From an uncultured Myxococcales bacterium (GTDB taxonomy: Bacteria; Myxococcota_A; Bradymonadia; REDH01): a stretch of DNA of 11,583 bases. How positions within the stretch are numbered: position 1 is the first letter of the stretch; every line of letters begins with the position of its first letter. Of this stretch, positions 1 to 11,583 are shown one piece after another. Made by a program: the position numbers and the translations under genes. Location of the stretch: contig CBDUJZ010000161.1 of assembly GCA_965367675.1 (NCBI GenBank), forward strand, positions 1-11,583, in the 5' to 3' direction. The notes under the pieces were generated by a model that was not told where the DNA came from, searched no databases, and worked only from the letters and a program-made list of their open reading frames with translations.

Positions 1-3000
1 GCGCCATCGGCCGCTTTGCTCCGCTGCCGCTGATGCGCAGACGCCAGCCGCTGGTCGATGTTTCGCAGCACCGGCGCGATCTCCTGCCCCAGGCTCGGCG
101 TCGGCCGGTTCAGGCTCGAGGCGATGGCGTCGAGCTTGGCCAGCAGCGGCCCCGTCCACGCCGATGGGTCCGCCGCCGGCGCCGGTCGACTAGCCACTGC
201 GGCATCGGCAATCGTGGTCTGAATGCCCTGCACACCCTGGATGAGTCCACCCATCGCGCCCGTCATCCGACTCACCGGGTCATCCTCCGCGCCGCCCATC
301 ATCTTGCGACGCGCGAACTCAGCCTTGATGCCCTCCCAACGCGTCTTCTCCTCGGCGGACATCGTGCCGCGCATCTCGGCGAGCTTGAGCAGGTTCTGCT
401 CGGCCCCCACGGTCAGCGTCTGAGACTCGCCCAGGTAGTGGTCCGTGAGCAGCGCCTGCACCTCTTTTTCGTTCATCGCCGGCACGATCTTCTCGGCGAT
501 TTTGTTCATGTTTCGATAGCTGCCCTGGAGCTGGAACTTGGGCTCCGTGCGGTACTCGTCGGCCTGCGCAGCCGAGCGGATGTACTGCAGGTTGACGGCC
601 AGCAGCAGGTCGCGCGCGGCGAACATATGACGCAGCACACCCTGCATCTCGGCGAGCTCCACAGCGCTGTACGCGTGGCTCAGCTCGCTGGTCTGCACCT
701 GCTTGCCCTGCGCCATCTCGACGATGCGATACGTGTCCTCGAGCCCGCGCGCGGCGAGCGGCGCGAGCACCGGGTTCGACGTGAGCGCGTTCTCCACATA
801 GCTCAGCGCGAACTGCTCCTCGCGCCCGTCGAGCACATCGCCCAAGTTGTACGTGTCCGCGCGGTTAGCGAGCATGTCCGGGATTTGAAACTTGTCGCCC
901 GACTCCGTGTACGGGTTGCCCGCCATGACGACGATGAACTTCTTGCCCCGCAGGTCGTACGTCCGCGTCTTGCCGTTCCACACACCCTCGATGCGGCGCG
1001 TGGCGTCGCACAGCGAGATGAACTTCTGCAGGAACTCGGGGTGCGTGTGCTGGATGTCGTCCAGGTACAGCATCACGTTGCTGCCCATCTCGAACGCCAG
1101 GTTCACCTTGAGGACTTCTTGCCGCGCGGTGGCGTTGGGCGCCTCGTCCGGGTCGAGCGAATGCACACCGTGGCCGAGCGACGGGCCGTTGATCTTCATG
1201 AAGACCAAGCCGAGCCGATTGGCCACGTACTCCATGAGCGTGGTCTTACCGTAGCCGGGCGGCGAGATGAGCAGCAGCAGGCCCATCAGGTCGGTGCGTT
1301 TTGCCGCGCCGAGCGCACCGATTTGCTTGGCCAAGTTGTCGCCGATGATCGGCAAATACACTTCGTTAATCAGGCGGTTACGGACGAACGAGCTCATCAC
1401 GCGCGGCATGTACTCGTCGAGCCGCAGGCGCTCCCGTTCGCGCTCCACCAGCGCCTGTCGCATGGCCCGGTACGCCCGGTAGGCCGGCACGCGCTCCCGC
1501 ACGAACTGACGCAGTCGCCCCAAGAACTCATCGAGCCGCAACGACATCGTCTGCGACGCGATCCGAGGGTGTTGCCCCAGCAGACCCTCCACCTTCGCGG
1601 TGAGCGACGCGCTGCTCGTCTCACGCTCCAAACGTGAGCCGGTGAGCAGCAGCGCAGCCGCCTCAGGGACCGCGTGCGCCATGGCGGAGAACGCGCTCCC
1701 CGGCGCGCCAACCAACGCGCGCAGCCACGCCAGCGCCACCTCGACCTGGTCGGCGACGCGGCCCTCCAGCTGGCCCAAGTCGTCTTCCAAAACCGCGCGT
1801 CCGCCGTGGCCATCCAGGTGCTTGTGCAGCCCCTCGACGAGCGCCACCGCGTCCGCGCTCGTCGCGAACCGCGGGCGGTCGTTCATCAGCTCTTCGACCA
1901 GGTACGCGCCGGCGTCATGCGCGTCCTCAACGCGTGGCCAGCTCGCGCCGGGCGAGGCGTCGACCAGCTCTGCATCCTCGACCCACGCCGCGATCGCGGT
2001 GCCAATATCCTGCGCCAGCTCGCGCTGCACTTCGCTCTCGCTGAACGCGTCTCGCACCCGTCGAGCGTTGCGCGCGCGGCGCTCCCAAGCGTCCCGCAGC
2101 TTCGCATTCTCGTCCGCATCCAACACGGCCCAGAACAGACACGCCAGCGCGCGCGGCCCCGCACCAAACCGCAGCAGACCGGCGTGCTGTCGCAGCTGCA
2201 GCACCTTCTGCAAAATCAGCGTCGCGTCGGCGTCATGCAGACCCCGCTCGTAGCCCTCGTCATACCGCTGACCGGCCTCGTCGCGGACCAACTTCGACAG
2301 CCCGTCTGAAGACAGCGCAGCCTCTCGCAGCGACGCCATCGACGCACCGCCGATGCCCCCCTCGGCCGCGAAAAGCAGCGTCGCAGCCAGGTACTCGCCC
2401 CGGTACACCTCGGGCGTCTCCGACACCAAGTTCTGCCCCCAAAACGCGCGCGTCTCCAGGAACTCCGGGTCCGAGATCATCTCGTAGAACCCCGTGCCAC
2501 CCAGGTGCAGCGCCATGGCGCCTTCTTTAGGTACCACGGTCAGGTCCAGCGGCTGCGTGTTCACGCTGAACTTGTGCTTGCCGAGCTTGATCGTGTTCGC
2601 GCCGTCTTCGAACAAATCGGCGCGATCGCGCTGGCCGCGCATGGCGTCCTGACGCGTCGACTTGAGCTTCGAGAGCAGCTCATCGGCTTTGACGCTGTCG
2701 CCCAGATCGCGCAGCTGCTCCGCCACTTGGCGCAGCTTCATCACCATCGGATCAGCGGCAAAATACGCGTTGAGCGCGTCCGCTCCGTCTGCCGCGGCGC
2801 TCCGGCGCGCCACGCTCGACATGATACGCTCCGCCGCTCCGACCAGGCTCTCCACCCGCCGCTGACGCTGCTCCAGCAGAGTCTGCTTCTTGGCCTCGAA
2901 CGCGTCCACGACCTCGCCGCGCTTCACGGCCAGGTCGGTCAGGTACTCGTCGAACTCACTGAAGCGCCCTTCCAACTCTTCGAGCTGCAGCAACAGCCGC

Positions 3001-5183
3001 GACAGCTGCTCGTCGCACTTCTCCGGCGAATCGCTCAGCGACAGACCGCTCTGCACCGTCTGGCCGAACAGCGTGAACTGCGCGCCGAACTCCGCGCGGC
3101 CTTCGCGACCCGCGATCTCCTTGCGGTGCGCTTCCAACGTGGCGCGCACGCGGTTCACCTGACCGAACACCTCGCTCACCCCTTCCAGGATGGTGGTGCG
3201 CGCGGTCGGGTCGTCAACCTCAAGGCCAGCGATGACCTCGCTGAGCACCTCGAGTCCGGTGCCGACCTTGTCGATCTCGTCTCGAATCGCGTTCGCGTCA
3301 GACGTCTTCTCGATCGTCTTGATCGCCGCCTCTTGCTTGGTCAGCGACGCTACGAGCGGGGCCAACGACTCGGCGCCGAGCATGAACTTCACGCACGCGT
3401 GGCTCACCTCGTCGAACTTCGCGACGGTCTGCTCTTCGAGCGCGTCGATGCGCGCCAGGTCCACGTAACGAATGTCGCGCAGCGTGATCAGCTGCCCGCG
3501 GTGCGTCCGCAGTCCAGACAGCGCTTCCATGAAACCTTGCACAGACTTCAGGCTGTCCGGCAGCACGCGGTCCACGGCCTCCACGTGTCTCGCGGAGGCC
3601 TCCTGCAGCGCCACGCTGGCCTGCCGCTGGAGCGCGACCACCTTCTCGAACTCGTCGACGATGAGCTCAGACGTCCGGTTGATGCTCTCCAGCGTCTCCG
3701 CCAGCCCCTCCGCCTCGGGCGACCCGAGCCAGTAGAAGTTGTCGAGCATGCGCCGGTTGGCCGAGATCAGGTCCTCGTACAGCCGCCGCGTCGGCGTCGC
3801 GTTGTCGATCATGCGGGCGATCGACAGCCCCTCCGAGATGCCTCGCACCAGCTCCGGGTTGCCGATGCGCGTGTAAAACGAGTCCTCCGTGGGGGCGCTC
3901 GCCGCGAACTCGGCCGTCACGAACGGCGTGGTCCACACCTGCATCGGGTGCACGCGCGTGGGCTCCTGAATCTCGGAGCGGAACACCACCAGGCGGCCGT
4001 CGTCGAACAGCGAGTAGCCGTTGCACACCAACTGCGCCTGCACCTCTTTGCGGATCAGATTGTACGGCAGCAGCAGGTAGCGGCCCTCGGTGGCCGTGTA
4101 GAACACGTACAGCACGTCTTCGCCGTTGGGCGACTTGACCTGCGCATGGAACTGAAGCCCCGAGGGCGCCTCGCCGAAAATCTTGTGGTCGCCGGACTGC
4201 AGATAATAGCCGCCCGGGAAGATGATGCCGTGCTCTTCCGGCAACTCCAGACACGCGTGACCGATGGCGTCGATGCGCTTCACCGACTGCGCGCGCGGGT
4301 TGTACACAAGGTGCCGCCACACCTCTTCGTTATAGGGGCGCACGCGCACCAAAATGAGCCCGCCAATCTTGGCGTACTCGATGCGCGCGTCGTCCAGCGT
4401 CTGGTTCGCGTCGTTGACCGGCTCAGCGTAAATGCCCTTGCCGTCCTCGGTGTTGTTCTCGATCTTGACCGTCAGGTCGCCGCCCACCGCCTCGACGAAC
4501 AGCTCGTCCAGAATCGACACGTGGGGATGCCGCCCCGCCACATGATCCTCGCGCGTGGTAGCGATCCACGAGAACGAGTGGGAGGCCGAGAACACGTGGT
4601 CGCGCTCACCGCGGTTGTCCACGTATTGCGGCCGCCCGTCCGGCATCACGTTCCAGCGGAACACGCGCAGGTCGCGGTCGCCCTTGCCGTAGCGGAACAC
4701 CGCCAGCAGCTTGCCGTCACGCGCGCGCAGCTGCTCCAACTCCGTCTCGCGATAGTACTTGTACAGCTCGCCGAAGTCCTTTCGGAACGCCGGGTCGGCC
4801 AGGAAACCGCCGGCCGAGGTGTCCATATCACCGACCGGGAACTCGATGCCCTCCGGCGTCTCCTCCATCGTGTGCACGCTGAACACATCGCCCAGCGCCA
4901 CGTCCTGCTTGAGGCCGAGCAACACGTTGTAGCCGAACAGCAAATTGCCGCCCACGTGCAGGATGTCGCGCGGCAGACAGTTGTGCTCCGTGCGGACGCG
5001 GCTCTGCGCGCGCACGGCCAGCTCACTGGAGCCGAACGCTTCGGTGCGGGCGGTGTTCAGCCGCTCCGCGGACGTGGCCAGCGTCTGGCCAAGCGCGACT
5101 AGGCGCGCACGGATTACGTCGTAGTTGCCGGCGTCAATGCCGTCCGGCGACACGCTTCCTTCAACTTCGGGATCGGCGCTCAT
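1..5183 (-). CDS. Giant protein with a C-terminal MoxR/CbbQ-like AAA+ ATPase domain; at least 1727 codons in the window, 3' end runs off the left edge (no stop seen)
   Basis: Translating the minus strand by hand from the ATG at 5183..5181 (MSADPEVEGSV...) gives one open frame all the way to position 1. It is absent from the ORF track only because it has no stop in the window. All other minus ORFs listed in 1-5183 are in the other two frames. An in-frame TAA lies 10 codons upstream (5213..5211). Walker A is ...LLLISPPGYGKTTLMEYV... (plus-strand ccgcccggctacggtaagacc reverse-complemented at ~1240-1262; Lys at about aa 1313). Walker B is ...VMLYLDDIQHTHPEF... (~1052-1075). A MoxR-type segment ...KKFIVVMAGNPYTESGDKFQIPDMLANRADTYNLGD... 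parallels MoxR ...[26 protein letters not shown].... The ~1150 aa N-terminal to the ATPase contain a beta-rich stretch (RVFRWNVMPDG..., GYYLQSGDHKIFGE...) followed by a long helical, coiled-coil-like stretch. A further ~350 aa follow the ATPase and continue out of the window. Confidence 0.85.
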   Translation of the reverse strand, partial: MSADPEVEGSVSPDGIDAGNYDVIRARLVALGQTLATSAERLNTARTEAFGSSELAVRAQSRVRTEHNCLPRDILHVGGNLLFGYNVLLGLKQDVALGDVFSVHTMEETPEGIEFPVGDMDTSAGGFLADPAFRKDFGELYKYYRETELEQLRARDGKLLAVFRYGKGDRDLRVFRWNVMPDGRPQYVDNRGERDHVFSASHSFSWIATTREDHVAGRHPHVSILDELFVEAVGGDLTVKIENNTEDGKGIYAEPVNDANQTLDDARIEYAKIGGLILVRVRPYNEEVWRHLVYNPRAQSVKRIDAIGHACLELPEEHGIIFPGGYYLQSGDHKIFGEAPSGLQFHAQVKSPNGEDVLYVFYTATEGRYLLLPYNLIRKEVQAQLVCNGYSLFDDGRLVVFRSEIQEPTRVHPMQVWTTPFVTAEFAASAPTEDSFYTRIGNPELVRGISEGLSIARMIDNATPTRRLYEDLISANRRMLDNFYWLGSPEAEGLAETLESINRTSELIVDEFEKVVALQRQASVALQEASARHVEAVDRVLPDSLKSVQGFMEALSGLRTHRGQLITLRDIRYVDLARIDALEEQTVAKFDEVSHACVKFMLGAESLAPLVASLTKQEAAIKTIEKTSDANAIRDEIDKVGTGLEVLSEVIAGLEVDDPTARTTILEGVSEVFGQVNRVRATLEAHRKEIAGREGRAEFGAQFTLFGQTVQSGLSLSDSPEKCDEQLSRLLLQLEELEGRFSEFDEYLTDLAVKRGEVVDAFEAKKQTLLEQRQRRVESLVGAAERIMSSVARRSAAADGADALNAYFAADPMVMKLRQVAEQLRDLGDSVKADELLSKLKSTRQDAMRGQRDRADLFEDGANTIKLGKHKFSVNTQPLDLTVVPKEGAMALHLGGTGFYEMISDPEFLETRAFWGQNLVSETPEVYRGEYLAATLLFAAEGGIGGASMASLREAALSSDGLSKLVRDEAGQRYDEGYERGLHDADATLILQKVLQLRQHAGLLRFGAGPRALACLFWAVLDADENAKLRDAWERRARNARRVRDAFSESEVQRELAQDIGTAIAAWVEDAELVDASPGASWPRVEDAHDAGAYLVEELMNDRPRFATSADAVALVEGLHKHLDGHGGRAVLEDDLGQLEGRVADQVEVALAWLRALVGAPGSAFSAMAHAVPEAAALLLTGSRLERETSSASLTAKVEGLLGQHPRIASQTMSLRLDEFLGRLRQFVRERVPAYRAYRAMRQALVERERERLRLDEYMPRVMSSFVRNRLINEVYLPIIGDNLAKQIGALGAAKRTDLMGLLLLISPPGYGKTTLMEYVANRLGLVFMKINGPSLGHGVHSLDPDEAPNATARQEVLKVNLAFEMGSNVMLYLDDIQHTHPEFLQKFISLCDATRRIEGVWNGKTRTYDLRGKKFIVVMAGNPYTESGDKFQIPDMLANRADTYNLGDVLDGREEQFALSYVENALTSNPVLAPLAARGLEDTYRIVEMAQGKQVQTSELSHAYSAVELAEMQGVLRHMFAARDLLLAVNLQYIRSAAQADEYRTEPKFQLQGSYRNMNKIAEKIVPAMNEKEVQALLTDHYLGESQTLTVGAEQNLLKLAEMRGTMSAEEKTRWEGIKAEFARRKMMGGAEDDPVSRMTGAMGGLIQGVQGIQTTIADAAVASRPAPAADPSAWTGPLLAKLDAIASSLNRPTPSLGQEIAPVLRNIDQRLASAHQRQRSKAADG

Positions 5184-5232
5184 CGAGACCTGCTTTCTGC
5201 GCAATAAAAGTTAGCGACCGGGCGTACGCGTC

Positions 5233-5262
5233 CGACGGAGCCCCCATGCGGAGCCCCCGTCG
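5233..5262. repeat. Intergenic structured element: direct repeat CGGAGCCCCC-atg-CGGAGCCCCC flanked by inverted arms CGACGG/CCGTCG
   Basis: Direct repeats at 5236-5245 and 5249-5258. The 6-bp inverted arms are at 5233-5238 and 5257-5262. It lies in the 93-nt gap between the flotillin stop (5277) and the giant ORF start (5183). Confidence 0.4.
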
Positions 5263-5276
5263 AGACGCCTGCGCGC

Positions 5277-7376
5277 TCAGTCGATGCCGAGCTCTTTCGC
5301 CTTCTCCATCAGCGCAGCGAGCTTGGCCGAGTCGACCTCTCCGGACTTGGAGGCGAGCTTGGCGAGCAGCGCCGTCACCGACAGGTTCTTGAGCGTCTCC
5401 GAGTTCTCGGACGCGCCCGCCAGCAGGCCCTTCACGTCGTCGCGCAGGTTCGAATCGCCGTCCAGGTAGCCGCCGAGCACCTTCTGCGCCGTCGGCGAAG
5501 TCTCCATCACGTTGTCCATGGCGTTGCTCACACTCATGGCCTTGACGAACTTGTCGAAGAACTGGCCGTCGCCGCCCACGATCTGGATCTTGGCCTCCTC
5601 GAACGCCTTGCCCATGACCGCCGCTTGGTGCTCCGCCATACGCTCCTGCGTGAGCAGCTGCGCCAGCGCGATCTCCTTCTGTTGCTCCAAACGGATGCGG
5701 TATTCCTCGTGCTCGCGACCCGCGCCGTCCAGCTCGAGCATCGCCTTCGCCTTCTCGCGCAGACCGCTCGCCTCGGCGACCAGTCGCTTCTCGATCGCGT
5801 CGGCCTCGGCCACACCGCGACGCTCGATGGTCTGCGCTTCGGCCTCGTCCACACGAATCCGCGCCATGCCCTTGGCTTCGGTGCCCTCGGCCTCGGCGCT
5901 CATCGTCTCGCGCGTCACCTTAGCCTCGGCCATGCCCTGCTTCTCGATCGCCATCGCGTTGGCTTCCTTGACCTTGACCTCGGCCAGGCCCTGCGCGGCG
6001 ACCTCGGCCTGCACACCCTCGGCCAGGCGAATCTTGCCCTTGGCCAGCGCGTCGGCGGCCTCCAGCTCGGCCTCGGCACCAATGATGCGCTCTTGCGCCT
6101 GGTGCTTGGCGACCTGTTGCGACGCCTCGGCCGCTTTGATCGCCTTGACCAGCTCGGCCTGCGCGTCACCTTCGGCGGTCACAACCTTGGCGTCCTTGTG
6201 ACGCGTCGCGTCCGCCACGAGCCGCAGGTCTTTGATGCGCTCCTCTTCTTCGGCGACGGTCTTGTCGACGGCGATACGCGCGCGCACCACGTCGGCGATC
6301 TCCTTCTTCTCGCGCTCGAGTTCCTTCTCCTTGGCGATGCGCATCAGCTCGACCTCGCGCTCACGCTCGATCTGCTTCAGGTCCTCCGCCTTTTGCACCT
6401 CGACGGTCTCCATCACCACGATACGCTCGCGCTGCTTGGTCGCCACGTCGATGTTGCGCTGCATCTCTTGCTCGCGCTTCTTGACCTCTTCTTGGGCCAC
6501 TTGGCGCGCCAGCTCGGTCTCCTTGGACTCAGAGATCTTGTAGCGGCTCGCCTCGTTCTGCTCGCGGGTCTGCGCCACGTCGATCTCGCGGGCCTTGCGG
6601 GCCTCGGCCTCGGCGCGCTGCTGGTCGTAGCGGAACACAGCCTCGTCGGCGGTCAGGTCCTGCTGACCGATGTCCATCCGCTCTTTCTGCTTCAGCTCGT
6701 TCGTCTGCACGTTCTGCGCCGCGGTCATCTCGGTGATCTTCCGGATGCCCTGCGCGTCGAGAATGTTGGAGGGGTCGAGCCGGTTCAGCGGCGTCTGCTC
6801 CAGGTAGTCGATGGCCGCGTCCTCGAGCACGTAGCCGTTCAGGTCCTTGCCGATGACCGAGATGATGTCGTCTCGGAACTCGTCCCGCTTGGTGTACAAC
6901 TCCTCGAATTGCAGCCGCTTACCGACCGTCTTGAGCGCCTCGGAGAACTTGGCGGCGAACAGCGTCTCGAGCGTGGCGTGGTCCGACGCGCGCTGGCAGC
7001 CGATCGACTGCGCGACCTTGAGCACGTCCTCACCCGTCTTGTTCACCCGAACGAAGAACGTGACCTTGATATCGGCGCGGATGTTGTCCTCGCAGATCAG
7101 GCCGTCCTCGCCGCGTCGGTCGACCTCGATGGTCTTGACGGAGATATCCATGATCTCCGCGCGGTGAATGATGGGCAGCACGGTCGCGCCGGTGAACGTG
7201 ACGGTCGGCTCCGCCTTCATCGTGTTCACGATGAGCGCCTTGCCCTGGTCCACCTTGCGGTAAAACTGAGCGACCATCGCGAGCAGGCCCACGACGAGCA
7301 CAGCCACGACAGCGACGATCAACAGCGCGGCTTGCGCGAGAGTGCTTAGAGCGAAGAAGAAGATGGGTGCAGACAT
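5277..7376 (-). CDS. Flotillin family protein (SPFH/band-7 domain, YqiK/FloT-like), 699 aa
   Basis: ATG at 7376..7374 with a GAGG motif ~10 nt upstream on the minus strand. N-terminal hydrophobic membrane anchor (MSAPIFFFALSTLAQAALLIVAVVAVLVVGLLAMV). SPFH core: ...TVLPIIHRAEIMDISVKTIEVDRRGEDGLICEDNIRADIKVTFFVRVNKTGEDVLKVAQSIG.... Then a long charged coiled-coil with Glu/Ala-rich 'EA repeat' region (EAELEAADALAKGKIRLAEGVQAEVAAQG...) and a C-terminal tail. The overall architecture matches what I recall of E. coli YqiK and B. subtilis FloT. Stop TGA at 5279..5277. Confidence 0.9.
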   Translation of the reverse strand: MSAPIFFFALSTLAQAALLIVAVVAVLVVGLLAMVAQFYRKVDQGKALIVNTMKAEPTVTFTGATVLPIIHRAEIMDISVKTIEVDRRGEDGLICEDNIRADIKVTFFVRVNKTGEDVLKVAQSIGCQRASDHATLETLFAAKFSEALKTVGKRLQFEELYTKRDEFRDDIISVIGKDLNGYVLEDAAIDYLEQTPLNRLDPSNILDAQGIRKITEMTAAQNVQTNELKQKERMDIGQQDLTADEAVFRYDQQRAEAEARKAREIDVAQTREQNEASRYKISESKETELARQVAQEEVKKREQEMQRNIDVATKQRERIVVMETVEVQKAEDLKQIEREREVELMRIAKEKELEREKKEIADVVRARIAVDKTVAEEEERIKDLRLVADATRHKDAKVVTAEGDAQAELVKAIKAAEASQQVAKHQAQERIIGAEAELEAADALAKGKIRLAEGVQAEVAAQGLAEVKVKEANAMAIEKQGMAEAKVTRETMSAEAEGTEAKGMARIRVDEAEAQTIERRGVAEADAIEKRLVAEASGLREKAKAMLELDGAGREHEEYRIRLEQQKEIALAQLLTQERMAEHQAAVMGKAFEEAKIQIVGGDGQFFDKFVKAMSVSNAMDNVMETSPTAQKVLGGYLDGDSNLRDDVKGLLAGASENSETLKNLSVTALLAKLASKSGEVDSAKLAALMEKAKELGID

Positions 7377-7466
7377 GATTCGCGACCTCGTTTGGGAGAG
7401 CGAAGGCGAGCGGACTAGCGGCTCGACTCGGAACGTAAGTGTTTGTTTTCAAGAACGATTCGGGAC

Positions 7467-7478
7467 AGCCCGCGGGCT
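7467..7478. promoter_or_regulatory. Perfect 12-bp GC palindrome AGCCCGCGGGCT immediately 3' of the nfeD-like stop codon, followed on the minus strand by an AT-rich patch containing TTGAAA
   Basis: Self-complementary 12-mer at 7467-7478. The nfeD-like stop is 7484..7482. Plus 7438-7456 (gtgtttgttttcaagaacg) is unusually AT-rich for this sequence; its reverse complement contains TTGAAA. Confidence 0.3.
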
Positions 7479-7481
7479 ATC

Positions 7482-8327
7482 TCACGACTTCCGGGGGCTC
7501 GACCGGCTTTGCACCGGCGCCGTCTCAGCGGCCTCGACGCCGGCGTCACGGACAATGGCATCCAGGGCGGCCAGCTCGGCCTCGAGATCCCCGTCGCCAT
7601 CCGACGCCACAAAGTGGTCCATCGACTCGATCTGGTAGGCTTCTTCGCCCGCCACATACTCGACCACAAGCGCGGCATCTCCACGCTTGAGGGTGTTGGG
7701 TTCGGCGCACCGCACCTCGATGAGCAGCCCGGCGCCGCCATCGCGGACCTCGGCCTGGCCAAACGTCTCGGTCACGCGGCCGGTGCGTACCTCGCAGACC
7801 ACGCCCACGGAGTCGGCGCGCGACGCGGCCTCCTGCGTCTCGAACAGCTTACCGAGCGGACGAACGCTGCGCTTGGTGAGGGGCACGGCGATGCCGATGG
7901 AGAGCAGGAATGTGACCGACGCGATGACCGATGCGGGAAGCGCGAGCTCGGCGCGGGCCGCGAAGTGCATGCACAGGAAGCTGGCGATCCAGCACCAGAG
8001 CACCAGCACGGAGAGCACGACCGTCGCGGGCGCTTTGTCGAGCGCCAGCGCGTGCACCACATGCCACGTAAAGCTGTGGGAGCCTTGGCCGCTGCCGACG
8101 CCCTCGGCACCATCGAGCGCACCGTCGGCGCCCTCCAATGCACCGTCCAAAGCGCCGTCGACGGCACCATCCACGCCACCGTCCAGCACGCCGTCCAGGT
8201 CGAAATCCAGCGACTCGACACCGATGGCGCCCGCGATGACGAACAGCCAGTAGAGGACGATCAGCCCCATCAGAACCGTGAAGATTCCGGTCGGGAGTGT
8301 CAGCATCTCTGTGAGCAGCGGGCTCAT
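7482..8327 (-). CDS. NfeD-like / YqiJ-like inner-membrane protein (N-terminal TM helices, C-terminal OB-fold), ~281 aa
   Basis: ATG at 8327..8325; the track's first 'M' at 8330 is a TTG. Two hydrophobic segments (GIFTVLMGLIVLYWLFVIAGAIG; TVVLSVLVLWCWIASFLCM... VIASVTFLLSIGIAV). The C-terminal beta-rich segment ...GVVCEVRTGRVTETFGQAEVRDGGAGLLIEVRCAEPNTLKRGDAALVVEY... is typical of the NfeD short-form OB-fold. It sits directly upstream of a flotillin gene, as in yqiJ-yqiK and nfeD-floT pairs. Stop TGA at 7484..7482. Confidence 0.8.
   Translation of the reverse strand: MSPLLTEMLTLPTGIFTVLMGLIVLYWLFVIAGAIGVESLDFDLDGVLDGGVDGAVDGALDGALEGADGALDGAEGVGSGQGSHSFTWHVVHALALDKAPATVVLSVLVLWCWIASFLCMHFAARAELALPASVIASVTFLLSIGIAVPLTKRSVRPLGKLFETQEAASRADSVGVVCEVRTGRVTETFGQAEVRDGGAGLLIEVRCAEPNTLKRGDAALVVEYVAGEEAYQIESMDHFVASDGDGDLEAELAALDAIVRDAGVEAAETAPVQSRSSPRKS
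8100..8210 (-). repeat. Period-12 nt imperfect tandem repeat (about 8 units) inside the nfeD-like CDS, encoding (x-h-D-G)n
   Basis: Plus-strand units ggcaccatcgag / cgcaccgtcggc / gccctccaatgc / accgtccaaagc / gccgtcgacggc / accatccacgcc / accgtccagcac / gccgtccaggtc. They translate on the minus strand to DLDGVLDGGVDGAVDGALDGALEGADGALDGAEG, sitting between TM1 and TM2 of the NfeD-like protein. Confidence 0.55.
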
Positions 8328-8381
8328 CAAGGTCCAGGAAGAAGCGGAGAACGAAACGGGGGAGCGGTGACCGGGTCGAGA

Positions 8382-8786
8382 TTACTCGGGCGTGCGGTGA
8401 TCGATGGAGACCGAGTTGATGCAGAAGCGCACGCCCGTCTCGGTGGGGCCGTCGTTGAACACGTGACCCAGGTGAGCGTCGCAGCTGGCGCAGGTGACCT
8501 CGGTGCGCGTCATGCCGTGGCTGACGTCTTCGATGAACTTCACCGAGCCCTCGACCGCGCGGTCGAACGAAGGCCAACCGCAGTGCGCATCAAACTTGGT
8601 GTCCGACGTAAACAGCAGCGCGTCGCAGCAGATGCAGCGGTACGTGCCGTCCTCGAACTGGTTCCAGTACTTGCCGGTAAACGGCCGCTCGGTCGCCGCG
8701 TTCTGCGTGACTTCGAATGCGAGGTCGCCCAGACGTTCGCGCAACGCGGACGTGGCGGACGGAATGGAACGGGTGTCGTCACTCAT
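8382..8786 (-). CDS. msrB: Peptide-methionine (R)-S-oxide reductase MsrB, 134 aa
   Basis: Internal ATG at 8786..8784, preceded by a strong SD: AAGGAG (plus 8793-8798 reverse-complemented) with a 6-nt spacer. The track's 215-aa version extends upstream without support. Both zinc CxxC pairs are present ([11 protein letters not shown] and [13 protein letters not shown]). The resolving-Cys motif HCGWPSF and the catalytic-Cys motif [11 protein letters not shown] are the SelR/MsrB hallmarks. Stop TAA at 8384..8382. Confidence 0.92.
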
Positions 8787-8954
8787 CGGATGCTCCTTTG
8801 TTCTTGAGGTGACAGAATACATGGGCGCGGCCGCGATCGCACTCGTGGCAGCCCCCACGCGCAACGGCTCTACGGGCCAAGGGATTCGCGGCGTGAGAGG
8901 GTTGTGTGCGGGGGACATGTTGGCCTCGGTGATCCGCGGTTGCCCTCCTACCTC

Positions 8955-8969
8955 GCAACGTCCGTGCCA
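8955..8969 (-). promoter_or_regulatory. Candidate sigma-54 (RpoN) -24/-12 promoter driving the msrB-nfeD-flotillin-AAA+ gene string
   Basis: The reverse complement of plus 8951-8970 is TTGGCACGGACGTTGCGAGG, i.e. TGGCACG-N4-TTGC. This matches the RpoN consensus TGGCAC-N5-TTGC with exact GG/GC spacing. Predicted TSS is near plus 8943, giving a ~157-nt leader before the msrB ATG at 8786. It lies in the divergent intergenic region shared with a GAFTGA-containing bEBP gene. Confidence 0.55.
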
Positions 8970-9029
8970 AACTGCGCATCCCCGCGTTTGCTGGGGAAAC
9001 CCCGCCGAAGGATGCTGCGGACCACACAA

Positions 9030-9040
9030 CGTGTTACACG
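9030..9040. promoter_or_regulatory. 11-bp palindrome CGTGTtACACG, a candidate enhancer (UAS) or autoregulatory operator
   Basis: Perfect inverted repeat with 5-bp arms around a central T. It is centred ~92 bp upstream of the predicted sigma-54 TSS and ~35 bp upstream of the activator's own ATG. A related half-site GTCACAC recurs at 9056-9062. Confidence 0.3.
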
Positions 9041-9070
9041 GAATAACCGAAACCCGTCACACTGCGTAAC

Positions 9071-10870
9071 ATGCTTCAATCCAACGTATTGCTCCGGGAC
9101 GTGCTCCCCATCGCGCGCACGCACACCGACGGCGCGGTCGCCGGACATGTGAAGGCCGAGCTGTCGAGTCGGCTGGAGTTGGACGGGGTGCCGGTGGATA
9201 CGGTCGACGCGTTCTGCCAGGCGTTCGAGGTGTTCTCCCGCGCGCTGATCTCGGCGTCGATCCCGACCATCTATGGCCCGGAGTTCGCGGAGACCCTGGC
9301 CAGCATTCTATTCGGGCGCGACCCGCTGCTCACGCTCCTGAGCCCGCAGCTGCCCAACCGCCGCATCCTGATCGTGGGCGAGCGCGGCACTGGAAAGGAG
9401 TCGGTCGCCCGCGTGCTCAGCGCCGGCCTCGCCGCCTTTGGCGGCGGCCGCCCGGTGGTGGCGGTCAACGCGGCCGCGCTCCCGGACACGCTGCTCGAGT
9501 CGACGCTGTTCGGGCACGTGCGGGGTGCGTTCACCGGCGCGACTCGGGCGCGCACGGGGCTCATGTCGGAGCTGCATCCCGGCGGCGTGTTGTTCTTCGA
9601 CGAGGCGGGCGAAGCGTCGCCCGCGCTGCAGGCCAAGCTGCTGCGGGTGTTCCAGACCGGCGAGTACGCCCCCGTGGGCGCGCCCGAGGCACCGTCGCGG
9701 GCCGACTATCACGTGGTCGCCGCCACCAACGCCCCGCTCAAGGCGCTGCAGCTCGGCACCGCCATGCGCGCGGACCTGTTCGACCGCCTCGCCGCGCCGC
9801 TGATCGAGCTGCCGCCGCTGCGCACGTTGCTGCACGACCAAACGCGGGGCCGCGCCATCTTCCAGTGTCTGGCGATGGGCGTGATTCGGGAACTCGGCGC
9901 GACCGGGCGGACCGGCGCCGGCACGCCATCTGTGGTCCGCCGCGCGGGCGACCGGCGGGAGATCAACTTTGAGCTGTGGGCGACCCCGCGCGCCGCCCGA
10001 ATCGCCCGGAGCGTTCAAGAAGGCACCCAGGGCTACGCGTGGCCCGGCAACCTGCGCGAGGCGGCGCAGCGCATCCGTCAAACGCTGTTCATGGGCTCGG
10101 CGGCGCTCAGACCGACGAACCATCGCGCGGCAAGCGCGGCGCCCAAACCACCCGCAAACGCCATCGTGTTGACGGTGCCGGAGTCCGGCACGTTGAAGAC
10201 ACAATTGGAGGCCGCCGAGCGCCAACTGTACGCCCGCGCGGCCACGCAGCACGAGTCGATCATCGCGGTCGCCGATGCGCTCGGGGTCGCCCGGCAAACG
10301 GCATCCCGGCGCCTGAGCTACTTCGAGATCCCGGCGCCTGGTAGTTCGACCGATACGCCGACGAGCACGCCCCACGCCACCGTCCCGATGCCCACCCGAA
10401 GGCCGCTCGGCACGCCCAACGCCACCAACCACCCGGGCTCGGACGCCATGGGTCATCGCCCGCCGGACGCGTCCGTGTCGGCAGCGGTGTTCTCGCCGTT
10501 CACCGCGCCGCGCATCTCCCGCCGCTTGCTGGCGATTATGGAGCGCAGCGCGCCGCAACCGGACAACCTGACGGCAGCCGTGGTCATGCACGCCGAGGCG
10601 CTGCGCGCGGCGGTCGGCGACTATCCGTTTGTGGACCTCAAGCTCGTTTCGTCCATCGAGCACACGCTGCTGGAGCTCATCAACGACATCCTGCCGTCGC
10701 ACTCTGAACCCCACGTCCGGCTGGTGGCCGCTGCGGTCGCCTACTTTGTGGAGGTCGACGACGAGGACCACGACCTGTCGTCCGCGATCGGGCTGGATGA
10801 CGACGTGCGGGTGGTGAACGAGGTGGCCCGTGTGTTGGGGCGCGACGACCTGGAGATCCGCGTGGAGTGA
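9071..10870 (+). CDS. Sigma-54-dependent transcriptional activator (bEBP) with atypical architecture: no receiver/sensor N-domain, AAA+ sigma-54 domain, Fis-type HTH, then a P/T/S-rich linker and an extra acidic C-terminal domain
   Basis: ATG at 9071; in-frame TAA at 9044-9046; no obvious SD. Walker A is ILIVGERGTGKESVARVL (9361-9400). The GAFTGA loop is ESTLFGHVRGAFTGATRARTG (GAFTGA at nt 9524-9541). Walker B is GVLFFDEAGEASPALQAKLLRVFQTGEYAPVG. Sensor I is HVVAATNAPL. R-finger region is DLFDRLAAPLIELPPLR. Sensor II is YAWPGNLREAAQRI. The Fis-like HTH is ...HESIIAVADALGVARQTASRRLSYFEI at about aa 385-425. After it come a low-complexity stretch (PAPGSSTDTPTSTPHATVPMPTRRPLGTPNATNHPGSD) and a ~120-aa domain ending ...YFVEVDDEDHDLSSAIGLDDDVRVVNEVARVLGRDDLEIRVE. 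Only ~65 aa precede the AAA+ domain. Confidence 0.88.
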   Translation: MLQSNVLLRDVLPIARTHTDGAVAGHVKAELSSRLELDGVPVDTVDAFCQAFEVFSRALISASIPTIYGPEFAETLASILFGRDPLLTLLSPQLPNRRILIVGERGTGKESVARVLSAGLAAFGGGRPVVAVNAAALPDTLLESTLFGHVRGAFTGATRARTGLMSELHPGGVLFFDEAGEASPALQAKLLRVFQTGEYAPVGAPEAPSRADYHVVAATNAPLKALQLGTAMRADLFDRLAAPLIELPPLRTLLHDQTRGRAIFQCLAMGVIRELGATGRTGAGTPSVVRRAGDRREINFELWATPRAARIARSVQEGTQGYAWPGNLREAAQRIRQTLFMGSAALRPTNHRAASAAPKPPANAIVLTVPESGTLKTQLEAAERQLYARAATQHESIIAVADALGVARQTASRRLSYFEIPAPGSSTDTPTSTPHATVPMPTRRPLGTPNATNHPGSDAMGHRPPDASVSAAVFSPFTAPRISRRLLAIMERSAPQPDNLTAAVVMHAEALRAAVGDYPFVDLKLVSSIEHTLLELINDILPSHSEPHVRLVAAAVAYFVEVDDEDHDLSSAIGLDDDVRVVNEVARVLGRDDLEIRVE

Positions 10871-10894
10871 GGCGCACCAGCCGGACAGTCGCGC

Positions 10895-11583
10895 CTATCC
10901 GGCCACGCGCCACACCTCGGCGAACGGCGTCTGCGCGTAGGTCCCGCTGAACTCCACCACGTCGTCGGCCGTGAACCACAGGCCATCCGCGCCCGGGCCG
11001 TCGTAGGACACCATCGTCCGCAGGTTGCCCGACCGGTCGAACGTGCGCGTGGTGTAGTCATCCAGCTCATCGTCGCCGGTGCCCCAAACGCCGTCCGCGC
11101 CCGGTCCGTCCAGCGTCGCATCGAAACGCAGGCCGCCATTTTCGTCGATGTCGCGAATGCGACCGAAGCCGATCACGTCGTCCGCGGTAAACGGGATCCC
11201 GTCGTCGCCGAGCGCAACGGTGTGCCGTTCGATGTACCGGGTGGCGGACGTGTACTCCCACGCGATCGCGCCACCGCCGCCCACGAGGAACGTGTCGTCG
11301 TCGGTGAGCCAGATGCCGTCGGCGCCTGGATCGCTGCTGATGCCAAACCGGATGACGCGCCCTTCATCGTCGAGCTCCTGCCAGTCGACGCGCGAAATCG
11401 TGTCGTCCCCGGGGCTGTTCCCGCAGTCCGAGGTATCCCAGGTCTCGTCGGGCCCCCAATCGCTGTGGTGCACGGTGCCTTCAATAGACTCCCCTACCGG
11501 TCCAGCATCGGCGTCGGCGACGGTATCCGGCGAGGCGTCGCCGGGGACATCTAGGTCGCCGGTGTCGCCACCGATCACGTCGG
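10895..11583 (-). CDS. Asp/Gly/Trp-rich tandem-repeat protein, probably secreted or surface and Ca-binding-like; C-terminal 229 codons only (5' end outside window)
   Basis: Minus-strand frame stays open to the right window edge; the 'M' at 11578 in the track is an internal GTG. A ~35-40 aa repeat recurs at least four times: DPGADGIWLTDDD / GDDGIPFTADD / DGPGADGVWGTGDDELDD / DGPGADGLWFTADD. One EF-hand-like DxDxNG loop is present (DIDENGG). Stop TAG at 10897..10895. Convergent with the bEBP gene, 24 nt apart. Confidence 0.6.
   Translation of the reverse strand, partial: DVIGGDTGDLDVPGDASPDTVADADAGPVGESIEGTVHHSDWGPDETWDTSDCGNSPGDDTISRVDWQELDDEGRVIRFGISSDPGADGIWLTDDDTFLVGGGGAIAWEYTSATRYIERHTVALGDDGIPFTADDVIGFGRIRDIDENGGLRFDATLDGPGADGVWGTGDDELDDYTTRTFDRSGNLRTMVSYDGPGADGLWFTADDVVEFSGTYAQTPFAEVWRVAG

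What the first reader, a model, noticed from the sequence alone, without database searches (positions are those of the whole stretch)
1..5183. Giant single ORF of at least 1727 codons with a C-terminal MoxR-type AAA+ ATPase, co-directional with and immediately downstream of flotillin
Seen in sequence: one uninterrupted minus-strand frame from 5183 to the window edge. Only a short stretch resembles a known fold: Walker A GPPGYGKTT, Walker B LYLDDIQ, and a MoxR-like AGNPYTESG...IPDMLANRADTY segment. About 1150 N-terminal residues (beta-rich then long helical) and a C-terminal extension of at least 350 residues have no motif I can name. Established knowledge: MoxR AAA+ proteins are chaperone-like remodellers. 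SPFH proteins pair with AAA+ machines (HflK/C cages FtsH) and ESCRT-III-like PspA/Vipp1 polymers are remodelled by AAA+ ATPases. Inference: this protein may load, remodel or disassemble flotillin assemblies, or couple them to a client. A flotillin-MoxR fusion partner of this size is not something I recognise as described.
Basis: partly seen in the sequence, partly recalled or inferred. Interest (0 to 1): 0.85.

Follow-up and report, generated by a model that had tools for sequence, protein, structure and literature searches.

The report
Flotillin-linked giant AAA+ ATPase (BacE family)
The giant gene is real and always sits next to a flotillin gene, but it belongs to an already catalogued, functionally untested family (Pfam DUF3686, BacE/PA3728 of Pseudomonas aeruginosa) whose link to flotillin and phage-shock genes was published in 2024.

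Summary
The minus-strand frame 5183..3 is open for 1727 codons. On the source contig it is a 1946-aa gene.

It is not an unrecognised protein:
- Its N-terminus matches Pfam DUF3686 (E = 1e-194) and DUF7902.
- It has more than 6,400 homologues, which NCBI names "DNA repair ATPase".
- It is 50% identical over 1709 aa to P. aeruginosa PA3728/BacE.

In all 79 reference-genome loci that have upstream DNA, a YqiK-type flotillin gene lies upstream on the same strand. Most loci also have a YqiJ-type short NfeD gene before it. Gammaproteobacteria add DUF2170 and PspA upstream, and often a PLD gene downstream.

Ravi et al. 2024 described exactly this operon, with a "beta-propeller + coiled-coil + AAA-ATPase" protein, and its abbreviated PspA-less form. 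Wallart et al. 2024 showed that bacABCDEF is co-transcribed.

Structure models show a propeller, long helices, an unmatched helical domain, an AAA+ core and a disordered tail. The AAA+ core is closest to dynein, midasin, CbbQ and NorQ, but only narrowly.

The likely role is ATP-driven remodelling at flotillin/PspA membrane assemblies. That is inferred, not shown.

Specific to this lineage, msrB leads the operon, behind an exact sigma-54 promoter and a divergent activator gene.

This is a new member of a known kind, of moderate-to-low interest.

The parts
1..5183 (-). Codons 1-1727 of a 1946-codon gene for a BacE/PA3728-type DUF3686 AAA+ protein. The last 219 codons lie beyond the window edge.
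   Evidence: Open frame. Identical 1946-aa protein P0001 on L001. 50% identity over 1709 aa to the P. aeruginosa orthologue.
3732..5081 (-). aa 35-484: N-terminal helix plus beta-propeller, Pfam DUF3686.
   Evidence: PF12458, E = 1e-194. The AF2 model (pLDDT 85.7) has about 29 strands between aa 56 and 418. Foldseek hits are to propellers such as the clathrin terminal domain, WD40 proteins and prolyl oligopeptidase, E about 1e-5.
2613..3731 (-). aa 485-857: bundle of long helices (coiled-coil-like), containing DUF7902 at aa 606-689.
   Evidence: PF25472, E = 4e-25. Modelled helices are up to 58 residues long.
1434..2606 (-). aa 860-1250: small beta element, large helical domain and long linker helix. 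No family match.
   Evidence: Confident AF2 model with block pLDDT mostly above 90. No Pfam hit even at E <= 10. No fold hit other than to the AAA+ part.
834..1406 (-). aa 1260-1450: AAA+ alpha/beta core. Walker A SPPGYGKTT is at nt 1239-1265 (Lys1313), Walker B VMLYLDD at nt 1056-1076, with sensor-1 Asn1423 and Arg1441.
234..833 (-). aa 1451-1650: conserved helical lid and C-terminal helical region.
   Evidence: Helices in the model. Invariant motifs such as QGSYRNM and HY.GE.QTL.
3..233 (-). aa 1651-1727: start of the variable, low-complexity C-terminal tail, which continues to aa 1946 off-window.
   Evidence: Identity falls to 6-24% and gaps rise. pLDDT is 50-70.
5277..7376 (-). Flotillin-type SPFH membrane protein (YqiK/PaFlo3-like), 699 aa: N-terminal TM segment, SPFH domain, long Glu/Ala-rich coiled coil.
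   Evidence: hhalign of the family profile against E. coli YqiK gives probability 99.9%, E = 1.6e-32. 4 of 32 orthologues hit Band_7. NCBIfam FloT, E = 1e-5.
7482..8327 (-). YqiJ/YuaF-type short NfeD membrane protein, 281 aa.
   Evidence: hhalign against E. coli YqiJ gives probability 93.9%, E = 1.6e-7. Found upstream of the flotillin gene in 71 of the 81 loci held. One orthologue hits YqiJ_N.
8382..8786 (-). msrB (SelR), the first gene of the gene string in this lineage.
   Evidence: PF01641 on the called gene. The same position is occupied by SelR in the close relatives L084 and L085.
8955..8969 (-). Sigma-54 promoter, -24/-12 elements: TGGCACGGACGTTGC.
   Evidence: Exact consensus match, 0.03 expected by chance in the window. 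It lies in the intergenic region about 170 nt upstream of the msrB ATG.
9071..10870 (+). Divergently transcribed sigma-54 enhancer-binding protein with a GAFTGA motif and an HTH.
   Evidence: Sigma54_activat, E = 2.5e-39, and a weaker HTH_50 match, 24.5 bits, below its cut-off of 27. Matches PspF, NorR and RtcR models over the AAA core only.

Best explanation
Identity (near certain): the ORF is the first 1727 of 1946 codons of a soluble cytoplasmic AAA+ protein of the DUF3686 family. It is an orthologue of P. aeruginosa BacE/PA3728. It is the last conserved gene of a yqiJ(short nfeD)-flotillin-ATPase operon found in Myxococcota, Actinomycetota, Gammaproteobacteria, Planctomycetota and Bacteroidota.

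Anatomy (shown by models and profiles): N-terminal helix, a beta-propeller of about 7 blades, a bundle of long helices, an unmatched helical domain, a single AAA+ module with Walker A and Walker B (DD) motifs and a pre-sensor-1 hairpin, a helical lid, and a variable disordered tail.

Mechanism (inferred, not shown): the AAA+ modules form a ring. The propeller and coiled-coil arms dock on the cytoplasmic face of the flotillin/NfeD membrane assembly. ATP hydrolysis then assembles, disassembles or extracts subunits or clients of the flotillin scaffold, and of PspA where PspA is encoded alongside. This would be part of an envelope or oxidative stress response.

In this organism the unit is the abbreviated, PspA-less form. 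It appears to be expressed with msrB from a sigma-54 promoter controlled by the adjacent enhancer-binding protein.
For: Family membership:
- DUF3686 at 647.6 bits and DUF7902 at 88.1 bits.
- More than 6,400 homologues of the same length and domain set.
- 50% identity over 1709 aa to the P. aeruginosa protein. That protein sits in DUF2170-PspA-213 aa-688 aa-giant-PLDc_2, followed by YaeQ, RecJ and an M4 peptidase, which places it at PA3728.

Linkage:
- Flotillin upstream on the same strand in 79 of 79 informative loci; YqiJ-like gene in 71.
- Flotillin and YqiJ identity confirmed by hhalign.
- Correlated divergence, r = 0.89.
- 19 gammaproteobacterial loci add DUF2170 and PspA_IM30.

Published support:
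- The operon and its abbreviated form are described in PMC11237479.
- bacA-F are co-transcribed, and BacB-F rise 6- to 13-fold in a bacA mutant (PMC10948618).
- PA3728-PA3732 are induced by phage infection (PMC12041424).

Cytoplasmic location: no TM segment, maximum KD19 = 1.42.

Regulation here: exact sigma-54 promoter with 0.03 expected by chance, a GAFTGA enhancer-binding protein, and no terminator-like sites between the genes.
Against: - No experiment on any family member shows ATPase activity, oligomeric state, or binding to flotillin or PspA.
- Deleting the P. aeruginosa flotillin PaFlo3 gave almost no phenotype, about 20% less biofilm (PMC13086221).
- Walker B is an invariant Asp-Asp rather than Asp-Glu, so hydrolysis may be slow or unusual.
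- The most conserved segment after sensor 1 (aa 1424-1451) is modelled with pLDDT below 50.
- The sigma-54 promoter is not detectable upstream of the operon in most other loci, including P. aeruginosa in my scan.
- Conserved gene order shows a functional link. It does not show the direction or nature of the action.
Confidence: 0.55

Rival explanations
1. It is a DNA repair ATPase, as the database name says. It would act on DNA, perhaps with the PLD-family nuclease-like protein or the HEAT/AlkD-like protein encoded next to it.
For: - Pfam describes DUF3686 as 'ATPase involved in DNA repair', and NCBI names the family 'DNA repair ATPase'.
- A PLDc_2 gene follows the ATPase in 9 gammaproteobacterial loci and in P. 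aeruginosa.
- In this contig a 375-aa HEAT protein with a borderline DNA_alkylation match (20.7 bits against a cut-off of 21) overlaps the ATPase stop codon by 14 nt.
- There are weak RuvB P-loop matches.
Against: - No paper in the library mentions DUF3686 or links this protein to repair.
- No DNA-binding or nuclease domain was found in the protein.
- The RuvB similarity is confined to about 45 residues around the P-loop.
- The invariant neighbours are membrane proteins.
- The AlkD-like gene is in 1 of 81 loci and is absent from the closest relatives.
- PLD-family enzymes also act on phospholipids.
Confidence: 0.05
2. It is the motor or sensor of an anti-phage or other conflict system that acts at the membrane, with flotillin/NfeD as scaffold and, in some lineages, a PLD enzyme as effector.
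For: - PA3728-PA3732 are among the 17 genes up-regulated in all phage-infected samples (PMC12041424).
- Distribution within Pseudomonas is patchy and attributed to horizontal transfer (PMC13086221).
- Occasional copies sit on megaplasmids such as pQBR103.
- A large AAA+ protein plus an optional PLD-family enzyme resembles defence-system logic.
Against: - No significant match to any PADLOC model; only P-loop-level hits at E > 2e-3.
- Absent from phage genomes.
- Only 13 of 72,556 plasmid records carry it.
- Well conserved at 45-60% identity across whole phyla, with a stable gene order.
- Phage induction is also what a membrane-stress (Psp-like) response shows.
- No defence genes appear among the conserved neighbours.
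Confidence: 0.12
3. The ATPase does not act on flotillin. Instead it uses the flotillin microdomain as a platform to unfold, extract or chaperone damaged membrane or membrane-proximal proteins, as an ATP-dependent arm of the ATP-independent holdase activity reported for FloA-NfeD.
For: - The synteny is the same as for the main explanation.
- S. aureus FloA-NfeD is reported to stabilise unfolded proteins during oxidative stress (cited in PMC13086221).
- msrB, a repair enzyme for oxidised proteins, leads the operon here and in the two closest relatives.
- HflK/C-FtsH is a precedent for SPFH cages that house an AAA+ machine (established knowledge).
Against: - No protease or substrate-recognition domain was identified.
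- The pore loops could not be assessed, because the loop regions are modelled with low confidence.
- msrB linkage is confined to one sub-lineage, 1 of 81 reference loci.
Confidence: 0.23

Closest known systems
P. aeruginosa BacE (PA3728 / PA14_16190) of the bacABCDEF operon (Wallart et al. 2024, PMC10948618)
   Same: Orthologue: 50% identity over 1709 aa, with the same DUF3686-DUF7902-AAA architecture. It lies directly downstream of the YqiJ-like BacC and the flotillin BacD.
   Different: - The window's operon lacks bacA (DUF2170), bacB (PspA) and bacF (PLD).
- It starts with msrB instead.
- It has an exact sigma-54 promoter with an adjacent activator gene.
- The protein carries a tail about 200 aa longer.
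'Beta-propeller + coiled-coil + AAA-ATPase' of CesT/Tir-PspA-YqiJ/YuaF-Band-7/flotillin operons and their abbreviated forms (Ravi et al. 2024, PMC11237479)
   Same: Same protein architecture and the same neighbours. The window matches the 'abbreviated operon' those authors report as widespread.
   Different: None in kind. This report adds structure models, the extra unmatched helical domain at aa 860-1250, a tentative AAA+ clade placement, and the msrB/sigma-54 variant.
MoxR-class AAA+ ATPases (CbbQ, NorQ, RavA) and the wider AAA_5 group (dynein, midasin, McrB)
   Same: - Pfam AAA_5 matches 124 of 139 positions above its cut-off.
- The NP....G....P..L.NR motif follows sensor 1.
   Different: - Six times larger than a MoxR protein.
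- Pfam AAA_3 is not matched.
- No VWA partner gene.
- Walker B is DD rather than DE.
- ClpA and ClpB score nearly as well.
HflK/C-FtsH (an SPFH cage enclosing an AAA+ protease)
   Same: An SPFH-family membrane scaffold genetically and functionally coupled to an AAA+ machine (established knowledge).
   Different: - FtsH is membrane-anchored and carries a protease domain. This protein is soluble with no protease domain.
- HflK/C assemble on the periplasmic side. From its single N-terminal TM segment I expect this flotillin's SPFH and coiled-coil regions to be cytoplasmic, which is an inference.
Vps4 acting on ESCRT-III (Snf7/CdvB); PspA and Vipp1 are the bacterial ESCRT-III homologues
   Same: An AAA+ gene linked to a PspA gene in 19 gammaproteobacterial loci. 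A remodelling role has been proposed in the literature.
   Different: - No MIT domain.
- PspA is absent from the window's contig and from most loci.
E. coli YqiJ-YqiK (short NfeD plus flotillin pair)
   Same: The two upstream genes are homologues of this pair.
   Different: The E. coli K-12 locus has no ATPase gene after yqiK.

Membership tests
DUF3686 'DNA repair ATPase' / BacE family | N-terminal DUF3686 domain above Pfam's gathering score | tested here: met
   PF12458 scores 647.6 bits against a cut-off of 25, aa 35-484, covering the full profile.
DUF3686 'DNA repair ATPase' / BacE family | DUF7902 in the helical region and one C-terminal AAA+ module, total length about 1600-2000 aa | tested here: met
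   PF25472 at 88.1 bits, plus AAA and AAA_5. The protein is 1946 aa. Full-length representatives are 1590-2036 aa, always with the domain at the N-terminus.
DUF3686 'DNA repair ATPase' / BacE family | Collinear similarity to P. aeruginosa PA3728/BacE | tested here: met
   50% identity over 1709 aa. The bac context of P0131 was verified.
DUF3686 'DNA repair ATPase' / BacE family | Encoded directly downstream of a YqiJ-like gene and a flotillin gene | tested here: met
   The window's gene order. 79 of 79 informative loci. hhalign against YqiK and YqiJ.
DUF3686 'DNA repair ATPase' / BacE family | A role in DNA repair, as the name implies | not testable with these tools
   No supporting literature and no DNA-related domain. 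The name appears to be an untested label.
MoxR AAA+ ATPases (sensu stricto) | Match to the MoxR-type AAA model (Pfam AAA_3, PF07726) | tested here: not met
   14 bits against a cut-off of 27, covering only 30 residues at the P-loop.
MoxR AAA+ ATPases (sensu stricto) | Nearest solved structures are MoxR proteins | tested here: inconclusive
MoxR AAA+ ATPases (sensu stricto) | Partner protein with a VWA domain encoded alongside | tested here: not met
   The recurrent neighbours I identified are YqiJ-like, flotillin, DUF2170, PspA and PLDc_2. No VWA domain appears in the called genes of L001, L083, L084 or L085. The other recurrent ORF clusters were not scanned against Pfam.
AAA_5 (dynein-related) AAA+ group | Near full-length match to PF07728 above its cut-off | tested here: met
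   29.3 bits against a cut-off of 22, profile positions 2-125 of 139.
Functional AAA+ ATPase | Walker A GxxxxGK[ST], Walker B hhhhDE, sensor-1 polar residue, arginine finger | tested here: inconclusive
   Walker A PPGYGKT, sensor-1 Asn1423 and Arg1441 are invariant. Walker B is an invariant LYLDD, with Asp in place of the catalytic Glu. Activity cannot be judged from sequence.
Flotillin / SPFH (the upstream gene) | SPFH (Band_7) domain followed by a flotillin-type coiled coil; N-terminal membrane anchor | tested here: met
   The protein itself has no Pfam hit. The family profile against E. coli YqiK gives probability 99.9% over 410 columns. 4 of 32 orthologues hit Band_7. A hydrophobic N-terminus is visible in the sequence.
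Psp-type system (bac/YjfIJ class) | A PspA_IM30 gene in the operon | tested here: not met
   No PspA_IM30 hit among the 10 called genes of the 17.8-kb contig, nor in the products scanned directly. It is present in 19 gammaproteobacterial loci. The window holds the abbreviated form.
Psp-type system (bac/YjfIJ class) | Sigma-54 promoter with a PspF-like activator | tested here: met
   Exact TGGCAC-N5-TTGC, 0.03 expected by chance. A divergent GAFTGA enhancer-binding protein. Actual dependence is not testable here.
Known anti-phage defence systems (PADLOC) | Significant match of any operon protein to a defence-system model | tested here: not met
   For the giant protein only P-loop-level hits, IetA at E = 2e-3 and TRIP13 at E = 5e-3. 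None for the flotillin. The NfeD-like gene itself was not scanned.

The most novel reading that the evidence does not exclude
The BacE-type protein is the missing ATP-driven remodeller of bacterial membrane scaffolds. On this reading, a hexameric AAA+ ring with six propeller-tipped coiled-coil arms docks on the cytoplasmic flotillin/NfeD cage. It would disassemble or reshape that cage, and PspA (ESCRT-III-like) polymers where present, doing for bacteria what Vps4 does for ESCRT-III. A 2025 review still states that a Vps4-like ATPase appears absent in bacteria (PMC7619361). The idea itself was raised in general terms by Ravi et al. 2024.
Probability: 0.3. Interest if true: 0.75.

Novelty: new member of a known kind. 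Interest (0 to 1): 0.3.

Why it matters
Bacterial flotillins and PspA form large membrane scaffolds, and how these are assembled and taken apart is unknown. A 2025 review notes that no Vps4-like ATPase is known in bacteria and that Band-7 partners of PspA have undetermined roles.

The DUF3686/BacE family is the obvious candidate motor. In my sample of 79 informative loci it is always encoded next to a flotillin gene, and it occurs in the pathogen P. aeruginosa as part of a virulence- and biofilm-associated operon. No member of the family has been characterised biochemically.

This window adds nothing categorically new to that picture. It does add four things:
- Evidence that the database name 'DNA repair ATPase' is unsupported.
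- A domain map with confident structure models.
- A quantified linkage to flotillin.
- A variant in which the operon is led by msrB and driven by a textbook sigma-54 promoter. That variant points to oxidative or envelope stress as the inducing condition.

Tried and rejected
- **Literature:** searches for 'DUF3686' and for flotillin plus 'DNA repair ATPase' found nothing. The prior art surfaced only through PA3728, the bac cluster and DUF2170.
- **Sequence searches against PDB chains:** the whole protein, and then a profile of the AAA+ module, matched only about 35 residues around the P-loop of p97, NVL, Rix7 and RuvB. These were not informative for clade. The flotillin protein and its family profile found nothing in PDB sequences.
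- **The domain at aa 860-1250:** no Pfam or fold match. It stays unassigned.
- **Sigma-54 promoter as a family-wide feature:** a strict scan found it upstream of the operon in only 2 of 79 loci. A relaxed scan found nothing convincing in 20 gammaproteobacterial loci, including P. aeruginosa. I therefore rejected it as a general feature. Weaker -24/-12-like elements exist in the two closest relatives.
- **The sigma-54 activator, msrB and the AlkD-like gene as conserved partners:** found in 3, 1 and 1 of 81 loci respectively. msrB is conserved only in the window's own sub-lineage.
- **Mobile-element or defence origin:** no PADLOC match, no phage hits, and plasmid hits that are rare and mostly on megaplasmids, chromids or mislabelled chromosomes.
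- **Not possible here:** I could not inspect model coordinates, so the blade count, pore loops and helix-2 insert were judged only from the secondary-structure strings.
Full report
**1. The observation**

Translating window 1-5183 on the minus strand gives 1727 codons with no stop, running off the window edge. A protein 100% identical over this stretch, P0001, is 1946 aa. Its contig is L001, an ENA metagenome assembly of 17,839 nt. By matched gene coordinates, the window is the reverse complement of about L001 positions 2-11584; the exact-substring check returned no match, and I did not follow that up. On L001 the gene occupies 6402-12242, so only the last 219 residues lie off-window.

- Walker A at aa 1307-1315. 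It reads SPPGYGKTT, not GPPGYGKTT. Lys1313 is as predicted.
- Walker B VMLYLDD at aa 1370-1376.
- AGNPYTESGDKFQIPDMLANRADTY at aa 1421-1445.

Homologues are collinear and 1600-2030 aa long. The ORF is therefore a real gene, not a high-GC artefact or a fused frame.

**2. What the protein is**

The N-terminal region is not unnameable. Pfam DUF3686 ('ATPase involved in DNA repair') matches aa 35-484 at E = 1e-194, and DUF7902 matches aa 606-689 at E = 4e-25. The AAA and AAA_5 models match the C-terminal module.

- More than 6,400 proteins match at E <= 1e-10. Most carry no name; NCBI calls them 'DNA repair ATPase' and JGI sometimes 'MoxR-like ATPase'.
- A search of 1.84 billion cluster representatives with aa 1-500 finds 736 clusters at E <= 1e-3 and 251 at E <= 1e-30. 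In full-length members the domain is always N-terminal. This is a single-architecture family.
- A scan of one genome per species found at least 561 relatives. The 80 kept come from Myxococcota, Actinomycetota, Gammaproteobacteria and Planctomycetota.

**3. Neighbours**

In the window the upstream genes on the same strand are:
- a 699-aa protein at 5277-7376;
- a 281-aa multi-TM protein at 7482-8327;
- msrB at 8382-8786.

A sigma-54 activator gene lies divergently at 9071-10870.

Neither the 699-aa protein nor the 281-aa protein has a Pfam hit of its own. Profiles built from their orthologues settle what they are:
- The 699-aa family matches E. coli flotillin YqiK at hhalign probability 99.9%, E = 1.6e-32, over 410 columns. 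4 of 32 orthologues hit Band_7 directly.
- The 281-aa family matches E. coli YqiJ, the short NfeD partner of YqiK, at probability 93.9%, E = 1.6e-7.

Across the 81 loci held:
- A flotillin homologue lies upstream on the same strand in all 79 that have upstream DNA. It is directly adjacent in 77, with tblastn alignments ending 9-800 nt before the start of the ATPase match.
- The YqiJ-like gene precedes the flotillin gene in 71.
- Pairwise identities of the flotillin and the ATPase correlate at r = 0.89 over 2485 pairs. The genes have travelled together.

An unbiased clustering of all ORFs in the loci found only two further recurrent partners, both restricted to Gammaproteobacteria:
- DUF2170 plus PspA_IM30 upstream, in 19 loci;
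- a PLDc_2 gene downstream, in 9 loci.

The sigma-54 activator, msrB and the downstream HEAT gene occur in 3, 1 and 1 of the 81 loci.

**4. Prior art**

Ravi et al. 2024 (PMC11237479; preprint 2020) describe operons that combine the CesT/Tir(DUF2170)-PspA pair with three further genes:
[quoted passage not shown] - (iii) a YqiJ/YuaF protein.

Some of these operons also carry a PLD hydrolase. [quoted passage not shown] Their table lists 'Betapropeller+Coiled-coil+AAA-ATPase'.

Wallart et al. 2024 (PMC10948618) showed by RT-PCR that P. aeruginosa bacABCDEF is one operon with a proposed sigma-54 site. BacB-F rise 6- to 13-fold in a bacA mutant.

I confirmed the P. aeruginosa family member, P0131 (1746 aa, a cluster of 3,222 sequences). 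It sits in DUF2170-PspA-213 aa-688 aa-giant-PLDc_2, followed by YaeQ, RecJ and an M4 peptidase. The gene order matches bacABCDEF as described. From my memory of the PAO1 map (recJ, lasB), this locus is PA3728/BacE. It is 50% identical to the window's protein over 1709 aa.

Other mentions of PA3728:
- It is listed as an 'ATPase' recurrently mutated in cystic-fibrosis isolates (PMC8190622).
- PA3728-PA3732 are induced by phage infection (PMC12041424).
- Deleting the flotillin PaFlo3 had almost no phenotype (PMC13086221).

No paper found here tests the ATPase itself.

**5. Anatomy**

Two AlphaFold2 models, each built on 75 sequences, are confident (pLDDT 85.7 and 85.8).

| Residues | Feature | Evidence |
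|---|---|---|
| 20-50 | N-terminal helix | |
| 56-418 | about 29 beta strands; best Foldseek matches are beta-propellers (clathrin terminal domain, WD40 proteins, prolyl oligopeptidase), E about 1e-5 with low TM-scores, so a generic propeller of about 7 blades | |
| 424-857 | bundle of long helices, up to 58 residues each | |
| 860-1250 | small beta element, large helical domain and long linker helix; no Pfam or fold match | |
| 1260-1450 | AAA+ core with a beta-hairpin before sensor 1 | |
| 1451-1650 | helical lid | |
| about 1650-1946 | variable, low-complexity tail | |

The protein has no TM segment. The AAA+ core is the most conserved part, at 85-89% identity among 16 homologues.

Two oddities:
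- Walker B is an invariant Asp-Asp rather than Asp-Glu.
- The near-invariant segment aa 1424-1451 is modelled with pLDDT below 50.

**6. Is it MoxR-type?**

For:
- Pfam AAA_5, the family that includes dynein, midasin, McrB, CbbQ and NorQ, matches 124 of 139 positions above its cut-off.

Against:
- Foldseek hits are weak and mixed.
- The MoxR-proper model AAA_3 scores 14 bits, on the P-loop alone.
- A profile of the AAA+ module finds no MoxR chain in PDB sequences.
- No VWA partner is encoded nearby.

I call it a divergent AAA+ module nearest the AAA_5 group, not a MoxR family member.

**7. Mechanism**

Shown:
- family membership;
- the domain map;
- a cytoplasmic location, by absence of TM segments;
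- obligatory linkage to a YqiJ/flotillin pair;
- optional linkage to PspA;
- co-transcription and co-regulation in P. aeruginosa, from the literature.

Inferred: the protein oligomerises through its AAA+ module, docks by its propeller and coiled-coil arms on the cytoplasmic flotillin assembly, and uses ATP to assemble, disassemble or extract components. It could act on flotillin or PspA themselves, or on clients held by them.

The rivals:
- The 'DNA repair' label has no support beyond the database name and non-conserved neighbours.
- An anti-phage role is not excluded, given phage induction, patchy distribution and the optional PLD gene. However, there is no PADLOC match, no phage copy, and few copies on mobilisable plasmids.
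- A client-chaperone role on a flotillin platform is the closest rival. The msrB linkage seen here gives it some weight.

**8. Features specific to this window**

- An exact sigma-54 consensus, TGGCACGGACGTTGC, lies at 8969-8955 on the minus strand. 0.03 such matches are expected by chance.
- It is about 170 nt upstream of the msrB start, which has an AAGGAG ribosome-binding site, and faces away from a GAFTGA activator gene.
- No terminator-like site separates msrB, yqiJ, the flotillin gene and the ATPase gene.
- msrB occupies the same position in the two closest relatives with long contigs. Those relatives have weaker -24/-12-like elements.
- The promoter is not a family-wide feature.

**9. 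Verdict**

- The flotillin linkage is real and strong.
- The remodelling idea is reasonable but untested.
- The claim of being undescribed is wrong.

This is a new metagenomic member, probably from Myxococcota, of a known but uncharacterised family, in the already published abbreviated operon form. I score interest at 0.3. The family itself remains a good experimental target.

Noticed in passing
window 8955-8969 (-) and 9071-10870 (+): An exact sigma-54 promoter consensus (0.03 expected by chance) lies in the intergenic region between msrB and a divergent GAFTGA enhancer-binding protein. That protein has an uncharacterised N-terminal region of about 95 aa and a C-terminal extension of about 180 aa. 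The arrangement suggests that msrB-yqiJ-flotillin-ATPase is a sigma-54 operon.
   Followed up: partly
window 8382-8786 (-); L084 3267-3818; L085 3482-3904: msrB (SelR) directly precedes the yqiJ-flotillin-ATPase genes here and in the two closest relatives. It does so in only 1 of 81 reference loci. This is a lineage-specific link between repair of oxidised proteins and the flotillin system.
   Followed up: partly
L001 12229-13356 (beyond the window edge): A 375-aa HEAT-repeat protein overlaps the ATPase stop codon by 14 nt. It has a borderline DNA_alkylation (AlkD-like) match, 20.7 bits against a cut-off of 21. It is not conserved in other loci.
   Followed up: partly
window 1056-1076 (-), aa 1370-1376: Walker B is LYLDD, with Asp in place of the usual catalytic Glu. 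It is invariant in all homologues aligned, which raises the question of how, or how fast, ATP is hydrolysed.
   Followed up: no
window 831-914 (-), aa 1424-1451: The segment PYTESGDKFQIPDMLANRADTYNLGDVL is nearly invariant across phyla but is modelled with pLDDT below 50. It may be ordered only in the oligomer, or with nucleotide or a partner bound.
   Followed up: no
window 1434-2606 (-), aa 860-1250: A confidently modelled helical domain, preceded by a small beta element, has no Pfam match and no fold match in the PDB searches.
   Followed up: partly
L038 15375-16064 and 8 other gammaproteobacterial loci; L083 13260-13952: A PLD-family (PLDc_2, HKD) gene directly follows the ATPase gene. It corresponds to BacF of P. 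aeruginosa. Whether it acts on lipid or on nucleic acid is unknown.
   Followed up: partly
window 10895-11578 (-): A 227-aa ORF (GTG start) contains a repeated motif, D(G)PGADG.W.T.DD, at least three times. It has no Pfam, NCBIfam or PADLOC match.
   Followed up: no
L001 13469-15734; L084 15659-17859: A Cys-rich protein of about 500 aa (Cu-binding_MopE and Dicty_CTDC repeats), followed by a protein of about 235 aa, lies downstream of the operon. The same pair is seen in the 67%-identical relative. This looks like local synteny typical of Myxococcota.
   Followed up: no
plasmid NC_009444.1 (pQBR103, P. fluorescens SBW25) 92452-97269: A full-length family member (47% identity) is carried on a 425-kb environmental megaplasmid. 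This is one of only 13 plasmid records with a match.
   Followed up: no

Follow-up and report, generated by a model that had tools for sequence, protein, structure and literature searches.

The operon of flotillin-type membrane genes in the window (the whole stretch of 11 583 nucleotides analysed here) is very likely controlled by a real sigma-54 switch, since related genomes keep or lack the activator gene and the promoter together. On the reading that we favour, and consider probable from the sequence, a divergently encoded sigma-54 activator (bEBP) and a single −24/−12 promoter form a dedicated regulatory unit that drives msrB and the YqiJ-like, flotillin-like and AAA+ genes behind it. The switch is a lineage-specific rewiring of known parts and not a new kind of system. 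The features of the region are listed in table 1.

Table 1. Features of the promoter region, the operon and the activator, with positions in the window unless residues are given.
Feature	Position	Strand	Remarks
Sigma-54 (−24/−12) promoter element, TGGCACG-GACG-TTGC	8955..8969	−	GG at 8968-8967, GC at 8956-8955
Predicted transcription start	8943	−	12 nt downstream of the C at −12, from standard sigma-54 geometry
Predicted 5′ leader upstream of msrB, ~157 nt	8787..8942	−	
Candidate UAS 1, GTTACGCAGTGTGAC	9056..9070		centre ~−120 from the predicted start; abuts the activator start codon; putative binding site
Candidate UAS 2, GTAACACGTTGTGTG	9023..9037		centre ~−87; 33 bp from UAS 1 and related to it; putative binding site
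msrB, peptide-methionine (R)-S-oxide reductase, 134 aa	8382..8786	−	first gene after the promoter
YqiJ/NfeD-like membrane protein, 282 aa	7482..8330	−	remote similarity and synteny
Flotillin-like (YqiK-type SPFH) membrane protein, 699 aa	5277..7376	−	remote similarity
Giant DUF3686 + DUF7902 + AAA+ ATPase	1..5183	−	N-terminal 1727 of 1946 aa; remainder beyond the window edge
Sigma-54 activator (bEBP), 599 aa	9071..10870	+	Pfam and NCBIfam matches, PDB matches, ortholog alignment, AlphaFold models
Activator N-terminal helical domain	residues 1-90	+	
Activator AAA+ core	residues ~97-345	+	GAFTGA 9524-9541; Walker A 9377-9400
Activator predicted HTH	residues 375-417 (10193-10321)	+	
Activator disordered linker	residues 426-471	+	
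Activator orphan helical C-terminal domain	residues 478-588 (10502-10834)	+	

Promoter, leader and candidate activator-binding sites

The preliminary description had placed a TGGCACG-N4-TTGC element on the minus strand upstream of the operon, and TGGCACGGACGTTGC (8969 to 8955) is indeed an exact match to this consensus, which is expected 0.02 times per shuffled window and was matched in 4 of 200 shuffles. The site has the GG-N10-GC spacing of a sigma-54 promoter and lies in the intergenic 284 bp that separate msrB (ATG at 8786) from the activator gene (ATG at 9071), oriented to msrB and with its upstream edge 101 bp from the activator start codon. Scoring of 8787-9070 with an RpoN weight matrix, as had been proposed, gave the element 14.9 bits on a matrix that is our own approximation from published frequencies, making it the top site of the window; the runner-up reached 10.4 bits. 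The background frequency of sites with 14 bits or more, counted over 2.6 Mb of strand positions in related loci, is 0.006 per kb per strand, and approximately 0.001 sites of such strength are expected on one strand of a 284-bp region.

Sigma-54 promoters start transcription 12 nt downstream of the −12 element, which gives the predicted start in table 1. The leader that would result has no Rfam match, folds no better than shuffled sequences (z = −0.45) and holds no detectable remnant of msrB or of the approximately 236-aa first gene seen in some relatives; on these grounds, an RNA element in the leader was rejected. Neither a sigma-70-type promoter nor an intrinsic terminator was predicted within 5000-9200, using an E. 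coli-type scan that may not fit this lineage. With an E. coli RpoN sequence as query, no rpoN was found among the examined loci, which include the organism's one 17.8-kb contig, and a search for literature on sigma-54 in Bradymonadales returned nothing.

Two candidate upstream activating sequences (UAS) lie between the promoter and the activator gene. The pattern GTTAC-N5-GTGAC occurs at just two independent places in 1.43 Mb of loci, the window and the related locus L096, and in both it falls between the start of the orthologous bEBP gene and its sigma-54 site. GTWAC pentamers number eight in the five divergent intergenic regions of bEBP-bearing lineages against 0.53 expected, an excess that the whole-locus background overstates. 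The candidate UAS are clear only in the two closest lineages; the best related elements in L092 and L094 lie downstream of the promoter.

The divergent activator

An intact bEBP about 100 bp from the promoter had been described, with GAFTGA, Walker A and B, arginine finger and HTH, and these motifs were found, the HTH as a match below threshold. The protein matches Pfam Sigma54_activat (PF00158) with E = 2.5e-39, and its PDB sequence and fold matches include PspF, NtrC1, ZraR and NifA. Walker A reads GERGTGKE. PspF and NifA have aligned counterparts of Walker B (FFDE), of the arginine-finger region (RADLFDRL) and of sensor II (WPGNLRE). Among nine relatives, the G, F, G and A of GAFTGA are invariant, with the A and T deviating in at most one sequence; R233, R239 and R329 are invariant in the ortholog alignment, and an ARQTASRR motif is conserved among the orthologues. 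The HTH scores 24.5 bits against HTH_50, just below the cut-off of 27, and is modelled as three helices. Its location away from the C-terminus is unusual.

The view of this activator as N-terminally minimal and PspF-like did not survive. An N-terminal helical domain of approximately 90 aa is conserved and confidently folded in the AlphaFold model (pLDDT 82-93), and both the ortholog alignment and the model reveal a conserved helical domain of approximately 110 aa after the HTH. Against the PspF equivalogs, the activator scores 152.1 bits (TIGR02974, cut-off 443.55) and 124 bits (NF008622, cut-off 529), and the equivalogs for NorR, NifA and RtcR score it about equally to PspF. No recognisable sensor domain was found with Pfam. 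The C-terminal domain has neither a Pfam match nor a PDB fold match (best E = 0.66) and is missing from all other bEBPs found; shorter bEBP paralogues that lack it adjoin unrelated genes. A likeness to DUF1232, suggested by the motif YF..D...D....IG..DD..V, was confirmed by no tool and was dropped.

Genes of the operon

Downstream of the promoter lie four collinear minus-strand genes, as previously described, separated by gaps of 51 bp (msrB to the YqiJ-like gene), 105 bp and 93 bp. MsrB matches SelR (E = 2.4e-48) and scores 173.4 bits against TIGR00357, over the cut-off of 113; AAGGAG stands 7 nt upstream of its ATG. For the next two proteins, the labels 'nfeD' and 'flotillin' denote remote sequence similarity only, and neither has a Pfam match. 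YqiJ_N matches 4 of 23 members of the YqiJ-like family (best E = 1e-3), the 282-aa protein of the window not being among them, and a profile search of the family gave no PDB match. The 699-aa protein aligns with FloT over residues 21-421 (E = 1e-5; 24.9 bits, cut-off 700); Band_7 matches 6 of the 23 members of its family (best 7e-13), which has no sequence-level PDB relatives. Homologues of this protein are annotated YqiK in their sources, and its sequence has a hydrophobic N-terminus and a long stretch rich in E, A and K.

The giant AAA+ protein, whose full length was taken from the full contig (L081), matches PF12458 (E = 1e-194), DUF7902 (E = 4e-25) and AAA (E = 3e-6); we found no paper mentioning DUF3686. 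A PspA (PspA_IM30) gene is absent from the window and from the 17.8-kb contig. The possibility of an anti-phage defence system was set aside, PADLOC giving no match for the cassette of YqiJ-like, flotillin-like and AAA+ genes.

Relatives with and without the activator

Full-length orthologues of the bEBP are very rare: three clusters with 55-59% identity were found among 5.8 billion proteins, along with the copy in L083. All of them are divergent from the cassette (L083, L092/93, L094/95 and L096) and, with the window included, five of five bEBP-bearing lineages have an intervening −24/−12 site of 14-18 bits. The operon-directed intergenic sites of the relatives, each of at least 14 bits, are TGGCATGACCCTTGCG, TGGCACGCGACTTGCG, TGGCACGTACCTTGCT and TGGCACGGGCGTTGCT. 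When the regions are anchored on the promoter, conservation is limited to tTGGCAcG..c.TTGC and the flanks diverge. Same-clade loci without an intact bEBP (L082, L086-88, L089-91, L109 and L110), on the other hand, have no operon-upstream site of even 10 bits. A strong site is thus present in 5/5 bEBP-bearing lineages, which are related and hence not fully independent, versus 0/5 same-clade loci lacking an intact bEBP. In L082, just the last 60 or so bEBP codons remain and the promoter is gone too; the two were deleted together. This co-occurrence supports the earlier proposal of a dedicated, divergently arranged bEBP/sigma-54 circuit heading a flotillin-type operon.

The genes next to the promoter differ between these lineages. 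In L096, the promoter is followed by the YqiJ-like and then the flotillin-like gene, while L083, L092 and L094 have an extra gene for a membrane protein of approximately 236 aa at the operon front. Within the clade, msrB accompanies the cassette whether the bEBP is there or not, and is missing from L096. The YqiJ-like and flotillin-like genes are constant, the promoter-proximal ones variable, and msrB is not the conserved target, because L096 does without it.

In a wider sample, the cassette was present in 80 of 80 loci from Myxococcota, Planctomycetota, Proteobacteria and Actinobacteria; the YqiJ-like gene immediately precedes the flotillin-like gene in most of them, and the giant AAA+ gene follows the latter in approximately 70. 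It is free-standing in most other phyla, including the Actinobacteria, which are not known to have sigma-54, and its linkage to PspA was seen in Proteobacteria (13 of the 80 loci). General sigma-54 control of the cassette was rejected, as the best sites in the 2 kb upstream showed no bias in strength towards the operon strand in 76 loci (seven sites of at least 12 bits on the operon strand versus six on the opposite one). Where DUF2170-PspA stands in front of the cassette, a sigma-54-like site lies upstream in 1 of 12 loci, and in one Bradymonadales locus (L056), where no bEBP is close by, a 16.5-bit site stands 1.2 kb ahead of the cassette. The strong sites of L060 and L067 fall within coding sequence and were taken to be chance; the bEBP near the Labilithrix cassette (L014), which has no sigma-54 site and lacks the C-terminal domain, was treated as coincidental. 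Predicted sigma-54 control of the cassette is confined to one small lineage.

Proposed mechanism and alternatives

We propose that sigma-54 RNA polymerase would bind the −24/−12 element, and that the divergent GAFTGA activator probably binds the GTTAC-type repeats some 87 and 120 bp upstream and would use ATP to open the promoter. Transcription from around 8943 would then cross msrB and continue into the YqiJ-like, flotillin-like and giant AAA+ genes, although internal promoters before the YqiJ-like gene may exist. The conserved target would be the YqiJ-like/flotillin-like core, a Psp-associated membrane-maintenance cassette that has no PspA in this lineage, with msrB and, in relatives, the approximately 236-aa membrane protein as variable passengers at the operon front. 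Input probably reaches the activator through its own conserved N- and C-terminal domains, and the signal may be membrane or oxidative stress.

It is highly improbable that the −24/−12 match is a chance or relic sequence, with the bEBP regulating a distant target and the divergent layout incidental. Chance sigma-54-like sites of 14-16 bits do occur inside genes of other loci, such as L060 and L067, and the Labilithrix bEBP adjoins a cassette with no such site nearby; yet a site expected at about 0.001 per region occurs in every one of the five orthologous intergenic regions, where only the −24/−12 bases are conserved, and it was lost jointly with the activator in L082 and is lacking from all five same-clade loci that have no activator. 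Quite unlikely, too, is a switch that mainly controls msrB, or whichever gene is promoter-proximal, in response to oxidative stress, leaving the YqiJ-like, flotillin and AAA+ genes to a promoter of their own. In L096, which lacks msrB, the activator and promoter stand directly before the YqiJ-like and flotillin-like genes, the first gene in L083, L092 and L094 is another one, msrB is linked to the cassette also in loci without activator and promoter, and no terminator is predicted after it. All of this argues against such a switch, despite the position of msrB as first gene, the 51-bp gap behind it and the free-standing cassettes of most phyla, which must therefore have their own promoters there.

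PspA inhibits PspF, and a true PspF-type circuit, in which a constitutive activator is inhibited in trans by an operon product or by a PspA encoded elsewhere, deserves consideration, although we find it doubtful. The activator is not minimal, having conserved extra domains at both ends, it falls far under the PspF equivalog cut-off, and neither the window nor the 17.8-kb contig has a PspA gene. The circuit would nevertheless fit an activator without a recognisable sensor domain, a layout and candidate UAS positions (~−87 and ~−120) that resemble those of pspF-pspA, and the linkage of Proteobacterial cassettes to PspA, which is also reported in PMC11237479.

Within the dedicated sigma-54 unit that we favour, it is conceivable, if rather speculative, that the orphan C-terminal domain reads the assembly state of the flotillin/YqiJ/AAA+ proteins, for example with an idle complex holding it back until membrane damage sets it free. 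The domain, widespread as stand-alone proteins of approximately 130 aa and fused to other DNA-binding modules, could then be a general transcription-coupled sensor or adaptor module, and the lineage would have built a PspA-independent, PspF-like feedback loop for membrane stress.

Comparison with known systems

The arrangement resembles PspF-pspABCDE of Escherichia coli: a bEBP gene and a single sigma-54 promoter diverge across about 100 bp, and the target is a membrane-maintenance operon. PspF autoregulates, and the upstream binding sites predicted here would overlap the 5′ region of the activator, permitting the same. Unlike that system, the operon has no PspA, PspB or PspC, and the activator is no PspF orthologue (152 bits, cut-off 443), bearing N-terminal and orphan C-terminal domains that are both missing from PspF. 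A cassette of band-7/flotillin, YqiJ/YuaF and beta-propeller AAA+ ATPase has already been described as a Psp-associated module (Ravi et al. 2024, mSystems, PMC11237479), so the PspF analogy has an evolutionary basis; in the same work, 'abbreviated operons' without PspA are widespread, and the cassette is not connected to a bEBP or to sigma-54. The window has the same three genes in the same order, but with msrB and a sigma-54 promoter in front of them and a dedicated activator gene alongside. The DUF2170(CesT/Tir-like)-PspA dyad of Proteobacterial cassettes is missing upstream.

The yuaFGI/floT operon of Bacillus subtilis is induced by the envelope-stress sigma factor SigW. In this operon and in yqiJK of E. 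coli, an NfeD-like gene lies directly upstream of an SPFH2/flotillin gene (PMC2636767), the order that is also found in the window. The window proteins are only remotely similar to the products of these operons, which lack the giant AAA+ gene and for which sigma-54 control is not reported. The bacABCDEF operon of Pseudomonas aeruginosa (PA3732-PA3729 plus two more genes) is Psp-like, with DUF2170 and a PspA homologue, and its first gene is preceded by a sigma-54 site proposed on sequence grounds (PMC10948618). The window likewise holds a Psp-related operon with a sequence-predicted sigma-54 site before the first gene, whereas no adjacent bEBP is reported for bacABCDEF. We rejected the bac operon as a homologue of the cassette, since it is of the yjfIJ type (DUF2170/YjfI and a PspA homologue) and is set apart by the paper's own description. 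No paper was found that pairs sigma-54/RpoN with flotillin/SPFH regulation, in line with the earlier remark that flotillin operons are not classically sigma-54 controlled.

Implications

The scope of the finding is narrow, covering a few uncultured Bradymonadia-like lineages. It illustrates how PspF-style control can come to a Psp-associated membrane module in the absence of PspA, and extends the range of bEBP architectures by one in which an uncharacterised domain follows the HTH. The flotillin/YqiJ/giant-AAA+ cassette itself is widespread, in at least four phyla, and its function is putative. A single-target, switch-like sigma-54 circuit offers an experimental handle on it: the activating signal would reveal when the cassette is needed.

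The predicted sigma-54 promoter and its gene neighbourhood

All four collinear minus-strand genes proposed in the preliminary description were found, running from msrB to a giant DUF3686-AAA+ gene whose product is 1946 aa long on the full 17.8-kb contig. The names YqiJ-like and flotillin-like rest on remote similarity. G+C content across the window is 64–74%, and long plus-strand ORFs facing these genes were dismissed as antisense artefacts. The Pfam label of DUF3686, ‘ATPase involved in DNA repair’, fits oddly with its constant membrane-protein context. Beyond the activator, a minus-strand ORF contains several copies of the motif G(A/P)DG.W.T.DD, which resemble calcium-binding repeats; searches of Pfam and NCBIfam gave no match for it.

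Features of the window and of related loci (L numbers), with coordinates
Feature	Position	Strand	Details
Giant protein	from 5183, past window edge	-	DUF3686 (E=1e-194) + DUF7902 + AAA+ module
Flotillin-like protein	5277-7376	-	699 aa
YqiJ-like membrane protein	7482-8330	-	282 aa
msrB	8382-8786	-	SelR E=2.4e-48; TIGR00357 above cut-off; ATG preceded by AAGGAG at 7 nt
Transcription start (predicted)	~8943	-	157-nt leader
Sigma-54 site	8969..8955	-	TGGCACGGACGTTGC
Related repeat copy	9023-9037
GTTAC-N5-GTGAC repeat	9056-9070
Sigma-54 activator	9071-10870	+	599 aa
Activator, residues 1-90			conserved helical domain, pLDDT 82-93
Activator, residues ~97-345			AAA+ core
Walker A	9377-9400	+
GAFTGA	9524-9541	+
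Activator, residues 375-417			probable HTH, modelled as three helices
Activator, residues 426-471			linker, variable, disordered
Activator, residues 478-588	10502-10834	+	conserved five-helix domain; pTM 0.82 modelled alone
ORF	10895-11578	-	at least 227 aa; called gene reaches contig end
Activator remnant, L082	7441-7710		last ~60 codons
Membrane protein, ~230–260 aa	L082 7710-8495; L083 7791-8483; L092 9102-9812; L094 276-986
TMEM43-family gene	L089 7411-8565; L110 1139-2335
Partial flotillin-like copy	L012 7001-7618; L037 7001-7486		N-terminal ~200 residues
Sigma-54-type site, L056	5026-5041		16.5 bits
Sigma-54-type site, L094	12146-12161		TGGCACGAAGACTGCA, 15.6 bits

The near-consensus sigma-54 promoter suggested ahead of msrB holds up well. 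The element lies within the 284-bp msrB–activator intergenic region, facing msrB, and is an exact match to a pattern expected only 0.02 times per shuffled window. Scored with an RpoN weight matrix (our own approximation from published frequencies), it reaches 14.9 bits, the best value in the window. In related loci, the density of sites scoring 14 bits or more is 0.006 per kb per strand. The predicted leader gave no match in Rfam, no unusual folding and no gene remnant. A scan of 5000–9200 returned no E. coli-type sigma-70 promoter and no intrinsic terminator, which is weak evidence in this lineage.

Domain structure of the activator

The closest fold matches of the activator are sigma-54 activators. 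Its Walker B, arginine fingers and sensor II align with PspF and NifA, and these motifs, together with the GAFTGA and Walker A, bear out its description as a bacterial enhancer-binding protein (bEBP); a probable HTH follows the AAA+ core in the model. Region limits were drawn from ortholog alignment and structure modelling. The proposal that it is a minimal activator is contradicted by the conserved domains at its two ends.

The C-terminal domain yielded no match in Pfam and no fold match in the PDB. It belongs to an unannotated family of 783 representative clusters (E up to 1e-3). Most members stand alone and are about 130 aa long, whereas a few large ones, including P0242 and P0246, add modules resembling the RNA polymerase alpha-CTD and sigma-70 region 4. 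Distant stand-alone members from metagenomes do not adjoin the cassette, and shorter activator paralogues lacking the domain adjoin unrelated genes.

Activator and promoter in the window's own clade

The clade was defined by 67–78% identity of the flotillin-like protein, with Bradymonadia as the nearest named source. Full-length activator orthologues proved very rare, forming just three clusters (55–59% identity) among 5.8 billion proteins, with a further copy at L083. Every orthologue is divergent from the cassette (L083, L092/L093, L094/L095 and L096), and each shared activator–operon intergenic region contains a 14–18-bit site facing the operon. When the five regions were anchored on this site, conservation was limited to tTGGCAcG..c.TTGC. 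In the five loci of this clade whose activator is missing or incomplete (L082, L086-88, L089-91, L109 and L110), no site upstream of the operon reaches 10 bits. The close relative L082 is particularly informative: a C-terminal-domain profile picked up an activator remnant there that abuts the stretch ahead of the first operon gene. Neither the sigma-54 promoter nor the remainder of the activator survives, and one deletion appears to have taken both.

The genes next to the promoter vary by lineage: msrB in the window, a membrane protein of about 236 aa and then msrB at L083, L092 and L094, and the YqiJ-like gene directly, then the flotillin-like gene, at L096. What stays the same downstream is the pair of YqiJ-like and flotillin-like core genes. 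The conserved membrane protein of ~230–260 aa, absent from the window, has the motifs WLHGLLRFSSSCLSGTANG and WWPFGF and no match in Pfam or PADLOC. At L089 and L110, which have no activator, a TMEM43-family membrane protein gene divergent from msrB occupies the activator's position. The L094 site listed in the table is a second strong one, ~65 bp ahead of a 379-aa gene that has no annotation, and suggests that sigma-54 promoters are used more widely in this lineage.

The repeat GTTAC-N5-GTGAC has just two independent occurrences in 1.43 Mb of loci, one in the window and one at L096, both between the start of the orthologous activator and its sigma-54 site. Relative to the predicted start, the window repeat (9056-9070) is centred at about -120 and its related copy (9023-9037) at about -87, an arrangement similar to that of PspF binding sites. 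GTWAC pentamers number 8 in the five intergenic regions against 0.53 expected, an excess inflated by the whole-locus background. On these sequence patterns, we infer that the activator may bind GTTAC-type repeats.

Distribution and regulation of the cassette

A profile of the 699-aa protein retrieved 80 genome loci, in which the YqiJ-like/flotillin-like/DUF3686-AAA+ trio recurs across at least four phyla: Myxococcota, Planctomycetota, Gamma- and Betaproteobacteria and Actinobacteria, the last of which are not known to have sigma-54. msrB adjoins the cassette in none of the 80, and just one has a bEBP nearby, an unrelated one. Counted across 76 of the 80 loci, upstream sigma-54-like sites show no excess on the operon strand over the opposite one; we therefore rejected sigma-54 control as a general property of the cassette. 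At L056 (Bradymonadales), a 16.5-bit site precedes the cassette by 1.2 kb and is followed by two small genes; the surrounding 7 kb contain no bEBP, and some bases close by on the contig are masked. The match may be due to chance, or it may represent another, independent link to sigma-54.

In 13 of the 80 loci, all from Proteobacteria, the cassette is immediately preceded by a DUF2170–PspA dyad. DUF2170 (YjfI/BacA-like) and PspA genes are found there at L044, L049, L053, L058, L060, L062, L065-L067, L072, L076 and L080 (Gamma-/Betaproteobacteria), with a TelA-like gene ahead of the pair at L060. At L012 and L037, the partial flotillin-like copy sits just before the full-length gene.

Discussion

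Operons that combine NfeD-like and flotillin genes go back in the literature to Hinderhofer et al. 2009 (PMC2636767). Ravi et al. 2024 described the three-gene cassette as a Psp-associated module, tied it to a CesT/Tir–PspA dyad in some Proteobacteria and noted that abbreviated, PspA-less versions are widespread (PMC11237479). The literature searched makes no mention of DUF3686 and never pairs sigma-54/RpoN with flotillin/SPFH regulation. A sigma-54 site has been proposed for the P. aeruginosa bac operon (PMC10948618), but by that paper's description this is a yjfIJ-type Psp-like operon, different from the cassette.

The analogy with PspF drawn in the preliminary description stands for layout and functional neighbourhood, but not for family membership, as the activator scores far under the PspF equivalog cut-off, nor for the minimal architecture. 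Our best explanation, which we consider highly probable, is that a dedicated bEBP/sigma-54 switch has been placed before a PspA-less, Psp-associated flotillin cassette in a small Bradymonadia-like lineage. The switch is a variation on known kinds of system, and provides a useful handle on a widespread, uncharacterised membrane cassette.

Follow-up and report, generated by a model that had tools for sequence, protein, structure and literature searches.

The DNA analysed here, an 11,583-nt stretch referred to throughout as the window, contains a complete msrB gene (8382..8786, minus strand) followed on the same strand by genes for a YqiJ-like membrane protein, a flotillin and a giant ATPase, with gaps of 54, 105 and 93 nt between successive genes. 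The product of msrB, 134 aa long, is a zinc-type two-cysteine methionine-R-sulfoxide reductase by its matches to both Pfam (SelR, PF01641, E 2.4e-48, 163 bits; cutoff 24.9) and NCBIfam (TIGR00357, 173 bits; cutoff 113), and its best relative among solved MsrB structures is 6sym (E 9e-43). Two CxxC zinc motifs (C51/C54 and C99/C102) can be read from the sequence, along with a resolving cysteine at C69 (HCGWPSF) and a catalytic cysteine at C122 (RFCINS). The original prediction had described msrB as complete, as preceded by a strong Shine–Dalgarno sequence and as lying between a sigma-54 promoter (8969-8955) and an nfeD-like gene; the intact ORF, a ribosome-binding site (AAGGAG) 7 nt 5′ of the ATG and the order of the elements all bear this out. 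A longer protein starting from an in-frame ATG at 8918 (+44 aa) was rejected, and the 134-aa start retained, because the extension is missing in all relatives.

A scan of MsrB for a membrane segment or an additional domain found neither, and as it has no hydrophobic segment the protein is predicted to be cytoplasmic. It shares with the canonical stand-alone bacterial MsrB (6sym) its fold family, its four zinc cysteines, its catalytic and resolving cysteines and its length, and the sole difference between the two is genomic context. Identity to the MsrBs of its clade-mates is 60–69%, compared with 64% to housekeeping MsrBs of Acidimicrobiia (Actinobacteria), and of the three closest MsrBs that sit on long contigs, two have unrelated gene contexts. 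A specialised MsrB subfamily was ruled out on these grounds, housekeeping MsrBs from unrelated phyla being equally similar; to judge from its sequence, the window protein is an ordinary housekeeping-type Met-R-sulfoxide reductase, with predicted activity.

Within the 284 nt of intergenic space that separate msrB from a divergently oriented regulatory gene is a sigma-54 (-24/-12) promoter motif, TGGCACGGACGTTGC (8955..8969, minus strand), 169 nt upstream of msrB and ~100 nt from the start of the divergent gene. It matches TGGCAC-N5-TTGC exactly, points at msrB and is the one such site in the whole window, for which shuffled sequences give an expectation of 0.03; matches with one mismatch are expected 0.86 times per window. 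Transcription from this promoter would start near 8943, producing a 5′ leader of ~157 nt (8787..8943, minus strand) that holds the unconserved in-frame ATG at 8918 and whose predicted fold is unremarkable (z-score -0.7). Neither the leader nor any other part of the window has an Rfam match at E<=1, and a riboswitch or another known RNA was rejected on that basis. The divergent gene (9071..10870, plus strand) encodes a sigma-54 activator (bEBP) of 599 aa, matched by Sigma54_activat (E 2.5e-39) and HTH_50 in Pfam, and comprising a short N-terminal region, an AAA+ domain, an HTH and, after the HTH, an unusual domain of ~180 aa. Its Walker A motif is GERGTGK, and the GAFTGA motif lies at aa 152-157 (window 9524-9541). 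NCBIfam matches to the activator are confined to the AAA+ core, which matches PspF models far under cutoff (152 vs 444 bits). The sigma-54 promoter upstream of msrB is very probably functional.

Downstream of msrB lies the gene for a YqiJ/YuaF-type short NfeD-like membrane protein of 281 aa (7482..8327, minus strand), in which three hydrophobic segments, a linker of acidic (D/E-G-A-x)n repeats and an OB-like domain at the C-terminus are predicted; 12-nt periodic repeats occur within the gene at 8128-8197. The next gene encodes a YqiK-type flotillin of 699 aa (5277..7376, minus strand), whose N-terminal membrane anchor (a hydrophobic segment) and SPFH domain are followed by a long coiled-coil with a high content of E, A and K. 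Direct searches of the YqiJ-like protein against Pfam, NCBIfam and PDB sequences gave zero matches, as did those of the window flotillin against Pfam (including Band_7) and PDB sequences; the flotillin matched NCBIfam FloT weakly (E 1e-5), and some of its homologs carry PF01145 and the JGI name YqiK. Both identities rest on the comparison of homolog profiles with the E. coli proteins by hhalign, which gave 91.9% probability (E 6.9e-7) for YqiJ and 99.7% (E 2.5e-27), over the SPFH region, for YqiK. The earlier labels ‘nfeD-like’ and ‘flotillin’ thus hold by way of YqiJ and YqiK profile comparison, but not by direct Pfam match.

The last gene of the series encodes a giant protein of 1,946 aa, of which the 5′ 1,727 codons (1..5183, minus strand) are in the window according to the gene table of the source contig, an 18-kb metagenome contig (ENA ERZ25043461, NODE_2081) to which the window is the reverse complement; the gene then leaves the window. 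Its Pfam domains are DUF3686 (E 1.3e-194), DUF7902 and AAA+, and a literature search found no paper mentioning DUF3686. Two long plus-strand ORFs (33-1637 and 2505-5102) shadow the giant gene in antisense, and family searches with them were empty. Anti-phage defence was considered as a role for the operon and rejected, since a PADLOC search of the operon proteins returned generic P-loop/AAA+ matches (IetA, E 0.0025; for the activator, the RtcR/PspF AAA+ core) and no specific match.

The junction between msrB and the YqiJ-like gene (8328..8381, minus strand) is unstructured, the 54 nt being less structured than shuffled sequence (fold z-score +1.4), and the YqiJ-like gene has a weak ribosome-binding site. 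The original prediction saw no recognisable promoter in this gap; a consensus scan agrees, having detected neither a sigma-70 promoter nor a terminator, though such a scan is low-powered at 65% G+C and also returned zero promoters upstream of msrB in four related loci that must have one. When relatives were scanned 3′ of msrB, with the same low power at this G+C, a terminator-like site was found in none. A conserved element in the junction was rejected as a candidate, the gaps of relatives giving no meaningful alignment. In one related lineage (L131) the corresponding gap folds strongly (z -3.7), suggesting that some lineages may partly uncouple msrB from the next gene. Further along, a G+C-rich stem-loop (5216..5282, minus strand; MFE -52 kcal/mol, z -1.9) comes directly after the flotillin stop codon, in the 93 nt that separate the flotillin gene from the giant one, and similar hairpins occupy the same place in L082, L086 (z -7.3) and L093. 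This post-flotillin element may be an attenuator or a 3′ stabiliser.

The core of the scaffold operon is already known from comparative genomics. A widespread operon composed of a Band-7/flotillin, a YqiJ/YuaF three-TM protein and a novel AAA+ ATPase has been described in a study of PSP systems (PMC11237479), and the window trio follows the same gene order, with a YqiJ-like gene, a gene for a TM+SPFH+coiled-coil flotillin and one for a giant AAA+ ATPase. That operon as described does not include msrB, a sigma-54 promoter or an activator, whereas some of its versions include PspA and a CesT/Tir-like chaperone, both absent in the window. A short NfeD-type gene immediately upstream of the flotillin gene, as in the window, is also found in E. 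coli (yqiJ-yqiK) and B. subtilis (yuaF-floT-yuaI), although these are two- and three-gene operons under sigma-70 or ECF control, without a giant ATPase or msrB, and E. coli YqiK is shorter than the window flotillin (553 vs 699 aa), to which it aligns over the SPFH part only. The B. subtilis yuaFGI genes are induced by envelope-active antibiotics via sigma-W (PMC3503724). A literature search turned up no account of an msrB within a flotillin operon, and msrB at the head of the known core is a lineage-specific variant.

The extent of this variant was gauged from two sets of distant loci and a set of near relatives. Eighty genome loci, in which the flotillin is 48-61% identical to that of the window, and ~35 metagenome loci, obtained by a scan with a 4-sequence YqiJ-like alignment and mostly distant relatives, showed the YqiJ-like/flotillin/giant AAA+ trio to be conserved in nearly all cases, with the YqiJ-like gene upstream of the flotillin gene and the giant gene 3′ of it, across Myxococcota, Actinobacteria, Proteobacteria, Planctomycetota and Acidobacteriota. 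An msrB near the trio was missing in 79/80 of the genome loci and in the ~35 metagenome loci of similar distance (~114/115 distant loci together). The sole genome locus of the 80 with a nearby msrB, L028, has it two genes upstream of the trio, and the encoded MsrB is of a different type (47% identical, without the resolving cysteine); ~0.05 such cases are expected by chance when any two same-strand slots upstream are counted over 115 loci.

Among the nearest relatives, retrieved one by one and making up nine related lineages (flotillin 64-78% identical), msrB was directly upstream of the YqiJ-like gene in 7/9, the window counted. Where the window has a gap of 54 nt between the two genes, the other linked lineages have 141 nt (L082/L084, flotillin 78% identical), 129 nt (L085, 76%), ~133 nt (L086/L087/L094, 74%), 189 nt (L131, 70%), 125 nt (L089, assigned to Bradymonadia by NCBI, 69%) and -8 nt (L090/L091, 69%), the msrB stop in the last case overlapping the YqiJ-like start. 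The two lineages without msrB are L092 (73%) and L093 (64%). In the L086 lineage msrB is frameshifted after the second CxxC, with loss of the catalytic cysteine, while the trio is intact; the frameshift is identical in three separate assemblies.

The block has three upstream contexts (the activator with or without a gene for a 230-aa protein, an FAD-oxidase/Fe-S gene, and a divergent TMEM43 gene), and the genes downstream of the giant gene vary between linked lineages. As the outer flanks differ in this way, what persists as a unit is the stretch running from msrB through the giant gene. MsrB, YqiJ-like and flotillin identities order the relatives alike, which suggests one ancestral acquisition. 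Some wider synteny, comprising BipA and MacB/FtsX ABC genes, also exists among clade members. From these comparisons the msrB linkage appears to be a narrow, lineage-specific elaboration of a widespread scaffold operon, in a Myxococcota clade that is probably Bradymonadia-related.

Sigma-54 control has a still narrower distribution, with promoter and activator found in the window, L082 and L132. The L082 activator is an ortholog of that in the window, 56% identical over its full length, including the C-terminal domain; the L082 sigma-54 site (7649, TGGCATGACCCTTGC) is at the equivalent position, and in an alignment of the two intergenic regions the promoter core is the best-conserved block, the flanking intergenic DNA having diverged. 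Behind the L082 promoter comes first a gene for a 230-aa multi-pass membrane protein and then msrB. L132, which was retrieved via MsrB homology rather than from the flotillin side, has an exact site at 32-46 (TGGCACGTCACTTGC), a copy of the 230-aa gene (74% identical), msrB and, of the YqiJ-like gene, only the initial ~100 codons, beyond which lie unrelated YcaO/nitroreductase genes. The presence of those codons ruled out L132 as an independent unit of 230-aa gene and msrB lacking the flotillin genes, and the locus is instead a rearranged or chimeric derivative of an L082-type locus.

The element is missing from lineages that lack the activator: L085 keeps a 261-aa homolog of the 230-aa gene and a 57-codon remnant of the activator C-terminus, without the promoter, and neither activator nor sigma-54 motif is present in L086, L089, L090 or L131. 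This pattern across loci indicates that activator and promoter both belong to one sub-branch, in which the genes that sigma-54 control is linked to in the first place are the one for the membrane protein and msrB. The window lineage has lost the 230-aa gene, seen in L082, L085 and L132, which puts msrB straight behind the promoter; a search of the window leader found no remnant of it. Sigma-54 control of the trio in general was rejected, since there are few, unrelated near-matches upstream of the YqiJ-like gene among all loci (one related metagenome contig group, with TGGCACCATCCTCGC at 25 nt, and L124).

We favour, as somewhat better than an even prospect, the reading in which msrB is the promoter-proximal gene of a sigma-54 operon that also takes in the genes for the YqiJ-like protein and the YqiK-type flotillin and, probably, that for the giant DUF3686 AAA+ ATPase. 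Co-transcription of msrB with the scaffold genes in the window organism is, taken as a claim of its own, likely. The co-expression of MsrB with the scaffold put forward in the original prediction gains from the adjacency in seven lineages and from the overlap in L090/L091, but it is curtailed by the limitation of the linkage to one narrow clade. The sequences show the gene identities, the promoter motif with its conservation, and the gene order with its spread over lineages; co-transcription, the inducing signal and any cooperation of MsrB with the scaffold are inferred.

The strongest competitor, although unlikely, is that two separate units adjoin: sigma-54 would drive msrB (ancestrally the 230-aa gene and msrB), the trio would be expressed from its own promoter, and the adjacency would be inherited synteny. 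The trio occurs without msrB in 79/80 genome loci and in the ~35 metagenome loci, as well as in two nearer relatives, L092 and L093; since more than 100 other lineages thus have the trio without msrB, it must have its own promoter there, and an internal promoter in the 3′ end of msrB is possible. Such an arrangement is also consistent with the sigma-54 promoter of L082 and L132, which stands directly before the 230-aa gene and msrB, with the gaps of 125-189 nt in relatives, which have room for promoters (that of L131 being highly structured), with the L086-lineage msrB, a pseudogene beside an intact trio, and with the shared BipA and MacB/FtsX synteny, by which the region may be conserved as such. 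The weak ribosome-binding site ahead of the YqiJ-like gene also counts against the favoured reading. On the other hand, the window gap is a mere 54 nt and unstructured, L090/L091 show an 8-nt overlap of msrB with the YqiJ-like gene, no relative has a terminator-like site 3′ of msrB, and msrB remains joined to the trio where activator, promoter and 230-aa gene have been lost.

A closer relationship, with MsrB dedicated to the scaffold and acting through a Met-sulfoxide switch in the scaffold proteins or by repair of clients held by flotillin and NfeD, is improbable; the module as a whole would in that case be specialised for oxidative damage to membrane proteins. Retention of the linkage in seven lineages despite changing flanks argues for it, as does the second msrB, of a different type, near the trio in the distant L028, for which so little is expected by chance. 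A parallel can also be drawn with S. aureus, in which floA and nfeD mutants are sensitive to H2O2 and FloA-NfeD stabilises unfolded proteins, so protecting the cell under H2O2 (PMC11222466); Msr is unmentioned in that study, and FloA is a different, shorter flotillin type than that of the window. Against a dedicated partnership, MsrB is as close to housekeeping enzymes of an unrelated phylum as to its clade-mates, carries no membrane segment or extra domain, is frameshifted beside an intact trio in one lineage and is missing from almost all trio carriers. Nor do the putative partners have unusual methionine content: flotillin Met across the linked clade is 1.6-2.9%, against a mean of 1.7% (sd 0.4) in 120 homologs, and that of the YqiJ-like and giant proteins is ordinary. 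Met enrichment was accordingly rejected as evidence of a redox switch, the window flotillin alone being slightly high (2.9%) in an ordinary clade. The suggestion in the original prediction that oxidised Met residues in the flotillin or the giant protein act as a regulatory switch finds no support, given this ordinary Met content, the frameshifted L086 msrB with its intact trio and the housekeeping character of MsrB.

A more far-reaching reading, in which activator, promoter, MsrB and scaffold together form a Psp-like response to oxidative membrane-protein damage, is distinctly doubtful. The flotillin/NfeD cage would hold oxidatively unfolded membrane proteins while MsrB reduced Met-R-sulfoxides on site, the giant ATPase would remodel or extract the clients, and a component of the module would control the activator, as PspA does PspF. 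The likeness to PspF, sigma-54 and pspABCDE lies in a divergent activator without a receiver domain that faces the sigma-54 promoter of a membrane-stress module; the window differs from the Psp system in having no PspA, PspB or PspC and in the extra ~180-aa domain that follows the HTH of its activator.

That the sigma-54 motif arose by chance, with msrB expressed from a sigma-70 or ECF-type promoter that went unrecognised, is very improbable. Although the motif comprises just 10 specified bases, one-mismatch matches are common and 4/7 linked lineages are without it, an exact match is rarely expected in a window of this size, its orientation is correct with respect to a GAFTGA-bearing activator gene ~100 nt away, and both L082 and L132 keep it in the same place.

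With msrB as the first gene of a sigma-54 scaffold operon, the divergently encoded activator would sense a signal and open the promoter at 8969-8955, and RNA polymerase would make the ~157-nt leader, then msrB, and would cross the 54 unstructured nt beyond it to reach the genes of the membrane scaffold, the hairpin 3′ of the flotillin gene probably reducing expression of the giant ATPase. MsrB would act as a cytoplasmic, thioredoxin-recycled accessory repair enzyme. In the proposed history, the widespread scaffold module would already have been in place when the ancestor of a single Myxococcota clade gained msrB at the module's 5′ end, and the repair of oxidised proteins and the stabilisation of membrane proteins would be induced jointly under stress. 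The tie between FloA-NfeD and survival of H2O2 provides a rationale for co-inducing a protein-repair enzyme, and by this analogy (PMC11222466) it is reasonable to suppose, with the original prediction, that the module may respond to oxidative or envelope damage.

The value of the finding is bounded by a linkage that is lineage-specific, by organisms that are uncultured and by a co-expression that is probable at most. To our knowledge, bacterial flotillin/NfeD modules, notably the version with the giant DUF3686 ATPase, are without a defined physiological role. An msrB and a dedicated sigma-54 activator at such a module offer a hint toward a role in oxidative or envelope protein damage, and the pair of regulator and promoter could be used as a reporter for finding the inducing signal.

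The gene for the giant protein (1,946 aa) spans 6402–12242 of the 18-kb source contig (L001), and its 5′ part occupies 1–5183 of the window on the minus strand. The protein carries DUF3686 (E 1.3e-194) and DUF7902, with an AAA+ domain at its C-terminus; almost all of ~115 loci, from at least five phyla, have such a gene downstream of the one for the flotillin. A literature search found no mention of DUF3686, and the trio of YqiJ-like, flotillin and AAA+ genes is treated only in brief in a comparative study of PSP (PMC11237479). Beyond the window, a gene for a 375-aa HEAT/DNA_alkylation-like protein (L001 12229–13356) overlaps the stop of the giant gene by 14 nt; relatives carry other genes in its place, and in one locus (L066) a homolog lies near the trio on the opposite strand.

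Directly 3′ of the flotillin stop codon and 5′ of the giant gene is a G+C-rich stem-loop (5216–5282, minus strand; folding energy −52 kcal/mol, z −1.9). Stem-loops are found after the flotillin gene in three related loci (L082 12070–12170, L086 5535–5680 and L093 12076–12180), conserved in position but not in sequence, that of L086 being a very long nested palindrome (−84 kcal/mol, z −7.3). Such a structure may serve as an attenuator ahead of the giant gene, or may stabilise the upstream mRNA.

In the YqiJ-like protein, TM1 and TM2 are joined by an acidic (D/E-G-A-x)n linker (aa 42–80; 8090–8205, minus strand), which is made up of 12-nt periodic repeats and differs strongly in length among relatives, with ~100 additional residues in L086 (2333–3391).

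Upstream, msrB has differing neighbours. Three relatives carry, between the sigma-54 promoter and msrB, a gene for a multi-pass membrane protein of 230–261 aa (L082 7791–8483, L085 7710–8495, L132 180–875) with conserved Cys motifs SSCLSG and GGCATVVG; this gene is not present in the window, and a search for a family match to its product found none. Throughout a sub-branch that does not possess the sigma-54 activator, msrB is always divergent from a TMEM43-family membrane-protein gene (L089 6130–7284, L090 7411–8565, L131 1139–2335). In the L086 lineage (L086 1744–2199, L087, and L094 1–224), msrB is frameshifted immediately after the second CxxC, leaving frame 0 without the AHLGHVF...CINS catalytic part. 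That the identical change occurs in three assemblies from different projects suggests the frameshift is real and this msrB a pseudogene.

The activator itself possesses, after its HTH, a domain of ~180 aa (aa 421–599; 10331–10870, plus strand) uncommon among sigma-54 activators, ending in a conserved acidic motif, EVDDEDHDLxSxIGLDDDxRVxNEVAxVLGRDDL. This domain is 56% conserved in L082, while in L085 (7447–7617) the final ~57 residues remain and the rest is gone. At 90% identity, the activator shares a cluster with a 52-aa protein from a contig of 313 kb.

In L132, a rearranged or chimeric derivative of an L082-type locus, the truncated yqiJ-like gene is followed immediately by a short ORF containing a Cys-rich stretch, GGCCTTCCCCCCCIHS, and downstream by YcaO and nitroreductase genes. 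This region (1991–5898) looks like a thiazole/oxazole-modified peptide cluster, either inserted into the locus or mis-joined to it.

Sigma-54-like sites were seen upstream of the YqiJ-like gene in other lineages: TGGCACCATC(C/G)TCGC recurs 25 nt ahead of the YqiJ-like match in one related group of metagenome contigs (L096–L102 and L129), and in L124 (position 5907) TGGCAAAGGGCTTGC is found at a distance of 80 nt. These sites may be coding sequence, or the trio may have come under sigma-54 control independently in those lineages.

Follow-up and report, generated by a model that had tools for sequence, protein, structure and literature searches.

Enhancer-binding proteins are the textbook case of modular coupling between a signal and an ATPase. 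PspF and HrpR/HrpS consist of an AAA+ domain and a helix-turn-helix (HTH), have no N-terminal regulatory domain and are controlled in trans. LevR-type activators carry an N-terminal DNA-binding domain, with PRD, EIIA and EIIB modules located C-terminal to AAA+. To our knowledge, nearly all known control of enhancer-binding proteins is exerted either from the N-terminal side or by trans partners. The canonical order of domains is regulatory, catalytic and DNA-binding, and some members lack the first or the last of these; GAFTGA is the signature of the sigma-54 contact (PMC7175178). Reports on NorR and PexR describe attached GAF domains that negatively control the AAA+ domain in cis (PMC2941729, PMC12754779).

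Were a conserved domain to follow the DNA-binding domain on a tether, it would extend this repertoire with a new geometry of control. Such an arrangement is found in a sigma-54-dependent activator encoded in the window analyzed here, a stretch of DNA of 11,583 nucleotides.

Results

The activator gene occupies positions 9071..10870 of the + strand (599 aa, ATG start, stop codon at 10868-10870), as read from the list of open reading frames and the translation. Its product is laid out as N-terminal helices, an AAA+ core, a Fis-type HTH, a disordered tether and an acidic five-helix bundle. Three full-length orthologues (P0001-P0003) share 55-59% identity with it, and one orthologue carries the label Bradymonadia. 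The preliminary description had named a frameshifted fusion with a separate downstream gene as one finding that would overturn its proposal; the gene proved to be single and uninterrupted. From about position 9120 to the stop codon, GC3 keeps to one phase at 0.83-0.97, and the fused ORF is present in four orthologous loci from different samples, although only three to four such loci are independent. Because the GC3 phase is continuous and the four loci are fused alike, the ORF is neither a frameshift product nor a chance reading frame.

The first 62 residues (9071..9256, + strand) form a three-helix element that is specific to the activator family, with AF2 helices at residues 4-15, 22-34 and 42-61 and pLDDT values of 90-97. 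This part had been described as some 65 aa ahead of the AAA+ core, without an N-terminal sensor. The length is about right (~62 residues), and Pfam gave no match to a known sensor or receiver domain (response-regulator, GAF, PAS, V4R and FHA types) in aa 1-97 at E≤10. However, the stretch is not empty, and the description as sensorless is overstated, as aa 1-62 constitute a conserved, family-specific helical element. The same element occurs in relatives of ~430 aa (P0004-P0009), which stop at the HTH; F55 is invariant, and identity among the orthologues is 48%. The N-terminal element could itself be regulatory.

The AAA+ sigma-54 interaction domain with its lid spans aa 63-346 (9257..10108, + strand). 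Pfam Sigma54_activat (PF00158) matches aa 97-242 (E 2.5e-39, 135 bits against a cut-off of 20.2), the best Foldseek matches are ZraR (1ojl), FlrC (4qhs), FleQ, NtrC1 and PspF, and the core is 77-80% identical among the orthologues. The Walker A motif GERGTGKE (aa 103-110; 9377..9400, + strand) falls in invariant alignment columns, and both the Walker B residues DE (aa 177-178) and the GAFTGA loop-1 motif (aa 152-157; 9524..9541, + strand) are invariant among relatives. The R-finger region lies at aa 233-239 and WPGNLRE at aa 324-330. The Fis-type HTH, initially put at about aa 385-425, is placed instead at aa 373-420 (10187..10330, + strand) by Pfam HTH_50 (24.5 bits, below the cut-off of 27). 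AF2 positions its helices at 375-393, 397-404 and 408-417 with pLDDT about 96, and it aligns with the HTH of generic sigma-54 activators. The protein thus combines PF00158 bearing Walker A and B motifs, GAFTGA, an HTH C-terminal to AAA+ and a promoter at a plausible target. It is a functional-looking sigma-54 enhancer-binding protein belonging to a small clade; proteins of this class activate the sigma-54 holoenzyme in an ATP-dependent manner.

The tail that follows the HTH measures 179 aa, close to the ~175 aa first estimated, and is unusual, as had been claimed. Across 119 sigma-54 activators in which AAA+ is followed by an HTH, the median tail is 4 aa and the 90th percentile 13 aa; tails longer than 33 aa occur only in the three orthologues of the 599-aa activator. 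The proposed succession of a Pro/Thr/Ser-rich linker and an acidic domain also stood. The tether covers aa 428-471 (10352..10483, + strand; pLDDT, composition and orthologue spacing), is predicted to be disordered (pLDDT 33-38) and consists of 45% Pro/Ser/Thr. It is only 26% identical among the orthologues, and the spacing from HTH to domain varies between 26 and 53 aa. The C-terminal domain covers aa 472-599 (10484..10867, + strand; AF2 and profile search). Modeled in isolation with AF2, it is a confident five-helix bundle (pLDDT 85.4, pTM 0.82), and its helices are reproduced in the full-length AF2 model, whose pTM of 0.65 is uninformative on inter-domain docking. The domain has a net charge of -12 and a pI of 4.6, compared with +10 for the AAA+ part. 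Its motif half, 76% identical among the orthologues, matches the AAA+ core in conservation, a level that speaks for an important function of the domain. As modeled, the C-terminal region makes up a module that folds on its own, is selectively conserved and is joined by a flexible tether. Such a module fits a regulatory or partner-binding role, which is the part of the earlier signal-input proposal that holds; the partners named for it find no comparative support, as discussed below.

Pfam (E≤10), NCBIfam and PADLOC returned no match to the C-terminal domain, and aa 425-599 are without a Pfam match. A profile search of PDB sequences gave no solved homologue below E 0.09, and BFVD gave no structural match. 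The database search suggested earlier for residues ~470-599 therefore led to no curated family, but it did lead to an uncurated one, with 783 cluster representatives at E≤1e-3 and 205 at E≤1e-10. Most members are stand-alone proteins of 120-140 aa and some are tandem pairs; the median pI is 4.45 and the median net charge -13. Carriage by mobile elements was considered and rejected, as no relatives were found in viral contigs and the activator's own domain had no plasmid match.

An alignment of 122 family sequences defines a DUF1232-type core motif, VAAAVAYFVEVDDEDHDLSSAIGLDDDVRVVNEVARVLG, at aa 552-590 (10724..10840, + strand). Its pattern is A-x2-Y-F-x4-D-x3-D-x2-S-x2-G-x-D-D-x2-V, and the near-invariant residues are Y558, F559, D564, D568, S571, G574, D577, D578, V581, N583 and V585. 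One member, P0203, matches positions 4-35 of the 37 in PF06803 with 22.5 bits (cut-off 23), and weak matches to this model are found in 11 of the 122 members; the activator's own domain does not match PF06803 (gathering score 23 bits) even at E≤10. Several members bear JGI 'YkvA' labels, which we did not adopt, since those members fall short of PF06803 in Pfam. Transmembrane-grade segments are not a feature of the family: the maximum 19-residue hydropathy has a median of 1.01 and exceeds 1.6 in only 2 of 122 members. Judged by sequence, the DUF1232 link of the family holds only at the motif level. A literature search yielded no functional account of DUF1232/YkvA.

The genomic surroundings of the stand-alone members are recurrent. 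A DrmD-like SNF2 helicase gene lies directly downstream of the domain gene in 11 of 66 sampled loci, from several phyla, and additionally in L155. The two genes in those 11 loci overlap or abut (-53 to +2 bp), and in one case (L029) the domain is fused in-frame to the DrmD-like helicase. P0121, the closest stand-alone relative of the activator's domain, is encoded 3 bp upstream of an SNF2 helicase. The genes downstream of stand-alone relatives match the models for DrmD (E 5e-89) and DrmMI/type IIG methyltransferase (E 2.5e-88), and a HerA-like ATPase is a neighbor in 5 sampled loci. In P0123 and P0126, the domain is joined with sigma-70 region 4 and alpha-CTD-like modules. Of the stand-alone members sampled, about half reside in housekeeping-looking Acidimicrobiales neighborhoods or metabolic contexts without an NTPase partner; a general role in gating NTPases is not universal. 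The bundle of the activator is the product of an in-frame fusion: its gene is free-standing elsewhere and is recurrently the leader of DrmD-like SNF2 helicase/methyltransferase modules.

A sigma-54 promoter (-24 GG, -12 GC), TGGCACGGACGTTGC (8955..8969, - strand), points away from the activator gene and lies 102 bp from the ATG of that gene; it is an exact consensus match of the form TGGCAC-N5-TTGC. Neither its position nor its orientation differs in L001/L002, L006 and L153. The first gene after it is msrB (SelR; 8382..8786, - strand; Pfam SelR E 2.4e-48, supported by GC3 phase and with its start checked). A three-gene cassette follows on the same strand, beginning with a 282-aa protein without a Pfam match (7482..8330, - strand). 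The second gene encodes a 699-aa flotillin-like protein (5277..7376, - strand), whose weak NCBIfam FloT match (E 9.8e-06) is far below the cut-off. The third encodes a giant ATPase with DUF3686, DUF7902 and AAA domains (1..5183, - strand), represented by its N-terminal ~1727 aa because it runs off the window start; its Pfam matches are DUF3686 (E 1e-194), DUF7902 (E 4.5e-25) and AAA/AAA_5, and its orthologue in L001 has 1909 aa. These four genes are the presumed targets of the activator. With msrB as the first target, the peroxide-sensing activator PexR of Myxococcus was considered as a model and rejected: its regulatory domain is an N-terminal GAF, so its architecture is unrelated.

A shared heptamer, GTTACAC, was noted, as was a motif CGTCACACTG(C/T)GTAAC near the ATG. 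No inverted repeats of at least 10 bp that might serve as enhancer (UAS) sites were found in the divergent intergenic regions.

The cassette was compared across 80 metagenome DUF3686 loci without the activator. The flotillin-like homologue is present in 74 of them, and in 62 of the 80 its gene is immediately preceded by that of the 282-aa homologue. By this gene order, the cassette is a widespread three-gene unit. None of the 80 loci contains the tail domain, free or fused, or an exact sigma-54 promoter, and only 2 have a sigma-54-type AAA+ gene of any kind, both at a distance. A literature search returned nothing on DUF3686.

Discussion

Our best reading, to which we assign about an even chance, is that the activator drives the divergent promoter and that the tethered bundle acts in cis as its regulatory input. 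The activator would turn on the promoter at 8955-8969 and thereby msrB and the cassette. In the resting state, the tethered acidic bundle would hold the basic AAA+/HTH part inactive, possibly by preventing hexamers from forming or by covering the DNA-binding surface. A signal might then release the bundle; it could be a partner protein, or a ligand or cation that binds the cluster of conserved Asp, Ser and Asn residues. Such C-terminal control would mirror the N-terminal receiver or GAF control in NtrC1, DctD and NorR. The recurrent partners of the domain elsewhere are NTPases (SNF2 helicases, including one fusion, and HerA-like ATPases), which points to action on the attached ATPase. The 'inverted regulatory logic' that the preliminary description saw in the activator is kept here as a hypothesis.

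It is conceivable, if rather unlikely, that the tail domain has an accessory part, for example in dimerization or in recruiting another factor, and that control comes from the N-terminal element or an unlinked trans partner. The short relatives P0004-P0009 share aa 1-95 with the activator, including the confidently predicted N-terminal element, and end directly after the HTH. They work without the domain, so their control must come from the N-terminal element or a trans partner, and the same may hold for the activator; a search within 10 kb of P0004 and P0005 for a free copy of the domain, as expected from fission, found none. Additionally, 13 of the 119 related activators have at most 100 aa before the AAA+ core, so activators with short N-termini are common and regulated in other ways. 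The tandem domain pairs in the family suggest self-association. However, in the tail domain the motif half is conserved to the level of the catalytic core, whereas the N-terminal element is less conserved than this half, and repeated coupling or fusion to NTPases suits a regulator better than a passive dimerizer.

A proposal that the tail domain binds a product of the cassette seems distinctly improbable to us. In this scheme, the flotillin-like protein, the 282-aa protein or the giant ATPase would report membrane or cassette status to transcription by feedback of the PspA/PspF kind. In its favor, all four orthologous loci place the activator next to the cassette in divergent orientation, with a conserved sigma-54 promoter linking the two; large ATPases accompany the domain elsewhere, and one is part of the cassette; and PspF-like control in trans is an established mode (PMC7175178). 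Conversely, the absence of the domain from the 80 other cassette loci indicates that the cassette proteins can generally do without it, and as these loci lack the sigma-54 promoter as well, the proposal of a PspA-like contact is left without comparative support. The domain recurs with ATPases of the SNF2 and HerA types, and not with SPFH or DUF3686 proteins. Moreover, no PspA-family gene was found with Pfam or NCBIfam among the genes neighboring the activator, and the models for PspF score far under their cut-offs (TIGR02974, 152 bits against 443.55; PRK11608, 124 against 529), with the match restricted to the AAA+ core. The earlier suggestion of flotillin, NfeD or the giant ATPase as a PspA-like partner is accordingly not upheld.

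We give still less credence, and regard as very unlikely, the idea that the acidic bundle is an intramolecular DNA mimic that occupies the HTH or other DNA-binding surfaces and thereby gates DNA binding instead of the ATPase, with the stand-alone forms gating helicases and methyltransferases. The uniform acidity of the family agrees with it, as does the direct attachment of the bundle after the HTH by a flexible tether. The partners are also all DNA-acting: the Fis-type HTH, sigma-70 region 4/alpha-CTD-like modules, SNF2 with methyltransferase, and HerA-like proteins. Finally, the tail might be an artefact: a gene of its own further downstream that a sequencing frameshift or misassembly has fused to the activator, or a chance open frame in high-GC DNA. 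This reading could appeal to the hundreds of other genomes that encode the domain as its own gene, to the visibly frameshifted database relative P0129 and to the long spurious ORFs that occur in high-GC DNA, but it is effectively refuted by the single GC3 phase across the HTH-tail junction, by four in-frame fusions from independent samples in which the tether length varies and the frame is never lost, and by HMM matches to the domain that are confined to the activator ORF at the orthologous loci.

The preferred cis-acting reading of the bundle can be extended, with considerable doubt. The bundle might serve DNA-acting P-loop NTPases and transcription factors alike as a transferable module for gating or sensing, and its capture would have put the cassette under a signal that normally switches on defense helicases; we consider this unlikely. 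Its scope, which we hold to be just as doubtful, would take in DrmD-type SNF2 defense helicases, HerA-like ATPases, the activator and the giant proteins with sigma-70 region 4/alpha-CTD-like modules. If true, this would amount to a new class of regulator and a new, C-terminal mode of enhancer-binding-protein control. The family itself comprises ~780 sequence clusters without a Pfam or NCBIfam model and is a recurrent leader of, and once fused to, DrmD-like SNF2 helicase/methyltransferase defense modules. It thus offers a testable handle on how DrmD-like helicases stay in check, and the cassette has here an identifiable, manipulable transcriptional switch.

Relation to known systems

The stand-alone relatives resemble components of DISARM class 1 and ARMADA-type modules (DrmD/ArmA with DrmMI/ArmB) in that they lead operons of a helicase and an adenine methyltransferase, a likeness based on the DrmD and DrmMI models. 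The window differs in having no such helicase or methyltransferase, and no small leader protein appears in the gene lists published for these systems. With DUF1232/YkvA (PF06803, at COG level 'uncharacterized membrane protein YkvA'), the family shares a motif that in some members covers nearly the whole 37-position model; however, its proteins are soluble and strongly acidic, and the motif is embedded in a five-helix bundle.

Like PspF and HrpR/HrpS, the activator has an AAA+ domain with GAFTGA followed by a Fis-type HTH, no recognized N-terminal sensor and a divergent sigma-54 promoter. Unlike them, it has a conserved 62-aa N-terminal element and a 179-aa extension after the HTH. The cis repression of the ATPase by an attached domain that we propose, and infer for this activator, is shared with NtrC1/DctD, NorR and PexR. 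In those proteins, the receiver or GAF domain directly precedes AAA+, whereas the tethered candidate of the activator follows the HTH and has an unrelated fold. By Pfam and NCBIfam, the activator differs from LevR in having no PRD, EIIA or EIIB module and no N-terminal DNA-binding domain, its Fis-type HTH being located after AAA+; LevR nevertheless provides the precedent for regulatory modules positioned C-terminal to the AAA+ core.

Results

The activator gene (9071–10870, plus strand) starts with an ATG and encodes 599 residues. Pfam places a Sigma54_activat AAA+ domain at aa 97–242 (E 2.5e-39) and an HTH_50 helix-turn-helix at aa 373–420 (24.5 bits, slightly below the cut-off). Neither aa 1–97 nor aa 425–599, which includes the part of the tail (~470–599) for which the preliminary description had proposed a domain-database search, matches any Pfam family even at E<=10. 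Matches to the NCBIfam equivalogs (NorR, PspF, NifA, RtcR, NtrC and others) are confined to the AAA+ core and stay well short of their cut-offs. None of the Walker A, Walker B and GAFTGA motifs, the arginine-finger region or the WPGNLRE sensor-II segment is damaged, and none varies among the relatives. Judged by its sequence, the protein should be a genuine sigma-54 activator, since the motifs for catalysis and for sigma-54 contact are complete. The ORF, AAA+ core and HTH had been accurately described; the HTH does follow the core, and only its placement is corrected here. Overall, the identity and architecture of the activator as described are very probably correct. A lid insertion of ~23 aa (window 9902–9970, aa 278–300, GATGRTGAGTPSVVRRAGDRREI...), predicted as a small beta-hairpin, occurs in the four long orthologues (53% identity) and is largely missing from the short relatives.

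Because the window is GC-rich (61–74% in 500-bp windows) and crowded with spurious ORFs, codon-position GC was examined. GC3 in the activator is 0.83–0.97 in a single phase from ~9120 to the stop, and the phase is constant across the HTH/tail junction. The tail is therefore not a frameshifted fusion with a downstream gene, as the preliminary description had allowed; the extension also occurs in the orthologues P0001–P0003. Downstream lies a convergent 227-aa ORF (10895–11578, minus strand) with good GC3 bias, which has no Pfam, NCBIfam or PADLOC match; among the other orthologous loci that were examined, none carries a homologue.

In the full-length AlphaFold2 model of the activator (49-sequence alignment, mean pLDDT 85.5, pTM 0.65), N-terminal helices at 4–15, 22–34 and 42–61 (pLDDT 90–97) precede the AAA+ domain with its lid, a three-helix HTH (375–417) and a C-terminal five-helix bundle (472–599). 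Disorder is predicted at 351–358 and 428–471 (pLDDT 33–38). The N-terminus is thus short, as first described, but not featureless, with three confident helices predicted within aa 1–61. The best Foldseek matches in the PDB are AAA+ domains of sigma-54 activators (ZraR 1ojl, FlrC 4qhs, FleQ, NtrC1, LuxO and PspF), with a target-normalised TM of ~0.7 over about one third of the query; none of these matches includes the tail. The tether (aa 428–471) is 45% Pro/Ser/Thr, and the net charge of the bundle is −12 (pI 4.6) versus +10 for the AAA+ part. Behind its HTH, the activator carries a conserved acidic domain that is helical and autonomous and is joined by a flexible tether.

A search of 5.8 billion proteins returned only three full-length relatives of the activator, P0001–P0003 (55–59% identity), all with the same C-terminal extension and one from a MAG labelled Bradymonadia. 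Shorter relatives of ~430 aa (P0004–P0009) share the N-terminal ~95 aa, the AAA+ core and the HTH, and end directly after the HTH. Among the four orthologues, which represent only three to four independent loci, identity is 77% in the AAA+ core, 63% in the HTH, 26% in the tether (HTH-to-domain spacing 26–53 aa) and 55% in the whole C-terminal domain, rising to 76% in its last 54 aa. The annotated start of P0003 (L153:1160–1330) is ~50 codons too late; the upstream frame is open and encodes the same MQSxxLL N-terminus. Another protein, P0129, is a frameshifted fragment of a further orthologue, its second half being an out-of-frame translation.

The post-HTH extension had been called atypical, and a census of 119 sigma-54 activators with an AAA+ core followed by an HTH, drawn from a homologue search, bears this out. 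The post-HTH tail has a median of 4 aa and a 90th percentile of 13 aa, and it exceeds 33 aa only in three orthologues (152–175 aa). A short N-terminus is far less unusual, since 13/119 have <=100 aa before the core. A review (PMC7175178) gives the canonical layout as R-C-D, with some proteins lacking R or D, and does not mention a post-D domain. The layout C-D-tether-X is rare, with X from an uncurated DUF1232-like family.

An HMM built from the four orthologous tails and searched against 1.84 billion cluster representatives matched 783 proteins at E<=1e-3, 205 of them at E<=1e-10; almost all consist of the domain alone and are 120–140 aa long. In an evolutionary sense, the tail did arise by fusion, with what is an independent gene in other genomes. 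Tandem double copies occur in P0188, P0213 and P0218. Two giants, P0123 (1156 aa) and P0126 (1333 aa), each carry two copies together with RNA polymerase alpha-CTD-like repeats and a sigma-70 region 4 HTH, a further and independent case in which the domain has been joined to modules for transcription or DNA binding. The stand-alone proteins have no significant Pfam, NCBIfam or PADLOC family match. Searches of viral contigs found no relatives, and the tail domain encoded in the window has no plasmid match.

In a 122-sequence alignment, D56, A89, Y92, F93, D98, D102, S105, G108, D111, D112, V115 and V119 (domain numbering) are near-invariant, and A60, L70, N117 and G124 are strongly conserved below that level. 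The key residues in the activator are Y558, F559, D564, D568, S571, G574, D577, D578 and N583. Modelled alone with this alignment, the domain is a confident five-helix bundle (pLDDT 85.4, pTM 0.82), in which the acidic residues lie where helix 4 ends, between helices 4 and 5, and on the opening turn of helix 5. The tail profile found nothing below E 0.09 among PDB sequences, and a BFVD comparison gave no match.

The sole recurring weak Pfam signal is DUF1232 (PF06803), seen in 11/122 members (best E 1.8e-05). In the member P0203, the conserved motif aligns to positions 4–35 of the 37-position model, with 22.5 bits against a cut-off of 23. JGI names several members 'uncharacterized membrane protein YkvA (DUF1232 family)'; these do not reach PF06803. 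We conclude that the tail is a soluble bundle of helices with a core motif of the DUF1232 type, and that it falls narrowly beyond the limits of the curated family. We found no literature on the function of DUF1232 or YkvA.

Genomic neighbours of the stand-alone domain were surveyed at 66 loci (62 from GTDB species representatives and 4 from exact-sequence look-ups), which represent 66 of roughly 780 family clusters and were chosen by one peptide pattern; genes were called anchored on the domain match and neighbours were clustered. At 11/66 loci, the small gene lies directly 5' of a gene for a ~970-aa protein on the same strand and overlaps or abuts its start (spacing −53 to +2 bp). The larger protein hits the PADLOC DrmD model (E 5e-89) and, in Pfam, SNF2-rel_dom/Helicase_C. 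By record title, these loci span several phyla (Priestia, a planctomycete, Desulfobacterium, Geobacter, Thermodesulfobacteriota, Desulfamplus, Burkholderiales and others). The domain gene leads DrmD-like helicase operons at L007, L009, L018, L027, L032, L038, L056, L057, L060, L063, L064 and L155. At 8 helicase-linked loci, the helicase is followed by an MmeI-type, type IIG or DrmMI-like methyltransferase (E 2.5e-88). The helicase-linked loci sit in defence islands adjoining Cap4 nuclease or McrBC-like genes. At L029:4954–8493, the domain (aa 11–127) is fused in frame to the N-terminus of a DrmD-like helicase in a 1179-aa protein. The stand-alone protein closest to the activator's tail, P0121 (E 6e-22), is encoded 3 bp 5' of an SNF2 helicase of 966 aa, behind which a protein of at least 1276 aa is encoded. 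The L029 fusion and the location of P0121 tie the domain to the helicase.

A HerA-like ATPase is a second NTPase pairing. At five loci (L008, L010, L044, L067, L069), the domain gene directly follows one for a P-loop protein of ~580 aa, whose PADLOC matches are weak and of HerA/mad8 type and which has no match in Pfam. In about 25 housekeeping-looking Acidimicrobiales loci, NUDIX, PIG-L, amidohydrolase and enolase genes recur in a shared synteny, which we regard as uninformative.

The real genes from 1 to about 9000 are all on the minus strand by GC3: msrB (8382–8786), a 282-aa protein (7482–8330), a 699-aa flotillin-like protein (5277–7376) and a giant DUF3686 + DUF7902 + AAA ATPase, whose gene extends beyond the first base of the window. 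A sigma-54 element (TGGCACGGACGTTGC, 8955–8969, minus strand) is a perfect match 102 bp from the activator ATG, and it keeps its position and orientation in the orthologous loci L001/L002, L006 and L153. It is a conserved sigma-54 promoter, putatively cognate to the activator, and the genes behind it are the presumed targets. Synteny between activator and cassette is kept in L001/L002 and L006; L153 ends inside msrB. The msrB gene lies between promoter and cassette in 3/4 orthologous loci (the window, L001:8636–9031 and L153:2–205) and is absent from L006, and a 236-aa gene precedes it in L001 and L153. This placement hints at an oxidative-stress link for the regulon. The msrB leader is unusually long (~158 nt, window 8787–8944, minus strand), from the predicted transcription start at ~8944 to the ATG at 8786. 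It contains an in-frame upstream ATG (MSPAHNPL...), which may be an alternative msrB start or open a leader peptide.

The short motifs GTTACAC/GTTGCAC and CGTCACACTG(C/T)GTAAC are common to the orthologous intergenic regions just 5' of the activator ATG (window 9025–9070, L006:1745–1775, L001:9975–9985). They sit about 80–125 bp upstream of the predicted sigma-54 transcription start and are candidate enhancer or autoregulatory sites. A look for enhancer sites as inverted repeats of >=10 bp between the divergent genes found none.

Discussion

We propose that the tail works in cis and holds back or gates its own activator, at the level of AAA+ assembly or of DNA binding. Release could come from a ligand or cation at the conserved Asp/Ser/Asn cluster, or from a partner. 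An action in cis appears the most likely, because the domain is repeatedly attached to, or translationally coupled with, the NTPase that it accompanies. The cis-regulatory role is a tentative assignment, somewhat short of an even chance; identity, architecture and cis-regulation taken together are about as likely to be right as wrong.

The tail could instead be a non-sensing accessory, with control exerted through an N-terminal element or a trans factor. The tail-less relatives must rely on such control; for the activator itself, we consider this rather unlikely.

The preliminary description suggested that the tail could contact, for example, flotillin, NfeD or the giant ATPase, as PspA contacts PspF; this would amount to feedback from the cassette. 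DUF3686 giants are widespread (Myxococcota, Actinomycetota, Gammaproteobacteria, Acidobacteriota), and we found no literature on DUF3686. If the tail were a general cassette sensor, its domain would be expected beside the cassette elsewhere. At 80 metagenome loci (L073–L152) centred on the giant's N-terminus with <=10 kb of flank, 74 have the flotillin-like gene and 62 have the 282-aa gene; practically every locus that includes upstream DNA has them. The three genes form a widespread cassette found in several phyla. The tail domain, free or fused, and the exact sigma-54 promoter each occur in 0/80, and any sigma-54-type AAA+ gene in 2/80, both distant. The activator and its promoter are attached to the cassette only in the activator's clade, and activator and tail are therefore a lineage-specific regulatory addition. 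Comparative genomics gives no support to the proposed contacts, and feedback from the cassette is doubtful, although a clade-specific interaction of the domain with cassette proteins may exist. Intramolecular mimicry of DNA by the tail is more improbable still. An artefact is scarcely conceivable, given the unbroken GC3 phase and the shared extension.

The cis-acting tail that we favor would parallel, in its function, the N-terminal GAF or receiver domains of NorR, PexR and NtrC1, but from the opposite end of the protein. Its family resembles DUF1232/YkvA in the core motif; in contrast to the 'membrane protein' name of YkvA, it is soluble, only 2/122 members having a TM-grade hydrophobic window, and acidic, with a median pI of 4.45 and a median net charge of −13. 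As published, DISARM I and ARMADA II comprise an SNF2 helicase and adenine methyltransferase pair, and their gene lists name no small leader protein. The tail-domain operons encode a similar helicase–methyltransferase pair, with the small domain gene in front.
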